DNA of 64,000 nucleotides from an uncultured Nitrososphaerales archaeon (GTDB lineage: Archaea > Thermoproteota > Nitrososphaeria > Nitrososphaerales > Nitrososphaeraceae), in NCBI GenBank assembly GCA_963713605.1, contig CAVQMO010000010.1, positions 160,001 through 224,000 on the forward strand, read 5' to 3'. The notes under the pieces were generated by a model that searched no databases, was not told where the DNA came from, and saw nothing but the letters and a program-made list of their open reading frames with translations. Numbering within the stretch: the stretch's first letter is position 1; every line of letters begins with the position of its first letter. The translations under genes and the position numbers were made by a program. This document shows, piece by piece, positions 1 to 64,000 of this stretch.

Positions 1-447
1 CAAGCCTTGAGCCTTTTTTAGCAAGTATTGAGACTTGTTGCTGCGGCTGTTCATTTCTTGCTGATACAGGTGTAGTTGTTCTGGTTTCCTGTCTAGTCCA
101 GTGTACCTTATTCTTTTTACGTCATCATATCCAGCAAATTTTCCAATCACAGATCCCTTCCCTTGAATCATTACGAAGAATAGTTTTGACCAGTCTTCGT
201 CGTATTCATCTATTAGTAACGCAACATTCGGATTTTCTTGAATATTCCTTACTCGTCGTAGTCGTTCAGGATCATTATCCCTTTTAGGTTTTTTATCTAT
301 CGGAATATAATAAGAGTTTCCATCGAATACAAAGACGACAGGTACAATATGCGGCTTGGCTTCTTCAAAATCGATAGTGGCTAGTCGGGCGACTCTGGCA
401 TCATTTACCAAGGACAGGACGTATTTGTTATTGCTCTTGTCTACCAC
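1..447 (-). CDS. PPOX-class (pyridoxamine 5'-phosphate oxidase-like) putative F420-dependent enzyme, runs off window start
   Basis: Manual translation (absent from ORF track): ARVARLATIDFEEAKPHIVPVVFVFDG...IDKKPK...RLRRVRNIQENPNVALLIDEYDEDWSKL, typical of the PPOX/F420 family. Confidence 0.8.
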   Translation of the reverse strand, partial: MVDKSNNKYVLSLVNDARVARLATIDFEEAKPHIVPVVFVFDGNSYYIPIDKKPKRDNDPERLRRVRNIQENPNVALLIDEYDEDWSKLFFVMIQGKGSVIGKFAGYDDVKRIRYTGLDRKPEQLHLYQQEMNSRSNKSQYLLKKAQGL

Positions 448-556
448 AACCTAAATAATAAGGCTTGATATAATAAAAATACTCTTAATACGAAATCATA
501 AATTAACACTAGCATTAAGAAGTATCTCCCTCTTCAAGTTTCATTAGATTTAGTCT

Positions 557-1690
557 TTATTTTGAAGTGCTAGCATCGATGAATAGATTATACATTTTTC
601 CAGTACTTTCATCCACATAAGTCCATGAGCTGGGTCTTACTTTCAATATCTTAAATTTTGAGCGTACCGTCTTGTCAATTAACTTTTTATAAACTGATTG
701 ACCAATAACTATTCTGTTTGGATTAGCAAGTGGAGTCATCTTTACTGCCATGTTTATCGTGTGCCCCAGTATATCGCAATGAGGTTCCTTGACTAACTTA
801 TCTTGATCACACTTATGGATATCAAAGCCGTATTGTATTATCGCGTTCTCTCCTAGATCGATCCCTATTCGAACACCTAATTCAGGATAATCAAACTGAT
901 TAAGTATGGGATTCATTCCTTGTAGAATGATTCTCACCATTGATCTTCCGCAGTCTATTGCGTTAATGCATGAGAGGAAGTAATTGTCTTCACCCCTCTC
1001 TAGGTTGCCTGAGGAAGATCTATTTTCATTGTGCCTTTTGAATCTCTCATCGAATCCGTCTTTCATATTGGGCGGGCTGTAGTCATTTTCAGAATGCAAC
1101 GATCCCCCTGGAACAAAAAATCCTATTACTGCATCTCCAATATATTTTAAGACGTATCCACCATACATATTTATTAGTATTGACATCTCTTGTGTAAAGG
1201 CTTGCATTATTGTTGTTAGTCTATCTAAAGGAACACTCATTGAAAGCCTAGTAGATCCGACTAAATCTACGTGCAAAATTACCAATTGGACCTTGGACTT
1301 CGCTAGTTTTTTCAGTATGCTTTTAGTTTCTTCTGTTGAAATTGTAAATTCGGGTTCGGATTTTAGAGCTTTCCAAATTCTTGTTTCAGCATTCTTAATC
1401 GCCTGCTCAATGTCTACTACTGCATCGAGATAAAATGTAGAACCTAGCGAAGGGTTATTAGAAACCTGTTCCTCCAATAAGAGACGTTTCCTTTCTTCCT
1501 GTTTTTTTATATCTTGTATTATTTGATCGACTTCATCCTTATCTATGTCAACTTGATCTGCAATTGTTTCTGGTGGGATTCCAGAGTTAAACAAATTTAG
1601 AATGGTTTGTAGCTGTTGCTCTACTTGCCTATGCATATAATTTTTTTTGTCATTATCGCTATCCATTGGTGGCTCTCCGGAGGTGGTCAT
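557..1690 (-). CDS. Class III adenylate/guanylate cyclase
   Basis: Motifs LHVDLVGST, LKYIGDAV, VRIGIDLG, DILGHTINMAVKM; N-terminal HTH-like/coiled segment. Confidence 0.9.
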   Translation of the reverse strand: MTTSGEPPMDSDNDKKNYMHRQVEQQLQTILNLFNSGIPPETIADQVDIDKDEVDQIIQDIKKQEERKRLLLEEQVSNNPSLGSTFYLDAVVDIEQAIKNAETRIWKALKSEPEFTISTEETKSILKKLAKSKVQLVILHVDLVGSTRLSMSVPLDRLTTIMQAFTQEMSILINMYGGYVLKYIGDAVIGFFVPGGSLHSENDYSPPNMKDGFDERFKRHNENRSSSGNLERGEDNYFLSCINAIDCGRSMVRIILQGMNPILNQFDYPELGVRIGIDLGENAIIQYGFDIHKCDQDKLVKEPHCDILGHTINMAVKMTPLANPNRIVIGQSVYKKLIDKTVRSKFKILKVRPSSWTYVDESTGKMYNLFIDASTSK

Positions 1691-2296
1691 ATTTTCATGT
1701 AATTGTAAATATAAATAGCGCTACTTATTACTATTCTCATCATCTCGATGCTAGCTTTTCGATTAAGCTGAGAATAGTAGTGGCCGATCAATTCAGTTGA
1801 AAATAATTTTGATAAGATTGGGCTATAGTGAAAATAATTGTGAGGCATTATTGTTATTGTTCACCTACTATTGTAATACAAAATCATTTCTGCAGAAATT
1901 ACTCAAAGTGATTTGTGTGTGCTAGTATATGATTCTCGGCTATTTTCGTGTTAATTTTACTGTAATTAAACTAGTTTGGCATAGCCTTGCGTACTCAAGC
2001 CTCAGAAATTGAGGCTGGTTATCTGAAAGATTAGAATCATAATATTGACAGGGTGTATACCTGAGACCACAGTACCTGTTCGGATACAGCTCTGCAATGG
2101 TACAGAACATGGTATAAAAGGGATTACCTTCTTGTAGTCCTTTAATACGATATTATCTAACTTGTGGTAGAATGTAAATATCAAGGTCTGGCGGCCTGCC
2201 CAATTCCATTTATCCACAGGACCGCCTTGCCTTGTATTATTGCATTCTATCAATAAGTCATTATGGTATGATGTGTTTAGGGTATTGGAATGAAAC

Positions 2297-2473
2297 ATGG
2301 GTATATGGAAATGCTTATGGTGTTCCAAAGTGTTGGAAGGGGAATCCTTTAGGGATTTAGTTGCGGCCTCCCTGAAGGAGGAATACGGACAACACGTACA
2401 CGTCTGGGAAAATATTATTATGGTCCAGAAAAAGGCAGTCTCTATATTAGAAAGTAGACTGGTGTCAGTTTAG
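2297..2473 (+). CDS. 58-aa zinc-finger-like microprotein (CxxC...HxH), paralog of 26961..27137
   Basis: Manual translation MGIWKCLWCSKVLEGESFRDLVAASLKEEYGQHVHVWENI...; same length as and 34/40 N-terminal residues identical to the second copy. Confidence 0.7.
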   Translation: MGIWKCLWCSKVLEGESFRDLVAASLKEEYGQHVHVWENIIMVQKKAVSILESRLVSV

Positions 2474-2822
2474 TCGTTCTTCATTTATTATGGTTACTAT
2501 CTGCCTCTGCGTCATGTATCCCGATTTTTTTGAGTCTGATCGGCATGAATTGTTCCTGTCAACGGCACAATTATTAGATTATATTATTATGATCTGAAAA
2601 ACGATTTGCCGTATGGAAATTCGTGCGTGTATTACATATGTAAGGAAGCATATGAAAAACTCATGCGACTCAGCGCTGAAGAAAAAGGGGTTCTAGAACG
2701 GCGGTCGTTTTCCTTTATTTGATCCATATTTACCCCTGAGAGTAATTTATCAAATTCAATTAGTAAACGGAAATTTAAGGCTACTAGTACAATTGCGAGC
2801 TAGTATAAAGCAAGCAAGATAA

Positions 2823-2840
2823 TAGAGCCACGTGGCTCTA
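2823..2840. repeat. Perfect 18-bp palindrome TAGAGCCACGTGGCTCTA
   Basis: Sequence equals its own reverse complement; intergenic. Confidence 0.85.
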
Positions 2841-4787
2841 CGAGGTATTTTTTGTGAAATCTTCATTTATGCAGACAGATATGAATGAAGTGGTATTATG
2901 GTAGCTCTAGATATTCTTAACCTTTCTGCAATGATTTTACATCACTTACTCCCCTAATCATCTTCTTCTGATTCTTCTTTCATATTATTATCTTCATCTG
3001 TATCCTCTTCTATTAGCGTAGTTTGTCTGATTGAAATGTACCTTTAAGTCCTATTGGCATTCCCTCCTGTTGAGTGCAAGTCAAGCATTTGTTTGAAGTC
3101 TACCTTATTCGAGTACTGTCACCTGTATTTACACGACAAATCATGAAATGATTATTGGAAAAAAGTAACTGTCTTACACCTAGCCTTCGAGGTATACATT
3201 TTTCCTAGATTTTGGATAAAAGTAGCTCTATATACTATAACTTACTTTCATATTTTAAATTCCATTTCTTCATCCATAAGCTATTTTCATCTTATTTAAT
3301 TAAATCATATTCCAAAATAGTAATGCTGCTTTCAAGCGTCCAATCCCTGACAAAAGGCAGCAAATGGCAAAATGGAACACCTTCGGCATCGAAGCACATA
3401 TGGGCCCCTGGTCTTATAGAATTTCTTCCAGGGGCCTTCTAGGTATCAAAACAATTCACACCTTCTAATTATTGGATTTGAATGTGGGAGTCAAGTACAA
3501 CACTAAGAACAGGATCAATCTTGAAATCTAATAACTCATAGAGATAAAATTATTTCAATCCTGGTTGTAAATATTACATGAAATGAGCAAGAAAACAGAA
3601 TTAATAAGTAAAGGGAGAAAGTCAGCGTCAGCGTGTGAATACTGCCTGTGATTGTGGATATTGTAATACAGGAGGTTAGTCTAAATCTTCTTTTTACATA
3701 TTCTGAAGTATAACCACTGTTTATCACCAATAAGGGATATTTCTAATCCTTAGATTTGTGTAATATGATAGTCAAATGTCGACTAGCCCAATCGATAGGA
3801 GGGGCTTGGTCGCCACTTTCCTCATATTGGTTTTCCAGGTTTATTGATACTACTAAGACAATAACGAAATTAGAAATTTTATCTGGTATCTGAAGTCGAA
3901 TAGATGGATGGCTGTCTACCTTTGGATGGTGTTACCGGTTCAGACTCTTACTACGATTAATTATGTTTTAAAAATCCATTTATTACAATAGAAAAGGTAG
4001 AACGACCGAATGGATGGACCGATCTTGCCATCCTATCTAACCGCACTGGTTCGTGGCAAACTTACAACAAACTTTACATTTCGTAAAATGTAATGTTCTA
4101 ACTGGTTACTACGACACAGGATCTTAGCGCCGCAGAAATTTCATCTACAGATTGATATGCTTCCATCATTTCGTGTGATAAGATGTCGTCTTTACAGAAT
4201 CCAATATGCCTTTGAAAAGTGACCTGATGTGTATCCAATATATGCGAACCCAAATCCTATTAGTAATGATATTCCTATGATAACGACGATCGTAAGCTTC
4301 AATGTCCTATGGTTGGTCGCTAAGGGGTTATCTGCAGGTATATTTTTCTTCTTTACTTCTAATTTTTTTACCTACAGCATTTTGCTATGAGATCTAATAG
4401 CATACATCAAAACAGAAATAAAAAAGATTGGGAGTAGGCTAACCATTGAGTATTACACAATAGGAACAATACGATGATGAAGTAGTAATAGAGCTTCCAA
4501 GTGAAGATATACTCTGCCAATTATTATTATTGAACAATAGAGTCCTGCAAAAACTGATTTAAGGATTTTGACAATTGTTACTGTTAAGACGATTATTCCA
4601 AAAGTTATGATTTTATTTTTCGTGGAACTGATATTCGTGTTCAGTTGTAGCGTGGTAATTGGATTTGAAAGTTCGAAACTTGAATTATTACGTGGTGTTA
4701 CCACATAGATACCCAAACAAATCAGATCGGATATTTTTCATATTAATTTAATCAAAAAACAGTGCCCTACCAATCCAGGAATCTTTC

Positions 4788-5925
4788 CTATAATAGGATA
4801 TTTAGGGTATATGGATTCACTTGAAATGTTGCCGGCAAAATTCCTATTGGTTCTCCATCAATGGCAACTGTTATGTCTCTTTCCATTGATTTTATTGATA
4901 CCTTTCTGGCTTGCTTGTAGATCACATCGACTACATTTGTATAATTACCTGTTTTTATATTTGCCAACTTGTCAAGCATTTTAAGGCTACCCGAATCTCT
5001 TAGAATAACAACATCTAATAACCCGTCTGAAAAACTTGCTTCTGGTGCTGCCATAAACCCACCACCAAGGAATTTGCCATTGGCAATTATACCCATCGTC
5101 ATTTTTGTGACTACTTTATCTTTCCCATCATCAAACACTATCTCACAGTTATTGCTTTCATACGTGGGTAGAGTAGCAATAACGCTGGTGATTGTCGATA
5201 CCACACGGTTCTTAACTCTATTTCTTACTTTTTTTGACCTATCTATAACTTCCGCTCCGAATCCAATCTCAGCTGCATTTAGAAATGCTCGGGTAGGCAC
5301 CTTTGAACGGTTCGTAGGATTAGTGACAGTAGCTGTTAGGTACATCAATCTTTTTTGTACTACCTTGCAAATAATTATGACAGCACTCATCTATACCTTG
5401 AGGCAAATTTAGAGACTTGGCCAATACATTCCTTGTACCACTAGGGATTATGCCGAATATGGCCTCCGAGTTTATAGGCAGCAGAATGTCAGGTTGAGGG
5501 AAATTATTTTTATTTTCCTGAACTCCAACATCATTCTTAGAAAAAGGGACTAGTTTCTTTTTGTCATCTTGTCTTCTTTCTGGCAAGAAAAAACCGTTTG
5601 TGACTTCATTTATGGTTCCGTCTCCCCCAATTGCAATGACCTTTTTAACGCCTCTCTTCAAAAATTTTCTCGTAAGCAGGGTTCCATCATTGGCTTTTTT
5701 AGTGAATCCTATTTGGGTGTTTTTGCCAAACGTATCTTTCATCTTGATATAAAGGTTATCCCAATCCTTGCCCGTTGAACCGCTCGAAGAAGTGGGGTTA
5801 ATAACCAAGAGAGTATCAATATACTTCGATTTTTTCCTATGATTTTGTTCATGGCTGCGACTTGCAGTGATAGGTACTGATTCTTCCTCCTTTTCTAATA
5901 GCAATATCCACAATGATAATACCAA
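4788..5925 (-). CDS. Diacylglycerol/lipid kinase family (YegS/DAGK), frameshifted near 5350-5390
   Basis: INPTS, IAIGGDGTINEV and GIIPSGTRN in the first ORF; IIANGKFLGGG, DGLLDV and AIDGE in the second. Confidence 0.85.
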
Positions 5926-6333
5926 GGATAATTCTTAAGTGTAGCTACAGAGAGATCTTTCAAATTATTTCGGGGAATAGGGTACAAGCCTGCCATGGTG
6001 TATTTTATTCTCGCAATTCATATAGTACAATTGACTATCTCTTATTTGCATTTTTCTGGAGTATCATATTTAATGACAGACAAATCTCGACAATGAGACG
6101 TATGAACAGAGCCGTTGGCAATATTAGTGTATACTGCTAACGTCGGAACTGCTTCTCCAGGCTGCCAGATCGGTAAATAGTACTCCTTAATAGCTAAATG
6201 AATTGCTTGGTTGATGAATTATGATATCATACAAAATTTTCAGAAATTATTTTAATAAATAGTGCGCCATGTAGAAACTTTCAAATCTTGTAATGTTTGT
6301 ATACTCCAATACATCCAGCAAAAGATATAACTG

Positions 6334-6708
6334 TTAGCCCCGATTTCCCTTCTCAATCAATTCGTTGATAACAAATCTATGACAATGTTTGTCCATGCCT
6401 ATACAATGACACAATAATGTGACATCTTGATCTCTACTCATCTGTCCTAACTCTTTGATTTCATCTAATGCATCAGGATTATTCTTTATTTCAGATAGAA
6501 AGCGTTTCTTATATACAGACCAATTTACCCTTTTGTCTATCATGTATTCCTTATGGAGTTGTCTACTCGGAGCAAGTTCTTTCCACCATTCATGCCAATT
6601 TTCTTCAGATTTTGGAAGGTATCTTGGCCTATATCGCGCAACCAGTATTCTGAATCCGTCATGTTGTTCCGTTGGTTCCTTTAGTGATTTCAGCTTTAAT
6701 CCAGGCAT
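6334..6708 (-). CDS. DUF488/YeaO family protein
   Basis: DGFRILVARYRPR, WWKELAPSRQL, VTLLCHC...HCHR. Confidence 0.85.
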   Translation of the reverse strand: MPGLKLKSLKEPTEQHDGFRILVARYRPRYLPKSEENWHEWWKELAPSRQLHKEYMIDKRVNWSVYKKRFLSEIKNNPDALDEIKELGQMSRDQDVTLLCHCIGMDKHCHRFVINELIEKGNRG

Positions 6709-7424
6709 TTTCCTGTGTATAACACCTCTTTGTTATCCTCCTAATATTATTTGTTTTTCAGTTGGTTGACACAATAAGGGTACTTTGGTTGACATTTGGT
6801 TCAGATCCTTATTAGCGCTAATTTTAGCGCTGTTGTCAATCTGGTTAGCCTGAAACTTAGTTCTCTGGCCTATCTTCTGATGAACGATACAAGATAACCA
6901 ATAATGCCTCGAATTAAAGCCATTTATTGAAGCGGGGAAGCTACATGAGAACGGAATTAGAAAGCAATAGATCTGACTGTTTATCGTCAAAATGATTTAC
7001 CCAAATTAGCTACGATACTTAAACTTAATTTCCAAAGGGGTCATTATATAACAAATTAGAATCATCTACTTGTGCCTTCCATTTCAACAAGTATGCATAT
7101 CAGTAACATAATGCACATGTAAAGATTCTCCTTGATGCTTTTGTTAAAAGCCTATCATAGTTTTTTGCTTGCTATAATGGTGAAAAGGTTCCTATCTATG
7201 CAATTGGTACTAGTCAGCAATACTACTTTTGGAATTGTTATTTTTCCTTTCATTTGGTCTGTACAGGTATTTGGTGGCCAGTTAGAAAAGAATGACGCAA
7301 GTAAAACAATATAAGATCTTGGACGTACATAGATCTATATAAAAACTATGCTGGGCATCATCGATCAAATGGAGTAACCCAAGGGAAAGGAATTAATAAT
7401 GACCAACAAAGAATAGCGATTACT

Positions 7425-8030
7425 TTGACAGCATCGTCACTGTTAATTTCGAATATTAGCATTATGATGTTTGCTTGCTATCTAACTAACTTTTCAATTA
7501 CTGATACTACTTGGCCGAAGATAGCGAGCGCGCAAACCGATGAAGAGGCGAATAGGGTAAACCTTAGCACAGATTCTACAAATACTCATGCGAGGACAAC
7601 CTTCTCCGCAATAGGCCAAATAAGTTCTTTAGTAATCACTGTCAGTGAACCTGACTTCAACATTACGAATGCTTTTAAGGTCATCCTGACAGGTGAATGG
7701 AATCTGAGTGTCAATAATGGTAAAGTAACAAACTTTTCGGTAAACCTTCTTGCATCACCCATGGATGGCAGTAAGCCACATATACACCAGATAGTTAACC
7801 TTAACACATACGATGATGAAGAACCAATTGCCTTATCAGAAGACAAGAATTTATCGTTAAATGGAACTGCTGACATTAAAATAAACGGTGTACTTGTCTG
7901 GGATAATGCCAACGTATCAATATCGATTTCTAATGGAAATACATTTAATATCGATCCGAGTGATTTGGACACGCAGAACCATTTTGGAGATCAACAAGTA
8001 TTTGGTATTGTTACTCGTCTGATTTACTGA
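7425..8030 (+). CDS. Secreted beta-rich hypothetical protein
   Basis: 201-aa ORF with hydrophobic N-terminus and ASAQ cleavage-like site; DGSKPHIH and NHFGDQQVFG motifs resemble thaumarchaeal exported proteins. Confidence 0.6.
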   Translation: MTASSLLISNISIMMFACYLTNFSITDTTWPKIASAQTDEEANRVNLSTDSTNTHARTTFSAIGQISSLVITVSEPDFNITNAFKVILTGEWNLSVNNGKVTNFSVNLLASPMDGSKPHIHQIVNLNTYDDEEPIALSEDKNLSLNGTADIKINGVLVWDNANVSISISNGNTFNIDPSDLDTQNHFGDQQVFGIVTRLIY

Positions 8031-8401
8031 CTACTAGAAATGAAATCTTGGACTGTTTTGGATAAAGAGATAATTAGAGGGCAGAAATATTTCGTTATTT
8101 AGAACCGTTATGCTACTGTAATGTAGTTGTATTATTACCTAATGTCCAATCATGTGTTTATTTTTAGATAAGATTTTTGCATGCGAATGCTTGAAGAAGA
8201 GTACAGTAGTCACAAGACTAATGATCAATTCGGTAACAACAATTTCGGGAGCATTAGTAGTCTTTACCCTTTTTTTGTCAAAAGGATTACCAAAAGAAAT
8301 CGGAATCTGAAAAAGTCCTGTTATAATTGCTTATTCTAATCTGAGTAGCCCCATTAAACTATCACGTGAAAAAGGATACCTCAACTGGACTATAATCTTC
8401 C

Positions 8402-8449
8402 AATTCCATATTTTGCAAAGAATTCCATATTTTGCAAAGAATTCCATAT
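8402..8449. repeat. 19-bp tandem repeat x2.5 (AATTCCATATTTTGCAAAG)
   Basis: Direct inspection. Confidence 0.85.
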
Positions 8450-9047
8450 CGTTGTTTTACTCCAAACACAAATCAAAAATATCTCCGTAGGCCTTTATGA
8501 TTAAAATGATAAAGAACTTAAGGGAAGAAAGCAATACTCCCATTATCATTAAGCGACCAAAGGAAAGAGGGAAGCTTGTTTAATTATCATGTTCCTAAAT
8601 GCTAAGATCATTTGGCCTTGATTATAACGACTATTTAGCAGGATTACTCATTATTTTGCAGAAGAAAATAGGGGATTATATTCCAATTTGATCATTTTTC
8701 ATGTTGTATGCTAGTAATGTACTATAGAGGTGTCGTATTTTATCAATACATAACATATACTTAAGAATCTGTTAGTTGTTAAATGGACACCCATATCTGC
8801 TTTATTTAGAATTAACAAGTATGATGATTTTTTAAGTGACATGAGAAGGTTGATAGGCAAGAACACTAATCGTTATATTATTTGTACTCTCTCTCAATTT
8901 AGGTCGACAAAATAGTAGCATATATCGTACTCTAATTTCTTCACTTTCTTTTATTTAGGCCAGTACATTTTTTATAAAGGCGATTAACGAAGTTAGCTAC
9001 ATCTATTACATAAGTATATATCCCAAATTGAATGATCTTCTTTATCA

Positions 9048-10664
9048 GTGGTAAACAGGAAGGCTGACCGTTACCCTCATAATTATGAATGTCTGCATAA
9101 ACTTACACTTGATGGAATGACTAATTCAAGAAAGGTAGAAGATGAGAGAAATGAAAGAGAAATGAAAGAAAAAACCAAGGCTGTTCATCAAGAAAAGATT
9201 AGGGTGGTTATAATTTCAATAATTGCTTCTTCTGGATTAATGATATTAAAATTTTCTATTGGTGCTTTAACAAATAGTCTTGGCATTTTATCGGAAGGCA
9301 TGAATTCAGGTCTGGATCTCATTGCAGGTCTAGTGACACTTTATGCCATACGTATGGTGTTAAGGCCATCCGATCCATCATATACATATGGTTATGGAAA
9401 ATTTGAAAGTTTATCATCATTAGCTCAAATAATTCTTTTGCTTGTAGTCGCAAGTTGGGTAACTTATGAGGCGATAAATAGAATACTATTTGAAAATGTT
9501 AGCCCTGAGATCAGTATATTTTCTATTTTGATTATGTTTGTGTCGATAGGGATTGATTATGGAAGATCAAGAGCTTTGTATAGGACCGCGAGAAAATTTG
9601 ATAGTCAAGCACTTGAAGCCGATGGACTCCATTTTAGAGCAGACATGTTCTCTTCTGCTATAGTCGTTGCTGGTCTACTCATAGTACTCTTGTTTAATAT
9701 TCCTGATGCTGATGCGTATGCTGCTCTTGGCGTAGCAGCCGTAATCTTATATGCGTCACTTGGATTAGGAAGAAGAACGCTAAGTGTATTATTGGACAAA
9801 GCACCTAAGGGTATATACCGGGAAGTCATTCAAGCAGTGTCAGATTTGGAAGGCGTGACCAGACCACACAACATTCGAATTAGAAATATTGGATCCGAAA
9901 CTTTAGTTGAGATGCATATTGAAGTTCCCAGAACTTTTACTCATGACAGAGCTCACAGAGTAGCGACCTCTGTAGAACAAAAAATAGAACATATCTTGCC
10001 TAGTTCCAAGGTTTTGGTACACGTAGATGCAACGGAATCTGCTAATGAAACTATTTTTGATAAGATTAGACTAATTGCTGCCGAAACAGAAGGCATAAGA
10101 AATGTTCACTCATTACACGTATCAAGGATATCATCTCCCCTTTCGGCTTTGGCTGTTTCCTCACTAGACTCCCCTCAAAAGCGATACTATACTGCTGCGT
10201 TAAATGTAGAGGCGAAAAAGTCTCAATACGCCACTAATGAACCTCGACTTCACCTGTATCTGGATGCACAGATGGGGCCGAGTCTTGATCTCAATACCGC
10301 TCATTCCATCGTAGACTCCTTTGAAGAGAAGTTAAAAAAAGAAGTTTTACAGATAAAAGACATAACTACCCATATTGAGATTGAATCTCCAGTAGAAGAT
10401 CTAAGAATGGCAGGTACTGAGAAAAGGGTAGGTCCGGAGCTCCTGATGAAAATAAAAGAAGTAATGCTATCTATCGATGAAGTATTCGATTTCAAGGATA
10501 TTCGAGTATTTGATGTAACTGGAGGACAGCATATAACTTTGACAATCTGTCTTACTTCATCCATTACATTGGAGGTTGCACACAAAATTGCTACCAAAGT
10601 TCAAAATATGATAATTTATCGTACAGGAGCAACGAGAGTAGTAGTACATACTGAAACGACCTGA
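9048..10664 (+). CDS. Cation diffusion facilitator (FieF-like) with multiple C-terminal dimerisation domains
   Basis: Multiple TM helices, YGYGKFE, ALEADGLHFRAD, and three repeats of the AH..A....E/Q...VH.D/E dimerisation motif. Confidence 0.9.
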   Translation: MVNRKADRYPHNYECLHKLTLDGMTNSRKVEDERNEREMKEKTKAVHQEKIRVVIISIIASSGLMILKFSIGALTNSLGILSEGMNSGLDLIAGLVTLYAIRMVLRPSDPSYTYGYGKFESLSSLAQIILLLVVASWVTYEAINRILFENVSPEISIFSILIMFVSIGIDYGRSRALYRTARKFDSQALEADGLHFRADMFSSAIVVAGLLIVLLFNIPDADAYAALGVAAVILYASLGLGRRTLSVLLDKAPKGIYREVIQAVSDLEGVTRPHNIRIRNIGSETLVEMHIEVPRTFTHDRAHRVATSVEQKIEHILPSSKVLVHVDATESANETIFDKIRLIAAETEGIRNVHSLHVSRISSPLSALAVSSLDSPQKRYYTAALNVEAKKSQYATNEPRLHLYLDAQMGPSLDLNTAHSIVDSFEEKLKKEVLQIKDITTHIEIESPVEDLRMAGTEKRVGPELLMKIKEVMLSIDEVFDFKDIRVFDVTGGQHITLTICLTSSITLEVAHKIATKVQNMIIYRTGATRVVVHTETT

Positions 10665-10813
10665 AGAGCTTTTTATTTTTGTCAGAACGATGAAGTTGAG
10701 ACGAATGACCTTGCTCAGAAAGGGTTCATGATGAGCATGCACTATTGACAGTGCTGTTGCGTTAATCATATTAGCTTTTTATTTGGACTAGTATATAGAT
10801 AGAAACGATCACT

Positions 10814-11491
10814 TCAAATATACCTACGTTGGTCGTTTTGAGGGTAAGGATACTCCATCTGACGGGCAGTGGCCACACCTATTTCAGTACCAAAGAAATG
10901 GCTAACAATACACAATGCTAAATCGATTCCAGCTGAAACACCTGCAGACGTGAAGATTGGCTCAACTAACGTGAAGCGGACATCCTTCCGTATTTTCACC
11001 TTGGGAGAAGCTTTACGAAGGAAATCAAATGCTCGCCAGTGTGTTGTTGCCTCACGTCCGTCTAACAACCCTGCTCTTCCAAGAAGGCTAGAACCCGTAC
11101 ACACTGATGCAGTGAGCTTTGTTCGTGCAACTCTATCAGCAATTCTATTCAAAAACTTGACATCATTTATCTCAACCCGGGTACCCCATCCTCCAGGTAC
11201 TATTAACAAATCAAGTTCGGGACAATTATCAAAAGTCACATCAGGAATAAGGCGTAGGCCGCCAATTGCCAAGACCTGCTCCGGTTTTTCCCCTATCAAT
11301 AGCACCCTGAACGGTGAGGGTTCAATGTGTCGTCTCTCCTCATTCAGACGGGCAACCGAGAACACTTCGAATGGACCTGCAACATCCAAGACCTCGACCT
11401 GATTAAAGATTAGGATCCCAACTGTAATAGGTAATTGTTTGTGATACTCGTCCGTATCCATCTGATCTTTACTCTTGAGCTGACTCAACAC
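10814..11491 (-). CDS. DJ-1/PfpI family protein (InhA-like)
   Basis: VEVLDVAGPFEVF, LIVPGGWG, SVCTGS, ATTHW, TSAGVSAGID. Confidence 0.9.
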   Translation of the reverse strand: MLSQLKSKDQMDTDEYHKQLPITVGILIFNQVEVLDVAGPFEVFSVARLNEERRHIEPSPFRVLLIGEKPEQVLAIGGLRLIPDVTFDNCPELDLLIVPGGWGTRVEINDVKFLNRIADRVARTKLTASVCTGSSLLGRAGLLDGREATTHWRAFDFLRKASPKVKIRKDVRFTLVEPIFTSAGVSAGIDLALCIVSHFFGTEIGVATARQMEYPYPQNDQRRYI

Positions 11492-11518
11492 AACCCTCTC
11501 TGGAATTGAATGAATACC

Positions 11519-11695
11519 TCACAGTGGCTTACCGGCTATGAACCAATTCTCTTGGGGTCTTTCATCGTAAGTAATAATGATGTGCTCACGTTTGGTCTTC
11601 AGTATCTGTATAGCTGCCTCGGTTATTGCATCTGCAAAGGCGGCTTTTTGTTCTTTCGTCCTTCCAGGATACAACGAAACTGCAATTATGGGCAT
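11519..11695 (-). CDS. 4-oxalocrotonate tautomerase family protein
   Basis: MPIIAVSLYPGRTKEQKAAFADAIT... with catalytic Pro1 after Met removal; ENWFIAG. Confidence 0.9.
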   Translation of the reverse strand: MPIIAVSLYPGRTKEQKAAFADAITEAAIQILKTKREHIIITYDERPQENWFIAGKPL

Positions 11696-12071
11696 ATATC
11701 CTTCAAAGTGACGCTTCACTTATTTAATCGAAAGGATACTGAGAAAGGCTATATCTTTGCAAGAATTAAGAAGTTGGATTTTAAGGGGTAATATTAGAAA
11801 TACGAAAACCATCAGCGTACTCTTTGCTATACTTAAGTACACTAGAACGTTAACTGATGTGTACATGTTTTCCTCCATCACGTGTTGAAGTTAGTACTCC
11901 ATACTCGAATCAGTAAGCAATGTTGAGAGAAAATAGTTCAAATTATTCGGGATTCTAGGATACAACAAACTATTAGCTACCACACATTCTCAGGTAATTC
12001 TGTCTTTCGATACCTAATTTAGAAATACAATAATACAACGGTAAGCATGATGAGTACTCATACTTGAACGC

Positions 12072-12245
12072 AAATTATGTGGAACACCTCTGATTCGCAG
12101 ACAGATAACTTGCCAAAATCATCACAGAAATTGGACGGTTTTCCTTCAAAAAAGATTCATTTCAGGCGTTGATAGAGGCAATAATCTATCAAGAACTCAA
12201 TGGAAGTGCTGCCTAACTCCATTTATGGTCGGTTCTTGACATATT
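12072..12245 (+). pseudogene. DNA-3-methyladenine glycosylase (AlkA-like) N-terminal relic
   Basis: Manual translation with stops: LAKIITEIG...FQALIEAIIYQELNGSAA.SIYGRF. Confidence 0.55.
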
Positions 12246-12322
12246 ATAGGATACCATGAGAGGTCACGTTATTCATCTACCTGAAACTCTATATACCACA
12301 ATTTAGAATATTCCGTCTAATT

Positions 12323-12916
12323 ATGCAGAACGGAACAGAAAATAAGGAGATGGATCTAAGAAAGGGATTTCTTAGATTAATACCGGTGCTGATTGCCATT
12401 ACTGTAACAAGCATTGTCGCAATCAATGTAAGTGTAAAACAGGACAGCTTTGCACAAGGGCAGTCGATGGATAACCTGACTTTAAGTAATGTGAGCATAC
12501 CCGTTTCAACTGGATTCATAGATGGAAAAATAGCGTACTTTATTGCGACCGATGCTTCGACACAAGAGGTTGCTTCTTCTGTATCTAACACCACAGGATT
12601 TAATGTAAACTACGCACCCACTTTAGCTAACACTTCTGACTCGGCCAGACAGCCAGGATTCGTCTTCGTTAATGGTTTTTCGGGAGAAGAAGGAGGACCT
12701 CTTGGTTCACAGTTGTCAGTTGCAACAGCAGTTCCAGGCGATCCTGATTATAGCCCCCTCTTTGACATTAACTATGTGCAATGGAATACGAATAATACCA
12801 GTGAGATCAGAATATTAAAATCAGCAGATGAAATATTTGACGCGCAACAGAAAGGAGAATTGACAATAACAAAATCAAATGTTGTTATCAACAGTCCAGC
12901 AATCGTCAAAGAATAG
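12323..12916 (+). CDS. Secreted hypothetical protein (thaumarchaeal family, possibly DUF7482-like)
   Basis: Signal/TM segment; YFIATDAS, PGDPDYSPLF, VVINSP motifs. Confidence 0.6.
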   Translation: MQNGTENKEMDLRKGFLRLIPVLIAITVTSIVAINVSVKQDSFAQGQSMDNLTLSNVSIPVSTGFIDGKIAYFIATDASTQEVASSVSNTTGFNVNYAPTLANTSDSARQPGFVFVNGFSGEEGGPLGSQLSVATAVPGDPDYSPLFDINYVQWNTNNTSEIRILKSADEIFDAQQKGELTITKSNVVINSPAIVKE

Positions 12917-13715
12917 CTAGAATGGTACCATCGATCTCTGAATGAGATTTCTATATCAAAAATTAGGCAGGACATCATAGATCCGATTCTAGGATTACCA
13001 ATTTCTGTATTTAACTCCGTCATTTTTCTTTTTTGTGGGGCAATTATTAGATGTTATATCTCACAACAAAAAAAGAAAATGAAGAAATTGGAAGTCCTAA
13101 AACTACATAATGAAGGGTACTGAGTAGTCCTAGAATAACGTGTAAATGGGTTGAGGCATGGAGTTAGGGACCTTGAGTTACAAAAGAAAAATCTTCATTA
13201 CGAATTGAACAATTTATGAGCAAAAATGGATAATCTTTCACCAGTGAGTCAGTAATATCCTGTTTATTAATTATTTTTTAATTTACCTCTGTCGTTACAT
13301 GATTCTTATTTTTTGATTGCACCTATATGTGTCGTGTTGTGCGCACATCTATTACAGATAAAAAATGGTCATCTAATGACCCATAGTAAACCATATCAAG
13401 ACCTTCATTTCGAAATGTCATTTAGTGTTTATAATCTCCGGTACGGATCTCGCTCTCGTTGTCCAGCAGTTCACAGAAAATTACCCCTTTCAGATCAAAG
13501 ATGTTTTTTGCCGTCGTACACCTCACCTTAGGTATGAGGATCCATCGATTAATACATGGACATATTTTTTTGCAGACGAAGACATAGGTAGAAAAGAAAT
13601 ACCTGCGGTAACATTCGGTAACATCTTAATTAATGTCACACGCGAACAAATGATCCATAGAGAAACACAGCTAATCATGTCAACAATATCAAGATGATCA
13701 GATACAAGTAAAAAG

Positions 13716-13886
13716 ATGGAGCTAAGGGCACAACAACTACACGATCAGGGACATTCTTACAGAGGAATTGCAAAGGAAACCCATCTATCTTTGAGAGTTA
13801 ATCTGGCCCAGAACAAGAGGAAATCTCCCTCATCGGCCTTGATTCATGATAAAAATAATACTCGATACTCGAGTATTACGACGTAG
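13716..13886 (+). pseudogene. HTH protein relic
   Basis: MELRAQQLHDQGHSYRGIAKETHLSLR; a similar relic (KKLEVLKLHNEGY*) lies near 13075-13125. Confidence 0.45.
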
Positions 13887-13905
13887 AATTGCAAGTAAAT
13901 AAAAA

Positions 13906-14382
13906 TTGGCTGTTGCAGGAAAAGCTTTTTTTAAAAGGTTTCATACTTCTACTTTAGTAATGTTCTCATCAACTAAGCCTTTGAGAGAAGTTGTCTTACA
14001 ATTGGCAGAAACCTTTAACGATCCGAAGATTAGGGAACTATCTTACTTTGATTTTTATGATGATTCATTGACTATTTATGGTTTTCCTCCAAACCTTCCG
14101 GCCAACAAAGGAGGTTTTAAACAGTTCATTTACCTTCTTTGGAAAGGATTTCCTGATATAAGAATAATATTTGAGGATCTCATTATTGAAGGAAATAAGG
14201 TTGCAGGGAGATACTATCTAGCCGGCACACACAAAGGTGAATTTATAGGCCTTCAGCCAACCGATAAGCAATTCAAGGTCAATGGTATGACAGTATTTGC
14301 TTTTCGTGATGCAAAAGTTATAGAGCGTTGGAACCTGGTAGATATGATGTCATTAAGGGAACAGCTAAGTTCCCAATCCTGA
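13906..14382 (+). CDS. SnoaL-like ester cyclase family protein
   Basis: GFPDIRIIFEDLIIEGNKVAGRY..GTHKGEFIGLQPT; true start may be internal (MFSS). Confidence 0.85.
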   Translation: MAVAGKAFFKRFHTSTLVMFSSTKPLREVVLQLAETFNDPKIRELSYFDFYDDSLTIYGFPPNLPANKGGFKQFIYLLWKGFPDIRIIFEDLIIEGNKVAGRYYLAGTHKGEFIGLQPTDKQFKVNGMTVFAFRDAKVIERWNLVDMMSLREQLSSQS

Positions 14383-15187
14383 TTTAGAAACTGTGAGGTG
14401 GATACGACAAACTTACATTCAATTGGAAAAAGTTTGCGTTACTATCTAGGGGAATAGAGTATGAAAGCACTATTTGAATTGGATATACCGTCTGCCCTAT
14501 TTATTCAAGCCCGACTATTGCATCTTCCAAACTCTTATTCTTTACTATGGTATTGCCTTAGTACCCGTAGCAACGTTTATCGCCAATTGAAATATCGCTT
14601 TTGAACGCTTTGGATACTATCATATACATATATAGAAGCAGCCACATTTGAAGATTCCCTAAGCAGCTTGAAGATTATATTTCCATATCGTTATCGACCT
14701 TGAAATGCGCTTAGACCTTCTAGTGGCTAATTAAGTTGCAATTAAGTTTCAATTAGACAGCTGCCTAGAGTCGTATTAGGTTTTGTAGAGCTTATACTAT
14801 TATCTGCAATAGCATTGGCACCTTTCTGCTTCATCATATATGCTGTAGATTGCATAGGTCCATCTATTATGGCATTAGCGGCATTTCCAGTTGTAACTCT
14901 AATTCCCAATCTCTAGCATTTTTCAGAAATTGATTTAACCTTTCATCTATAGACGTGGTTTGTGAAGTAAACAAATTTCCTAGCCTTTAAGCATTATTAT
15001 ATCAACACTGGTACCATATCATAAGCTTATTTTATTACCGCTCAAGACAATAAATCATAACAAACTCCATGACATTTATGAAATTAATACCCTCAATCAA
15101 CCTTCTGAATGGAGAAGGGTTCTAGATATTCCACTTCCTTCTAGATTATTAGCCTTTGACTTTAGAAGAATTTACTTTCTAGGGATT

Positions 15188-15211
15188 TATTATTATTATT
15201 ATTATTATTAT
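15188..15211. repeat. (TAT)n microsatellite
   Basis: About 8 consecutive TAT/ATT units. Confidence 0.7.
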
Positions 15212-15471
15212 TTTCTTTTCTTGCCTGACTATCAGTCATATTACATTTATCTCCCCGTTCTGCTTCTTCAAGGCCAAATGGTTGCCTGAAGATATAGAGT
15301 CTTTCTCTACGTAATCAAAGCATGTGAATAATATTTCAGCTGCCTGAGAGGAGTAGAGCTGAGAAGTTATACGCGATTGAGTGGAATAGATCTTGATATT
15401 TCACACTCAAACACTATTTTGTTCCTTATTTAGATCCGTAATCTTTCTCTAGATCAGTAAAGACAAACATA

Positions 15472-15825
15472 TTATGGAAAGGGAATTGCGTTAATAGTTG
15501 AAGGTATCAGAGATTCTATATTTGTACCCTTATCATTACTTTTAGGATTACTATTCCCAGCTACGACTTGACTAGCTCCCGATGTGCTATCAATATCGTC
15601 GATGCCGGTATCAATATTTTTCTTAGCTCCATCTAGAGCTTTAACAGAAGCAATCGCAAGGGATCCTATCTTATGTCCGGAAGGACATCCCAACAAATTT
15701 TGGATTTTAGGATCACAGTTGGGTTCCACAGCCAGGACCTTACCAATAGTGTATAAATTGGCGAAAGACATTCCTCCAGTTAAGGCTAAAACTAATAATA
15801 GCAAGCTCAATCCTGCCGTAGACAT
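15472..15825 (-). CDS. Small secreted hypothetical protein
   Basis: Signal peptide, Cys pair, C-terminal IPSTINAIPFP. Confidence 0.55.
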   Translation of the reverse strand: MSTAGLSLLLLVLALTGGMSFANLYTIGKVLAVEPNCDPKIQNLLGCPSGHKIGSLAIASVKALDGAKKNIDTGIDDIDSTSGASQVVAGNSNPKSNDKGTNIESLIPSTINAIPFP

Positions 15826-16183
15826 ATCTACATGCCATTATTTACAAATAAAGATAATTAATTTAATTAATGTAAAACACTTAGTTTTGCTATGTAAATA
15901 TTCTATCAATTCTACATCAGTAAGAAAACTAAATAGAAATAGATAGGCAACATGAATGCTCCGTAACAACATAATCCTACGTACCTTATATCGAAAGAGA
16001 AGTCGTAATCATGTTATATTCACATACAATCCACTTTTCAATCAAGCATCATATATAAGGTAAAAGTACCATTGATCCTAATTTAGATTAAGATTTTAGA
16101 TTTGGGATTATTCTCTGGAATATGATTATGCTTTTGATATCACTATTTCTTAAATGAAAGAATACAATTAGAATATCAAAGGA

Positions 16184-17099
16184 ATGATAAATAGTATTAA
16201 AGTGAATAGATGTATAACCGCAAAGACTTTTCCAACAATATTGGCTATATCATTACTATTGATATTAGTTAGCAATATAGTCGGTACACCAATCCTCTTT
16301 GAATATGCGTATGCAATCGAAGAATTCGATATAGATGTAGATGTTAAAGACAACGAGATTAAGCGTGGTGATACTCAACACATAACAGTTACTGTTTTCA
16401 ACGATGATTCTGGTAATCATGTATCAGATGCAGATGTCAAATTAACAGTATATCCTCCAGATAGTGATTCAACCTCGGCAGAGGATGAAACCGATAATGA
16501 TGGCGAGGCAACATTTGATGTGGAAATAGATGATAATGCGGAAACAGGTAATTATGATGTGGACGTAAGAGTGTCAAAGGACGGATATGATACAAAAACT
16601 GTTAGTACCTCGTTTGATGTTGTCGGGTCAGGTAATAACAACGACGACGATGATAATAATCATGATGGTAATGGTAATGACTCATCATCTTCAGCTGCGG
16701 CATCAGCTTCTTCAGGAAGTAGTGGTGGCAGTAGCAGCGCAGCGTCAAGTGCTAGTTCCTCAGATAATGACCATAATGACAATAATAATGACGGTGGCGG
16801 TAGTTCCTCCGCATCTTCTGCAGCTGTAGGAGATGCCGCATCAGCAGCGGCCTCTGCATCAGGTGCATCATCAGCCGGCAGCAGCTGCAGCAGGTAATGC
16901 AGCTGCAGCAGCCGCCGCATCAGGTGATGATGCCTCTTCGGCAGCAGCAGCAGCAGTATCCGAGAATGGAGGATCTTCGTCAGCTGCAGCAGCAGCAGCT
17001 GATGCGGCATCAGCGGCAGCAGCTTCTTCTAGTAACGATGAGGATGGCGATGATAAGGGAAGTTCGTCCTCGTCAGCATCTTCTTCAAGCAATGATTAG
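16184..17099 (+). CDS. Secreted acidic Ig-like domain protein with poly-Ala/Ser low-complexity tail; frameshift near 16877
   Basis: Signal peptide (AYA), beta-sandwich-like segment, then SSAAAAA repeats continuing in the 16833..17099 frame. Confidence 0.75.
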
Positions 17100-17587
17100 A
17101 GTTCCTAGTAGAGACTAAATTCCACAATTTTTATTTTTTGTTCACTAGATCCTAGATACCGGAATATTGTAGATAATCAGTAAAGCAAGTTAATTCATAG
17201 GCTCTTCATCTTTAACAGGTTAGGCATCAAAAGCTCTCATGCTCCTATGTTTTACTGCGTCTTGTTAGCGTTCACAAACCGCTCTTTTTCTAAATTGGTA
17301 GGAGTAGTATCGTTAATTTCATCTTGCTCCTTTTCTTCTCCAATTAAAATAGTTATGTTATCTATCGGGGTTGTGGAATTTGAATAATCCGTAGCTTGTG
17401 ACTGCTCCCATTAATCAAGATGCCACCTACCAGAAACATTCCTAACAATAACCAAATAACAAGTTTGCTCATACCCAAAGCATTATACCAAATGAATTAT
17501 ATAAGATCTTGTTGGTGTATGACATTGGTGCTTGGCAACTGTTTCATGCATTTGATGACCGAACTACCAATGATGATTTCTGACTTC

Positions 17588-17740
17588 ATCGCGTGATAAT
17601 CCAATTAAATGTAGCACGGGCACCATCTGGCTCTCCTTTCTCATCGATTGTACCCAGACGAACTAAAAGCTCAGGTGTTCTTAAGAATTCTGTCAATTCC
17701 TTTGCATTGAGTGGTGGTGTATATGATGAGTGTAAATACT
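17588..17740 (-). pseudogene. PPOX-like N-terminal relic
   Basis: PPLNAKELTEFLRTPELLVRLGTIDEKGEP then loses similarity. Confidence 0.45.
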
Positions 17741-17776
17741 CAAAAGAAATATATTTTTAGGATTGACAATTAAATC

Positions 17777-18603
17777 GTGCTATTGCCTGGAATAGTCGTA
17801 TTTATTGTGCTCATGGTACTGACTTACGCCTTAGTCACGTACCCGTCGCCCAGTGTAACCTCTGCAACTTCTACCTCAAATACCTCCTCCGATTCTATAC
17901 CTTCAGACTGAAGTTGTTCATTCATCGGAATCGATGAAAGTTCCTCCATCTGTTGGAACATTTGTGATTCTCATCCCTAATGAAGCGCATGAGAATTGGT
18001 CTGATGAAAAACATAAACTAATCACTGACAAGAATTCATATTATGTACCTACCAATCTAATTGTACCAAACGGAACTGCTATAGTTTTTTTACATGCTGA
18101 CGCTCCATGGGATACGCCTAATCCTCATACAATTGAATTACAGGATAGCGAGCGGAAATACTGTATATAATACTGGCCAATTAGATTATACGCTTAGCTC
18201 CAAACCAATTGTGCTCCCCTCTTCAGGAACTTATAATATAGTTGATAAGTCCTATGATACAAAGGAAGCAAAGATAACGGTTTTGGATAACGAAACATCT
18301 CATGGTAACAGCATAGTAGGAGGATTTTACACCCCAACTAACCAGGTAGAGAACACGGAGGATAACGATGGTGGATCGCATCCGGGGTCGCTTCAGTATT
18401 ATAAAGAGGCATTTAACAAAGATGGATTTGATATACTGAGTGAATACAATTTTACATATGCTACATGTGATTATTGTCCTGGAGAATATTGGCCTGACAA
18501 TAAATCTGGAGAGCACACATTGCTAATCTATAGTACAGAGCAATCACTTTCAGATGCGTTAGTTAAACTAGGAAAGTTGGTTAAAGACAATGTGTACGTA
18601 TGA
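17777..18603 (+). CDS. Exported protein with possible cupredoxin-like region, two frameshifts
   Basis: TM leader from GTG 17777; YVPTNLIVPNGTAIVFLHAD..PHTI; C-terminal CDYC motif. Confidence 0.5.
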
Positions 18604-19673
18604 TATCGTAAATGTGTAGATAGTGAATCTCTCAATTCTACTTTCAGGTAACTATACAGCATGCTCTATGTCCAGGCCGACCGTAATTCCACTTGTCTAC
18701 TCCTGCTTTCAATGCTGATTGTCTAACCTTTTCTTTAGCTGCTTCGCTGTGTAGTATTTCTAATTTTACTGCTGGAGTATATTTAAGATGACCTGATTTT
18801 TAGTGATTAATTTAGCTTATAGCGTTCTTTGGTTTCTGGATCATTAGCACAATACACTAAGGGATCATCTAAAGAGAACTCACCATTATCAAACATGATC
18901 CCTAATATTAATAAAATCTGTCCATTCAGGTTTGATGTTATTGTTGTATCTGTTTTTGATTTAGGATTAGCCAGTTACTTTTCCAGCATATTTAGTGTTG
19001 TATTTAACATCTCCGCCCAAATACGGTGGACAAATGCTTCTTGGAGATCTCTATTTTTGGCACACTCCTCAGCAGCAGCAAGTTCCCTATCAAAATGTAA
19101 AGCTAAAGAAACCTTGGTACTCAGCTTTGTGCTCCTTGATCTGCTCATCCAAACTTTGATCCATAATCTCATCTAAGCTTTGTAATCTCTTCTTCCTTTC
19201 TTCCGAGCTTAATGGCATATTAGTCAAGATGCCTCGGTGCACATTCCATATTTCAAGCTAACTAGTTCACTATCATGTATTTTGAATAAACTGATGTCAG
19301 AAATTTTGAATTAATTTTGAAAACTCGCACATGCCAAAGGGGATTCATAATAGACTTCGTGTACACGAGACAGGAATCATAGAAGTGGGTTCAAAATTGT
19401 AAAATGTATTAACATGCGTGACTAGAGGGAGAGACTTTTGTCAACTAATACCTAAACCAGAAGAACGACTACATATCACCTTATCAGTTTCAAGCTAGAC
19501 CATGATGTTCATAAGCGATTACCTACGATTACACAAGAAAGCATACTTAGACAATTATTACGTCGGACCTACTAACATTCTCGTTGTAACTAGGAATACC
19601 ACATGGAGACAGGTCAGCAAGTCCATCAAGAACTTTGATAAGTTAGTAGAACTGAATAAAACAGGAAAGCCAA

Positions 19674-20024
19674 ATGACCGCCTGGCAACAACAAACGGGT
19701 CCATTTCTTATTGCGATAGGTCTATGTCTAGGTTTAGGGCTAGCGACATACCCAGAAAATACATCCACATATGCATCCACAATAGCAGTTAACTCGACCT
19801 ACGAGGTTGAGGTGGAAAACATGACTTCAGAACAGTTTGATAGACTTATGAACGCTGAGTCTAAGGCCAACGATAAAGCAAACCAAATACTAAACAGTAT
19901 CCAGACCCTTGAGGGCCTTGACATCTATAGTAATGAATGTGGCTATTCGACGGAAATCAATCCATACAAAGTTATTGACTGCTATTACAAGAACCAGGAC
20001 AGAATCGAAAAAGCAGGCGAGTAG
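19674..20024 (+). CDS. Secreted/membrane hypothetical protein
   Basis: Signal-like N-terminus, 116 aa. Confidence 0.45.
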   Translation: MTAWQQQTGPFLIAIGLCLGLGLATYPENTSTYASTIAVNSTYEVEVENMTSEQFDRLMNAESKANDKANQILNSIQTLEGLDIYSNECGYSTEINPYKVIDCYYKNQDRIEKAGE

Positions 20025-20288
20025 GTGGGTAGGCAGATAAGAAGTGACTAAACTATAATCAGAACGATTGTCAAAAGGAGATTTAAGGTTTCTCCTGAAT
20101 CTGCTAGATAATGCAAAAGAGGAATCAAACACGGAGATTGAAATAGATGGGGACAATAAATCAGAAGCGACTGCTGCACTGAAAAGGATTAGACGTATAA
20201 GGCTAGCAGTGATTGATCTTGATAAGGAGTAGTTTCACAATAGCTTGACTGCAGCGGCAGAAGCGAAATGAAGTAAATAAAAAGAGGT

Positions 20289-20806
20289 TTAGCCACGATT
20301 TGATTGATTCAATTGCTTTTGGGCGTCTGTTAATGCTTCTGGGTCTACATTAGGGTCTACTCCACATTCTCGCTGCGATACAGAGTTACCTGCTGTTTCT
20401 GGTAATACTTCAGTATCTGGTGGCAGCATTTCATTTAGCATCGCTAACTCTTTACATAAGATTTGATTTTGTTCTACCTCTGATTGATTAGTAATGGGCG
20501 AGGAGTAAGCCAGCTGTAGCTGCATGCCCAAGAACATGAAGGCTAAGGCCATTATATATAATGTAATAGTCATCTTTCAGTTCCATCGGTGATTGTGGTA
20601 GAGTCTGTTTTATTAATAATCCTCTCTTGACACCCTGCTATTTCTTCAACTTCTTCCATTTCATTATTAGGTTTGATTATTCCACATTCGTCAACCATTC
20701 GACCTAGTGTGTCATTCTCTTCTGTCTGCTCCGGAGCGCCTAACATTAGTGACTCTGGATCTACAAACTTCTCTGCCAATGAATCCCCTGTATTGTTACT
20801 AACCAT
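20289..20806 (-). CDS. Two adjacent small acidic hypothetical proteins (20570..20806, 20289..20573)
   Basis: Overlapping stop/start; each carries a Cys pair with an ECG motif. Confidence 0.45.
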
Positions 20807-20906
20807 ACTACTATTTCCGCTTGATACATTTTCTATAAGAGACTTGCTGGGTATTAACTTATGATGCCTATAGCGAAATGATTGAAGAAAAACAAATTAA
20901 GGATAA

Positions 20907-21137
20907 ATGAGAAGATCAAAATTAATGCCTGAAAAGGAAGTCTATCCGACAAGAAATTGTGCAGGCTGCGGCAATCCTATTTTTTTGGATAAAGGCAACT
21001 ACATACAATTTGTCAGTACAAGTCAAATAAAATGGTATACACATAAAGATTGTTTTACTAAAAGTTTGAGTAAAGGGCTAAATGATTGGCTAGAGATAGA
21101 GATGAACTCCTACTTTAGAAGGATGGAAGTACACTAA
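20907..21137 (+). CDS. Small zinc-binding protein (CxxC...HxxC)
   Basis: CAGCGNPI...YTHKDCF. Confidence 0.55.
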   Translation: MRRSKLMPEKEVYPTRNCAGCGNPIFLDKGNYIQFVSTSQIKWYTHKDCFTKSLSKGLNDWLEIEMNSYFRRMEVH

Positions 21138-22042
21138 GCCTTTCTTTTTCCTTCTTTTAAATACATTTCTCCAAAAAAGGGGTTAATGAGTAGGCCACCT
21201 TTAGTAGCCAAAGAAATACAGATTAGTCATAATGGCACGACTTTTACAATTCAAGTTACATTAGTTGAGGAAAGTACTCAGAGTACCTCCACCATCACCA
21301 CGAAATGTTGTGCAGGATAATGACAGATATTCACACGCTGTTGCAAACTTCATCAAAGGTGTAGCTTCAATCTAAACACTACTTTAGGTTTATTAGGAAA
21401 TAGTGACTATCTTCCATTTGAGGCCTTAGGTTACACAGTCATAGGTCTTCACGATGATGGTGTAACAACCAATTTTTCAAATGGAAATGCAAAGGGAATT
21501 ACAGGATTAAGAACAATACCAATGCCATTATTACTGCCAATACACCAGTTAATATTAGAAATTTTTTCAAGATCTCATCATAACAAATGGTGTAACTGCC
21601 CCATTTATACCATAAGTCTGTGACCCAGTATTTTATGAAGTCTCTAATACTGGCAACAATAGCAGCGATGGCCCAATAATGCATATTAGTTACTTATCAC
21701 TAGAAATAGTCGTAGCACCAATTTTGCTCAAGAAAAAAGGCTGCGTGCACACGCGACGCAAACATATCTCTTAATCTCTCTCCACTATTCTGCATTTACA
21801 CCTTGACATCTCTCGAAGTCCTCATAATATCAACTATAAGAAGGTAATATCAGAAGTAGAAGAGACATATACATGTATACTGATCCTGACATAGTATGAG
21901 TGATATAGTCAAATCCTTATGCTGTCAAAGAAAGGGAGGCATGCCAATTCGATCTTAGGGAAGTGGGAAAATTAAGTCGGCTTATGTATTACAAATTAGA
22001 AACAGGATAATGCGGCCAGGGCGTAGTTAGTTGGTATATGGC

Positions 22043-22303
22043 TTAGACCACAATTGTTGCTTTAGCGAACCTATCTGCTACTTCATTTATCTCTACCTTT
22101 ATCTTATTTCCAAGTTTTCCATTTTCGACAAATATCACGAACCCTTGGATCTTGGCTATACCATCTCCTTTTCTACTTATTTCTGTGACGTCTACTTCGT
22201 ATTGCTTACCTACTTCGACTGGCTTCTGAATAGGGGAGCCTTTATTAAAGCCACCATGACTCCTACGTGTACTATAAGACATTCGTAAATGTTGATTAGT
22301 CAC
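22043..22303 (-). CDS. Single TRAM-domain protein (archaeal RNA chaperone)
   Basis: KPVEVGKQYEVDVTEISRKGDGIAKIQGFVIFV; likely start at MSYS. Confidence 0.92.
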   Translation of the reverse strand: MTNQHLRMSYSTRRSHGGFNKGSPIQKPVEVGKQYEVDVTEISRKGDGIAKIQGFVIFVENGKLGNKIKVEINEVADRFAKATIVV

Positions 22304-22659
22304 TCTATTTAAACTGGACCGTGAAGGTTGTTCTAGCCAATACTATGAAGGGTTTTCAATCCGGCCTACATAAAAAACAGCAAAATCTTTTCTTGCTCCT
22401 CACACTGGGGCTCACATGACACTGACCTAAAAATATTAAGATGTTTAGTCTTGAATCCGCAGATTAGACTATTGGAATTCTAAATAAATTGAAAGATAAT
22501 GGAGTAGTACGATTTTCCATAATTTGTAATCTTAGTTTGATGAAAGGATTTGTTGTATTTGGACTGCTAATCTATGTTAACAATAACTATGTCCACACGA
22601 TTCTTTTAACCTGCCTTGTTCCACTGCCAAGTAATTGTAACAGGCTTTATACGTACCAG

Positions 22660-23415
22660 TTAGTTCTTTCTTAGTGCAAAGAATATGGAAGTGTAATCAA
22701 GGCATGTTTCATTCCAATGAATAACTTTTTCTCCGTGTGTAAAATCTATTGGTTCAGTAAGAAGGAAACCGTTCCGTTCTGCAATTCTAATTACGTCTTC
22801 CTCTATTTCTTTTCTGCTGAAAATATTATCAGGCGAATTCTTAGGGTTTATGTCCGTATTAACTAGATTGACTATCTTATCAGGCCAGTAGTCTGTCGAT
22901 GTCAAAAGTAATCCACCTTTTTTTATTATTCTATTCATTTCTTTGAAATAGTTCTGAATATTAACACCATGTTCGATTACTGATAAAGACGTAACGAAAT
23001 CAAATGTATTGTTTTGAAATTCAGTTTTTTCTAGATCTTGAACCGAAATATCAAATGTGTTATACAATTCGATTGCGGCTGATACTCCCTCTTTTAAGAA
23101 CAAATCACATCCATATAGGTTCATAAAACCAAGTCTCCTCAGCAGAGGCAAAATCGGAGAACCGTTACATCCCACATCTAGTACAAACACACTTATGTTT
23201 GCTTGCTTTATTATATCAATCATTTTAAGTGTATCCCATGACTTTACTCTATCATGATGTGGAAATAGACCAAGAGAACGAAGGCATTTCATGGCGTGAT
23301 ATACTTCAAAGGAGTTTTTAAGAACAGAATTGTATCCCATCGTTTCAAAGGATTTACGGAGTAATTTAAGTTTACTAACTGGCATCAGATCTTTCATTAA
23401 GGGCGACTCATTCAT
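22660..23415 (-). CDS. Class I SAM-dependent methyltransferase
   Basis: VLDVGCNG, FDFVTSLSVIEHG, KKGGLLL. Confidence 0.85.
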   Translation of the reverse strand: MNESPLMKDLMPVSKLKLLRKSFETMGYNSVLKNSFEVYHAMKCLRSLGLFPHHDRVKSWDTLKMIDIIKQANISVFVLDVGCNGSPILPLLRRLGFMNLYGCDLFLKEGVSAAIELYNTFDISVQDLEKTEFQNNTFDFVTSLSVIEHGVNIQNYFKEMNRIIKKGGLLLTSTDYWPDKIVNLVNTDINPKNSPDNIFSRKEIEEDVIRIAERNGFLLTEPIDFTHGEKVIHWNETCLDYTSIFFALRKN

Positions 23416-23450
23416 TTTCTTAAATTACGTTTTAGAATTTTTGTAATCTG

Positions 23451-24442
23451 TTATAACTTGATTTCTGATTGAATCCAGAGATTCTCAAATATGGAAGCAT
23501 ATGATAAAACTGTTGATTCACTATTTGAGTATGTAGCTAAACCAATCGCATCCTCGTCCTCTTTTTCTTCTATTATTAATGATAATTCTCTGTCTGTCAC
23601 TACGGTCGTTAGTCTGGTTTGTATCGACTTCTCTATATTTTGATACCCCTTCAAAGATTTTACCGCATCTTCTTTTAAGGCATAATCCATGCCGATTAGT
23701 ATTCTAACTAAGACTTCATTCTCTGCCTTTCTTTTCAGGATATCTAATATTCCATATTTTTGGTATTGACTTAATGTGTTTGTATGCGAGAATATTATCA
23801 ATATTTCTTCAGTTGCAGAAGATAGAATTTTTGAGATTAGGCTATTTGTTTCTTCAGAATCTTGGATTGTTTCTATGAATTCTCTTTTTATATGTTCTTC
23901 GATCTCCTTTATTCGCTGCTTCGCAGGAATTGCTTTCTTCCATAGCATATCAAAAAAATACTGTTGATGAGCTACAAAAGCTCTCATAGTACTGTAAATT
24001 GTTTCTGTTGGGGATTTGGTTCGAGTACGCTACTCCCAGAAGTAACTGAAATAGATTTAGATACATAATACCGAGAGAAATCACCTAATACAGCTGCTTG
24101 ATAGATTGATTTGTCTGAGATTGAGAAGTTCCCTGCTACTTCATCCAAGTGTCTTAATTCAGTAATTATTTTCATTAACTGCTTACAATAAAGAATATTA
24201 TCCCTTGTGATTTCAGTGATTACTCTAGATTTGATTCCTTGTAAGGCCATATCAGAAATTCCTTTAACAATTGGTTCTGTTGTCATGATTGTTTCAGGGT
24301 TGCTCTTATCAATACATGAATCAATCGTATGCTTTGTAAGAGAGAACCTAGTAAGAGTCATTTTTACGATGTTCTCGAATCCGTAAATAACTTCTGTCCT
24401 CTCCTCCACGTCTTCTGTTTTCGTGGATGGAGTGGAGTTCAT
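23451..24442 (-). CDS. Sensor-kinase-type N-terminal (TrmB/PLD-like) domain protein without kinase domain; frameshift near 23985
   Basis: TEVIYG, ITEITRDNILYCKQL, LRHLDEVAGNFSISD, QQYFFDMLWKKAIPAKQRIKEIE, ATYSNSESTVLSYASIFENLW. Confidence 0.7.
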
Positions 24443-24476
24443 CAAGTAAGTATCGTTATATATGTTATTTAGTACG

Positions 24477-24545
24477 ATCGGGAAGTTCAAAATCCTCCCC
24501 GAAGCGTTAGTACAAATCGGGAAGTTCAAAATCCTCCCCGAAGCG
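24477..24545. repeat. Two identical 30-bp hairpin-forming direct repeats, 9 bp apart
   Basis: ATCGGGAAGTTCAAAATCCTCCCCGAAGCG at 24477 and 24516; degenerate third copy near 24569-24590. Confidence 0.9.
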
Positions 24546-24920
24546 ATAACAAAAGAATATCTCATATCATGAGGAAAATTTAAAATTCTTATATACCTTG
24601 CATCTGCACAAACATCACAACCGTGTTTTAGTGATAGAATATGTCTACCGCCCTTCTGAATAATTCTATTTGAACCGTAAATTACATTCGTGGCTCCAGG
24701 ATAATATTCCCATGAAGTAGCCATAACCTTGCCAGAATGAAAAACTATATTAGAATTCTGATTAACATTGAATATCTCGTCTAACTCCTAATAGTATCCT
24801 CGCTGTTCTGAAAATTCTCCATTGTTATAACAACAGTGAGAAAGTATTATCGTGATCTTTGCAGGCAGGATAAAATTCGTGGTTGGATCAAATTTTTCGG
24901 CTAGAATTGATTGACAGCTA

Positions 24921-25040
24921 TCACTGCCAGCAACAACCTGGTCTTCGATATCTTGCATAAATTTTGTGTTGGATTAGGTCCTGTTCTGAGTCAAATACGG
25001 TATCACACTCTTCACATATGTAAGAGGCAACGTTTGTCAT
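24921..25040 (-). CDS. C2H2-type zinc-finger microprotein (39 aa as read)
   Basis: Manual translation MTNVASYICEECDTVFDSEQDLIQHK... Confidence 0.55.
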   Translation of the reverse strand: MTNVASYICEECDTVFDSEQDLIQHKIYARYRRPGCCWQ

Positions 25041-25421
25041 CGGTGTGCTTCTATGCACTTAGAATTCCATATAAACTTTGATTCGTTTCTTAGCTCACTT
25101 ATTTCTGTTTTTTAGTTTCATGAAAATGCAGTTGGAATGCATAAATGTATAGTTGCAAGCTCTCGCCTATTGACATACTGGGATATAGTATGAATATAGC
25201 ATCAAAAATAACTTCTCTAACAGGTGATATACAAGAAGACACTACAGAAAATAATCAACTAGATTGATTCCACTTTACAATTTAGGGGAACAAGTACATA
25301 GATATATATCCCCATAACAATATCGACTTTGAAACTTGCTGAAGTTGCTAAGCGGTGTTAGGTCAATGAGCATGTAAAAGAAATTATGTCCATGAAACAC
25401 AGTCACAAAGACAGAACGGCG

Positions 25422-26300
25422 CTAGGGTATGTAAGCAACAATATTCAATCTGACAAAGTCAAGGCGCAATTGCTCATCCAATCCGTTACTATACTTCTTA
25501 ATTTCACTTAGGAACGTGTCGAGAAAGAGAGATTTTAATCTCTCATCATCATTACTACTATTATTGTTTACCGACAGATGATCCAGATAGGATTTCATTA
25601 TTACCGTTTTTATAAACTTCGCATACACATTACGATTTGGGAAAACTACAGAATCTTTGGATGAGTGTACATTTCTATTTACATATCCTGCCTCTTGTAA
25701 CAACTTGTCTGTCTCATCCGGTTTAGCAAAATGCCATGGTTGCTTCCAGTCTGTGAAGTATGCTTTGAATTGAGACGAATGTGCAATTCTTTCTAACATC
25801 GTGATAATATGTTGTAGATTTCCATACGCTCCACACTGAATTAACAGTTGACCACTGTTTTCAGTTCTGCTGGAATAATTGTCATCATCTACTCTATTGT
25901 TTTTATTTGGTTTTAGCATTCCCCAAAAGCTTTGAAATGCTTTTCTGTGATCTTGCACCCAGTGGAACGCTGAATTAGAAAAGATAACATCCACCTTTCT
26001 TGGCAGCTTTACGTCAGTGAAACTAGACTGAACTATTTCGACATTATCAAAGCATCGAAGATTAGTCCTTGCTTGTTTTATCATATTAGAATCAATGTCA
26101 ACAGCATAGACTTTTCCATGTGGAACTTTCTTGGCTAAATCTCTGGTCAGCAGTCCCGTACCACATCCTGCATCCATAACAATTTCATTCCCATACCAGC
26201 TTCGCAATTCAATGACTTGTTGGCCCCATCTATACTGAACTGGATATGAAATTTGATCATATGCATGTGCATCCCAAGACCCTTCTATTTTGTGTCTCAA
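25422..26300 (-). CDS. Trans-aconitate 2-methyltransferase-like SAM methyltransferase
   Basis: WDAHAY, MDAGCGTG, DVIFSNSAFHWV, LDFVRLNI. Confidence 0.85.
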   Translation of the reverse strand: MRHKIEGSWDAHAYDQISYPVQYRWGQQVIELRSWYGNEIVMDAGCGTGLLTRDLAKKVPHGKVYAVDIDSNMIKQARTNLRCFDNVEIVQSSFTDVKLPRKVDVIFSNSAFHWVQDHRKAFQSFWGMLKPNKNNRVDDDNYSSRTENSGQLLIQCGAYGNLQHIITMLERIAHSSQFKAYFTDWKQPWHFAKPDETDKLLQEAGYVNRNVHSSKDSVVFPNRNVYAKFIKTVIMKSYLDHLSVNNNSSNDDERLKSLFLDTFLSEIKKYSNGLDEQLRLDFVRLNIVAYIP

Positions 26301-26528
26301 TTGCCAGCCAGCCCTATCCCAGTTATTGGTTATGCCTGACTATTAATAATCTGATAGTCAAGCCCAAATGAGTTGTTTATATCTATCTTTCAAACATTTA
26401 GCTTTTGCTATTATGTGATATTGAGTGCAGATAGCAATGCTATTCCCTGTAACTTTCTGTATTAGTTTGGTATCAGAATGAGCTCAATTAATTCAGATTT
26501 GTTTTTCGCATTAGTTCAAGCCCTAAAG

Positions 26529-26770
26529 CTATAGTTGAGGTGACAAATTCTCGAATGGAATCGTTCCACCCTTCCATTCCCACTCTGCAAAACGGTTAAT
26601 GCCCTCCTCAGGAGAGTATTCGACTTGACCTATTGCTACCAGGTCGTCAAGGAATGCTAGCTGCCCAGTGGAGTTTGTGCTAAAATACGTAACACTAGTT
26701 CCATTTCCTGGGCCATCAGGACTTGTACGAGTGAGCAAAACAAAGCTGATAGTTGCATTTTCGCCGTCTT
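26529..26770 (-). pseudogene. C-terminal fragment of an exported protein
   Basis: DGENATISFV...YFSTNSTGQLAFLDDLVAIGQ...EWEWK; no N-terminus found. Confidence 0.4.
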
Positions 26771-26960
26771 CTGCTGCTGCACCGCCTTCATTCCTGACTT
26801 GTTGCCTCTTTGTGTTTTATATAATATTATATTATGCATCTTACAATGTAAATATCAGGGCCAGTCTGTCCTCCACACCTTTCTAGTCCTCTAGCCTGTA
26901 TTATTACATTTTATGAATAAGTTAATATGGTATGGTGTGTTTAGGGTATTAGAAAGAAAC

Positions 26961-27137
26961 ATGGGTAAGTGGAAATGCCTATGGTGTTCGAAAGTGTTGG
27001 AAGGGGAATCGTTTATGGACCTGGTTGAGGCCTCCATCAAGGAAGAAAGCGGGCAACACGTACACGGCTGGGAAAATATAACGTCAGTCGATGTAAAGGC
27101 AACTGCAGTACAAAAGAATAAACTATTGTCGGTTTAG
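26961..27137 (+). CDS. 58-aa zinc-finger-like microprotein, paralog of 2297..2473
   Basis: MGKWKCLWCSKVLEGESFMDLVEASIKEESGQHVHGWENI...; start chosen by alignment with the first copy. Confidence 0.7.
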   Translation: MGKWKCLWCSKVLEGESFMDLVEASIKEESGQHVHGWENITSVDVKATAVQKNKLLSV

Positions 27138-27474
27138 TCTTCCTCTGTTTTATTATTTCTTGCTGATCGTCGTAGTTGTCCTTCAAAATAGTGCGTTCTT
27201 TATTTTTCGCGTTTTGCACATTAGTTAAGATAGTGTAGGCAACACATAAAAAACAAAGTCCTATCCACAATATTCCTATATTGAACCCCTCGTTAACCAA
27301 TACGGCACTAACCAATATAGAACTGTCAGGACGACCGTCATACAAAGATGAGTTGGATTCCTCAGATAGCTGATCTAGCCAAGATCCATAAGTTATATTA
27401 TCCAAAATAGATGTTATTATACAAGCTATATCATAAACTATTAAATTCTGCGCTATGCAATTATAACACTCATA

Positions 27475-28116
27475 ATGCATGATTCTCACCTTAGTGCAAT
27501 ACGCAAGAATTTTCTATGTGTACTTTTTTTCATGCTATCTGTTTCCTCGCTTCTTGATTTGATGGGTTCATCTGCTGGAACCGCAGATGCTTCGAACGAT
27601 CCGTACGATTCGGGATATGATCATGGTTGTGCTGATGCAAAAATCTCAGAACCATCGGATAGATATATAAACCAACCAGAAAAAGGTCTAGCGTTTCACT
27701 CAGATTTATTTATGCAAGGGTACTATGATGGATACGATGCATGTACTACTAGTATAGAAAATATACCTTCATCTGATGCAGAAACATTCAAAATAGACGC
27801 AACGATTGATTTTGATCGTCAAGCGATCCTGAAAGCAAATGGAAATAATCTAGGTGATGCATGGTTTTCAATTAATGGAGTAAGGTATGGTGAAGGAACC
27901 TATTATGATATGATCGACTGGGTGTACGATGATGATGTTGAGATACGTGGAATAAATACTAATTCTTTATCCAGAGTCTTAGAACCACCTTATTCTTTGG
28001 AACCAGGTCAGGACATTCAGATATGCCTTAATGATGATAAAGGTTATCACGCTTGTAAAACAATTGTAAACTCCGAAGATAAGCGGCCAGAGAAAGTAAA
28101 TTTTAGCTATCCATAA
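27475..28116 (+). CDS. Secreted hypothetical protein
   Basis: Signal peptide; PYDSGYDHGCADA...FMQGYYDGYDAC motif. Confidence 0.6.
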   Translation: MHDSHLSAIRKNFLCVLFFMLSVSSLLDLMGSSAGTADASNDPYDSGYDHGCADAKISEPSDRYINQPEKGLAFHSDLFMQGYYDGYDACTTSIENIPSSDAETFKIDATIDFDRQAILKANGNNLGDAWFSINGVRYGEGTYYDMIDWVYDDDVEIRGINTNSLSRVLEPPYSLEPGQDIQICLNDDKGYHACKTIVNSEDKRPEKVNFSYP

Positions 28117-28437
28117 TTTGTTTTCGATGAGACAACGTGAACGAGTAGCCCTATTATTATTTAGTCACAGCCCGTGAAGCCATACCAAATGTCTAGTTGT
28201 TTGTACGTTCTGTACAATAGTAGCGTTCAGTCAATCACTTTATAAAATTTTAATCATAAAACCTTCCGCAGCCTTTAAGATGGGAGTCCTCTCACATATC
28301 ATAACATTCCTTTTCTGAGAAAATTCTTATCGACTAACCCCCTTTCCTGAGTTTGCCAAACGTAGTCAAGCTGATAAAATACGAAAGTTTAGGATTCGCC
28401 ACCCGTTCCCTTTCCTATTACAAGGCTTGGAAAGGGA

Positions 28438-29001
28438 TTACTTTTTGTGTTTTTCAATAACCTTTCTCATTCTTTCACGCTCTTCTTGAGAAGGTTTTAC
28501 TACATTTGTGTTCAGGATAAAGTACTTCCCTCCGTAGTAGGCTAATGGTACTTTGTCAGGATTATTAGATGCTTCCATAACTTCTCCTACAAATGTAGTG
28601 TGGTCGCCAAGTGGAATTGCATTTGATAGTATGCATTCAATATTTACTGCAGCTCCTTTTATCATGGTGGCCTTGATTTTCTTAGCTTCGTAGAATTCAA
28701 ACCCGAGTTCTTTTAGAGCATTAATCTTGTTATACCTGCTGGCTGTATAACCACCAGCTACACTTGACATTATTGATTGATCTGTGCTACACAGATTAAC
28801 TCCGAATTCCTTTGTTTGTTTTATGTTCTCATGGGTTGCCTTATTTGGGCCTATACAAACAGCTATCAAACCAGGTCTGTAAGATACATGATGTGTCCAT
28901 TCGCAGGCCATCACATCTGCTCCGTAAGGTCCATTTGTCGTAATTAATCCAACGTTAGTTATGAATTTGTTTGATCTTTCATCATTCCAAGGTAAGTCCA
29001 C
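28438..29001 (-). CDS. Flavin reductase family protein
   Basis: VGLITT, THENIKQTKEFGVN, IEC, LGDHTTFVGEV. Confidence 0.9.
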   Translation of the reverse strand: MDLPWNDERSNKFITNVGLITTNGPYGADVMACEWTHHVSYRPGLIAVCIGPNKATHENIKQTKEFGVNLCSTDQSIMSSVAGGYTASRYNKINALKELGFEFYEAKKIKATMIKGAAVNIECILSNAIPLGDHTTFVGEVMEASNNPDKVPLAYYGGKYFILNTNVVKPSQEERERMRKVIEKHKK

Positions 29002-30435
29002 AGACTTGTCACTTCAATTACTGTTATGACATTATTATTGTTAGCGTTAGAAATAGTCGATAATGCTCCACGTTACTGACTGATCTTCATATTTTGAATA
29101 TCCGTTAATTTCTCTTCCATTCCTTTCACATTTATTGTGATAGCTCTTTCAAACGTACCGCGACATACTACCACTATATCTTTGGCAAGATGACATCAAA
29201 CGCGGCCAAATGAGATATCACAAAGATTTAGGGGCTTCTCTATTTTTGTTAAACGGCACTGGTACAATTAATGTGCTTCAAGTAACTAATAATCTAGAGT
29301 GATTTATCATTATTAATACAAATTAAACAGATACAATATTAAGAACACGTTATTAGGAAGAAAGTACCTATAATAGGTAGAAATCCAAACGATTTCTTTA
29401 TTGACATTGTAGGGCGATCCAGATGGAAACCTGGCTGGCTCGCTCTATTTTTCCTTATCATGATATTATGATGTTCTGTAAAAATATGTTATGCGAAAAG
29501 AGAATTGATCTTTATAAACGTTATCTAAAAAAGGATGAACTTACCGGTATGGACAAGCTTACTTTAACAAATAAAAAAGAATGGGTATGATCTACCCCTT
29601 GAATAAAGATAAAGGTGATTTGTCCACAGTGTCAGTCCGAAGGTAAAAGTTACTGCAGCCTCATCGAGAGTAGGTACCTAAATCATCCAACAATTACTTC
29701 AGACTGTATCAGACTAAATCTCTCCTTCTTTACAACCACATAGAGTTGTCAAGCGATTATATTTCTAGTAATACTATCCATGTTATGAAATGACTGGAAG
29801 AACTGAAAAACATCAACAGCAGGCTGGTTTAGATCTGGTATCCGGAATGATTTCGAATATTCTTGGGTCAGTTAACAGTGGGACTATTACAATAGATATT
29901 GATAAACAACCCTTATTGAGGCTTATAATAAACCAAGGGGATACACAAAAAATAAATTTAGAGTTTGGACAGAAATTCACGGAGATGCTTTTTGAGGTGG
30001 GTACTAAGATGATTTCTGGCAAGTTAAAGAACCTTTCATAAATGGGGTAGTGGTCGATGATCCTTATCCAGAAGATTCTGTGATGTAATAGCAGTCTTGA
30101 AGGACAAGAATAATAAAAACATGAATCACTAAATTTATGATAGAAAGGAGAATAAATATTATTACTATCCCGTGGCAGTGGAAGTTACTATCAAGTAAGC
30201 AGTGCAATTTATTGCTCTAGAATCCCATTTAACAAGTCCCCTCTTGAATAATTCAACAAATGCTTAGAATCCAATTATAGCTTTTGTGGATTTACATTGA
30301 AATGGAGGCTATTGATGTCCTCATCGAATCCAAAAAACGCTGGTAATAATCTGTACTGCTCCAATAATGCGTTGGCCGTCTAACATTCTATGATCATATA
30401 TATGGAACAGTGATATTTCAAGATCGCTGAAGAGA

Positions 30436-31701
30436 TTGAAGATTATATTTCAAGATCCAACTTTCTCATTACAGTTGTTGAGAGCCCTCTCTGAAACCTA
30501 CTATAGAGGAGCGGATGTAGGTGAGTGTTTATCCACCGCATATCGTATCACAGAAGGTGATTTCGAGAGTTGGCATAAGGAGTGGCTAAAGACGGCAAAA
30601 CGAATTCAAAGTTACGCAGATGAATGTCTTGCTAAAGGCCATGCCATAAGTGCGAGGGATGCATATCTTAGAGCTTCCAATTACTATCGAGTCTCTGAAT
30701 TTATGTTAATTGATCCACAAGACCCTCGGATCCAAATCACATGGGGAAATAGCAAAGAATGTTTTAGTAAGGCTGCAGCGCTCTTTCCATTCTATGTAGA
30801 ATCAATAGAGATACCATACAAGCAAGGTGCAATGCTGCCTGGCTATTTTTATCATAATTCAAAGAAAAGTGTTTACGATATTAATACGGATGAGGGCATG
30901 AAAAGTAAAGAAACTGGAAATAAATTGTCTCGACCAACTATCATAGTTCATGGTGGTTTTGATTCGACTTTAGAAGAATTGTATTCATCGTCTGCAGCAC
31001 CAGCGCTGGAGAGGGGATATAATTGCTTGACGTTTGAGGGTCCTGGTCAAGGAGGCGTAATTCGTAAGCAGAATATTCCTTTTAGATATGATTGGGAAGA
31101 AGTTGTAACTCCTGTTATTGATTATGCCATAAGAAGGAAAGAAGAATTTGGTATTGACGTAAACCAAATAGCATTAATGGGTATAAGTATGGGTGGCTAT
31201 CTAGCTGCTAGAGCTGAGCTTTTGATCATCGCATATCTGCCTGTATACTTTATAATGGAGTTTATGACGGATATGACGCTATTACATCAGCATTTCCTAA
31301 ATCTTTATTAAATGCACTAGGCGAAGATAATTCGAAATTTGTAAATTCAGCGATTACAGATCTTATGAAGTCTGATCCGAATACTAGATTTAACGTGAAA
31401 CACGGAATGTGGACAACAGGATCTGATTCACCTTATGATCTTATTACTGGCGCAAGAAATTACACTTTAAAAGATATAATAAAAAATATCACCTGCCCCA
31501 CATTAGTCCTTGACGCTGAAAAGGACGACTCCTTTCCTGGACAACCAAAGAAGGTATACGATAATTTAATGACTTCAAAAAAGTACATATTATTTACTCA
31601 AGACGAAGGTGCAGAAGAGCACTGTCAATGCGGAGCAAGCTGCTTTATCAAATCAACGAATATTCGACTGGCTTGATGAAGTTTTTGACCATCACAAGTG
31701 A
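30436..31701 (+). CDS. Alpha/beta hydrolase (2,6-dihydropseudooxynicotine hydrolase-like), two frameshifts
   Basis: HGGFDS, FEGPGQG, nucleophile elbow GISMGG, EKDD and HCQ in downstream frames. Confidence 0.85.
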
Positions 31702-32179
31702 AGCGAGAAAGCAAATGGATAATCAATGGTGATACTTAGCGAATTCTTCTTGTCATTACTGTTCAAGCCCGATAATAACTATATTCTCTGTAACTTCACA
31801 AGAGGATTATGCTTCAAAAGCTACTTCCAGTAGAAATCTAGAGATTGTTAATGCTTAAAACATAAGGAATAATTATTGACTCGCTCCACGACCTCACATT
31901 ATATATCAAGCGATTCTTATTAACCAATATCCGATCTGCTAACATAATTTCAGAATCTTTAGATAGGCATCCGTTCGGATAGCGATCAAGGATTCAAACT
32001 GGATCTACACTGGTATCAAATTTGGTTCACACACCACTGGTTGCAATCATGTTATATTACTAGACCCATAATGAGGGTATACGTAGCTAGCTAGCGTAAA
32101 GATGCAAATTCTGAATTTAATAAAATGAAAGAAACTTTATAAAAACAGAAGTCAATGGGAAATCATATTCCCATCAACT

Positions 32180-33193
32180 CTGTCTTGATAACTCATCTGC
32201 TGTTAGTATATAACGCTCCTGGTATCCGGGGCGTCGATTCGAAAAGAATACGTCAGCATCATTCAGCAATTGATTGAATTTTTCTAGATCTGCTTTTTCA
32301 TGTAAATCAAGGATGCTTGACCTCATACCGACATGAGATGTCCAGTAGAATAAATCTAATTCCCAGTCGAGTGGCTGCCAGATGTTCAGAACCTCTGCTC
32401 CGAAAAGGGCCAGATCTCTACCAATACGCTGGTCCGGCGATCACATGGCCCATCCCGAGTGCTCGCACCCCATCCAGAGGAGTCCTACCTCCTGGTTTGA
32501 AGGGAACCGGGTCACTCTCGCCTATCTTCTCCACCCTGATCAGAGGCTCTCTTGAGAGTACCTCTGTATACTGAGGTTCTTTCATAAATTCTTGGGTGGT
32601 GCGGAGCATCGCAAATGGCAGACCTGCTTGCGAAGCGGCCGTCTCTAGTTCATCAGCACGCCACTGCAATATTGCATTCTGAACGGCATTGACACTATCG
32701 TCACATCTGAGCAAGGTGGTTGCACGAGCTCGCAGTCTGGGATAGACGTTGGCAGGCATTATCCAACGTCCGTCGCGTGTCTTATGCCACAAAGTCATAC
32801 TGGGATATTGAATGAAAGGATTTTCCGGATCGGATGCAAATGAAAGCTTTATGACCATTAATCATCTCCCATTCGCGCTCGAAGAAAGGTGCAAACCGCC
32901 GCAGCGCCTTGCGGACGTCGACATGAATATCTTGTCCTTCCCCACTTCTAAATCTCCAGACGGCAGATGCTGCCTACAGCTTTGGCGGCCAAACCGATCG
33001 CCGACATCTCTCCGAATCTGAGACAGCTTGGCACGATCGGATCCTTCCCATAAAATGTGATCTTTCCTCCACTGTCAGCGGCTGACAGTCCGACACCACT
33101 TAGAACTTTATCTAAGGCAGTGTATAAATCAAACTCAGGGGAACTGACAGGATCGTTGAGGTTTGATCTGAGTGTTTCAGACAAAGTACGCAT
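32180..33193 (-). pseudogene. CoA-transferase family III (CaiB/BaiF), truncated and frameshifted, GC-rich
   Basis: TRDGRWI, PLDGVRALGMGHVIAGP, LDLHEKADLEKFNQLLNDADVF..NRRPG; C-terminus missing. Confidence 0.75.
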
Positions 33194-33607
33194 TTGACCA
33201 ATCGCTCATTCATGTTTGAATGTCATTTTTGTTTCTTATAAGGATTCCATCCTCGTGGAACAAAGACTTGGTTGCCTGGATGGACGTGCATAAAGACGAA
33301 ATTGACGAAGGAAATATCGATATCTTTCTAGGCTATAGACGCCAACAAACTCAAAGATTAAAATCATAGTTAAAACATAGGGCTGTTTCGAACTTCAACA
33401 CGCACTCATTTCGAAGTTCAAGGAGGAAGGAAGGTTACTAGTAAGAGGGTAACAAAGTCCCAAGCTTGAATTTTGTAAAATAAAATGGTAAACTAGGCGT
33501 TCGGTTGACTGCTTAGCAACTTCCCATTATCGGTATCATGTACCTAAGAATAATTTGCTAAGGAATAAACATAGAATTACCACCAGGAGTATCAGCTACT
33601 AAAGCAG

Positions 33608-33838
33608 TTACTGGATTATCATAACCATAGACTTGGTTGGATCACTTTCTAGTCCAACACGTAAAGTAAACACAATATCCGGATTATCGTCGATCACTAG
33701 AATCCTTTTCTGCCGTTGGGGTTCAAAAGATAAAGTTGAGGAATGCGATTTTACATCGTCTGGTTCTAAATGTCGATTATGGGTAGCTCCCTTCTTCGAT
33801 TCTGCATTACCGTTGGGAGCTTTATTCACATTCCTCAA
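33608..33838 (-). pseudogene. Response regulator receiver N-terminal fragment
   Basis: KRILVIDDNPDIVFTLRVGLE then truncated. Confidence 0.65.
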
Positions 33839-33854
33839 TCATCCATTGATTATC

Positions 33855-34140
33855 CTATTCTGCAACTATTGTGTACTGAATATCTTGTACAAAATTGGGA
33901 TCCGAACAGTCTGGATCTGGGCATATCAAGCTTGATTTGAAATGAATCGGATAAGTACCGTTTTTAAGGGGTTCAGTTAATATGTAGAATCCATCAGCTA
34001 CCGCTTTAGAAGGCCCACCTTCTAGAACTCCAAAAATTCCTTTGTTAGGGAAGGCGACGTCAAAGGCATCCGTGTGAATCCTATATTTGAGAAGATCTTG
34101 GTAACCGTACTCCTTGTCGCCTATCTTAAGATATAAGCTA
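33855..34140 (-). pseudogene. C-terminal fragment of an exported protein
   Basis: Manual translation GDKEYGYQDLLKYRIHTDAFDVAFPNKGIFGV...AVADGFYILTEPL...CPDPDC...YTIVAE*. Confidence 0.5.
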
Positions 34141-34586
34141 TTGACGCTATCTTGATCCTTCTTTGCACTTGTGTCCAGCTGGGCTCAATTGTATCTGGAA
34201 TATTTTTTATCCTAAAATAGTCTTGATCATCTATGTCATTGAAAATAGCAAAAAGACCTGAAATTGCTGCTCCAGCAAATATGGGAGTTAGTTCATCACT
34301 TAACCGCTGCTTGTTATCGCAGTTACTTTTTATAACATTTCTTAATCCCTCAATTCCTTCCTTCTGTTTCATTCTATTTAACCATCAGAATCTAACTTAC
34401 ATTTAATGTAATACCGCATACCATTTAGAGACTATAAGAAATTAACCATTTTATCTTCACAAGTACCTTATGTGTGTGTTGTTAGCAGCTTCCCCTCAGA
34501 TTAATTCCAGTCAGTTGCATTGAATTAGCACGAGAACTACAGTCGGCCCAAGAGTGTGGGCACCATTTTTGACATGAAAATTGGGC

Positions 34587-35117
34587 TCACATCTCTAGCG
34601 CTGAACGAACCTGTTCAGGTAAATTGAGCAGTATCTGCGCTCCTCGATACTGATTCAATGCCGCTTCAACAAGATGATCGCGAAGGACAATCCTTTGATC
34701 ATCTTTCAATGATTGATACTCTTCAAGAAGAACAGTAGAGTAATTACTTTCGTACATGGATGGATCAATTTTATATCTACTTATAAATGAGGAAAATATA
34801 GTTGAGACTTCACTACTCTCTAACTTTGACACTACCACAAGCCAAGTTCGAATCACCTTCTTCAAGGTCTCTTTATCTGCTGAGGATAGACCATCCAATA
34901 TTGAGTCGATGAATTCGTCCCGAGTTTTCGAGTCTTTAGCACAAAGTTCCTGCAGCCTGCTTCTCATCATAGACTCACGTAAGAAGTCAGGAAGATTCGA
35001 TAAGATTCGAATGATATCCTCTGTAGGATATTTCTGTAACTCATCTGGCATATCTTTGATAACTTCGGGACATCTCTTATTAAGTATAAGCACATTAAGA
35101 GCGATAATGGCCTTCAA
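34587..35117 (-). CDS. Helical hypothetical protein
   Basis: IIRILSNLPDFLRESMMRSRLQE; clean ORF, probable start MPDE. Confidence 0.6.
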   Translation of the reverse strand: MKAIIALNVLILNKRCPEVIKDMPDELQKYPTEDIIRILSNLPDFLRESMMRSRLQELCAKDSKTRDEFIDSILDGLSSADKETLKKVIRTWLVVVSKLESSEVSTIFSSFISRYKIDPSMYESNYSTVLLEEYQSLKDDQRIVLRDHLVEAALNQYRGAQILLNLPEQVRSALEM

Positions 35118-36284
35118 GTTGTTGTTCTGATTACAAAGACAGCGGAGTTATTATCAGAAGTAGAAAGTTCCAAGAAGATTACTTTGCATTAAAAGAGCTG
35201 CATGATTTGGAATTTGTATATGGAAATCAAGAATTACCAGTTACGGCAGTGAATAATAATAATGTGTAACAGATAGGCCAGTGTTGAAATATCAACAAAT
35301 GAAACTGTTGGACAAGCGGATGAATAAAGAAAAGCTGACTTCACTTCGTCCAGAAATTAGTCGCCAATACTTATTAGGGGGCCTGGAGCTTGAAATTTAT
35401 TTTGTTAGAAAATTATCACTATTCTTTATAAGCTCATATTTATTACAACTAGAAAAGTTGCAGAAGCGGTATCATACGCATACATCAATCTCATCTACGC
35501 CTGAACTGTTATGCGATCTCTATACTTATCTATGGTCGGAAAAGCACTAAGAAACTACTAAGTGGCAGACAGGCATAAGCGCAAAATTATTGCATCCGCT
35601 GTCACAATAATGGTTAAACAAGATAAATTAATAAGATCTTATAGATACATTTATGATGATTTAATAGACAGATGGAAAAAGACAAGAACTATCCGAATGA
35701 TGAATCATCAAAACTACGTGGCCGAATGGCTATCAGCATTCAACACCAGAATATTTCAGCGGCACAAGAAGAAAAGAGATTAAACAACAAAATATCTCAA
35801 ATGTATGGCGTAGATTCTGATGAAGCGATCGACATCCACGTCAATTATCATTTAGATCGAATTTCAGATTTTCTTTTAAGAAGAGCTGAGGAAAAACGGC
35901 ATGCTTGAGTCGATGTTTTTTAAGAGATTAAACAGTTTGAATGCTATTGGATACGCTTATAGTGTCGCTCAAGGTGAACTGCTCGAAATGGCCGCAGTAG
36001 ATATCCTGTACAAACAACTATGCAATCTGCACAATAACGACCAGCCTACGGACGACAGATATGTTAGCTTTTACGGGTGAAAGTCATGTTCGTATTGCCT
36101 CCAAAAGAGAGATGATCGATTGTGTTTCGCGTCGTTAATTCCCTTTTAATGATCTAATATCGAGACTAAAGTCTATCAATATCTGCTAGTCATTGTGATG
36201 CTATAGTTTCGATAATCGTAAGATGGCACCTATGCTAGCGGTCATGATACAAGTCTCCGCTTAAGCCTGTACTAAAGAGAGGTT

Positions 36285-36539
36285 TTATGATGTGACAGCA
36301 GTCGTCAGTGGAGCAGACTGCAGCTCTTCTTTATCCAACAAGCCTTTTCGTCTAAGTTTTGCCTTGTATTTTATATTTCTTGGTCTTGTTCTCAGTCGAT
36401 AACTACAACAGGGGCACCACAATCCTTCCCATTTTATGAATATCTCACAGACTTGGCACCTCTTCTGACCTGCCGCGTACCGTCCTGTACCAACTTGCTT
36501 CTGAGCCTTATGTCTAATGCAAATCCCCTTACAAGTCAT
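36285..36539 (-). CDS. Cys-rich basic zinc-binding protein (thaumarchaeal family)
   Basis: MTCKGICIRHKA...RYAAGQKRCQVCEIFIKWEGLWCPCCSYRLRTRPR. Confidence 0.8.
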   Translation of the reverse strand: MTCKGICIRHKAQKQVGTGRYAAGQKRCQVCEIFIKWEGLWCPCCSYRLRTRPRNIKYKAKLRRKGLLDKEELQSAPLTTAVTS

Positions 36540-36920
36540 CTAAATTATCTACCCTTACTACCCCTACATTATTACACAATACATACTTATAAAATATTTT
36601 GAAAAATGGGTATAGATATAGAATTTAATATAACGTGAGCAAGAAGAATATCGCATATAGATAGAACAAGTTTGTAATTTCCAAGAATGTTCTGAATAAA
36701 TATCAATCCAGTAATAATTTCTGCAAATGCCTCAAGATTAAGAAAATGGTGGTGTATACTGTGAAGATTAAGTGTGGAGTCTGAGTAATATAGGAGGTTG
36801 ATAGCACTTTCAAATGTAATAAAACATTTCAACACAAACTGCCCAACCTTGACCTTTAATTTAGACCAGTCTTTTGAAGTGTCCAGGGCTTATACTAAGG
36901 ATATCAGGTGCGATTCGAAG

Positions 36921-37106
36921 CTAATCTGCTGCCCCACCACACGCACAATATCCAAACTCATCTATTCGTGTATTACACATGTCACAATATCCAAATAAAT
37001 TATAATCTACTTCCCATGATTCTTTGCCAAACATTTCTAAATGAGCATTGATCTCGAAAGGAATAGAGGATGGCGCTTTATCCTTCTCATCAACACTTTC
37101 TATCAT
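36921..37106 (-). CDS. Small Cys-rich protein
   Basis: CDMCNTRIDEFGYCACG. Confidence 0.6.
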   Translation of the reverse strand: MIESVDEKDKAPSSIPFEINAHLEMFGKESWEVDYNLFGYCDMCNTRIDEFGYCACGGAAD

Positions 37107-37393
37107 TGAAAGATGAGGCGCTTCATTCTATATAAAATTACCTTTGATAATTTCATCTTTGGAGAAGATAATATGGTATATCTATATTTAATTTAAACCT
37201 CAGCTAATAATTTCATAATAATAGACCCGAAAGATGATATTTAGTGTAAAAGTGCTTGTAATCAGCGCGTCTTAGGAAAGTGGATAAGACGTTTACACTC
37301 GCTTACCCGTTGCGATAAATATACTAGTTGTATGAGCTGACAAGTAGCTCGTGTAAAAGATAAATGTAGTAGCCTACACACTAGGATAAGGAT

Positions 37394-37726
37394 ATGTCTG
37401 TTACCGAGAGATTACGAGAATTTCTAACACAAGGGAAAGATTGGGAACGAAAACCAACAAATATTCCTGGTGTATTCCTCTTACGACTTCCGGGATTAAG
37501 AAGTAATAGTCCTTCATTGGCCATTGAAATCAATCCAGTTGATAGTATTGGTTCGCCAACCAAAAAAAGAGGAGTAGTAGTGAGATCCACACCTGAACTC
37601 GAAGACATAAAACGAATAATTTTGGACCAGAAGGTTTCAGAGCTTACAAAGAATATGGATGAAATTAACCCCCAACGAAAACAACCATCTACCGCGACAA
37701 GTAAACCTGAAGTGTTCGAGATTTAG
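37394..37726 (+). CDS. Conserved archaeal hypothetical protein
   Basis: GKDWERKPTNIPGVFLLRLP...LAIEINPVD..G.PTKKRGV. Confidence 0.7.
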   Translation: MSVTERLREFLTQGKDWERKPTNIPGVFLLRLPGLRSNSPSLAIEINPVDSIGSPTKKRGVVVRSTPELEDIKRIILDQKVSELTKNMDEINPQRKQPSTATSKPEVFEI

Positions 37727-38090
37727 ATTTACTTTCTATTCAATTAAAACAACATAATCAGAATTGATGACATCGAATCAATATGAAGTGAGCATCAATC
37801 TTCGATTTTATAGCGAATTACTCTTGCTTCAGCTGCATCAACCTCAGCAGCATCAATAAAAACAACTACCATTAAATTTCAAAAAAGGAAATTCATGATA
37901 TATATGAATTTCCTGAAGAGAAATCAAATCGGAATTCAGGCACGAGACTGCATATGCATGATTAAGTCATTAAGATCGTATGTTTACGAGGTGCTTTTCT
38001 GAATAGTGGTATTCGAGTTACCGTCTAATTTGGCTCGTTTAAATATAGGCTCTATGTCTTGAGACGTTTTTTACTGAGATTTTATCTACC

Positions 38091-39269
38091 TTGAAAGCAT
38101 TGGATAATATGATGAAGATAAAGGATACAACCATAGCAAAACACGAGACAGTCTTGGTGATGCAAGGAGGAGGTGCCTTAGGCGCATATGAATGCGGTGT
38201 TTATAAAACTCTGGAAAAATACGGTATAGAATTTGATATCGTTGCAGGTACTTCAATAGGGGCAGTTAATGCGGCCATAATTGCAGGGAGTAAAGATAAA
38301 TCTTCTGCGAAAACACTTGAAAAATTTTGGTTCTCGCTAGCAGAACACATTACTCCTTCTTTTCTTGCTGATAATGTTAGAGCTATTTTTTCCTCTATGC
38401 TTGTATTTTTATATGGTAACAAAAATGCATTTGAGCCTGTCTGGAGCTATCCTGCTTCATTATTCAATTACTATTCGATTTTTTCTAATTATACAAGGAT
38501 ACCACCTCATTTATATGATGTTAAACCTTTAGAGGATACATTAACCAAATTTGTCGATTTCGACATAATAAACAAGCAATATAAAAGTGGCATTACTACT
38601 AATTCTGTTCCCGGGAATGAGGTCAAAAGAGTATCTCCGAGACTCATAATGACATGTACAGATATTCAAAAAAGCGAATCAGTCACTTTTGATAGTGATC
38701 GTATTGAAGTGGATGCCGGCCATGTCATTGCTTGCACAGGTTTTCCATTTTATGGTTTGGCTTGGACAAAAAAAGATGGTTTGTATCTATGGGATGGAAG
38801 TCTGTTGAGTAATACTCCGCTAAGGGAGGTGATTGATGCATCACCAAAAAATCATAAACGAGTCTATATTGTCAATTTATTTCCGAAAATTCAAAGAGAG
38901 CTTCCGACTAATATGTTTGATATATGGCATAGGGCAAGAGATATCATACATACTGATAAAACCGATCATAATATCCATATGTCAAAAGTAATATCAAGAT
39001 ATTTAACAGTCATGCGACAAATGCATGACCTCCTAAATAATGCTCATATGGATGAAAGTATGAAAGGTACTTTCCTTCAAATAGAAAAAGAATATCATAA
39101 ACTAGCGACTGATCGCGGAGCAATAATTAAAGAGATAACCAAGGTTGAAAGAAAAGAGGATGTGCGCTATATCTTTGAAGATGCTGATTTTTCACTCGCT
39201 ACCATACAGAAATTGATAAAGCAAGGCGAAGATGATGCTGAAAAGGTCTTACAAGAGAAAAGTAAATAA
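38091..39269 (+). CDS. Patatin-like phospholipase/esterase
   Basis: QGGGALGAYECG, GTSIG, WDGSLLSNTPL. Confidence 0.9.
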   Translation: MKALDNMMKIKDTTIAKHETVLVMQGGGALGAYECGVYKTLEKYGIEFDIVAGTSIGAVNAAIIAGSKDKSSAKTLEKFWFSLAEHITPSFLADNVRAIFSSMLVFLYGNKNAFEPVWSYPASLFNYYSIFSNYTRIPPHLYDVKPLEDTLTKFVDFDIINKQYKSGITTNSVPGNEVKRVSPRLIMTCTDIQKSESVTFDSDRIEVDAGHVIACTGFPFYGLAWTKKDGLYLWDGSLLSNTPLREVIDASPKNHKRVYIVNLFPKIQRELPTNMFDIWHRARDIIHTDKTDHNIHMSKVISRYLTVMRQMHDLLNNAHMDESMKGTFLQIEKEYHKLATDRGAIIKEITKVERKEDVRYIFEDADFSLATIQKLIKQGEDDAEKVLQEKSK

Positions 39270-39680
39270 TGATAAAACAGATATCAAATTTCTTTGGACA
39301 TAAATGAAATCATACCATAGATACCTAGCATTTATCATCAATTCCATATTTGCTGCACTTTTGGCACTAAATCTTGGTATATATCTATCCATTCCAGTTA
39401 CGGTGAATTCGGAGAGGACAATTTTTCACTGAAATCACTTGCAAAATTTTGGAATGTATTTCTACCTGTCACAATATATCAATCTAACCAAGTCCATGTC
39501 CTTTGTAGCTTTCGACACATGGTCTGCAACTTCAAGGATTCAAATTCTGTACATTCTTGCATTTACACAACACAAATAATATAATTCATACCTATTAGCC
39601 TATGATATTCTATAATTATTTAAATACCTTTGAATCAAGGCTGAAATTTATTAGTCATAATTACGTATTAATATATAGAA

Positions 39681-41090
39681 ATGCAAGCAAGAGTTGTTCA
39701 CGATAAGATTTCAACCATTAATCCTGCGACAGGACAAATAATTCATTCGTATGAGACTACTGACATAGAACAAATCTCACGTATTGTCAGTAATGCTAGA
39801 ACTGCGTTTGCAAAGTGGAAAAAGAAAGACGTAGGGGAACGTTGTGATTACATTAGAAATTTGGCGAAGGTATTGAATAAGAACAGAGACCAGTATTCCA
39901 AGATTATTACACAAGAAATGGGAAAGCCCATAGCTCAGTCATATGCAGAAATCGAAAAGTGCATATGGTTATGTGAGTATTATTGTGAAAACGCTGAAAC
40001 GTTCCTTCAAGATCAAATAATACCAACCGAATTTCGCAAGAGCTTTGTTTCATTTGAACCTCTCGGAATAGTGGCAGGTATTATGCCATGGAACTTTCCA
40101 TTTTGGCAGGTTATGCGATTTGTGGTTCCAACCTTAATTGCAGGAAATGTAGCAATTCTAAAGCATTCTAGTGTATGTATAGGCTCTTCTCTAAATGTCA
40201 GAGACTCACTGGCTGATGCGGGATTTCCTGAAAATGTGTTTCAAATAGTCATTGGTGATTACAGAGCAGGTGAAGCTCTTGTCCAGTCTAAGATTGAAGC
40301 AGTATCAGTGACAGGAAGCGTTAGTACTGGAAAAAGGGTCGCAGAGCTTGCAGCCAAAGGTTTAAAAAAATTCGTATTAGAATTAGGAGGAAGCGACCCG
40401 TTTATTGTCTTAGAAGATGCTGATCTAAATCATACCGTACCTCAAGCAGTTCATTCGAGATTGTTAAATACAGGTCAAAGTTGTATTGCGGCGAAAAGGT
40501 TTATAGTAATGAAGGAAATAGCAGATGAATTCACAAGATTATTTGTACAAAATGTCAAAGGAGAAATAGTAGGAGATCCAATGGATACGAAAACTACCGT
40601 AGGACCACTGGTGAGAGACAGTCAAAGGCAAGCACTATTTAAACAAGTCAATGACTCGAGGTTAAAACATGCAGAGATATTGTTAGGTGGTAACATAATC
40701 GAAGGTAGCGGTTATTATTATGAACCAACTGTAATATCTAAGGTAAATCATGAAATGGATATATTAAGAGAAGAGGTATTCGGTCCGGTTGCGCCTATCA
40801 TTATAGTAGAAACTGAAGCCGAAGCTATTATGGAGGCAAATAATTCGAAATTTGGATTAGGTGCTAGTATATGGACTAGTAGTTTTAATAGAGGACTTAA
40901 GCTTGCTCGAGAGATTCAAAGTGGAGTTGTCAAAATAAATGAAATGGTAAGGTCGGATCCTAGGTTGCCATTTGGTGGAGTAAAATATTCTGGCATTGGA
41001 AGGGAGTTATCCGAATTTGGCATTAGGGAATTTGTCAATATAAAATCGATAGCAGTAAAAGACATTACACCCAAATTACTTGTGGAGTGA
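39681..41090 (+). CDS. NAD(P)-dependent aldehyde dehydrogenase (succinate-semialdehyde dehydrogenase-like)
   Basis: MPWNFPFWQ, TGS, LELGGSDP, GQSCIAAKR, EEVFGPV, PFGGVKYSGIGRE. Confidence 0.92.
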   Translation: MQARVVHDKISTINPATGQIIHSYETTDIEQISRIVSNARTAFAKWKKKDVGERCDYIRNLAKVLNKNRDQYSKIITQEMGKPIAQSYAEIEKCIWLCEYYCENAETFLQDQIIPTEFRKSFVSFEPLGIVAGIMPWNFPFWQVMRFVVPTLIAGNVAILKHSSVCIGSSLNVRDSLADAGFPENVFQIVIGDYRAGEALVQSKIEAVSVTGSVSTGKRVAELAAKGLKKFVLELGGSDPFIVLEDADLNHTVPQAVHSRLLNTGQSCIAAKRFIVMKEIADEFTRLFVQNVKGEIVGDPMDTKTTVGPLVRDSQRQALFKQVNDSRLKHAEILLGGNIIEGSGYYYEPTVISKVNHEMDILREEVFGPVAPIIIVETEAEAIMEANNSKFGLGASIWTSSFNRGLKLAREIQSGVVKINEMVRSDPRLPFGGVKYSGIGRELSEFGIREFVNIKSIAVKDITPKLLVE

Positions 41091-41254
41091 GTGAGAAACA
41101 CAATATACTTGCTAGAAAGGAAAGACGTACAAACTAACAATACGAATTTGATGTCAGAGGTCGTAGATCTAAGTTATTCGATCAAATCTAAATTATCCGA
41201 AATATCAGTTCTTAATTGCAATAGACTCCAGAATCTCTTCAATGAAACGATTGA

Positions 41255-43219
41255 ATGATGCCGACCATAGAGAATTACAAGAAATTAGATATACCTAAGC
41301 TGAAAGAATTTGAGGTTCTTGGCGAGAAGCTCAACAGGATATACATCAATATTTTAAGACGTGCACAGAATGCACATAATAAGTTTCACTTTACGGTAAA
41401 AGAAAACGAAAACGAAAATGATAAGATATGCAGCCTAGATAATCTTTTGTGCTATTTAGTATTAAGAGAGCAGAATTTATCAGATCTACAAATAAGGCTA
41501 GCTGAACAGGGCCTTGCTTCTTTAATAATGTCGGAAAGTAATGTACTTGTTAGCGTCGAACAGGTGCTCAAACATTTTGGAATCAAGCCAGTTGATACTA
41601 GTAGTTTATGTAAGATCGATCCCCAAAATGGGAGATTGCTTCTGACAATGCGTAATGAATTAATGTTTGGTTTGGTGCCTAAAGAAAGAAAAACACTCAT
41701 TATGGTAACACTTGATTCTTCTGATATCTATCAACATGAATTGATAGAACAGCTGCTGGAGAATGGGATGGATATTGCTCGAATAAATTGTGCTCATAAC
41801 ACAGCCAGAGAATGGAAATTACTAGTTGAAACTCTACGCGGTGTAGAAGAACAAGTGATCCAAAATGGGAAGGGAATTGAAGGACATAGATGTAAGATCT
41901 TGATGGATCTGGGAGGCCCGAAAATTCGGACAGGCCCTATGGTGCTTAAAGTCCGACCCCTACAGATATCTTCTCCTAAAGACATTCACGGTCGTCCTAT
42001 GCGTCTTGTAGAAGGATTCTTAGACAGCGAGGCAAGAGAGACAGAAGTGTTGAATTTGGACAGAGCGACATCATCGAGTTTTGTTATAGCGATATCAAAG
42101 ATCAAATACGGAGGGCTAGGGAGCCTGAGAATAGGTCAAAAAATAACATTCAAGGATGCACGGGATGGACGTCCACGTAATCTCACGGTACTTGAGCGAA
42201 TCAGTCCTACTAGAGTAAGGATAGGTCTGGAGCACACAGCTTTTCTAAAGGGGGGTATAAAACTGGAATGTCAAATAAATGATTCAGATAACGATCCTAA
42301 GTGCTCGTTTACCGTCGGGGTTACGAAACCTCAACCGATTGAGATAAGTGTAGAAGCTGGGAATATCCTCCGCCTTTATAGAGATACAAGGTTAGGTCAT
42401 GGCGGCGATAGTAACCGCTTTGGCGATGATCCTGCAGGTATCAGTTGCACGCATCCACATATTCTTAATCAAGTTAAGGTTGGTCATAGAGTATTCATAG
42501 ACGACGGAAAAATTGAAGCAGTTGTGAAGTCATCAAAGGAGGAGTTCCTTGAATTAGAGATCGTATCACCTCATGGTATGATAGCCAAAATCAAATCCAA
42601 CAAGGGTATGAACTTTCCAGATTCAGGTATTAAAACCCCAGCGTTAACACAAGAGGATATCAAAAATTTGGACTTTATAGTTATGCATGCAGACATGGTG
42701 GGACTAAGCTTTGTGCACGGACCGCAGGATATCTACGATTTACATAAAGAGTTAACTAGACGAAATCGTGCAGATATGGGGATAGTTGCAAAGATCGAAA
42801 CATCAGATTCTGTTCACAATTTGGCTGGGACAATTATTGCTGGACTTGACCTGCCAAAATTTGCAGTACTAATCGCAAGGGGCGATTTGGCAGTCGAGGT
42901 GGGATTTGAAAATTTGGCCTTCGTTCAAGAAGATATCTTCTGTTTATGTGAAGCCGCACACGTGCCTGTCATCTTGGCCACACAAATACTAGAAAGCCTA
43001 ACGGAAAGTGGCCTTCGAAGTCGCCCGGAAATAGCAGACGCACTAATAATGGGACGGCGCGCAGAATGTGTGATGCTAAGCAATGGACCAAATATACTTG
43101 AGGCGGTCAGAACCCTGGCCCGATTATTGAATAGTGGAGAACGATATATAATAAAGTATCAACTATTCAGGGAGTTTACTGAACAATATGGTGTATTTGA
43201 TGATAAAGACACGGATTGA
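41255..43219 (+). CDS. pyk: Pyruvate kinase-like protein (long form with large insert, no C-terminal PK domain)
   Basis: GMDIARINCAH, MDLGGPKIRTG, FIDDGKI, KGMNFP, AKIET, IARGDLAVE, ATQILESL, RAECVML. Confidence 0.8.
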   Translation: MMPTIENYKKLDIPKLKEFEVLGEKLNRIYINILRRAQNAHNKFHFTVKENENENDKICSLDNLLCYLVLREQNLSDLQIRLAEQGLASLIMSESNVLVSVEQVLKHFGIKPVDTSSLCKIDPQNGRLLLTMRNELMFGLVPKERKTLIMVTLDSSDIYQHELIEQLLENGMDIARINCAHNTAREWKLLVETLRGVEEQVIQNGKGIEGHRCKILMDLGGPKIRTGPMVLKVRPLQISSPKDIHGRPMRLVEGFLDSEARETEVLNLDRATSSSFVIAISKIKYGGLGSLRIGQKITFKDARDGRPRNLTVLERISPTRVRIGLEHTAFLKGGIKLECQINDSDNDPKCSFTVGVTKPQPIEISVEAGNILRLYRDTRLGHGGDSNRFGDDPAGISCTHPHILNQVKVGHRVFIDDGKIEAVVKSSKEEFLELEIVSPHGMIAKIKSNKGMNFPDSGIKTPALTQEDIKNLDFIVMHADMVGLSFVHGPQDIYDLHKELTRRNRADMGIVAKIETSDSVHNLAGTIIAGLDLPKFAVLIARGDLAVEVGFENLAFVQEDIFCLCEAAHVPVILATQILESLTESGLRSRPEIADALIMGRRAECVMLSNGPNILEAVRTLARLLNSGERYIIKYQLFREFTEQYGVFDDKDTD

Positions 43220-43240
43220 ATCGCCTTGAACATGTCAATC

Positions 43241-43430
43241 CTATAAATTGGTGTAGAGGTCCAGTTTCGCCTGAATCGGCTTAATTCTTCTATGCAGATC
43301 TCAAATAGGCATGGGTAATCGGAAGAGGGACGTCATGAATGCGTCTTCTGCTTCGCCCTTTTCGTCGAGTGTATGGAACCATTCACCGGCACTAAGCGAG
43401 CGATTGGCACAAGACAACTTACTCCTTCAG
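43241..43430 (-). mobile_element. Possible IS (IS1634/IS4-like) transposase C-terminal relic
   Basis: Degenerate translation NRSLSAGEWFHTLDEKGEAEDAF...PMPI.DLHRRIK loosely resembles the DDE C-terminal region; locally higher GC. Confidence 0.25.
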
Positions 43431-43912
43431 ATAATCCTCAGGGTATACTTCCTAACGCCTTAACCTTTTTCTGATCTCTTGATACCCTTCTGAGAATTGC
43501 TACTAACCTCCCATTTCACTTACTCCATGAGCCGGAGGAGTTTTCAAGTACATCGCCCTATGAAAAAGTGGAAATTATACTTTCCACTGTCCTAGATACG
43601 TGGAAATACTAGCCTGGTCAAATCTAGCACGGGAGTTATTAGAATGGATAGGGGTATAAATATAAACCAACAAGAACATGAGCAGCAGCAACCGGAGGCA
43701 GCAAACTCAACAGGAGCAAAGGATCACCACTACTACTAGCACCGTTTATTCAGTAACCGAAGGCGTCAGTTCATCTCAGACTAGAGACAAATACAGAAGA
43801 CTACTCTTCCCGTCCTATAGTTGAGTTGTTTTCTGATTGTGTGAAAATCTTTTTGTAATTCTTCGAACGATAATGTATAGATTCAAAGTGATGAGAAGAG
43901 AATGTATGAAAT

Positions 43913-45670
43913 ATGTGTGGATTTCCTCCAGAGAAAACAAGCGGAAGGATATCGCAAATGGCAGAGAATAAGAATAACTCTCAGAGGACAATTGTCTTCC
44001 AAGGAGGCGGTGCTCTTGGCGCATATGAAGCTGGTACATATCAACAGATCTATTTGAAAGCAAGAAAAGAAAGTCCAGACGGTAGATTGTTTGATATTGT
44101 TGCAGGGACTTCAATAGGAGCCATAAATTCTACTGTTTTGGTAGGACATTATCTTAAGAATAACAGTTGGGATGGCTCAGCTGAGAGACTTTTAGATTTT
44201 TGGGAAGGTCTTATGTGTCCCACGATAGCAGACAGTTTATTTGATAAAAAATCATTGGTCCGCATCTTTTGGGAAAACTTGCGTACATTCAACCGAGACG
44301 TAGCAGACCCAGAGAGTGCGCGTAAATTCTGGTCTATCTTTGAGTTTGCCTTTAGTCCACTAGGGGTCACCAACATGTACAAATCTATTCCACAAATGGG
44401 TTCGAAGTTCCTAAATCCTTTTACAGATTTCTTACCTTGGTGGAAGTACGATTTTACACCATTAAGGAATTATCTTACAAAGTTTGTCGATTTTCCTATC
44501 AAGACAAGCCCAGAGCTAGGACAACCAAGGTTGCTCCTTACTAGTGTTGATATCCAAGATTTTACTTCGCCTGTGGTATTTGATAGTTATGAAAAATTGC
44601 ATGACGCACATGTCAAACGAAATGAATCAGTTGACAGAAAAGAGGAGGAAAAAAACAACAGTGACCATGATGGCAAATGGTATTCTGAATATGGGAATCC
44701 TGAGAACAGACATATTGTTTTTTATGATGGCATAGGAGCAGATCAAGTGCTTGCCAGTGCTCTTGGTAAATATGCAATAGACCACCCTCATATTGAGGAT
44801 ATCAATACAGGAACCATACGGCAGTTATGGGATGGTGGCTATCTGAGCAATACACCGTTGCGTGAGCTCTTGACAGCGCACAGAAACTACTGGATGGAAT
44901 ATCTACGAAAGGATCGAAGAGGAGGCAATGAGTTGATTACTCAGACTCCCAAGCTTGAAGTATATATCGTTAACCTACATCCACTCACACCAAAGGATAT
45001 TCCACAAGATAAGGACCTCGTAGACGATAGGGAAAGTGATATCTTTTTTCATGACAGAACTGCATATGATGAACAGGTAGCATACGCGTTTACAGACTTT
45101 GTGAATATGACCCGTGATCTTATTGAACTCGCAAGGTCCAACGGCCTCTCTAACAAAGTTGATGAGATTTTAAATAGAAAAGCAAAAACGATAGCAAGGG
45201 TTGGCGAGTATAGATTTACTACAAATAGGGATCTCTTTCTAGGAAAACCTCGTATATCTAAGGTATGGCGTATTGACAGACTTGAGAGCTCTGATGCAAC
45301 ATTTGGCAAAGTAACAGATTTCACACCCTCCACTATTAGAAAGTTGATCCGAGCAGGACAATTTGATGCTAGGATATCAATCGACAGAATGGAGATTATC
45401 TTCGGCATAGAAGAGTTGATTTCTGAAGGTATTATGTCCATGGAAGAAGGCGACGAAATTATGAAAGAGGCTAGAGAAGTCATAACTACTGAACAATTGT
45501 TGTACAGAAAAAGAAAAGACGAAATAGAAAAGGCTTACAATGAATATGTGGAGCAGATTAATGCTAAGGATTTACCACCAGAATGCAAAGAGATATTGAT
45601 AAGCCCTGGAAGAGACATTGTTAGCTTAGTTTATGAAGTAAATAGGAGTAACAGCAGCAATAATGACTGA
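43913..45670 (+). CDS. Patatin-like phospholipase/esterase with C-terminal helical extension
   Basis: QGGGALGAYEAG, GTSIG, WDGGYLSNTPL; probable start MAEN. Confidence 0.9.
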   Translation: MCGFPPEKTSGRISQMAENKNNSQRTIVFQGGGALGAYEAGTYQQIYLKARKESPDGRLFDIVAGTSIGAINSTVLVGHYLKNNSWDGSAERLLDFWEGLMCPTIADSLFDKKSLVRIFWENLRTFNRDVADPESARKFWSIFEFAFSPLGVTNMYKSIPQMGSKFLNPFTDFLPWWKYDFTPLRNYLTKFVDFPIKTSPELGQPRLLLTSVDIQDFTSPVVFDSYEKLHDAHVKRNESVDRKEEEKNNSDHDGKWYSEYGNPENRHIVFYDGIGADQVLASALGKYAIDHPHIEDINTGTIRQLWDGGYLSNTPLRELLTAHRNYWMEYLRKDRRGGNELITQTPKLEVYIVNLHPLTPKDIPQDKDLVDDRESDIFFHDRTAYDEQVAYAFTDFVNMTRDLIELARSNGLSNKVDEILNRKAKTIARVGEYRFTTNRDLFLGKPRISKVWRIDRLESSDATFGKVTDFTPSTIRKLIRAGQFDARISIDRMEIIFGIEELISEGIMSMEEGDEIMKEAREVITTEQLLYRKRKDEIEKAYNEYVEQINAKDLPPECKEILISPGRDIVSLVYEVNRSNSSNND

Positions 45671-45789
45671 CAACGCATATGCAACCAAATACATGGGTAA
45701 GAACCAAGAATCTCACAAGCAGATGCCTGAAGAGATTTCTCGGTAATCTGTTAGACGAGGCACGTGAAAAAGCTGAAAGAGATTGAGAA

Positions 45790-46003
45790 ATGAGTCTAGT
45801 GAAGACGTTAGATGATGCATGGAATAGCCAAGATTGTGATACAGTCGCCAAGCGTTATACTAGGGATCATAGTTAGGTGGCCAGCTCCAATCTGAAACAA
45901 CGAAAGGTTTGGATGCACATTGAAACTAATGCGTAGGTATGTTCAAAACATTTCCCGATAACCATGCCCAGAACGACTCATATAAGATGCTATTTGGTCA
46001 ATG
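45790..46003 (+). pseudogene. SnoaL/ester cyclase relic
   Basis: MSLVKTLDDAWNSQD... and FKTFPDNHAQNDSYKMLFGQ separated by stops and frameshifts. Confidence 0.6.
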
Positions 46004-46750
46004 AGAGCAATCGAAAGACATCCCCCACCAGTATTTGCGGGAATAGAGGAACGATTTGAGGTGCGTCATACTGCATATATTTGACGCATATCTACAATTA
46101 ACGCATAATACTTGTATTCTATACAACAGTTATTCCATGTGGACCAAATTCAAATTCAAATCCGCAGAATTGAGGAAGTCTAGACCTTGTGTTCTGTAGC
46201 CTAACTGGCTGAAAGTGGTATAATTAACCTTTTGATACTTATCTACCAGTTGTCAAAAGAATGATCGATTCATTTCGGATAATGGCGAACGACTCTATGA
46301 GGTAATATTTCAGGAAGGAACCAAACTGGGCCAGAGTTTTGATTCCATGAACACTATTCTGAAGGGTAAGATACCCCATGAGGAAGTCGTTCTGCAAGTT
46401 TCTTATGCCATGTCCTAAAATTCACGGTAGTAATTAAGGGACGTCTGCATTCTGTTGCTAACAATAATTGTTCTCGTATCTTTTCGTCCACCAGATTATA
46501 ACGAATTGTCTCACCGTAGTCTTTACTCAATTGTGTAATGAGAACTGCTTTGGTCTATGTAACAACGACAAATGTGATATTTACTAATGAGTTGGTGTAT
46601 TTGTTTCCGTACGTCTTTCATTAAAATGCCCCTGTACCGAAACTTTCTAGTCAGATATATGTCCAGTATATAACGCAGCAAACTGTACACATGGAACTTA
46701 AATACACCAAACTCGTATAGTACAATGAAAGGAGAATTTTAGAAGCACAT

Positions 46751-46894
46751 ATGTATGAGGTAACGTGTTTACCTTGCGGAATTCGAGAACGTTTTGACGA
46801 CGAGGAAGAAGCAATCATGTATGCGTATTACCACGAGAGGGTATCAACTCATAGTACTTCGAGTGGATATTTTGTAAGTGTAAATAAAGTCTAG
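46751..46894 (+). CDS. 47-aa zinc-finger microprotein (CxxC...H...H)
   Basis: Manual translation MYEVTCLPCGIRERFDDEEEAIMYAYYHERVSTH... Confidence 0.6.
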   Translation: MYEVTCLPCGIRERFDDEEEAIMYAYYHERVSTHSTSSGYFVSVNKV

Positions 46895-47229
46895 CCAGAC
46901 AGACCTTCGTGTATTTTCTTTCCTACGGTCTTGTTCTTGCCTATACTTCTCTATATCTGGTTTTAAATGAATAGGCCAACCTGGGTGTTTCTGTACTCCA
47001 TGTCTTTCCAGCGTCTTCACTATTGAATTCGACTTTACCACTATCGGCTAGATCGGTTTTTGAGCTCAAGTCGAACTCAAGTCCGACTGGATCCAACTAA
47101 TATCAAAGATGGATGTATAAAATGATTTAGGTGGTTCGTAGTAGCCAGAAGTTATATTATATTTAAAGTCTAAGAATCGACTCCTCAACCATTAAATAAA
47201 GCGAATAAACATACCAAGTTTTACTTGAT

Positions 47230-48255
47230 ATGAAAGATGAAATAAGAACTAATTTACCACTAGGTATGCATGGATCAGTTTTTAGATCTGCATTAATTTT
47301 TGTCCTATTTTCTGCTGTTACTTTTGCATTTATATACCCGAAGTCTGCTAATGCCGATGGCCTATTTCAGGAACAACTTTCAGCATCATTTGGAGATAGA
47401 ACGACAGATCTGATAATAAAAATGATGCCTCCAGTAGTTACAACCGAAACATTAGAGAACCAAAGTCAAAAGCCAATCATTCAGTTTAAGCTATATGATC
47501 CTACTACCAAAGAAGGATTTAAACACGTAACTTACTATATTACGATTGAGAAAGACGGCAAAAAACTGGTTTCTGATTGGTTTCATGATCATAAAGGAGA
47601 TTTGAAAATAGAGATGAAACCAAGTGATGCAGAGAGCATAACAGTTTATGGGGAGCCAGAATCCTATTCTACAGGCATTCACAGGAACCGACAGAAATCC
47701 GGTAATCGCAACAGGTCCTATATTCTCTGAGGGAGGTTTGTATCATTTCCTAGTGAGAGTAACAACAATTGATTTCGATAGGTCAATAATTCCAGATGCT
47801 AAACAGCCAGAATATGATGGGTGGTTAAGTATAGGAGCTGTAAATAATCAGCAAGTATCATTGGATGGTGATGGCAGTAAGAAACCAATCCCAGTTCAGA
47901 TTATCTCATATTATGATGAACTGAAAGATTTCAGTTTTGATCCAGGTACAAAGGAAATGCAATTTACCATGCCTTTTGATTGGAATGTAACAAGGTTAGA
48001 GGCCAACAAGATAATGGTTCATCAAGAGGTCAATCTTCCGAAGCCATCTGAGCTTTCCTCTGAATCGTACGTTGGAACCATAAATGGTATGAATGTTACA
48101 AAAAATCTAATGATAGATCCCACCAATACAGTACCAAGGATGTAGTTCACTTTATGATACCAAAACCAGTTGTAATGGAGATTGCGCAACAAGTTACCAA
48201 GAGCGGACAGATGGGAGATGGATTAATGAAATTTACTCTAAAGCCTACAGTTTAA
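47230..48255 (+). CDS. Exported thaumarchaeal surface-type protein, two frameshifts
   Basis: Signal (ANA-DG), KHVTYYITI, FHDHKGDL, GPIFSEGGLYHF, ISYYD, FTMPFDW. Confidence 0.65.
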
Positions 48256-48540
48256 TTAGAAATTCTTTTTTCCTCTTAATAGATGGAGCAAGAGATGTGC
48301 ATCCACTCAAGTACATTTTGGTTCATCAAAGCCCATTACTACTGAAAATAGGATTGACTATTACAAACGGTACCTTAAAGAAGATATTCTCAATGACATA
48401 GAAAGGCTTACTTTTGAAAATAAGAAAGAATGGATCCCGATTTCGGGGAATGCTGGAGGTGTCATTGTACCAAAAGCTTGAATAAGGTTTTCCGACGTCT
48501 CAACCATACTCCCCATTGTTTCCACCGAGTTGTTCGCGCC

Positions 48541-48727
48541 TGGATCCCCGATGAGCAGTGCGCCTTGTGAACTACGCTGGGCATCAAAACTCGCACGCGT
48601 CATTCTGGGCCATCCACGTTCCTTCCCAATCTCGGTCATGGTATGTGCATAACCTGGAAAGAAGTCATCGACTGTCTCTTGCGTACTTTCTGCGATGTAG
48701 CCTAGCGAATGAATGCCTACTTTCGAT
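48541..48727 (-). pseudogene. Duplicated internal fragment of the LLM oxidoreductase
   Basis: 48541-48660 identical to 49523-49642; next ~65 bp diverged (KVGIHSLGYIAESTQETVDDFFPG). Confidence 0.85.
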
Positions 48728-48905
48728 TCTAATAATGAAGAAGAAATTATTATTCGGTTATTTCTAGGTAGAATTTGGCTACTAGCTCGGACTCCCCAGC
48801 TTTACACTTGACTGTAAATAATTATGTCTGCTGGTGTCATCTCTTCAAGCGCATATTAAAGCTTAAACTTCTAGCTTCTAATCCATGTGCTTTGACGGTT
48901 TGACC

Positions 48906-49265
48906 TTATTGTATTTTAGTAGATGCCATTCTAGGGGATTTCCAACGCTGAGCCCATTCTCCTAGATCTTTAAGTATTATTCCCAGTTCCCTTGCCCTAG
49001 CAGTCAACCGGTATTCTACTTTAGGTGGTATCTCAGGATAGATTTTCTTTGAAATAAGGCCTTCACGCTCCATCTCCAATAACCTAGTCGCTAACACTGT
49101 ACTACTAATTCCAAATAATGCCCTTTTAAGTTCACTAAAGCGTATGGCTTCCTTTGTGTGGAGGTTCTTTAATATCAACAAAGCCCATCTTCTTCCCAAC
49201 ACCTCCCATATGTTGCCAATTGCTGTGCATTTTTGTTCTTCTTCTTCCGCTCCTTTTTGTTCCAT
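48906..49265 (-). CDS. HxlR-family winged-helix transcriptional regulator
   Basis: C.....WEVLGRRWALLIL, RFSELKR, ISSTVLATRL, PPKVEYRLT. Confidence 0.9.
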   Translation of the reverse strand: MEQKGAEEEEQKCTAIGNIWEVLGRRWALLILKNLHTKEAIRFSELKRALFGISSTVLATRLLEMEREGLISKKIYPEIPPKVEYRLTARARELGIILKDLGEWAQRWKSPRMASTKIQ

Positions 49266-49339
49266 CTCGGTTTCATATTATAACTAAGTATTTAAATAAT
49301 ACTAACCAAATTTAAACTACCTCGACAGACAAGTAATGA

Positions 49340-50383
49340 CTACATTAACTCGATGTAGCTTTCATTCACTTTACGAAGTGTAGGAGCGACGCGTGTACCT
49401 ATTAATTCGGTAGCTTGCATCAGCTTTTCGTGAGGCAATGAGGCAGGGTTCATCATAAAAGTGATTCGGGAGACGCCGCCAAGTGCTTTGCTGTGTCTAA
49501 TGATCTTCTCGACTACCTCATCTGGATCCCCGATGAGCAGTGCGCCTTGTGAACTACGCTGGGCATCAAAACTCGCACGCGTCATTCTGGGCCATCCACG
49601 TTCCTTCCCAATCTCGGTCATGGTATGTGCATAACCTGGAAAAAAGTCTTCGACTGCCTCCTGTGTACTCTTAGCGACATAACCTAGCGAATGTACACCT
49701 ACTTTCAATTGATCAGCTGAATGACCAGCTTGCCTTCCAGCCTCTCTATAGAGATCTATAAGTGGCCGGAACCTGTGTGTTTCGCCACCTATAATCGCAA
49801 CCATCAATGGAAGTCCTAGGAGACCTGCACGGACGAATGATTCTGGGGTTCCGCCAACGCCTATCCATATCGGAAAAGGATTTTGTAAGGGTCTTGGATA
49901 GACTCCCTGGCCACTCAGTCTCGGCCGATATTTGCCAGACCAATGCACATGCTCATTATCACGAATCTTTAGTAGTAAATCGAGCTTCTCTGTAAAAAGA
50001 GAATCATAGTCTTCCAACCTAAATCCGAACAGAGGAAATGCTTCAATAGATGAGCCGCGGCCAACAACCATTTCAGCCCGACCTTGTGATAGAAGATCCA
50101 AGGTTGCGAATTCTTGAAACACCCTTACTGGGTCGGCAGCACTTAATACAGTTACAGCACTGGTAAGTCGTATATGTTTAGTTCGTGCTGCTGCCGCGGC
50201 TAGGACGACAGCAGGAGCTGAATCTAGGAATTCTCGACGATGATGTTCGCCGACACCAAACACATCTAGCCCAATTTGATCGGCATATTCAATTTGTTCT
50301 ACCAATCTTTGCAAACGCTCAGATGGGCTGATTTGGAGGCCAGCGTCATCCCACGCGGCAAAGCTATCAATTCCTACTTGCAT
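49340..50383 (-). CDS. LLM-class flavin-dependent oxidoreductase
   Basis: GVGEHHR, RLTSAVTVLSAADPVRVFQEFATLDLLSQGRAE, GRGS. Confidence 0.92.
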   Translation of the reverse strand: MQVGIDSFAAWDDAGLQISPSERLQRLVEQIEYADQIGLDVFGVGEHHRREFLDSAPAVVLAAAAARTKHIRLTSAVTVLSAADPVRVFQEFATLDLLSQGRAEMVVGRGSSIEAFPLFGFRLEDYDSLFTEKLDLLLKIRDNEHVHWSGKYRPRLSGQGVYPRPLQNPFPIWIGVGGTPESFVRAGLLGLPLMVAIIGGETHRFRPLIDLYREAGRQAGHSADQLKVGVHSLGYVAKSTQEAVEDFFPGYAHTMTEIGKERGWPRMTRASFDAQRSSQGALLIGDPDEVVEKIIRHSKALGGVSRITFMMNPASLPHEKLMQATELIGTRVAPTLRKVNESYIELM

Positions 50384-50909
50384 AATATACTACTAGGTAA
50401 ACCGATTATTTAACTAGAGTAGTGATTACTAACTTAGTCGGTAAGAAATATCGTATCTAGTAAGTGGAAACTTATCGGCATCTCCACTCTAGGCTCAAAA
50501 ATGGAAAATAAATTAAAAATGATGATCGTTCGCTGGCTTCTTTACAATTGAGACTTAATGTCAATTTTCGTATTATTGCTTAATGTTGGCCTCAGAAATC
50601 AGTGCACAAATACAAAACTAGAGGCGGTGTAAAATAGCAGAATAGAAACCTATCAACTACATACATTTTAACAAGAAGCTACACCTCCCACGGGAGTACA
50701 CTAATCCATCAAAGCGGGAGAATAATTCCATAACCTCATTACCTTACACCTAGGACATTCTATTATCATATCTAGCGCAGATATCTGCTTTGTACTTTGC
50801 TCTCGTTAGCTAGATTCTTCTATTATTTCGAGAATTTGATTTTCAGGCTCAGCTTCTAAAAATAAAAAGAGTGAGGTTTCGGTGTTCTACAGAACCTATA
50901 TTATTTTAC

Positions 50910-51176
50910 TTAATCCCCGTTACCGTCGTCGCCAATTGATGGGAATACTTGATCTGCTGCTAATGCTACTCCGTTCTCGTCACCTTGAATCTGTGAGGCG
51001 ACGTTTTGACATCCTACATTCAATGGTAGTTCACCATTTCCACAAGCATTTGCTTGTGAGAGTGCTTGATTCTTACCCTTGTATTTTGTTGCATATGCGC
51101 TGTCGGCTGTAATTACTGCTGTTCCCACTAATGTTGCTGCTATTACCGCTACTATTGCGATATATTTGAAATTCAT
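50910..51176 (-). CDS. Small secreted Asn/Gln-rich protein with Cys pair
   Basis: Signal peptide (SAYA) then SQANACGNGELPLNVGCQNVASQIQGDEN. Confidence 0.7.
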   Translation of the reverse strand: MNFKYIAIVAVIAATLVGTAVITADSAYATKYKGKNQALSQANACGNGELPLNVGCQNVASQIQGDENGVALAADQVFPSIGDDGNGD

Positions 51177-51396
51177 GTTTCTAAGAGGTGGTGAACATGC
51201 TATGCTTATGTGAATTAAGCAAAATCAGACAATTACATAAATCTGATATTTATTCTATTAGAACAAATATAGGGGGCATATAAACAAAATAACTGATAGG
51301 ATAGAAATTTCAGTATGACCATCTACTATCTCTTTTTCAGTACCAATCTGGTCTATGTTCGATTATTTCGATTTCATTTGGCATTAGATCTCCTAT

Positions 51397-51657
51397 TCAA
51401 CCCAGCGGATGACGTGGATAAGTTGGTACAATAGATGTTCCTAGGTTTACTGTAGATGTTTTTGCTGCTGCAAATGTAGTTAATGCATCTGGTAGATTAG
51501 GTGGCTGCGACATACATTTCTGCCGAATTCCAGCATCTTCTACTGCGACAATAGTTTTGACCGCAGCTGCCGCATTAGCACTATAGAAGATGAGTCCAAC
51601 TCGTTTTCGTATTGGACGAGAACTGGAGACGACCTGAGGGTTCTCACTATTAGTCAT
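51397..51657 (-). pseudogene. LLM/F420-dependent oxidoreductase N-terminal fragment
   Basis: DALTTFAAAKTSTVNLGTSIVPTYPRHP then stop. Confidence 0.7.
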
Positions 51658-51839
51658 AGAATCATCTCGAGATAAATCCCCATATCTTGTAAAAGTAGGA
51701 TTTCAAGGTAAGATTCACTCAAAATTATTATAGTAATTTTCTAACGACATGTTTGTGCTTGTTATTACCCGTAATAATAATAAAAATGAGATTCAGTATA
51801 GAATAGTTATCTGATTAATCTTGATTAACCAAAAAATAC

Positions 51840-52283
51840 TTGTTAATAGAATATAGCTCGCAAATAAACATGTTCCAAACTCACTACATAAAGTACGGTA
51901 CAATTTCGGGATTTTTGGTACTATGTGCTATCATGCTAAGCACTACTGAAGATAGTCAGAGACTCGTTTATGCACAGATAACTCCGGCGCCAGAAAAAGC
52001 TGGCGGGAGCTCTTCGGATACTGATGGAAGTAACAACAATGATGATTCTTCTGACTCGTCAAACGGTTCTAATGATTCAGAGGATTCATCGCCGAGTGAA
52101 GATTCTAGTGACACATCAGATGCAGATGACAACAATGGTGAAGGACAGGAAACTACTGAAGTTCAAGATAGTGATATGACGACGTCAGAAGAAGAAGAGG
52201 CCAATCCATTATTAGAAGCTATAGTGAACAAAGTCAGTGATGAATTATATGCAGCTGGAATCCCTAATCTAGGAGTTCAATAG
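51840..52283 (+). CDS. Secreted acidic Ser/Asp low-complexity protein
   Basis: Signal (VYAQ) plus D/S-rich linker. Confidence 0.6.
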   Translation: MLIEYSSQINMFQTHYIKYGTISGFLVLCAIMLSTTEDSQRLVYAQITPAPEKAGGSSSDTDGSNNNDDSSDSSNGSNDSEDSSPSEDSSDTSDADDNNGEGQETTEVQDSDMTTSEEEEANPLLEAIVNKVSDELYAAGIPNLGVQ

Positions 52284-52648
52284 ATTCCCTATTTTTTTGT
52301 TAATTAGTCTAACCCTATTCTATTGAGTGACCTCACATAAATTGAAAATATTGAATGATGCAGGAATCAAAAGACTCTAGATTCCCAACTAACAAGATTA
52401 ACATAAAAAGATCGCCTTCGTCAGAACTTATGATAAGGTAAACATACTTAAATGTTGAGGAAGAGCTTTGAAGTTCTGTATTGATGTATTATTTGGGACA
52501 GGAGGAAAGAAACACAAATTTAATATGGACTTACCACTTGGCCACAGAAATACTTTATTAATAGAATCAGATAACCAAATAGACTCAAATATTTGACGGC
52601 CTATGTGAAATGCCTAAGAATGGGTCATCAGACCTTGATACAGGCCAG

Positions 52649-55299
52649 CTAAACAAGAGGCTTATCTTCAGGAACATGTTCTCCGATTATAGTTTTCTCC
52701 CCAGCAATAATATTATTCAAAATTTCTAGTCCTGCATTCTTGTGCAGGTATTCGTTATTGTTTCCACACTTATACGAAAAGGTACATCTTGGGCAACCAC
52801 TTTCATTCCTACACGGACACTCTGATAATACTCTTTGGGCTCTTATCATTGCTTTATCTAGCTTTTCATACAATGTCCTACTCGCACCATTTCCGCCTAT
52901 GCTGCCATCATAAATAAAAATTAGACCAGTCGAACCAATTGAAATACCACCCATGTCTTGTGACGAACCGCCGGTTATCATGATACTTCCTTCTATTATG
53001 ACATGTTCTGTAGCATGGTATCCACTCATTTCAAGATAATCGTCATCCATAGCAGATTCTCCAACATTCTTAGGTTTTGGGGCACGGAAAACTAATCCTT
53101 TTGTAATGAATTTGAACTCTAATGGACTTTCAAGGTATATTCTTGTCCCTTGAGTAACTTCTTTACCTAATTCTATATTCGAGTAACCTGACACCTTCTT
53201 TAAAATCTCCAGCGAACAGTATCTGACCTCCATTCCAAATAAGGTCTTTTGCTCATGAACTTCTAGAATGGTTGGCCACTCATCAACAATTGCCTTTGTA
53301 TAGTATGGATAGTCTCCAGGTATAGCCGCTAACTTTGCGTATGACCCTTTCTCTAGCCTGTTATCTGGATTCTCGAGGTATAGTTTGACAACTTTGTACC
53401 TCTTCCCTCCAAGGAAATATACCGCCTGGTCATGCAACTCTTCTATTGCCTGTGGCATTTGTCGTTCACCAATTTTTTTCTCATTAAAAATTATGTCAAC
53501 TCTAGATCCAATACCTCTAATACTAAAGTTCCATAGTACATTCATTGCTTTGTTAAATTCAGGAACAAACTTTCCTCTTGAGACTTGAACCAATCCGACC
53601 GAAATTAATTTTTGGAGAGTATTCCATAATGGGGATGATTCATTCATTGAGATTGGTTTGTCACATGCCATAGCAAGAACTTGATATTCTTCTACAAAGG
53701 AATTAGTTGGGTCAGTATATGCTATCTCTTGATCTTGTAGATAATCTTCTGGATGGAGCTTATAATATTGACTAATTGGATCGTTACCAAATGCAAGAAA
53801 CGCATATCCTTCTTGTCCATTTCTTGCCGCTCTACCCAACCTTTGAATAAGCCGATTCACTGGGACGATGTCAGATATGATGGCATCTACATCTCCTATG
53901 TCTATCCCAAGCTCTAATGTAGGAGTTGCCGAAATTGCAAGCACCTTATTATTTCTAAATAGATCTTCAACTGATTTACGTTCCGATGGTAGCAAACCTG
54001 CTCTGTGAACTCGTATGTGGTTTCCTTGTTTGGCTGAATAGAATGCCAAAAGTTCTGATCCTAGATGTGACTTGCTGAAAGCTATAGTTTTATGATTCGT
54101 TGTGATCAATCTCTTTAATATATCAAGCATCAGAGATCTCTGCGAATGTAATGATGGAAATATGATTACTAGATTGATTTTACCCTTTCTACCTTTGCCA
54201 TAAATTATACTTAGATCCCTCCCAAAGAGGGAACTACAGAATTCATGTGCATTTGATAGGGTGGCAGAAGGCAGCAATGATCTGAAGTTTCTGCTTTGTA
54301 GCGCTTGATGTCATTCTCTCGAGTCTTTTTATGATATAATGAACATTGGCCCCAAATACTCCAGTATATACGTGAGCTTCATCTACAACCAGAAATTTGC
54401 AAGTCCTTAATAGGCGGGAGAAACTTGTCTTATGGAGAAGATGGTAATGGATTACATCAAAGTTGGTGATTATGATCTCCGGGATCAGCTCCCTCGTAAT
54501 TAGTTCCCTTTCAGATTTTGAAGTATCTCCGTCAAATATACCTACATTTAGGCCCACTGAACCAGCAATTTGCATTATTTTTGGAAGTTGATCCCTTGCC
54601 AATGCCTTGGTAGGATATACAAATACAGCAAACACCTTTCGTCTATTTAGTTTTGTTTCTGGTCTAAGAGATGAAAAATGTGCTCGCTTCAACTGAAATT
54701 CTCTGTACTATGGGAATACAAAAGGCCTCAGTTTTACCGGACGCGGTCGGCGCAACAATAACCACATCCCTTCCCTCTAGTATTTGGAGAATTGATTCCT
54801 CCTGGAACTTGTAAAGTCTTTGAATATTTCGCTGGTATAGACTAGTGACGATTCCCTCATCGATGTTAAGGAATTTAAATTCACGACCAGCTTCTGGCTC
54901 AGGTTCTTCTAGGATTATAAAATCAACTATATAATCTCTCTTTGACCTCAATACGTTTTCAAGTAATTTATTGCCCACCGCATCATTTTTACGGATTAAC
55001 TCTTTTATCTCAGATAATGGGCGTACGAGTCTTTCTTGCTCTATTACCGACTCCAAATCTTGTACTTGGTCAACGTGTCCATTATCATACATAGAAAGAA
55101 ATTCCAAATAAGCTTCGTCCTGTTCAGCCATAGATGGAACGATACCACATATGCTACATTTGGAGCAAGCAAAGATCAATCGACCATTATAAATCGTATT
55201 AGCATTAATAGAATTAACGTCATTACATTTAGGACACCTATAACCGATAGACACATATTGAACATGCACTCCCAAGATATATCTCTTCTCAATATGCAC
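52649..55299 (-). CDS. DEAD/DEAH helicase with DUF1998 (Hrq1/MrfA-like), two frameshifts
   Basis: APTASGKTE, YPTKALARDQ, VDEAH, SATL, TPTLELGIDIG, QRLGRAAR, C-terminal CPC...GCPRC; N-terminal CPKC..CSKC. Confidence 0.9.
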
Positions 55300-55906
55300 T
55301 AAATGCAGAGATAACCTACATGTCGTATACTAATACCAACCTTATTTGTTAAGGTTAATTATTCATTCCAATTGGTCGCTTTTTGGGTAAGGGTAAACTT
55401 TGTTTCCTTTTATATCATTTAGTTACTTATACACAGATTTTGAAGTAAGAAGACAAGGCTAGAAATAACTGGAAAAGAGGAGCTTCTCTGAGGCGAATGA
55501 GTGAGAAAAAAATCATGAATGAAACAATCGTGCACATGTTTGAATTTCATGCAATAGATCCAGAAGAGATGACTTCAGAGATGAAATCGAGAATAAAATA
55601 AAATATAAGAGCATCTGGCGTCAAGATGCGAGTCCACCATACGCTGCAATAATTATTCTAAGTTTCTGGGTTTTTCATAATCAACCAGTTCTGGTGAAAG
55701 TAACGTACTGGAGTTTTCAATAAATAATACTCGATGGTATATGATTTTCCCTTTGCTTTAAAAAATGAAAACAGAGTACGATATGCGAGTGTTGTCGAGA
55801 GAAGTGTACCTAAATAAGAAGCTGGTCTTACGGCTTAAGAACGATTTATGAGTTTCTGATAATTAGTTCCGTTTCGTTGTGGTTCAGATACTTGGATCCT
55901 CTGAAA

Positions 55907-56467
55907 TTATTTGTATTCAGCTCTTACATCATTTTCATAATTCATAAGTAGCTTATGCACCTTAGGATCAATTATATAACTGCAGTATGGAGCTCCTCGG
56001 TGTTCATCATAGTAGTTCTTGTGATAGTCTTCTGCAACATAAAAGCTACTAAATGGAGTTATTTCTGTTACGATTGGATCTTTGTAGATTCCTTCATTGC
56101 CAAGCGCTCTTTTAGACTTCTCAGCAATCTCTTTTTGTTTCATGTCATGATAAAAGATTGCAGAGCGGTATTGTGTCCCAACATCATTACCCTGCCTGTT
56201 AAGGGTCGTGGGATCATGTGTACGCCAGAAAATGTCAAGTATTTTCTCAAAATTTATAACCTTTGGATCAAATTCGATCTGTATTGATTCTGCATGACCG
56301 GTTCTCCCACTGCATATTTGTTCATAAGAAGGGTTTTTCACTTGTCCTCCAGAATATCCAGGAAGAACTGATTTTATGCCCTTTAGTCTTTTGAAGACTG
56401 CTTCACTACACCAAAAACACCCGTTTGCAAACGTTGCAGTTTCGTAATCAGTTTTGCTTTCACTCAT
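55907..56467 (-). CDS. msrA: Peptide-methionine (S)-S-oxide reductase
   Basis: GCFWC, GYSGG, TGHAE, HDPTTLNRQGNDVGTQYRS, AEDYH. Confidence 0.95.
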   Translation of the reverse strand: MSESKTDYETATFANGCFWCSEAVFKRLKGIKSVLPGYSGGQVKNPSYEQICSGRTGHAESIQIEFDPKVINFEKILDIFWRTHDPTTLNRQGNDVGTQYRSAIFYHDMKQKEIAEKSKRALGNEGIYKDPIVTEITPFSSFYVAEDYHKNYYDEHRGAPYCSYIIDPKVHKLLMNYENDVRAEYK

Positions 56468-56849
56468 TTATGATCTTTGGCAACTCCTTGCTCTTTGGGA
56501 CAAAATAGATAGATAATGAATTGACACACTCACGAGTATTCTTATCGGTCAGACCTTCGCCTAGAAATTCATGCCCTAAATGTCCACCGCAATTCTTACA
56601 CTCTATTTCTGTTCTCACCCCATCAGGATCAGGGATACGCCTTATTGCATTTGGTAACGTTTCATCAAAACTTGGCCAGCCACACCCGGCATTGAATTTA
56701 CTTTTAGATGAAAAGAGAGGTGCATTACATTTTCTACAAATAAATGTTCCATCTCCATAAAAATCATCGTACTCTCCGGTGAAGGGAGCCTCTGTTGCTT
56801 TATTGATGATAACTCGTTCTTGTTCTCTGGTAAGTTTATTGTAATTCAT
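56460..56849 (-). CDS. msrB: Methionine-R-sulfoxide reductase
   Basis: TEAPFTG, CRKC, GCGWPSF, RTEIEC..CGGHLGH, RECVNS. Confidence 0.95.
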   Translation of the reverse strand: MNYNKLTREQERVIINKATEAPFTGEYDDFYGDGTFICRKCNAPLFSSKSKFNAGCGWPSFDETLPNAIRRIPDPDGVRTEIECKNCGGHLGHEFLGEGLTDKNTRECVNSLSIYFVPKSKELPKIINE

Positions 56850-57459
56850 ATCTGATAAATCCTTTTATGATCATGAACCAATCTATCTTATATTTTATGA
56901 TTATATAGTTCTTTGTAAAATATCGTTCAATTTTTGACCGCGTACCGTGTCCATCCTCGAAATATGAATTGCTATAGGTTATGAATGTACGGTAGGGATA
57001 AGGTTAGTGATAACTTTCATCAAATCCTAAATAGCATGACAAGTGCAAAGCGCTACTAAAATCTGTACAAGTAGTAGGCACAGCCCGAAGGAAGAAGTGA
57101 GGCATAAAGAAATTCCAGTACTGATATCGCCATGGACATGAATTAGAAGTAGGAATTGAAATCTTTCAAGACTTCGAATATGGATTTAATTGAACGAAGG
57201 AATATGACAGTGTTGGAGGAAATCTTCTAGTTGCTCATAATTTTCTAATTCCAGGTATTTTATTAAACAGTCTACGGTGTTGTCATCATATTCAGTATTC
57301 TTGTACTTTTCTTTACCCCATACAACTTGAGTATGCTCTGATCTATCATCCAAGCTGGTAATTCTTAGTTTCCATTATGACAGTAATCTATAAATTGGTT
57401 TCTAGTTTGCAAATCCTATCTATAAATAAATGAATGTTGACTAGGTATCGTGCACGTAA

Positions 57460-57692
57460 GTGTAAGTACGTCATCGCCTGCAGCAGGCAGCAGCAGCAAC
57501 AGCAATAGAAGAAAAGGAAAGAAAAGAAGGACAATCCAAGTCATTTCTTAGGTACAAAGTGACTACCGGAAGCCTATCTGATAGGACTAAACTGGCATAT
57601 ACTTACCACATTAACGAGTTCTTGGCACACTATCGAATAACCGACTTGCAGCCATTGAAGGAGTATAGTCCCAAAGTCTTGAAGCAGATGGT
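57460..57692 (+). pseudogene. Tyrosine recombinase/integrase N-terminal fragment
   Basis: Manual translation SLSDRTKLAYTYHINEFLAHYRITDLQPLKEYSPKVLKQMV, resembling the core-binding region of archaeal integrases; catalytic domain absent. Confidence 0.45.
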
Positions 57693-58595
57693 TAGTACAA
57701 ATTTGTACACCCTTGGGACGGGTGAATAATTCGCTTGCTAAAGAAGCTAATACATGAGTTTCGAATTTTTACAAGATTGAGACAATTCTAGAAAAGGCCC
57801 CAGAGGACGTTAAGAATAGGGTACTATTAGGCAGAACACGTGTCGATAAGGCATACCGCAAAATGCAGTTGGAGAAAAGCTCGAGCAGGAAGCTTTTGCT
57901 GAAGCAGGCTTTTTAATTGAATCTAATAATTTCAGCTACGTGCAAGAACAAGAACATCAAACCCTATCAACTCATCGAAAGTGACTTTCGTGAGAAAGGC
58001 AAAGAGATAGAGTCCAATTCCATCTCTTTAGTCATTGTTGACTCGATGTATTACGAAAATACTTTGTATTTACACAAAGAATATTATGCAGAGCTTGTAG
58101 AACGGGTATTAACGGACGGAGGTAGTTATGCAGTCTACCTGGTTCCTCAATGGAAAGAAGGTATAGATTCGTGATTATATTACTCAGAATAGTAACTTAA
58201 AGGAGTGCGGAAGTTGGACGGTAAAAATGCAAGGCCAATTCGGAAGCGACCATAATATGCGTATGTTTTATCAAACAAAAGAAATTGGTTGGTATTGCAA
58301 GGGAGATAAACCAATCTGCCCTTTGTTTAAGGAAGGTAGAAAGATGTTTAATCTTATCAAGTGAAAGACACCAGATAAGCGACGAAATAAATATACTCAG
58401 AATCCAATCGATTATGAATATATCATTAAGAATTTAACAGCTCCATACGATAGAGTTTTTGACCCTATGATGGGAGAAGGAACTACAGGCGTAGTTGCAT
58501 TGAAACTCAAACGCAGATTTATTGGAATTGAAATAAATCCTGAAACAATGAAGCTTGCAAAGGCCAACATAAGTCTAAACCGAAACTTAAGCTAA
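57692..58595 (+). pseudogene. ParB-like HTH fused to N6/N4 DNA methyltransferase, degraded
   Basis: LGRVNNSLAKEA...KIETILEKAPEDVK...VDKAYR; LIESDFRE...SISLVIVDSMY (DPPY-like, degenerate); VFDPMMGEGTTGVVALKLKRRFIGIEI; in-frame stops. Confidence 0.7.
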
Positions 58596-59076
58596 CTTAG
58601 GACAAGGAGAAAATTCAGATTTCAAAAAGCTAATTCAGCTACGGTGAGCTAAATTTAGCTCGTATAATAGAATATGGTGGTAAGTAGAAGAGTTAGAAGA
58701 GCCGTCGCCTATGTAACTGCTGTAAGGCAACCTCCTCCAGTGGAATAATAAGTAGTAGTAGGCGACAGAGTAAATTGGTGACTGACCCCCGAACTAGAGA
58801 ATATCTTAGACAACTCGCAAAGACTGTAGAGTGTGCTGAAGAGATATGTCAATGTTCACATTGCAGTGTTGAGCGATTGAAAAAGCAAATTACAGCAGAC
58901 GATAAGGATGGAGTCCTTCAATATTTAGGTACGAAAATGTTTGGCGGTACTGATGGTGGAAGAAAAGGTAGGAATTATCCATCTGGGTTTACGACAGAAT
59001 TATGCAAGGATCCAATTTTCTGGAAGTCATGAAGAATCTTTTAGAAAGTTCAAAGTTCAGAAAAGGCTCAAATTGG

Positions 59077-59217
59077 AATTCTGATGGTTCCACCGGTGGA
59101 ACCAGCAGAATTGGGTTTCCTGCCTTTTCTAGATCCTGTTTGACTTGAATAGTACCAATTTGGAATTTCCGCAGTTCTAGGTACCAGAACCACGGGAATT
59201 GGGTTTCCTGCCTTTTC
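59077..59217. repeat. Two diverged units, 88-bp period, each a 36-37-bp palindrome followed by identical GGGTTTCCTGCCTTTTC
   Basis: AATTCTGATGGTTCCACCGGTGGAACCAGCAGAATT (59077-59112) and AATTTCCGCAGTTCTAGGTACCAGAACCACGGGAATT (59164-59200). Confidence 0.85.
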
Positions 59218-59275
59218 CGGCTAGGGCAAATGACTGACTATAAGTATATTCTAGACGCATTGAAATTTTAAGTAA

Positions 59276-60300
59276 CTAACGTAATTTCCTTTCATCTTTA
59301 GCCAGTTTCTTCATATCTTTATAATCAAATTGGACCAAATCTTTAGATGATTTGATTCGGCCTCCGTATTCTCCCGTTTGTACTAATTCTGCGCTGCCAT
59401 CGGGATAATGCTCGACGTTATAAGTACTGATGGATACCTTAACGACTTCTTCTTCAGAACATAATCTATCTATGGTGCTCAGGGGTGTACCGAGGAAGCA
59501 GATAGTCATTCTTTGCTAGTGCGCTTTTTCTTACTTTTACTCTTATGATTGTCACTAGTAGTAGTATTGTTGTTGTTATTACTATCGCTAAGGGCTGTGT
59601 CAATCATGCCCTTCACTTCTTCCGCGGTGACATTTCGCTGCGGTATGTTATTATTATTACCGCCTTCCAATTTCTGCCTTAATGCTAATGCTAACTGTTC
59701 CTCGTCCTTCTGTAATCCATTCTCGTTAATCCATCTTCTTCGTTGTACATCATTTGGAATTGTACCAAAATGGTTCAGTTCGTTATATTCACCATCCCTA
59801 AGATCTTCAAATGTTTCAACTGATATTCTAATACCATTTGAGTGCTCCACTGAAAAATGAGCAGACTGCGAAAGGCCAATTTGCCGTAGTTCATTCATCT
59901 TTTCTTTGGAGAAAGGGATTGAGTAACCGGTTTCAATATTTGCAATGTCTGATACCTCTCGCTGCCTCCTTACCAAAGGCGACCTGTTTTATAGTGTAAA
60001 TAGCCTTGGGTATCGGAAACTTTCCTACGTCGGAGCGGAAAAAATGTTTCACATTCAGTGCTTCATCCAGTCTGTACGAACTCTCTGAATAAGTTATGAA
60101 TTCCTTTTCGCCAGTTTTCACACGTTTGATATCGACTATTTCCTTTTCTCGATGGTGCGTATACTTTTCTAAATCTTCAGTCCTGGTATTTCTGATGTAC
60201 TCTTCATATAATCGGTCAAATACTTCTCTGGGTACTCCAGGCCTAATTTGGAAAATTCGGCTTCGCCCTCTGGTGATTGAATAAAACCGTTTACCATATC
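59276..60300 (-). CDS. Element-associated hypothetical proteins (59276..59509 and a frameshifted gene ~59506..60300)
   Basis: Consecutive minus-strand ORFs 59933..60121 and 59506..59976 appear to be one broken gene. Confidence 0.45.
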
Positions 60301-60353
60301 TATCTAGATTCTTTTTAAGAGTCGGATGTTATTATTATTGACGATATCATATA

Positions 60354-60813
60354 GTGAAGAAAAAGCAGCAAAAATAGTGAGGATATTATAGATCTAAGCA
60401 ATATCAGATCAGACCCGACTACCGAGTTAAAATATATCTGCAAACAGGATAAAGAATTATTGTACCCATATCCCCAGGGACAAATTGAGAACCCATATGC
60501 GGGCCCTTGTTATAGGTGTCCTTCCTGTAATACCGTCTATGATTCATCGCTTGTGAAGCTACCACGTCAACCTAGACCAGTAAATTCCTCTATTGGTGGT
60601 ATTGGAGAAAATCCACTCAAGTGATATTCGAGACAATTAACGAGGATAATATTAAGGGTCTTCAAGAAAGGGAGGATGAATACGACAAATATGATCCTGA
60701 AGAAAATGCCGATGAAACGTTACGATTATCAGGTGCCAAGATCATTAGAGTCAAGGATTGAATTAACTGATTCTTCAGGACATAATCGAACTCTAGTTAA
60801 AAGGACAGAATAG
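60354..60813 (+). CDS. Zinc-ribbon hypothetical protein, frameshifted
   Basis: Manual translation ...PCYRCPSCNTVYDS... followed by an acidic C-terminal part. Confidence 0.45.
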
Positions 60814-60821
60814 TTGAACGA

Positions 60822-61278
60822 ATGAATTCAGAAGTTGAACGTTTGCGGTGGAGGAGAAATAAAATCTTAGAACTATCTAGCGAAGGACATAATCAACATC
60901 AGATAGCCTCTATACTGCAGGTAGCACTAGGCACTGTAAACCGGGATTATCAAATACTGAAGAAGTTAGCGCAGGCCAACATATCCAAGTACCATCAATG
61001 AAACTCTGCCATTGGAATATCAAAAGTGTATGGTAGGCCTAGATGCAATACTTGTGAAAAGCTGGGCAATGGCAAATGATTCTTCAGCAATACACCGGGA
61101 TAAACTACAGGCCTTATCAATTGCAATGCAGGCCTATGAAATGAAGTTAGAATTGTTATCATCGGCCAATGTAGTTGAGAGGGCCGTACATTTTGTAAAT
61201 AAACATAGGGGTTTAACAGTACAAAATAGGGAAGTAGTCATAGATGGTACTACAAAATCTCTCGCGAATCCTAGATAA
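60822..61278 (+). CDS. HTH protein, putative terminase small subunit; frameshift near 60992
   Basis: RWRRNKILELSSEGHNQHQIASILQVALGTVNRD (HTH) then helical ETLPLEYQKC...; overlaps start of the terminase large gene. Confidence 0.6.
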
Positions 61279-62726
61279 GTACGAATTTCAGCTCGGTAGT
61301 ACCTAATCCAGAACAATTTGAATTACTGAAGGGATTACCGTTTTATAACTGGTCACTAAGTGACCAAAGCAAGGACTTCAATCATGTCATAGGTTTACCT
61401 GAAAAGAATGGGCAACCTATGCCATTATTTGACTATGAAAAGTTGCTATTTGACACTTTACAGTCAAATAAACACGTCTGGATAAAGAAGAGCTACAGGC
61501 TTAGGCGTAACTGAATTTATGCTGAGATATATGGCCTGGTTATGCTTTTTTGAGAAAAGCGCTCAAAATACTCAAATGTGCATTGTGACAGGGCCCCGTA
61601 TTGAGCTAGCGATTACACTAATTGACAGAATGAAAAATCTATTTAGGCAAAATATAGATCTCAAAAACACTATTTTTGACACAAAGGAAACTGTCATTGA
61701 ACTCAATGGTGTGCATATTGAGGCCTATCCATCACACCATTTAGACGCGATGCGAGGACTCAAAGATGTGTCATTCATATATTTAGATGAAGCAGACTTC
61801 TTTCCACCTGGTCAGCAGCAAGATGCTCGTGACGTTAGTGAAAGGTACATTGGTAAATCAAACCCTTGGATCGTAATGGTATCCACACCAAATGCTCCAG
61901 AGGGATTATTTGAAAGGATTGAACAGGAGCCCGAAAGTTCATGTCTTTACAAAAGATTATTTCTAGATTATACTTACGGCCTTGACCGCATCTACTGTGA
62001 GGCAGAGATTGCCGCGGCCAAAGCCTCACCTTCATTTGAAAGAGAGTATAATTTAAAATATCTTGGGTTAATTGGGAACGTTTTCCATACCAGAGATATT
62101 GAGGCAGCGATTGAGAAAGGTAGGATTGGACCGACCGTCGGTCCAAACTCATACTACTACACTCAAAAATCTGTGGGCCTAGATCCCGGGTTCGGTAGTA
62201 GTAATTTCGGTGTGTGTATAACTGAGTTGAGAGACGGATTAATTCATGTCTTGCATGCTTCTGAGCATCATAGACCATCATTCAATCAGATGATCGAGAT
62301 CACAATTGACTTGCTCGATAAATATAAAGTAACATTTGAAGGCCGCTCAAGGATATTTGTAGACGGTGCTAATCCATCCTTCATTAGAGCATTGAAGGAA
62401 AGATTGGATGAAGATACAAATTTTGAACATATTACGGCTTACCTTAAGAAACAATATTCATCAATTTATGATCTGAAATTCCTCGAAGAAAATATGATGG
62501 TGATCCCCGTCCCGTTCAATAAGGAGCATAAGCACATGCTGGCCCACTGCAAGGCAATGATGGATATACCACGAATGGTCAAGTTGCTATTAATCCTAAA
62601 CATAGCAAATTAATTACTGCGTTGCGTACCGCTGTGGAGAATGGGGAAGGTATGCTAGATAAGGAAGCAACGAGTCATGATGATTGTTTCGATGCTTTCA
62701 GGATGTCGATGTTATTCTGGCACTAA
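61244..62726 (+). CDS. Terminase large subunit-like ATPase-nuclease, frameshifted
   Basis: Walker A-like WIKK.ATGLGVTE, Walker B FIYLDEADF, coupling motif VSTPN, RNase H-like GLDPGFG, FVDGAN, HDDCFDAFR. Confidence 0.8.
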
Positions 62727-62930
62727 AAAAAGACGCGTGACATTTGTTCCTCACATAATATAATGCTATTGTCCAGCGGACGTTTGGCTGCTGCAACTCT
62801 AACATTTTCTGCTGGTGAAGAAATCGGCATGTATACACTTGATATTTGTAATTTACAGTGATGTTCCAACGATACCCCCGTTTTTTTCATTGTTAATTCT
62901 AGACATCTTTATAAGTTCTACACTTGTAAA

Positions 62931-64000
62931 ATGGCGACAACCTTGACTAAACCGCCTCGCTCTAGCTGGTCTAATTTCTTTCATGACCTCGTAACTGTAG
63001 ATTTTCATCAAACAGATATCAACACTGGTGTGAGGATTGCCGCAATATTGGTAATCATAACAGTAGTAGGGTTGATCACCGGCCATGCTGCTGAGTCAGG
63101 TCTTGTCACGTTAGGAACATTGTTTGTGCTGATAGTAGATCAACTTCCTCATAAAGGTACGCGAACACGCTTCCTGCTGACAGTTTCCATACTATGGGCA
63201 TCAATTTTCGCCATCGGCATGGTCATAAGCATGAGCGATAACCTTGTCACTACCGCTCTGTGGCCTTGGATTATTCATCATAGCATACTTCACGGTATAT
63301 CCAAAAGCCTTCGGGACCATGTATTTAGCCAGCTTTATGTATGTCGTTGCAATTAGTTCTCAAGGTGCTACCCTACGCTCTAGCTGGCCAGAGCTTCTTG
63401 CTAATTTTTGTAGGTGGACTGTGGGGTATAGTAGGTGGCATCATCTTTCTGGCCCGTAAAACCCCGAAGCAACAAAGTACTGTAACAGCAGATCCTATCC
63501 AAGAACCTCTTCAACCTCAGTTGACCTGGCAAGACAGATTCAGACCTCTGACAAGCAATCTATCCGTTCACTCTAAACATTTCCAATATGCAATCTTTTT
63601 TGCAATTACAGGTGCAGTTGGCATGCTGATTATTCAATGGTTTAAGCTACAGGAGGGAGACTGGGTTTTGATATCCGTAATAGTCATACAGTCAGTGATA
63701 TCATATTCGGAAATTTCTTTGACTCTTAGAAAAGTAGTCCACCGTATTGTAGGTACTATAATAGGTGGAATAATCGCCCTGATAATAATTGAGAGTGTTT
63801 TTCAAAATATATGGTTACTGTTTTTATTATTCCTCATTTTCACAGTCACTTGCGCCTCATTCGCAAAGATGACAAAAAAGAATTACGCCTTTTTTGTCAT
63901 CTTTATGACCGTTACATTACTTCTTTTTGAAGAAATCTCATACCCAACAACAGACCCGACAGCTGCACCTTTAGAAAGGATCCAGAACATTTTCATAGGT
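62931..64000 (+). CDS. FUSC/aromatic-acid exporter-like membrane protein, frameshifted, runs off window end
   Basis: Many TM segments; HFQYAIFFAI, WVLISVIVI, HRIVGTIIGG, KKNYAFFVIFMT, ERIQNIFIG. Confidence 0.7.

Follow-up and report, generated by a model that had tools for sequence, protein, structure and literature searches.

The terminase gene pair in the stretch of DNA analyzed here (the window, 64,000 nucleotides, G000:C10:160001-224000 of a 4.09-Mb assembly with 15 contigs and 87% completeness) lies in an insertion of about 7.4 kb, and the locus is very probably an integrated element without capsid genes, present as a decaying copy. It belongs to a large, apparently undescribed family of capsid-less elements from Nitrososphaeraceae, ammonia-oxidizing archaea of soil, whose large terminase gene (terL) is represented in this genome mainly by short 3' pieces, here called tails. 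The whole is best explained by a site-specific, capsid-less satellite element, the tails being left by cargo delivery and loss of the backbone; we give this reading a probability of roughly 0.6. The interest of the locus lies in the element family and its footprints more than in the copy in the window.

Genomic Organization of the Insertion

Table 1. Features of the insertion (window positions, unless a contig is given).
Feature	Position	Strand	Evidence or remark
Left attachment core, ATAAATTGGTTT (12 bp)	57390..57401		Direct repeat
Tyrosine integrase, 5' stump	57559..57729	+	tblastx/blastx matches to other integrases
N6/N4 DNA methyltransferase pseudogene	57745..58595	+	Pfam N6_N4_Mtase, E-value 2e-14; PHROG methyltransferase, weak; three-frame translation
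Small ORF common to another family element	58775..59032	+	55% over 38 aa to an ORF of the G008:C315 element
Imperfect palindrome and 31-bp direct repeat	59059..59217		
77-aa ORF typical of these elements	59276..59509	-	62% and 42% to ORFs adjoining terL in G010 and G008
Broken gene	59506..60290	-	PHROG 21579, E-value 0.0015; second copy beside terL tails at C10:1116541
Small-terminase-like HTH gene (terS-like)	60822..61278	+	Frame change near 61000; hhalign against viral genes
terL, large terminase gene	61244..62726	+	Three break sites, no in-frame stop
terL 3' tail	62600..62726	+	Segment kept at 75 places in the genome
FUSC-family membrane gene, split	62931..64000, on to C10:224084	+	Pfam FUSC_2, E-value 4e-17
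Right attachment core, identical ATAAATTGGTTT	G000:C10:224787-224798, 0.8 kb past the window end		Direct repeat

The length of about 7.4 kb follows from the 12-bp repeat at 57390 and C10:224787 and from two relatives, whose sequence resumes at the latter position. In G001, G008, G010, G011, and G013 the msrB-side flank is joined to sequence at C10:224787-225330 and the insertion is absent; in G008 and G013 the left flank runs directly into the repeat copy at C10:224787. These make five empty sites among six informative relatives. In the sixth, G005, the site is occupied by an insertion that begins with this integrase, and there (G005:C697) the first 45 residues of the stump extend into a long frame for the enzyme. 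The integration site of the window's copy is not a tRNA gene. Exact attachment repeats were not found around six other element regions that were checked, nor around a further set.

Concerning the gene content, the copy in the window is without a primase/replicase module. The palindrome and 31-bp repeat are possibly an origin or an operator. The FUSC gene, previously regarded as a host-type gene about 200 bp after terL, does start 205 bp past the terL stop, but it lies inside the insertion, between terL and the right attachment repeat, and not in flanking host DNA; it is cargo of the element. A second unit of tail and FUSC gene, 80% identical over 1.45 kb, is located at C1:671332. At G000:C3:84734-86088, terS and a short 5' piece of terL are joined to a FUSC 3' end that is 98% identical to the one of the element in the window; this is a sister element with a different deletion. 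Two other repeated sequences border the ends: a small ORF adjoining the attachment core (57186-57390) belongs to a family present in many copies across the genus, and a sequence of about 460 bp just inside the right end (G000:C10:224237-224700) has many genomic copies. Elsewhere in the window, an oxidoreductase-like gene (48361-48639 and 49340-50383) has a duplicated C-terminal piece about 1 kb downstream.

The Terminase Genes and Their Decay

The terS-like gene overlaps terL by 35 bp, as proposed in a first-pass annotation made from the sequence alone, and all the motifs named there for terL were found (KK/ATGLGVTE, LDEAD, STPN, DPG, DGA, and HDD). The main piece of terL matches the PHROG terminase large subunit (E-value = 6e-16). 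Modeling, a check recommended at the same time, agreed: the model of an intact TerL homologue (mean pLDDT 74) matches the large terminases of T4 (gp17), D6E, Sf6, and HK97, and its nuclease part matches the G20c and SPP1 nuclease domains. Both genes are real and the fold is confirmed.

The breaks of terL are found at about 61304, 61490, and 62565-62570, one of them interrupting the Walker A motif. Their description as indels only was accurate, since no in-frame stop is present, and needs the correction that the terS-like gene is broken too; conversely, the in-frame stops reported for the methyltransferase exist, together with frame changes. The selective retention of terL that had been deduced from this difference is unsupported, because frameshifts destroy a protein as surely as stops do. 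As judged from contigs rather than reads, terS-terL carries five extra bases at four sites in 1.9 kb, every break being an insertion, against nine frame changes in 48 kb (43 genes) for conserved genes of the same assembly, i.e., about ten times their frameshift density. Three near-identical sister proteins (same 90% cluster, other assemblies) are each truncated, at other places, and the last terL break is read through in two of them. A 151-nt record, otherwise identical, has a gap across 61456-61607, and this one short record suggests that one break may be absent from a near-identical strain. Some of the breaks may be assembly errors, given that gap and the clear indel noise of the assembly; a helicase-like gene (DEAD/H type by sequence reading) at 52649-55299, split over three frames, also indicates indel errors. 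None of the read runs listed for this DNA contains more than 0.17 of its words, and no RNA run is among them. Whatever the terL breaks, the integrase is a 170-bp stump, so the element is unable to excise itself. The terS-terL copy of the window is probably not alive, and no clearly intact terL was found in this genome.

The TerL Family and Its Proposed Lifestyle

Homology searches retained 3966 TerL homologues out of 6610 candidates, the intact ones being about 495 aa long and those with a name belonging to Nitrososphaeraceae. terL was detected in 25 of 41 genomes (13/13 of the genus, 22/24 of the family, and 2/16 of other families). Judged by sequence comparison, the intact terL genes are under purifying selection, with a ratio of second-position to four-fold distance of 0.12 (367 pairs, 59 intact genes). 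The ATPase motifs (Walker A, Walker B, and coupling) are nearly invariant in 32 homologues, in which the nuclease motifs DPG, DGA, and DD are also conserved. Walker A usually has a lysine where TerL here has V or I; an inactive motif was considered and rejected, because the same lysine-less variant, KKATGLG[IV]T, occurs in elements and capsid-encoding viruses alike. One homologue, P0078, has its halves in swapped order and was left out of the TerL profile. Searching PDB sequences with TerL and portal profiles gave nothing significant. Regarding the small subunit, the HTH family alignment (A4) matched the genes upstream of viral terL (hhalign 91.5%, E-value = 9e-7), and terS lies upstream of terL in 47 of 66 loci.

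Among 141 ORFs of 16 loci we identified tyrosine integrases, D5-type primase, MCM, PolB, and host-type genes, so that a replication gene is present in the elements of some relatives. Where at least 5 kb of flank was available, only 10 of 48 loci had an integrase on the upstream side and 10 of 51 on the downstream side, and about 12 of 48 had a primase, MCM, or PolB upstream. Decay, short flanks, or narrow profiles may account for these low numbers. At 79 loci, the genes that come first after terL represent 65 families (44 genes on the same strand, 35 on the opposite one), and the 61 of these 79 genes scanned with Pfam include dehydrogenases, regulators, glycosyltransferases, SnoaL, Usp, and similar families; many intact terL genes are directly followed by such host-type cargo. 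In L110, L112, L114, L115, L116, and L027 cargo is also found between terS and terL, some of them with a duplicated terS 3' piece just before terL. L021/L108 (G008:C315) is an element of about 24 kb with integrase, methyltransferase, PolB, MCM, and terS, and with two whole terL genes in tandem with cargo between them.

As for relationships with viruses, 38 IMG/VR loci share 31-51% identity with the family, and in most of them terL is followed by a conserved putative portal gene and a protease/capsid gene; no close member of the elements was among them (best 51%), and IMG/VR scans with single proteins gave nothing. A soil metagenome contig of 19.8 kb, L229, is virus-like, with terS, terL, portal, and tail-like genes. 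Its TerL is 66-68% identical to its nearest neighbors and nests inside the element clade, as seen in one of two quick trees with long branches, from both of which the broken terL of the window was left out (P0001 stood in for it in one only). The L229 portal gene lies 3.7 kb after terL and is of a type different from the nearest-virus profile. It has 69 homologues, some on contigs of 39-52 kb; a profile of this type matched 1 of 121 family genomes (a tally that includes G099) and was not found in genomes of the genus. L229-type viruses are the best candidates for helper or ancestor. Separately, the regions L319-L320 (G016:C18) and L307 look like complete tailed viruses or proviruses, each having portal and capsid-region genes, and their TerL is only about 30-43% identical to those of the elements.

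The layout of the elements is attachment site, tyrosine integrase, small genes, terS, terL, variable cargo, and attachment site, with the cargo starting directly after the terL stop. Intact members are most likely satellites of head-tailed viruses of archaea; the soil viruses that infect these archaea are described as diverse and active in the accessible part of PMC11849493. After excision and replication, the element's own TerS/TerL would select element DNA, which would then be loaded into the procapsid of a helper virus, and the use of helper capsids by intact members is probable. The elements might alternatively be mobile with a terminase that does not serve helper capsids, acting as a decoy that jams virus packaging, or in DNA cutting or pumping through vesicles or cell-to-cell transfer. 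Neither virions nor circles containing an element were seen (38 IMG/VR loci; terminal repeats, none in 158 loci), the purifying selection would fit any function, and most tycheposons spread without packaging genes (10.1101/2020.12.28.424599, in the part available). However, TerL has retained every motif of its ATPase and nuclease in the form known from capsid-encoding viruses, terS is kept upstream, and a portal-encoding virus falls in the same TerL clade, which makes a non-packaging role unlikely.

The terL 3' Tails

A protein profile detected 116 terL pieces at 84 loci of this genome, and the terminase pair is consequently not the orphan that it had been taken for. The DNA profile gave 107 matches. 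Seventy-five of them extend to the 3' end (median 120 bp), and only two of the 107 are near full length; 54 of the 75 tails are 162 bp or shorter. The similarity of the tails stops at the stop codon, and their 5' ends are staggered from 60 to 900 bp, 60 bp being the detection limit. Scanning with query windows, the last 50 residues hit 90 loci, whereas moving the window back by 25 and 50 residues reduced this to 40 and 24, and the N-terminal half gave 5-8; terS gave 14-20 loci and integrase 11-18. When the scan was repeated with 40 terL, 60 terS, and 12 integrase queries, the last bin of terL was hit at 70 loci and its first seven bins at 7-11, compared with 12-26 for terS and 9-16 for integrase, a control limited by its few queries. 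The same bias was observed in five relatives, with 246 matches to the last 50 residues against 53 to the Walker B region. Across 121 family genomes, a single tail query, which under-counts distant subfamilies, matched in 72; each of five genomes of another genus had 15-48 matches, and none of the 14 genomes of a third genus had any. Across 14 genomes of the genus, larger genomes tend to have more tails (rho = 0.67), a correlation among kin that are not independent and to which contamination or fragmentation may contribute.

Tails are also clustered. Within 5 kb we counted 33 pairs of neighbors, against 6.4 expected, of which 29 are co-oriented (16/16 within 2 kb). Neighbors are no more alike than random pairs (73 vs. 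72%) and thus come from different donors; each tail of an array is followed by different DNA, and the same cargo stands between tails at several loci (e.g., a SnoaL-like gene, the family being named by sequence reading). Extra tails lie downstream of long or intact terL copies in 26 cases and upstream in three, 28 of the 29 on the same strand. At C10:1124319 a single integrase has seven tails behind it. The tRNA-Met at C10:850575 is followed by an integrase and, spread across 170 kb (C10:850575-1020062), by about seven partial copies of the tRNA, with two or three tails in some intervals; the region is an island built by repeated integration. Deletion junctions, in which an integrase or terS piece is joined to the 3' part of terL, were identified at C10:465796, C1:715394, and C10:54383. 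The orthologous site of G005 has a 20-residue tail no more than about 200 bp past the integrase (15/20 residues match, read from translation and below the nhmmer cut-off), with other cargo after it.

Several other readings of the pattern were tried and discarded. Local tandem duplication is contradicted by the near pairs of the same subfamily, of which only 1 of 28 exceeds 90% identity; no hybrid of two subfamilies, as a crossover inside the tail would give, was seen by eye. A role of the tail as a one-orientation promoter or terminator was rejected, as the first downstream ORF is on the same strand in 40 cases and on the opposite one in 34. A rise in synonymous conservation, indicating a signal in the tail, appeared with 10 pairs and vanished with 367, and no conserved sequence was found after the terL stop. 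The end-binding protein Ku is encoded by 84 of the 121 genomes of the family; the genome of the window has three matches, and Ku appears twice as cargo near terL. As a cause of the genus pattern it was dismissed, since it is also found in the genus without tails.

The most plausible reading of the tails is that cargo was delivered repeatedly and the backbone then deleted, the tails being the footprints. Elements would stack at shared sites and swap cargo arms; the costly backbone would be deleted and the cargo kept, so that a short terL 3' piece remains ahead of every block of cargo, the cargo being protected and the end of terL next to it spared. All three processes (stacking, arm exchange, and loss of the backbone) seem to be at work; the arrays and junctions are observed, and these causes are what we infer from them. 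Slow erosion is weakly supported: it predicts a link between tail length and decay, and the correlation with decay or conservation is weak (rho = 0.44, p = 0.025 in one subfamily; rho = 0.23, p = 0.11 in the other).

A further possibility is that the terminase itself makes the tails, by cutting near the 3' end of its own gene and holding the downstream end, the upstream side being lost or end-joined to other DNA, so that tail and cargo would be the start of a packaged or repaired molecule. The shortness of most tails, an excess specific to the 3' end of terL with its sharp bias, the position of extra tails downstream of intact terL, the arrays of up to seven behind one integrase, and the presence of Ku are all in its favor. 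In most pac-type viruses, packaging ends lie in or before terS. Synonymous conservation, however, is not raised at the 3' end (0.37-0.44 vs. about 0.48 elsewhere), the 5' ends are staggered down to the detection limit, and Ku is also encoded by 11 of the 14 genomes of the genus without tails. Self-cutting is quite improbable.

Search for Head Genes

A search of the rest of the genome for portal and capsid genes, as had been advised, gave no match with Pfam models or nearest-virus profiles (genome 87% complete); the best E-value of three portal and capsid profiles was 1.7, with the 116 terL pieces as control. The nearest-virus profiles matched none of 25 family genomes, although the same profiles do find proviruses in other families. 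Neither PHROGs on 141 and 53 neighboring ORFs nor Pfam on 61 revealed a portal or capsid family; one ClpP-like protease among the neighbors scanned with PHROGs scored against head-protease families. The expectation under which the element would have been a simple prophage relic, homologues routinely beside portal and major capsid genes, was not borne out: for each profile nothing was found in 157 of 158 loci (several per genome, some on the same contigs as earlier loci, and hence not independent). The nearest-virus profiles matched L307, a provirus outside the element clade, and the portal of the other type is that of L229.

An origin as plain provirus relics, i.e., from integrated tailed viruses whose portal and capsid genes disappeared in place, would agree with the derivation of TerL from archaeal tailed viruses that have a putative portal and a capsid gene after it, with L229 in the clade, and with the broken copy of the window. 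Nevertheless, since the portal lies just downstream of terL in viruses, portal pieces should then outnumber tails, and the three profiles find none in this genome; the insertion has only 7.4 kb between its attachment repeats, and many intact terL genes stand directly before host-type cargo. This origin is largely refuted and very improbable. Least credible of all is a domesticated host function or a gene transfer agent (GTA), which terL in every genome of the genus searched and the GTA-like domestication proposed for other thaumarchaeal loci (PMC6563490, in the part available) would favor, but against which stand a site empty in five relatives instead of a fixed locus, a copy number from 1 to over 100 pieces, most of them broken, the missing capsid module, a tail query without match in 14/14 genomes of one genus, and the fact that no single syntenic, intact, vertically inherited copy was seen across the genus. 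Among the origins first listed for the pair, a simple provirus, a GTA, and a domesticated motor are not supported, while a capsid-less, satellite-like module is supported by the integrase, the attachment repeat, the empty sites in relatives, and the lack of portal and capsid genes in 157 of 158 loci.

Comparison with Known Elements

The closest described element is NitKor-E1 of Ca. Nitrosopumilus koreensis AR1 (Krupovic et al., 2019, PMC6563490), for which the part of that paper available gives only terS, terL, and integrase. It is presented there as a single element, enigmatic and probably a relic, with the statement that a terminase had not previously been identified in non-viral elements. 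The likeness is clear in terS directly before terL, the tyrosine integrase, and no other tailed-virus gene, and by described gene content, not sequence kinship, the element of the window is a NitKor-E1-like cryptic element. In contrast to that description, the elements presented here form a family whose TerL proteins number in the thousands and are subject to purifying selection; the cargo after terL varies, and a genome may have dozens of terL 3' remnants. Beyond NitKor-E1, the literature covered gives no description of the family or of terL tails; subscription journals and supplements lie outside this scope, and the supplement of PMC6563490 may list more.

According to the available parts of PMC10085698 and 10.1101/2020.12.28.424599, PICI and PICI-like tycheposons are likewise small and integrase-bearing, with replication genes and cargo, and form islands by repeated integration that leave partial tRNAs and broken integrases. 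They carry terS or a capsid gene and use the large terminase of the helper, whereas the elements here encode their own terL; integrase and attachment sites are present, and reliance on a helper's large terminase is not. In the same sources PICI-like tycheposons were never seen with cargo, while the archaeal elements combine it with a complete terminase. A tRNA-targeted island is seen at the tRNA-Met of C10:850575, and the window's copy sits at a non-tRNA site. Capsid-forming PICI (cf-PICI; PMC10085698, in part) share terL and terS of their own in a small integrated satellite, but also encode capsid and head-tail genes, of which none were found here. The archaeal satellites pSSVx, pSSVi, and SRCE (10.1101/2025.02.15.638363, in part) have an incomplete virion module including a packaging-type ATPase; they differ in being plasmid-derived, in parasitizing spindle-shaped viruses, and in having no terminase. 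Head-tailed viruses and proviruses of ammonia-oxidizing archaea (L041-L078, L229, and L307) share the TerL family, the Walker A variant, and the upstream HTH gene, yet retain portal and protease/capsid genes downstream. Bacterial parallels may exist, as 8% of VEIMEs encode terminases (PMC12822802, in part). The family most likely works like a PICI-type satellite, yet it belongs neither to PICI nor to cf-PICI; neither a portal nor an HK97-fold major capsid gene marks it as a head-tailed provirus (genome 87% complete), and the empty site in relatives and the lack of head genes separate it from GTAs.

Significance for the Biology of Nitrososphaeraceae

The 3'-end bias of terL remnants, their co-oriented arrays, and the recurrence of the bias in five relatives are new here. 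In the part of PMC7603488 available, the genome expansion of Nitrososphaerales is put down to gene transfer followed by duplication, and the words terminase, virus, and transposase are absent from its main text. terL tails offer a marker for counting accessory DNA that arrived by the route proposed here. At its furthest, the satellite reading would have archaeal satellites with a complete terminase and no shell hijack tailed soil viruses of 40-50 kb and be a main carrier of accessory genes in large-genome Nitrososphaeraceae, with every tail marking one delivery and, in the boldest form, a terminase that cuts its own gene end and drives cargo stacking; we regard this extension as speculative and rather doubtful. 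What had been an enigmatic, probable relic (Krupovic et al., 2019) becomes a large family under selection with a candidate helper lineage and, if its members are packaged by helpers, satellites of tailed viruses would be added to archaea.
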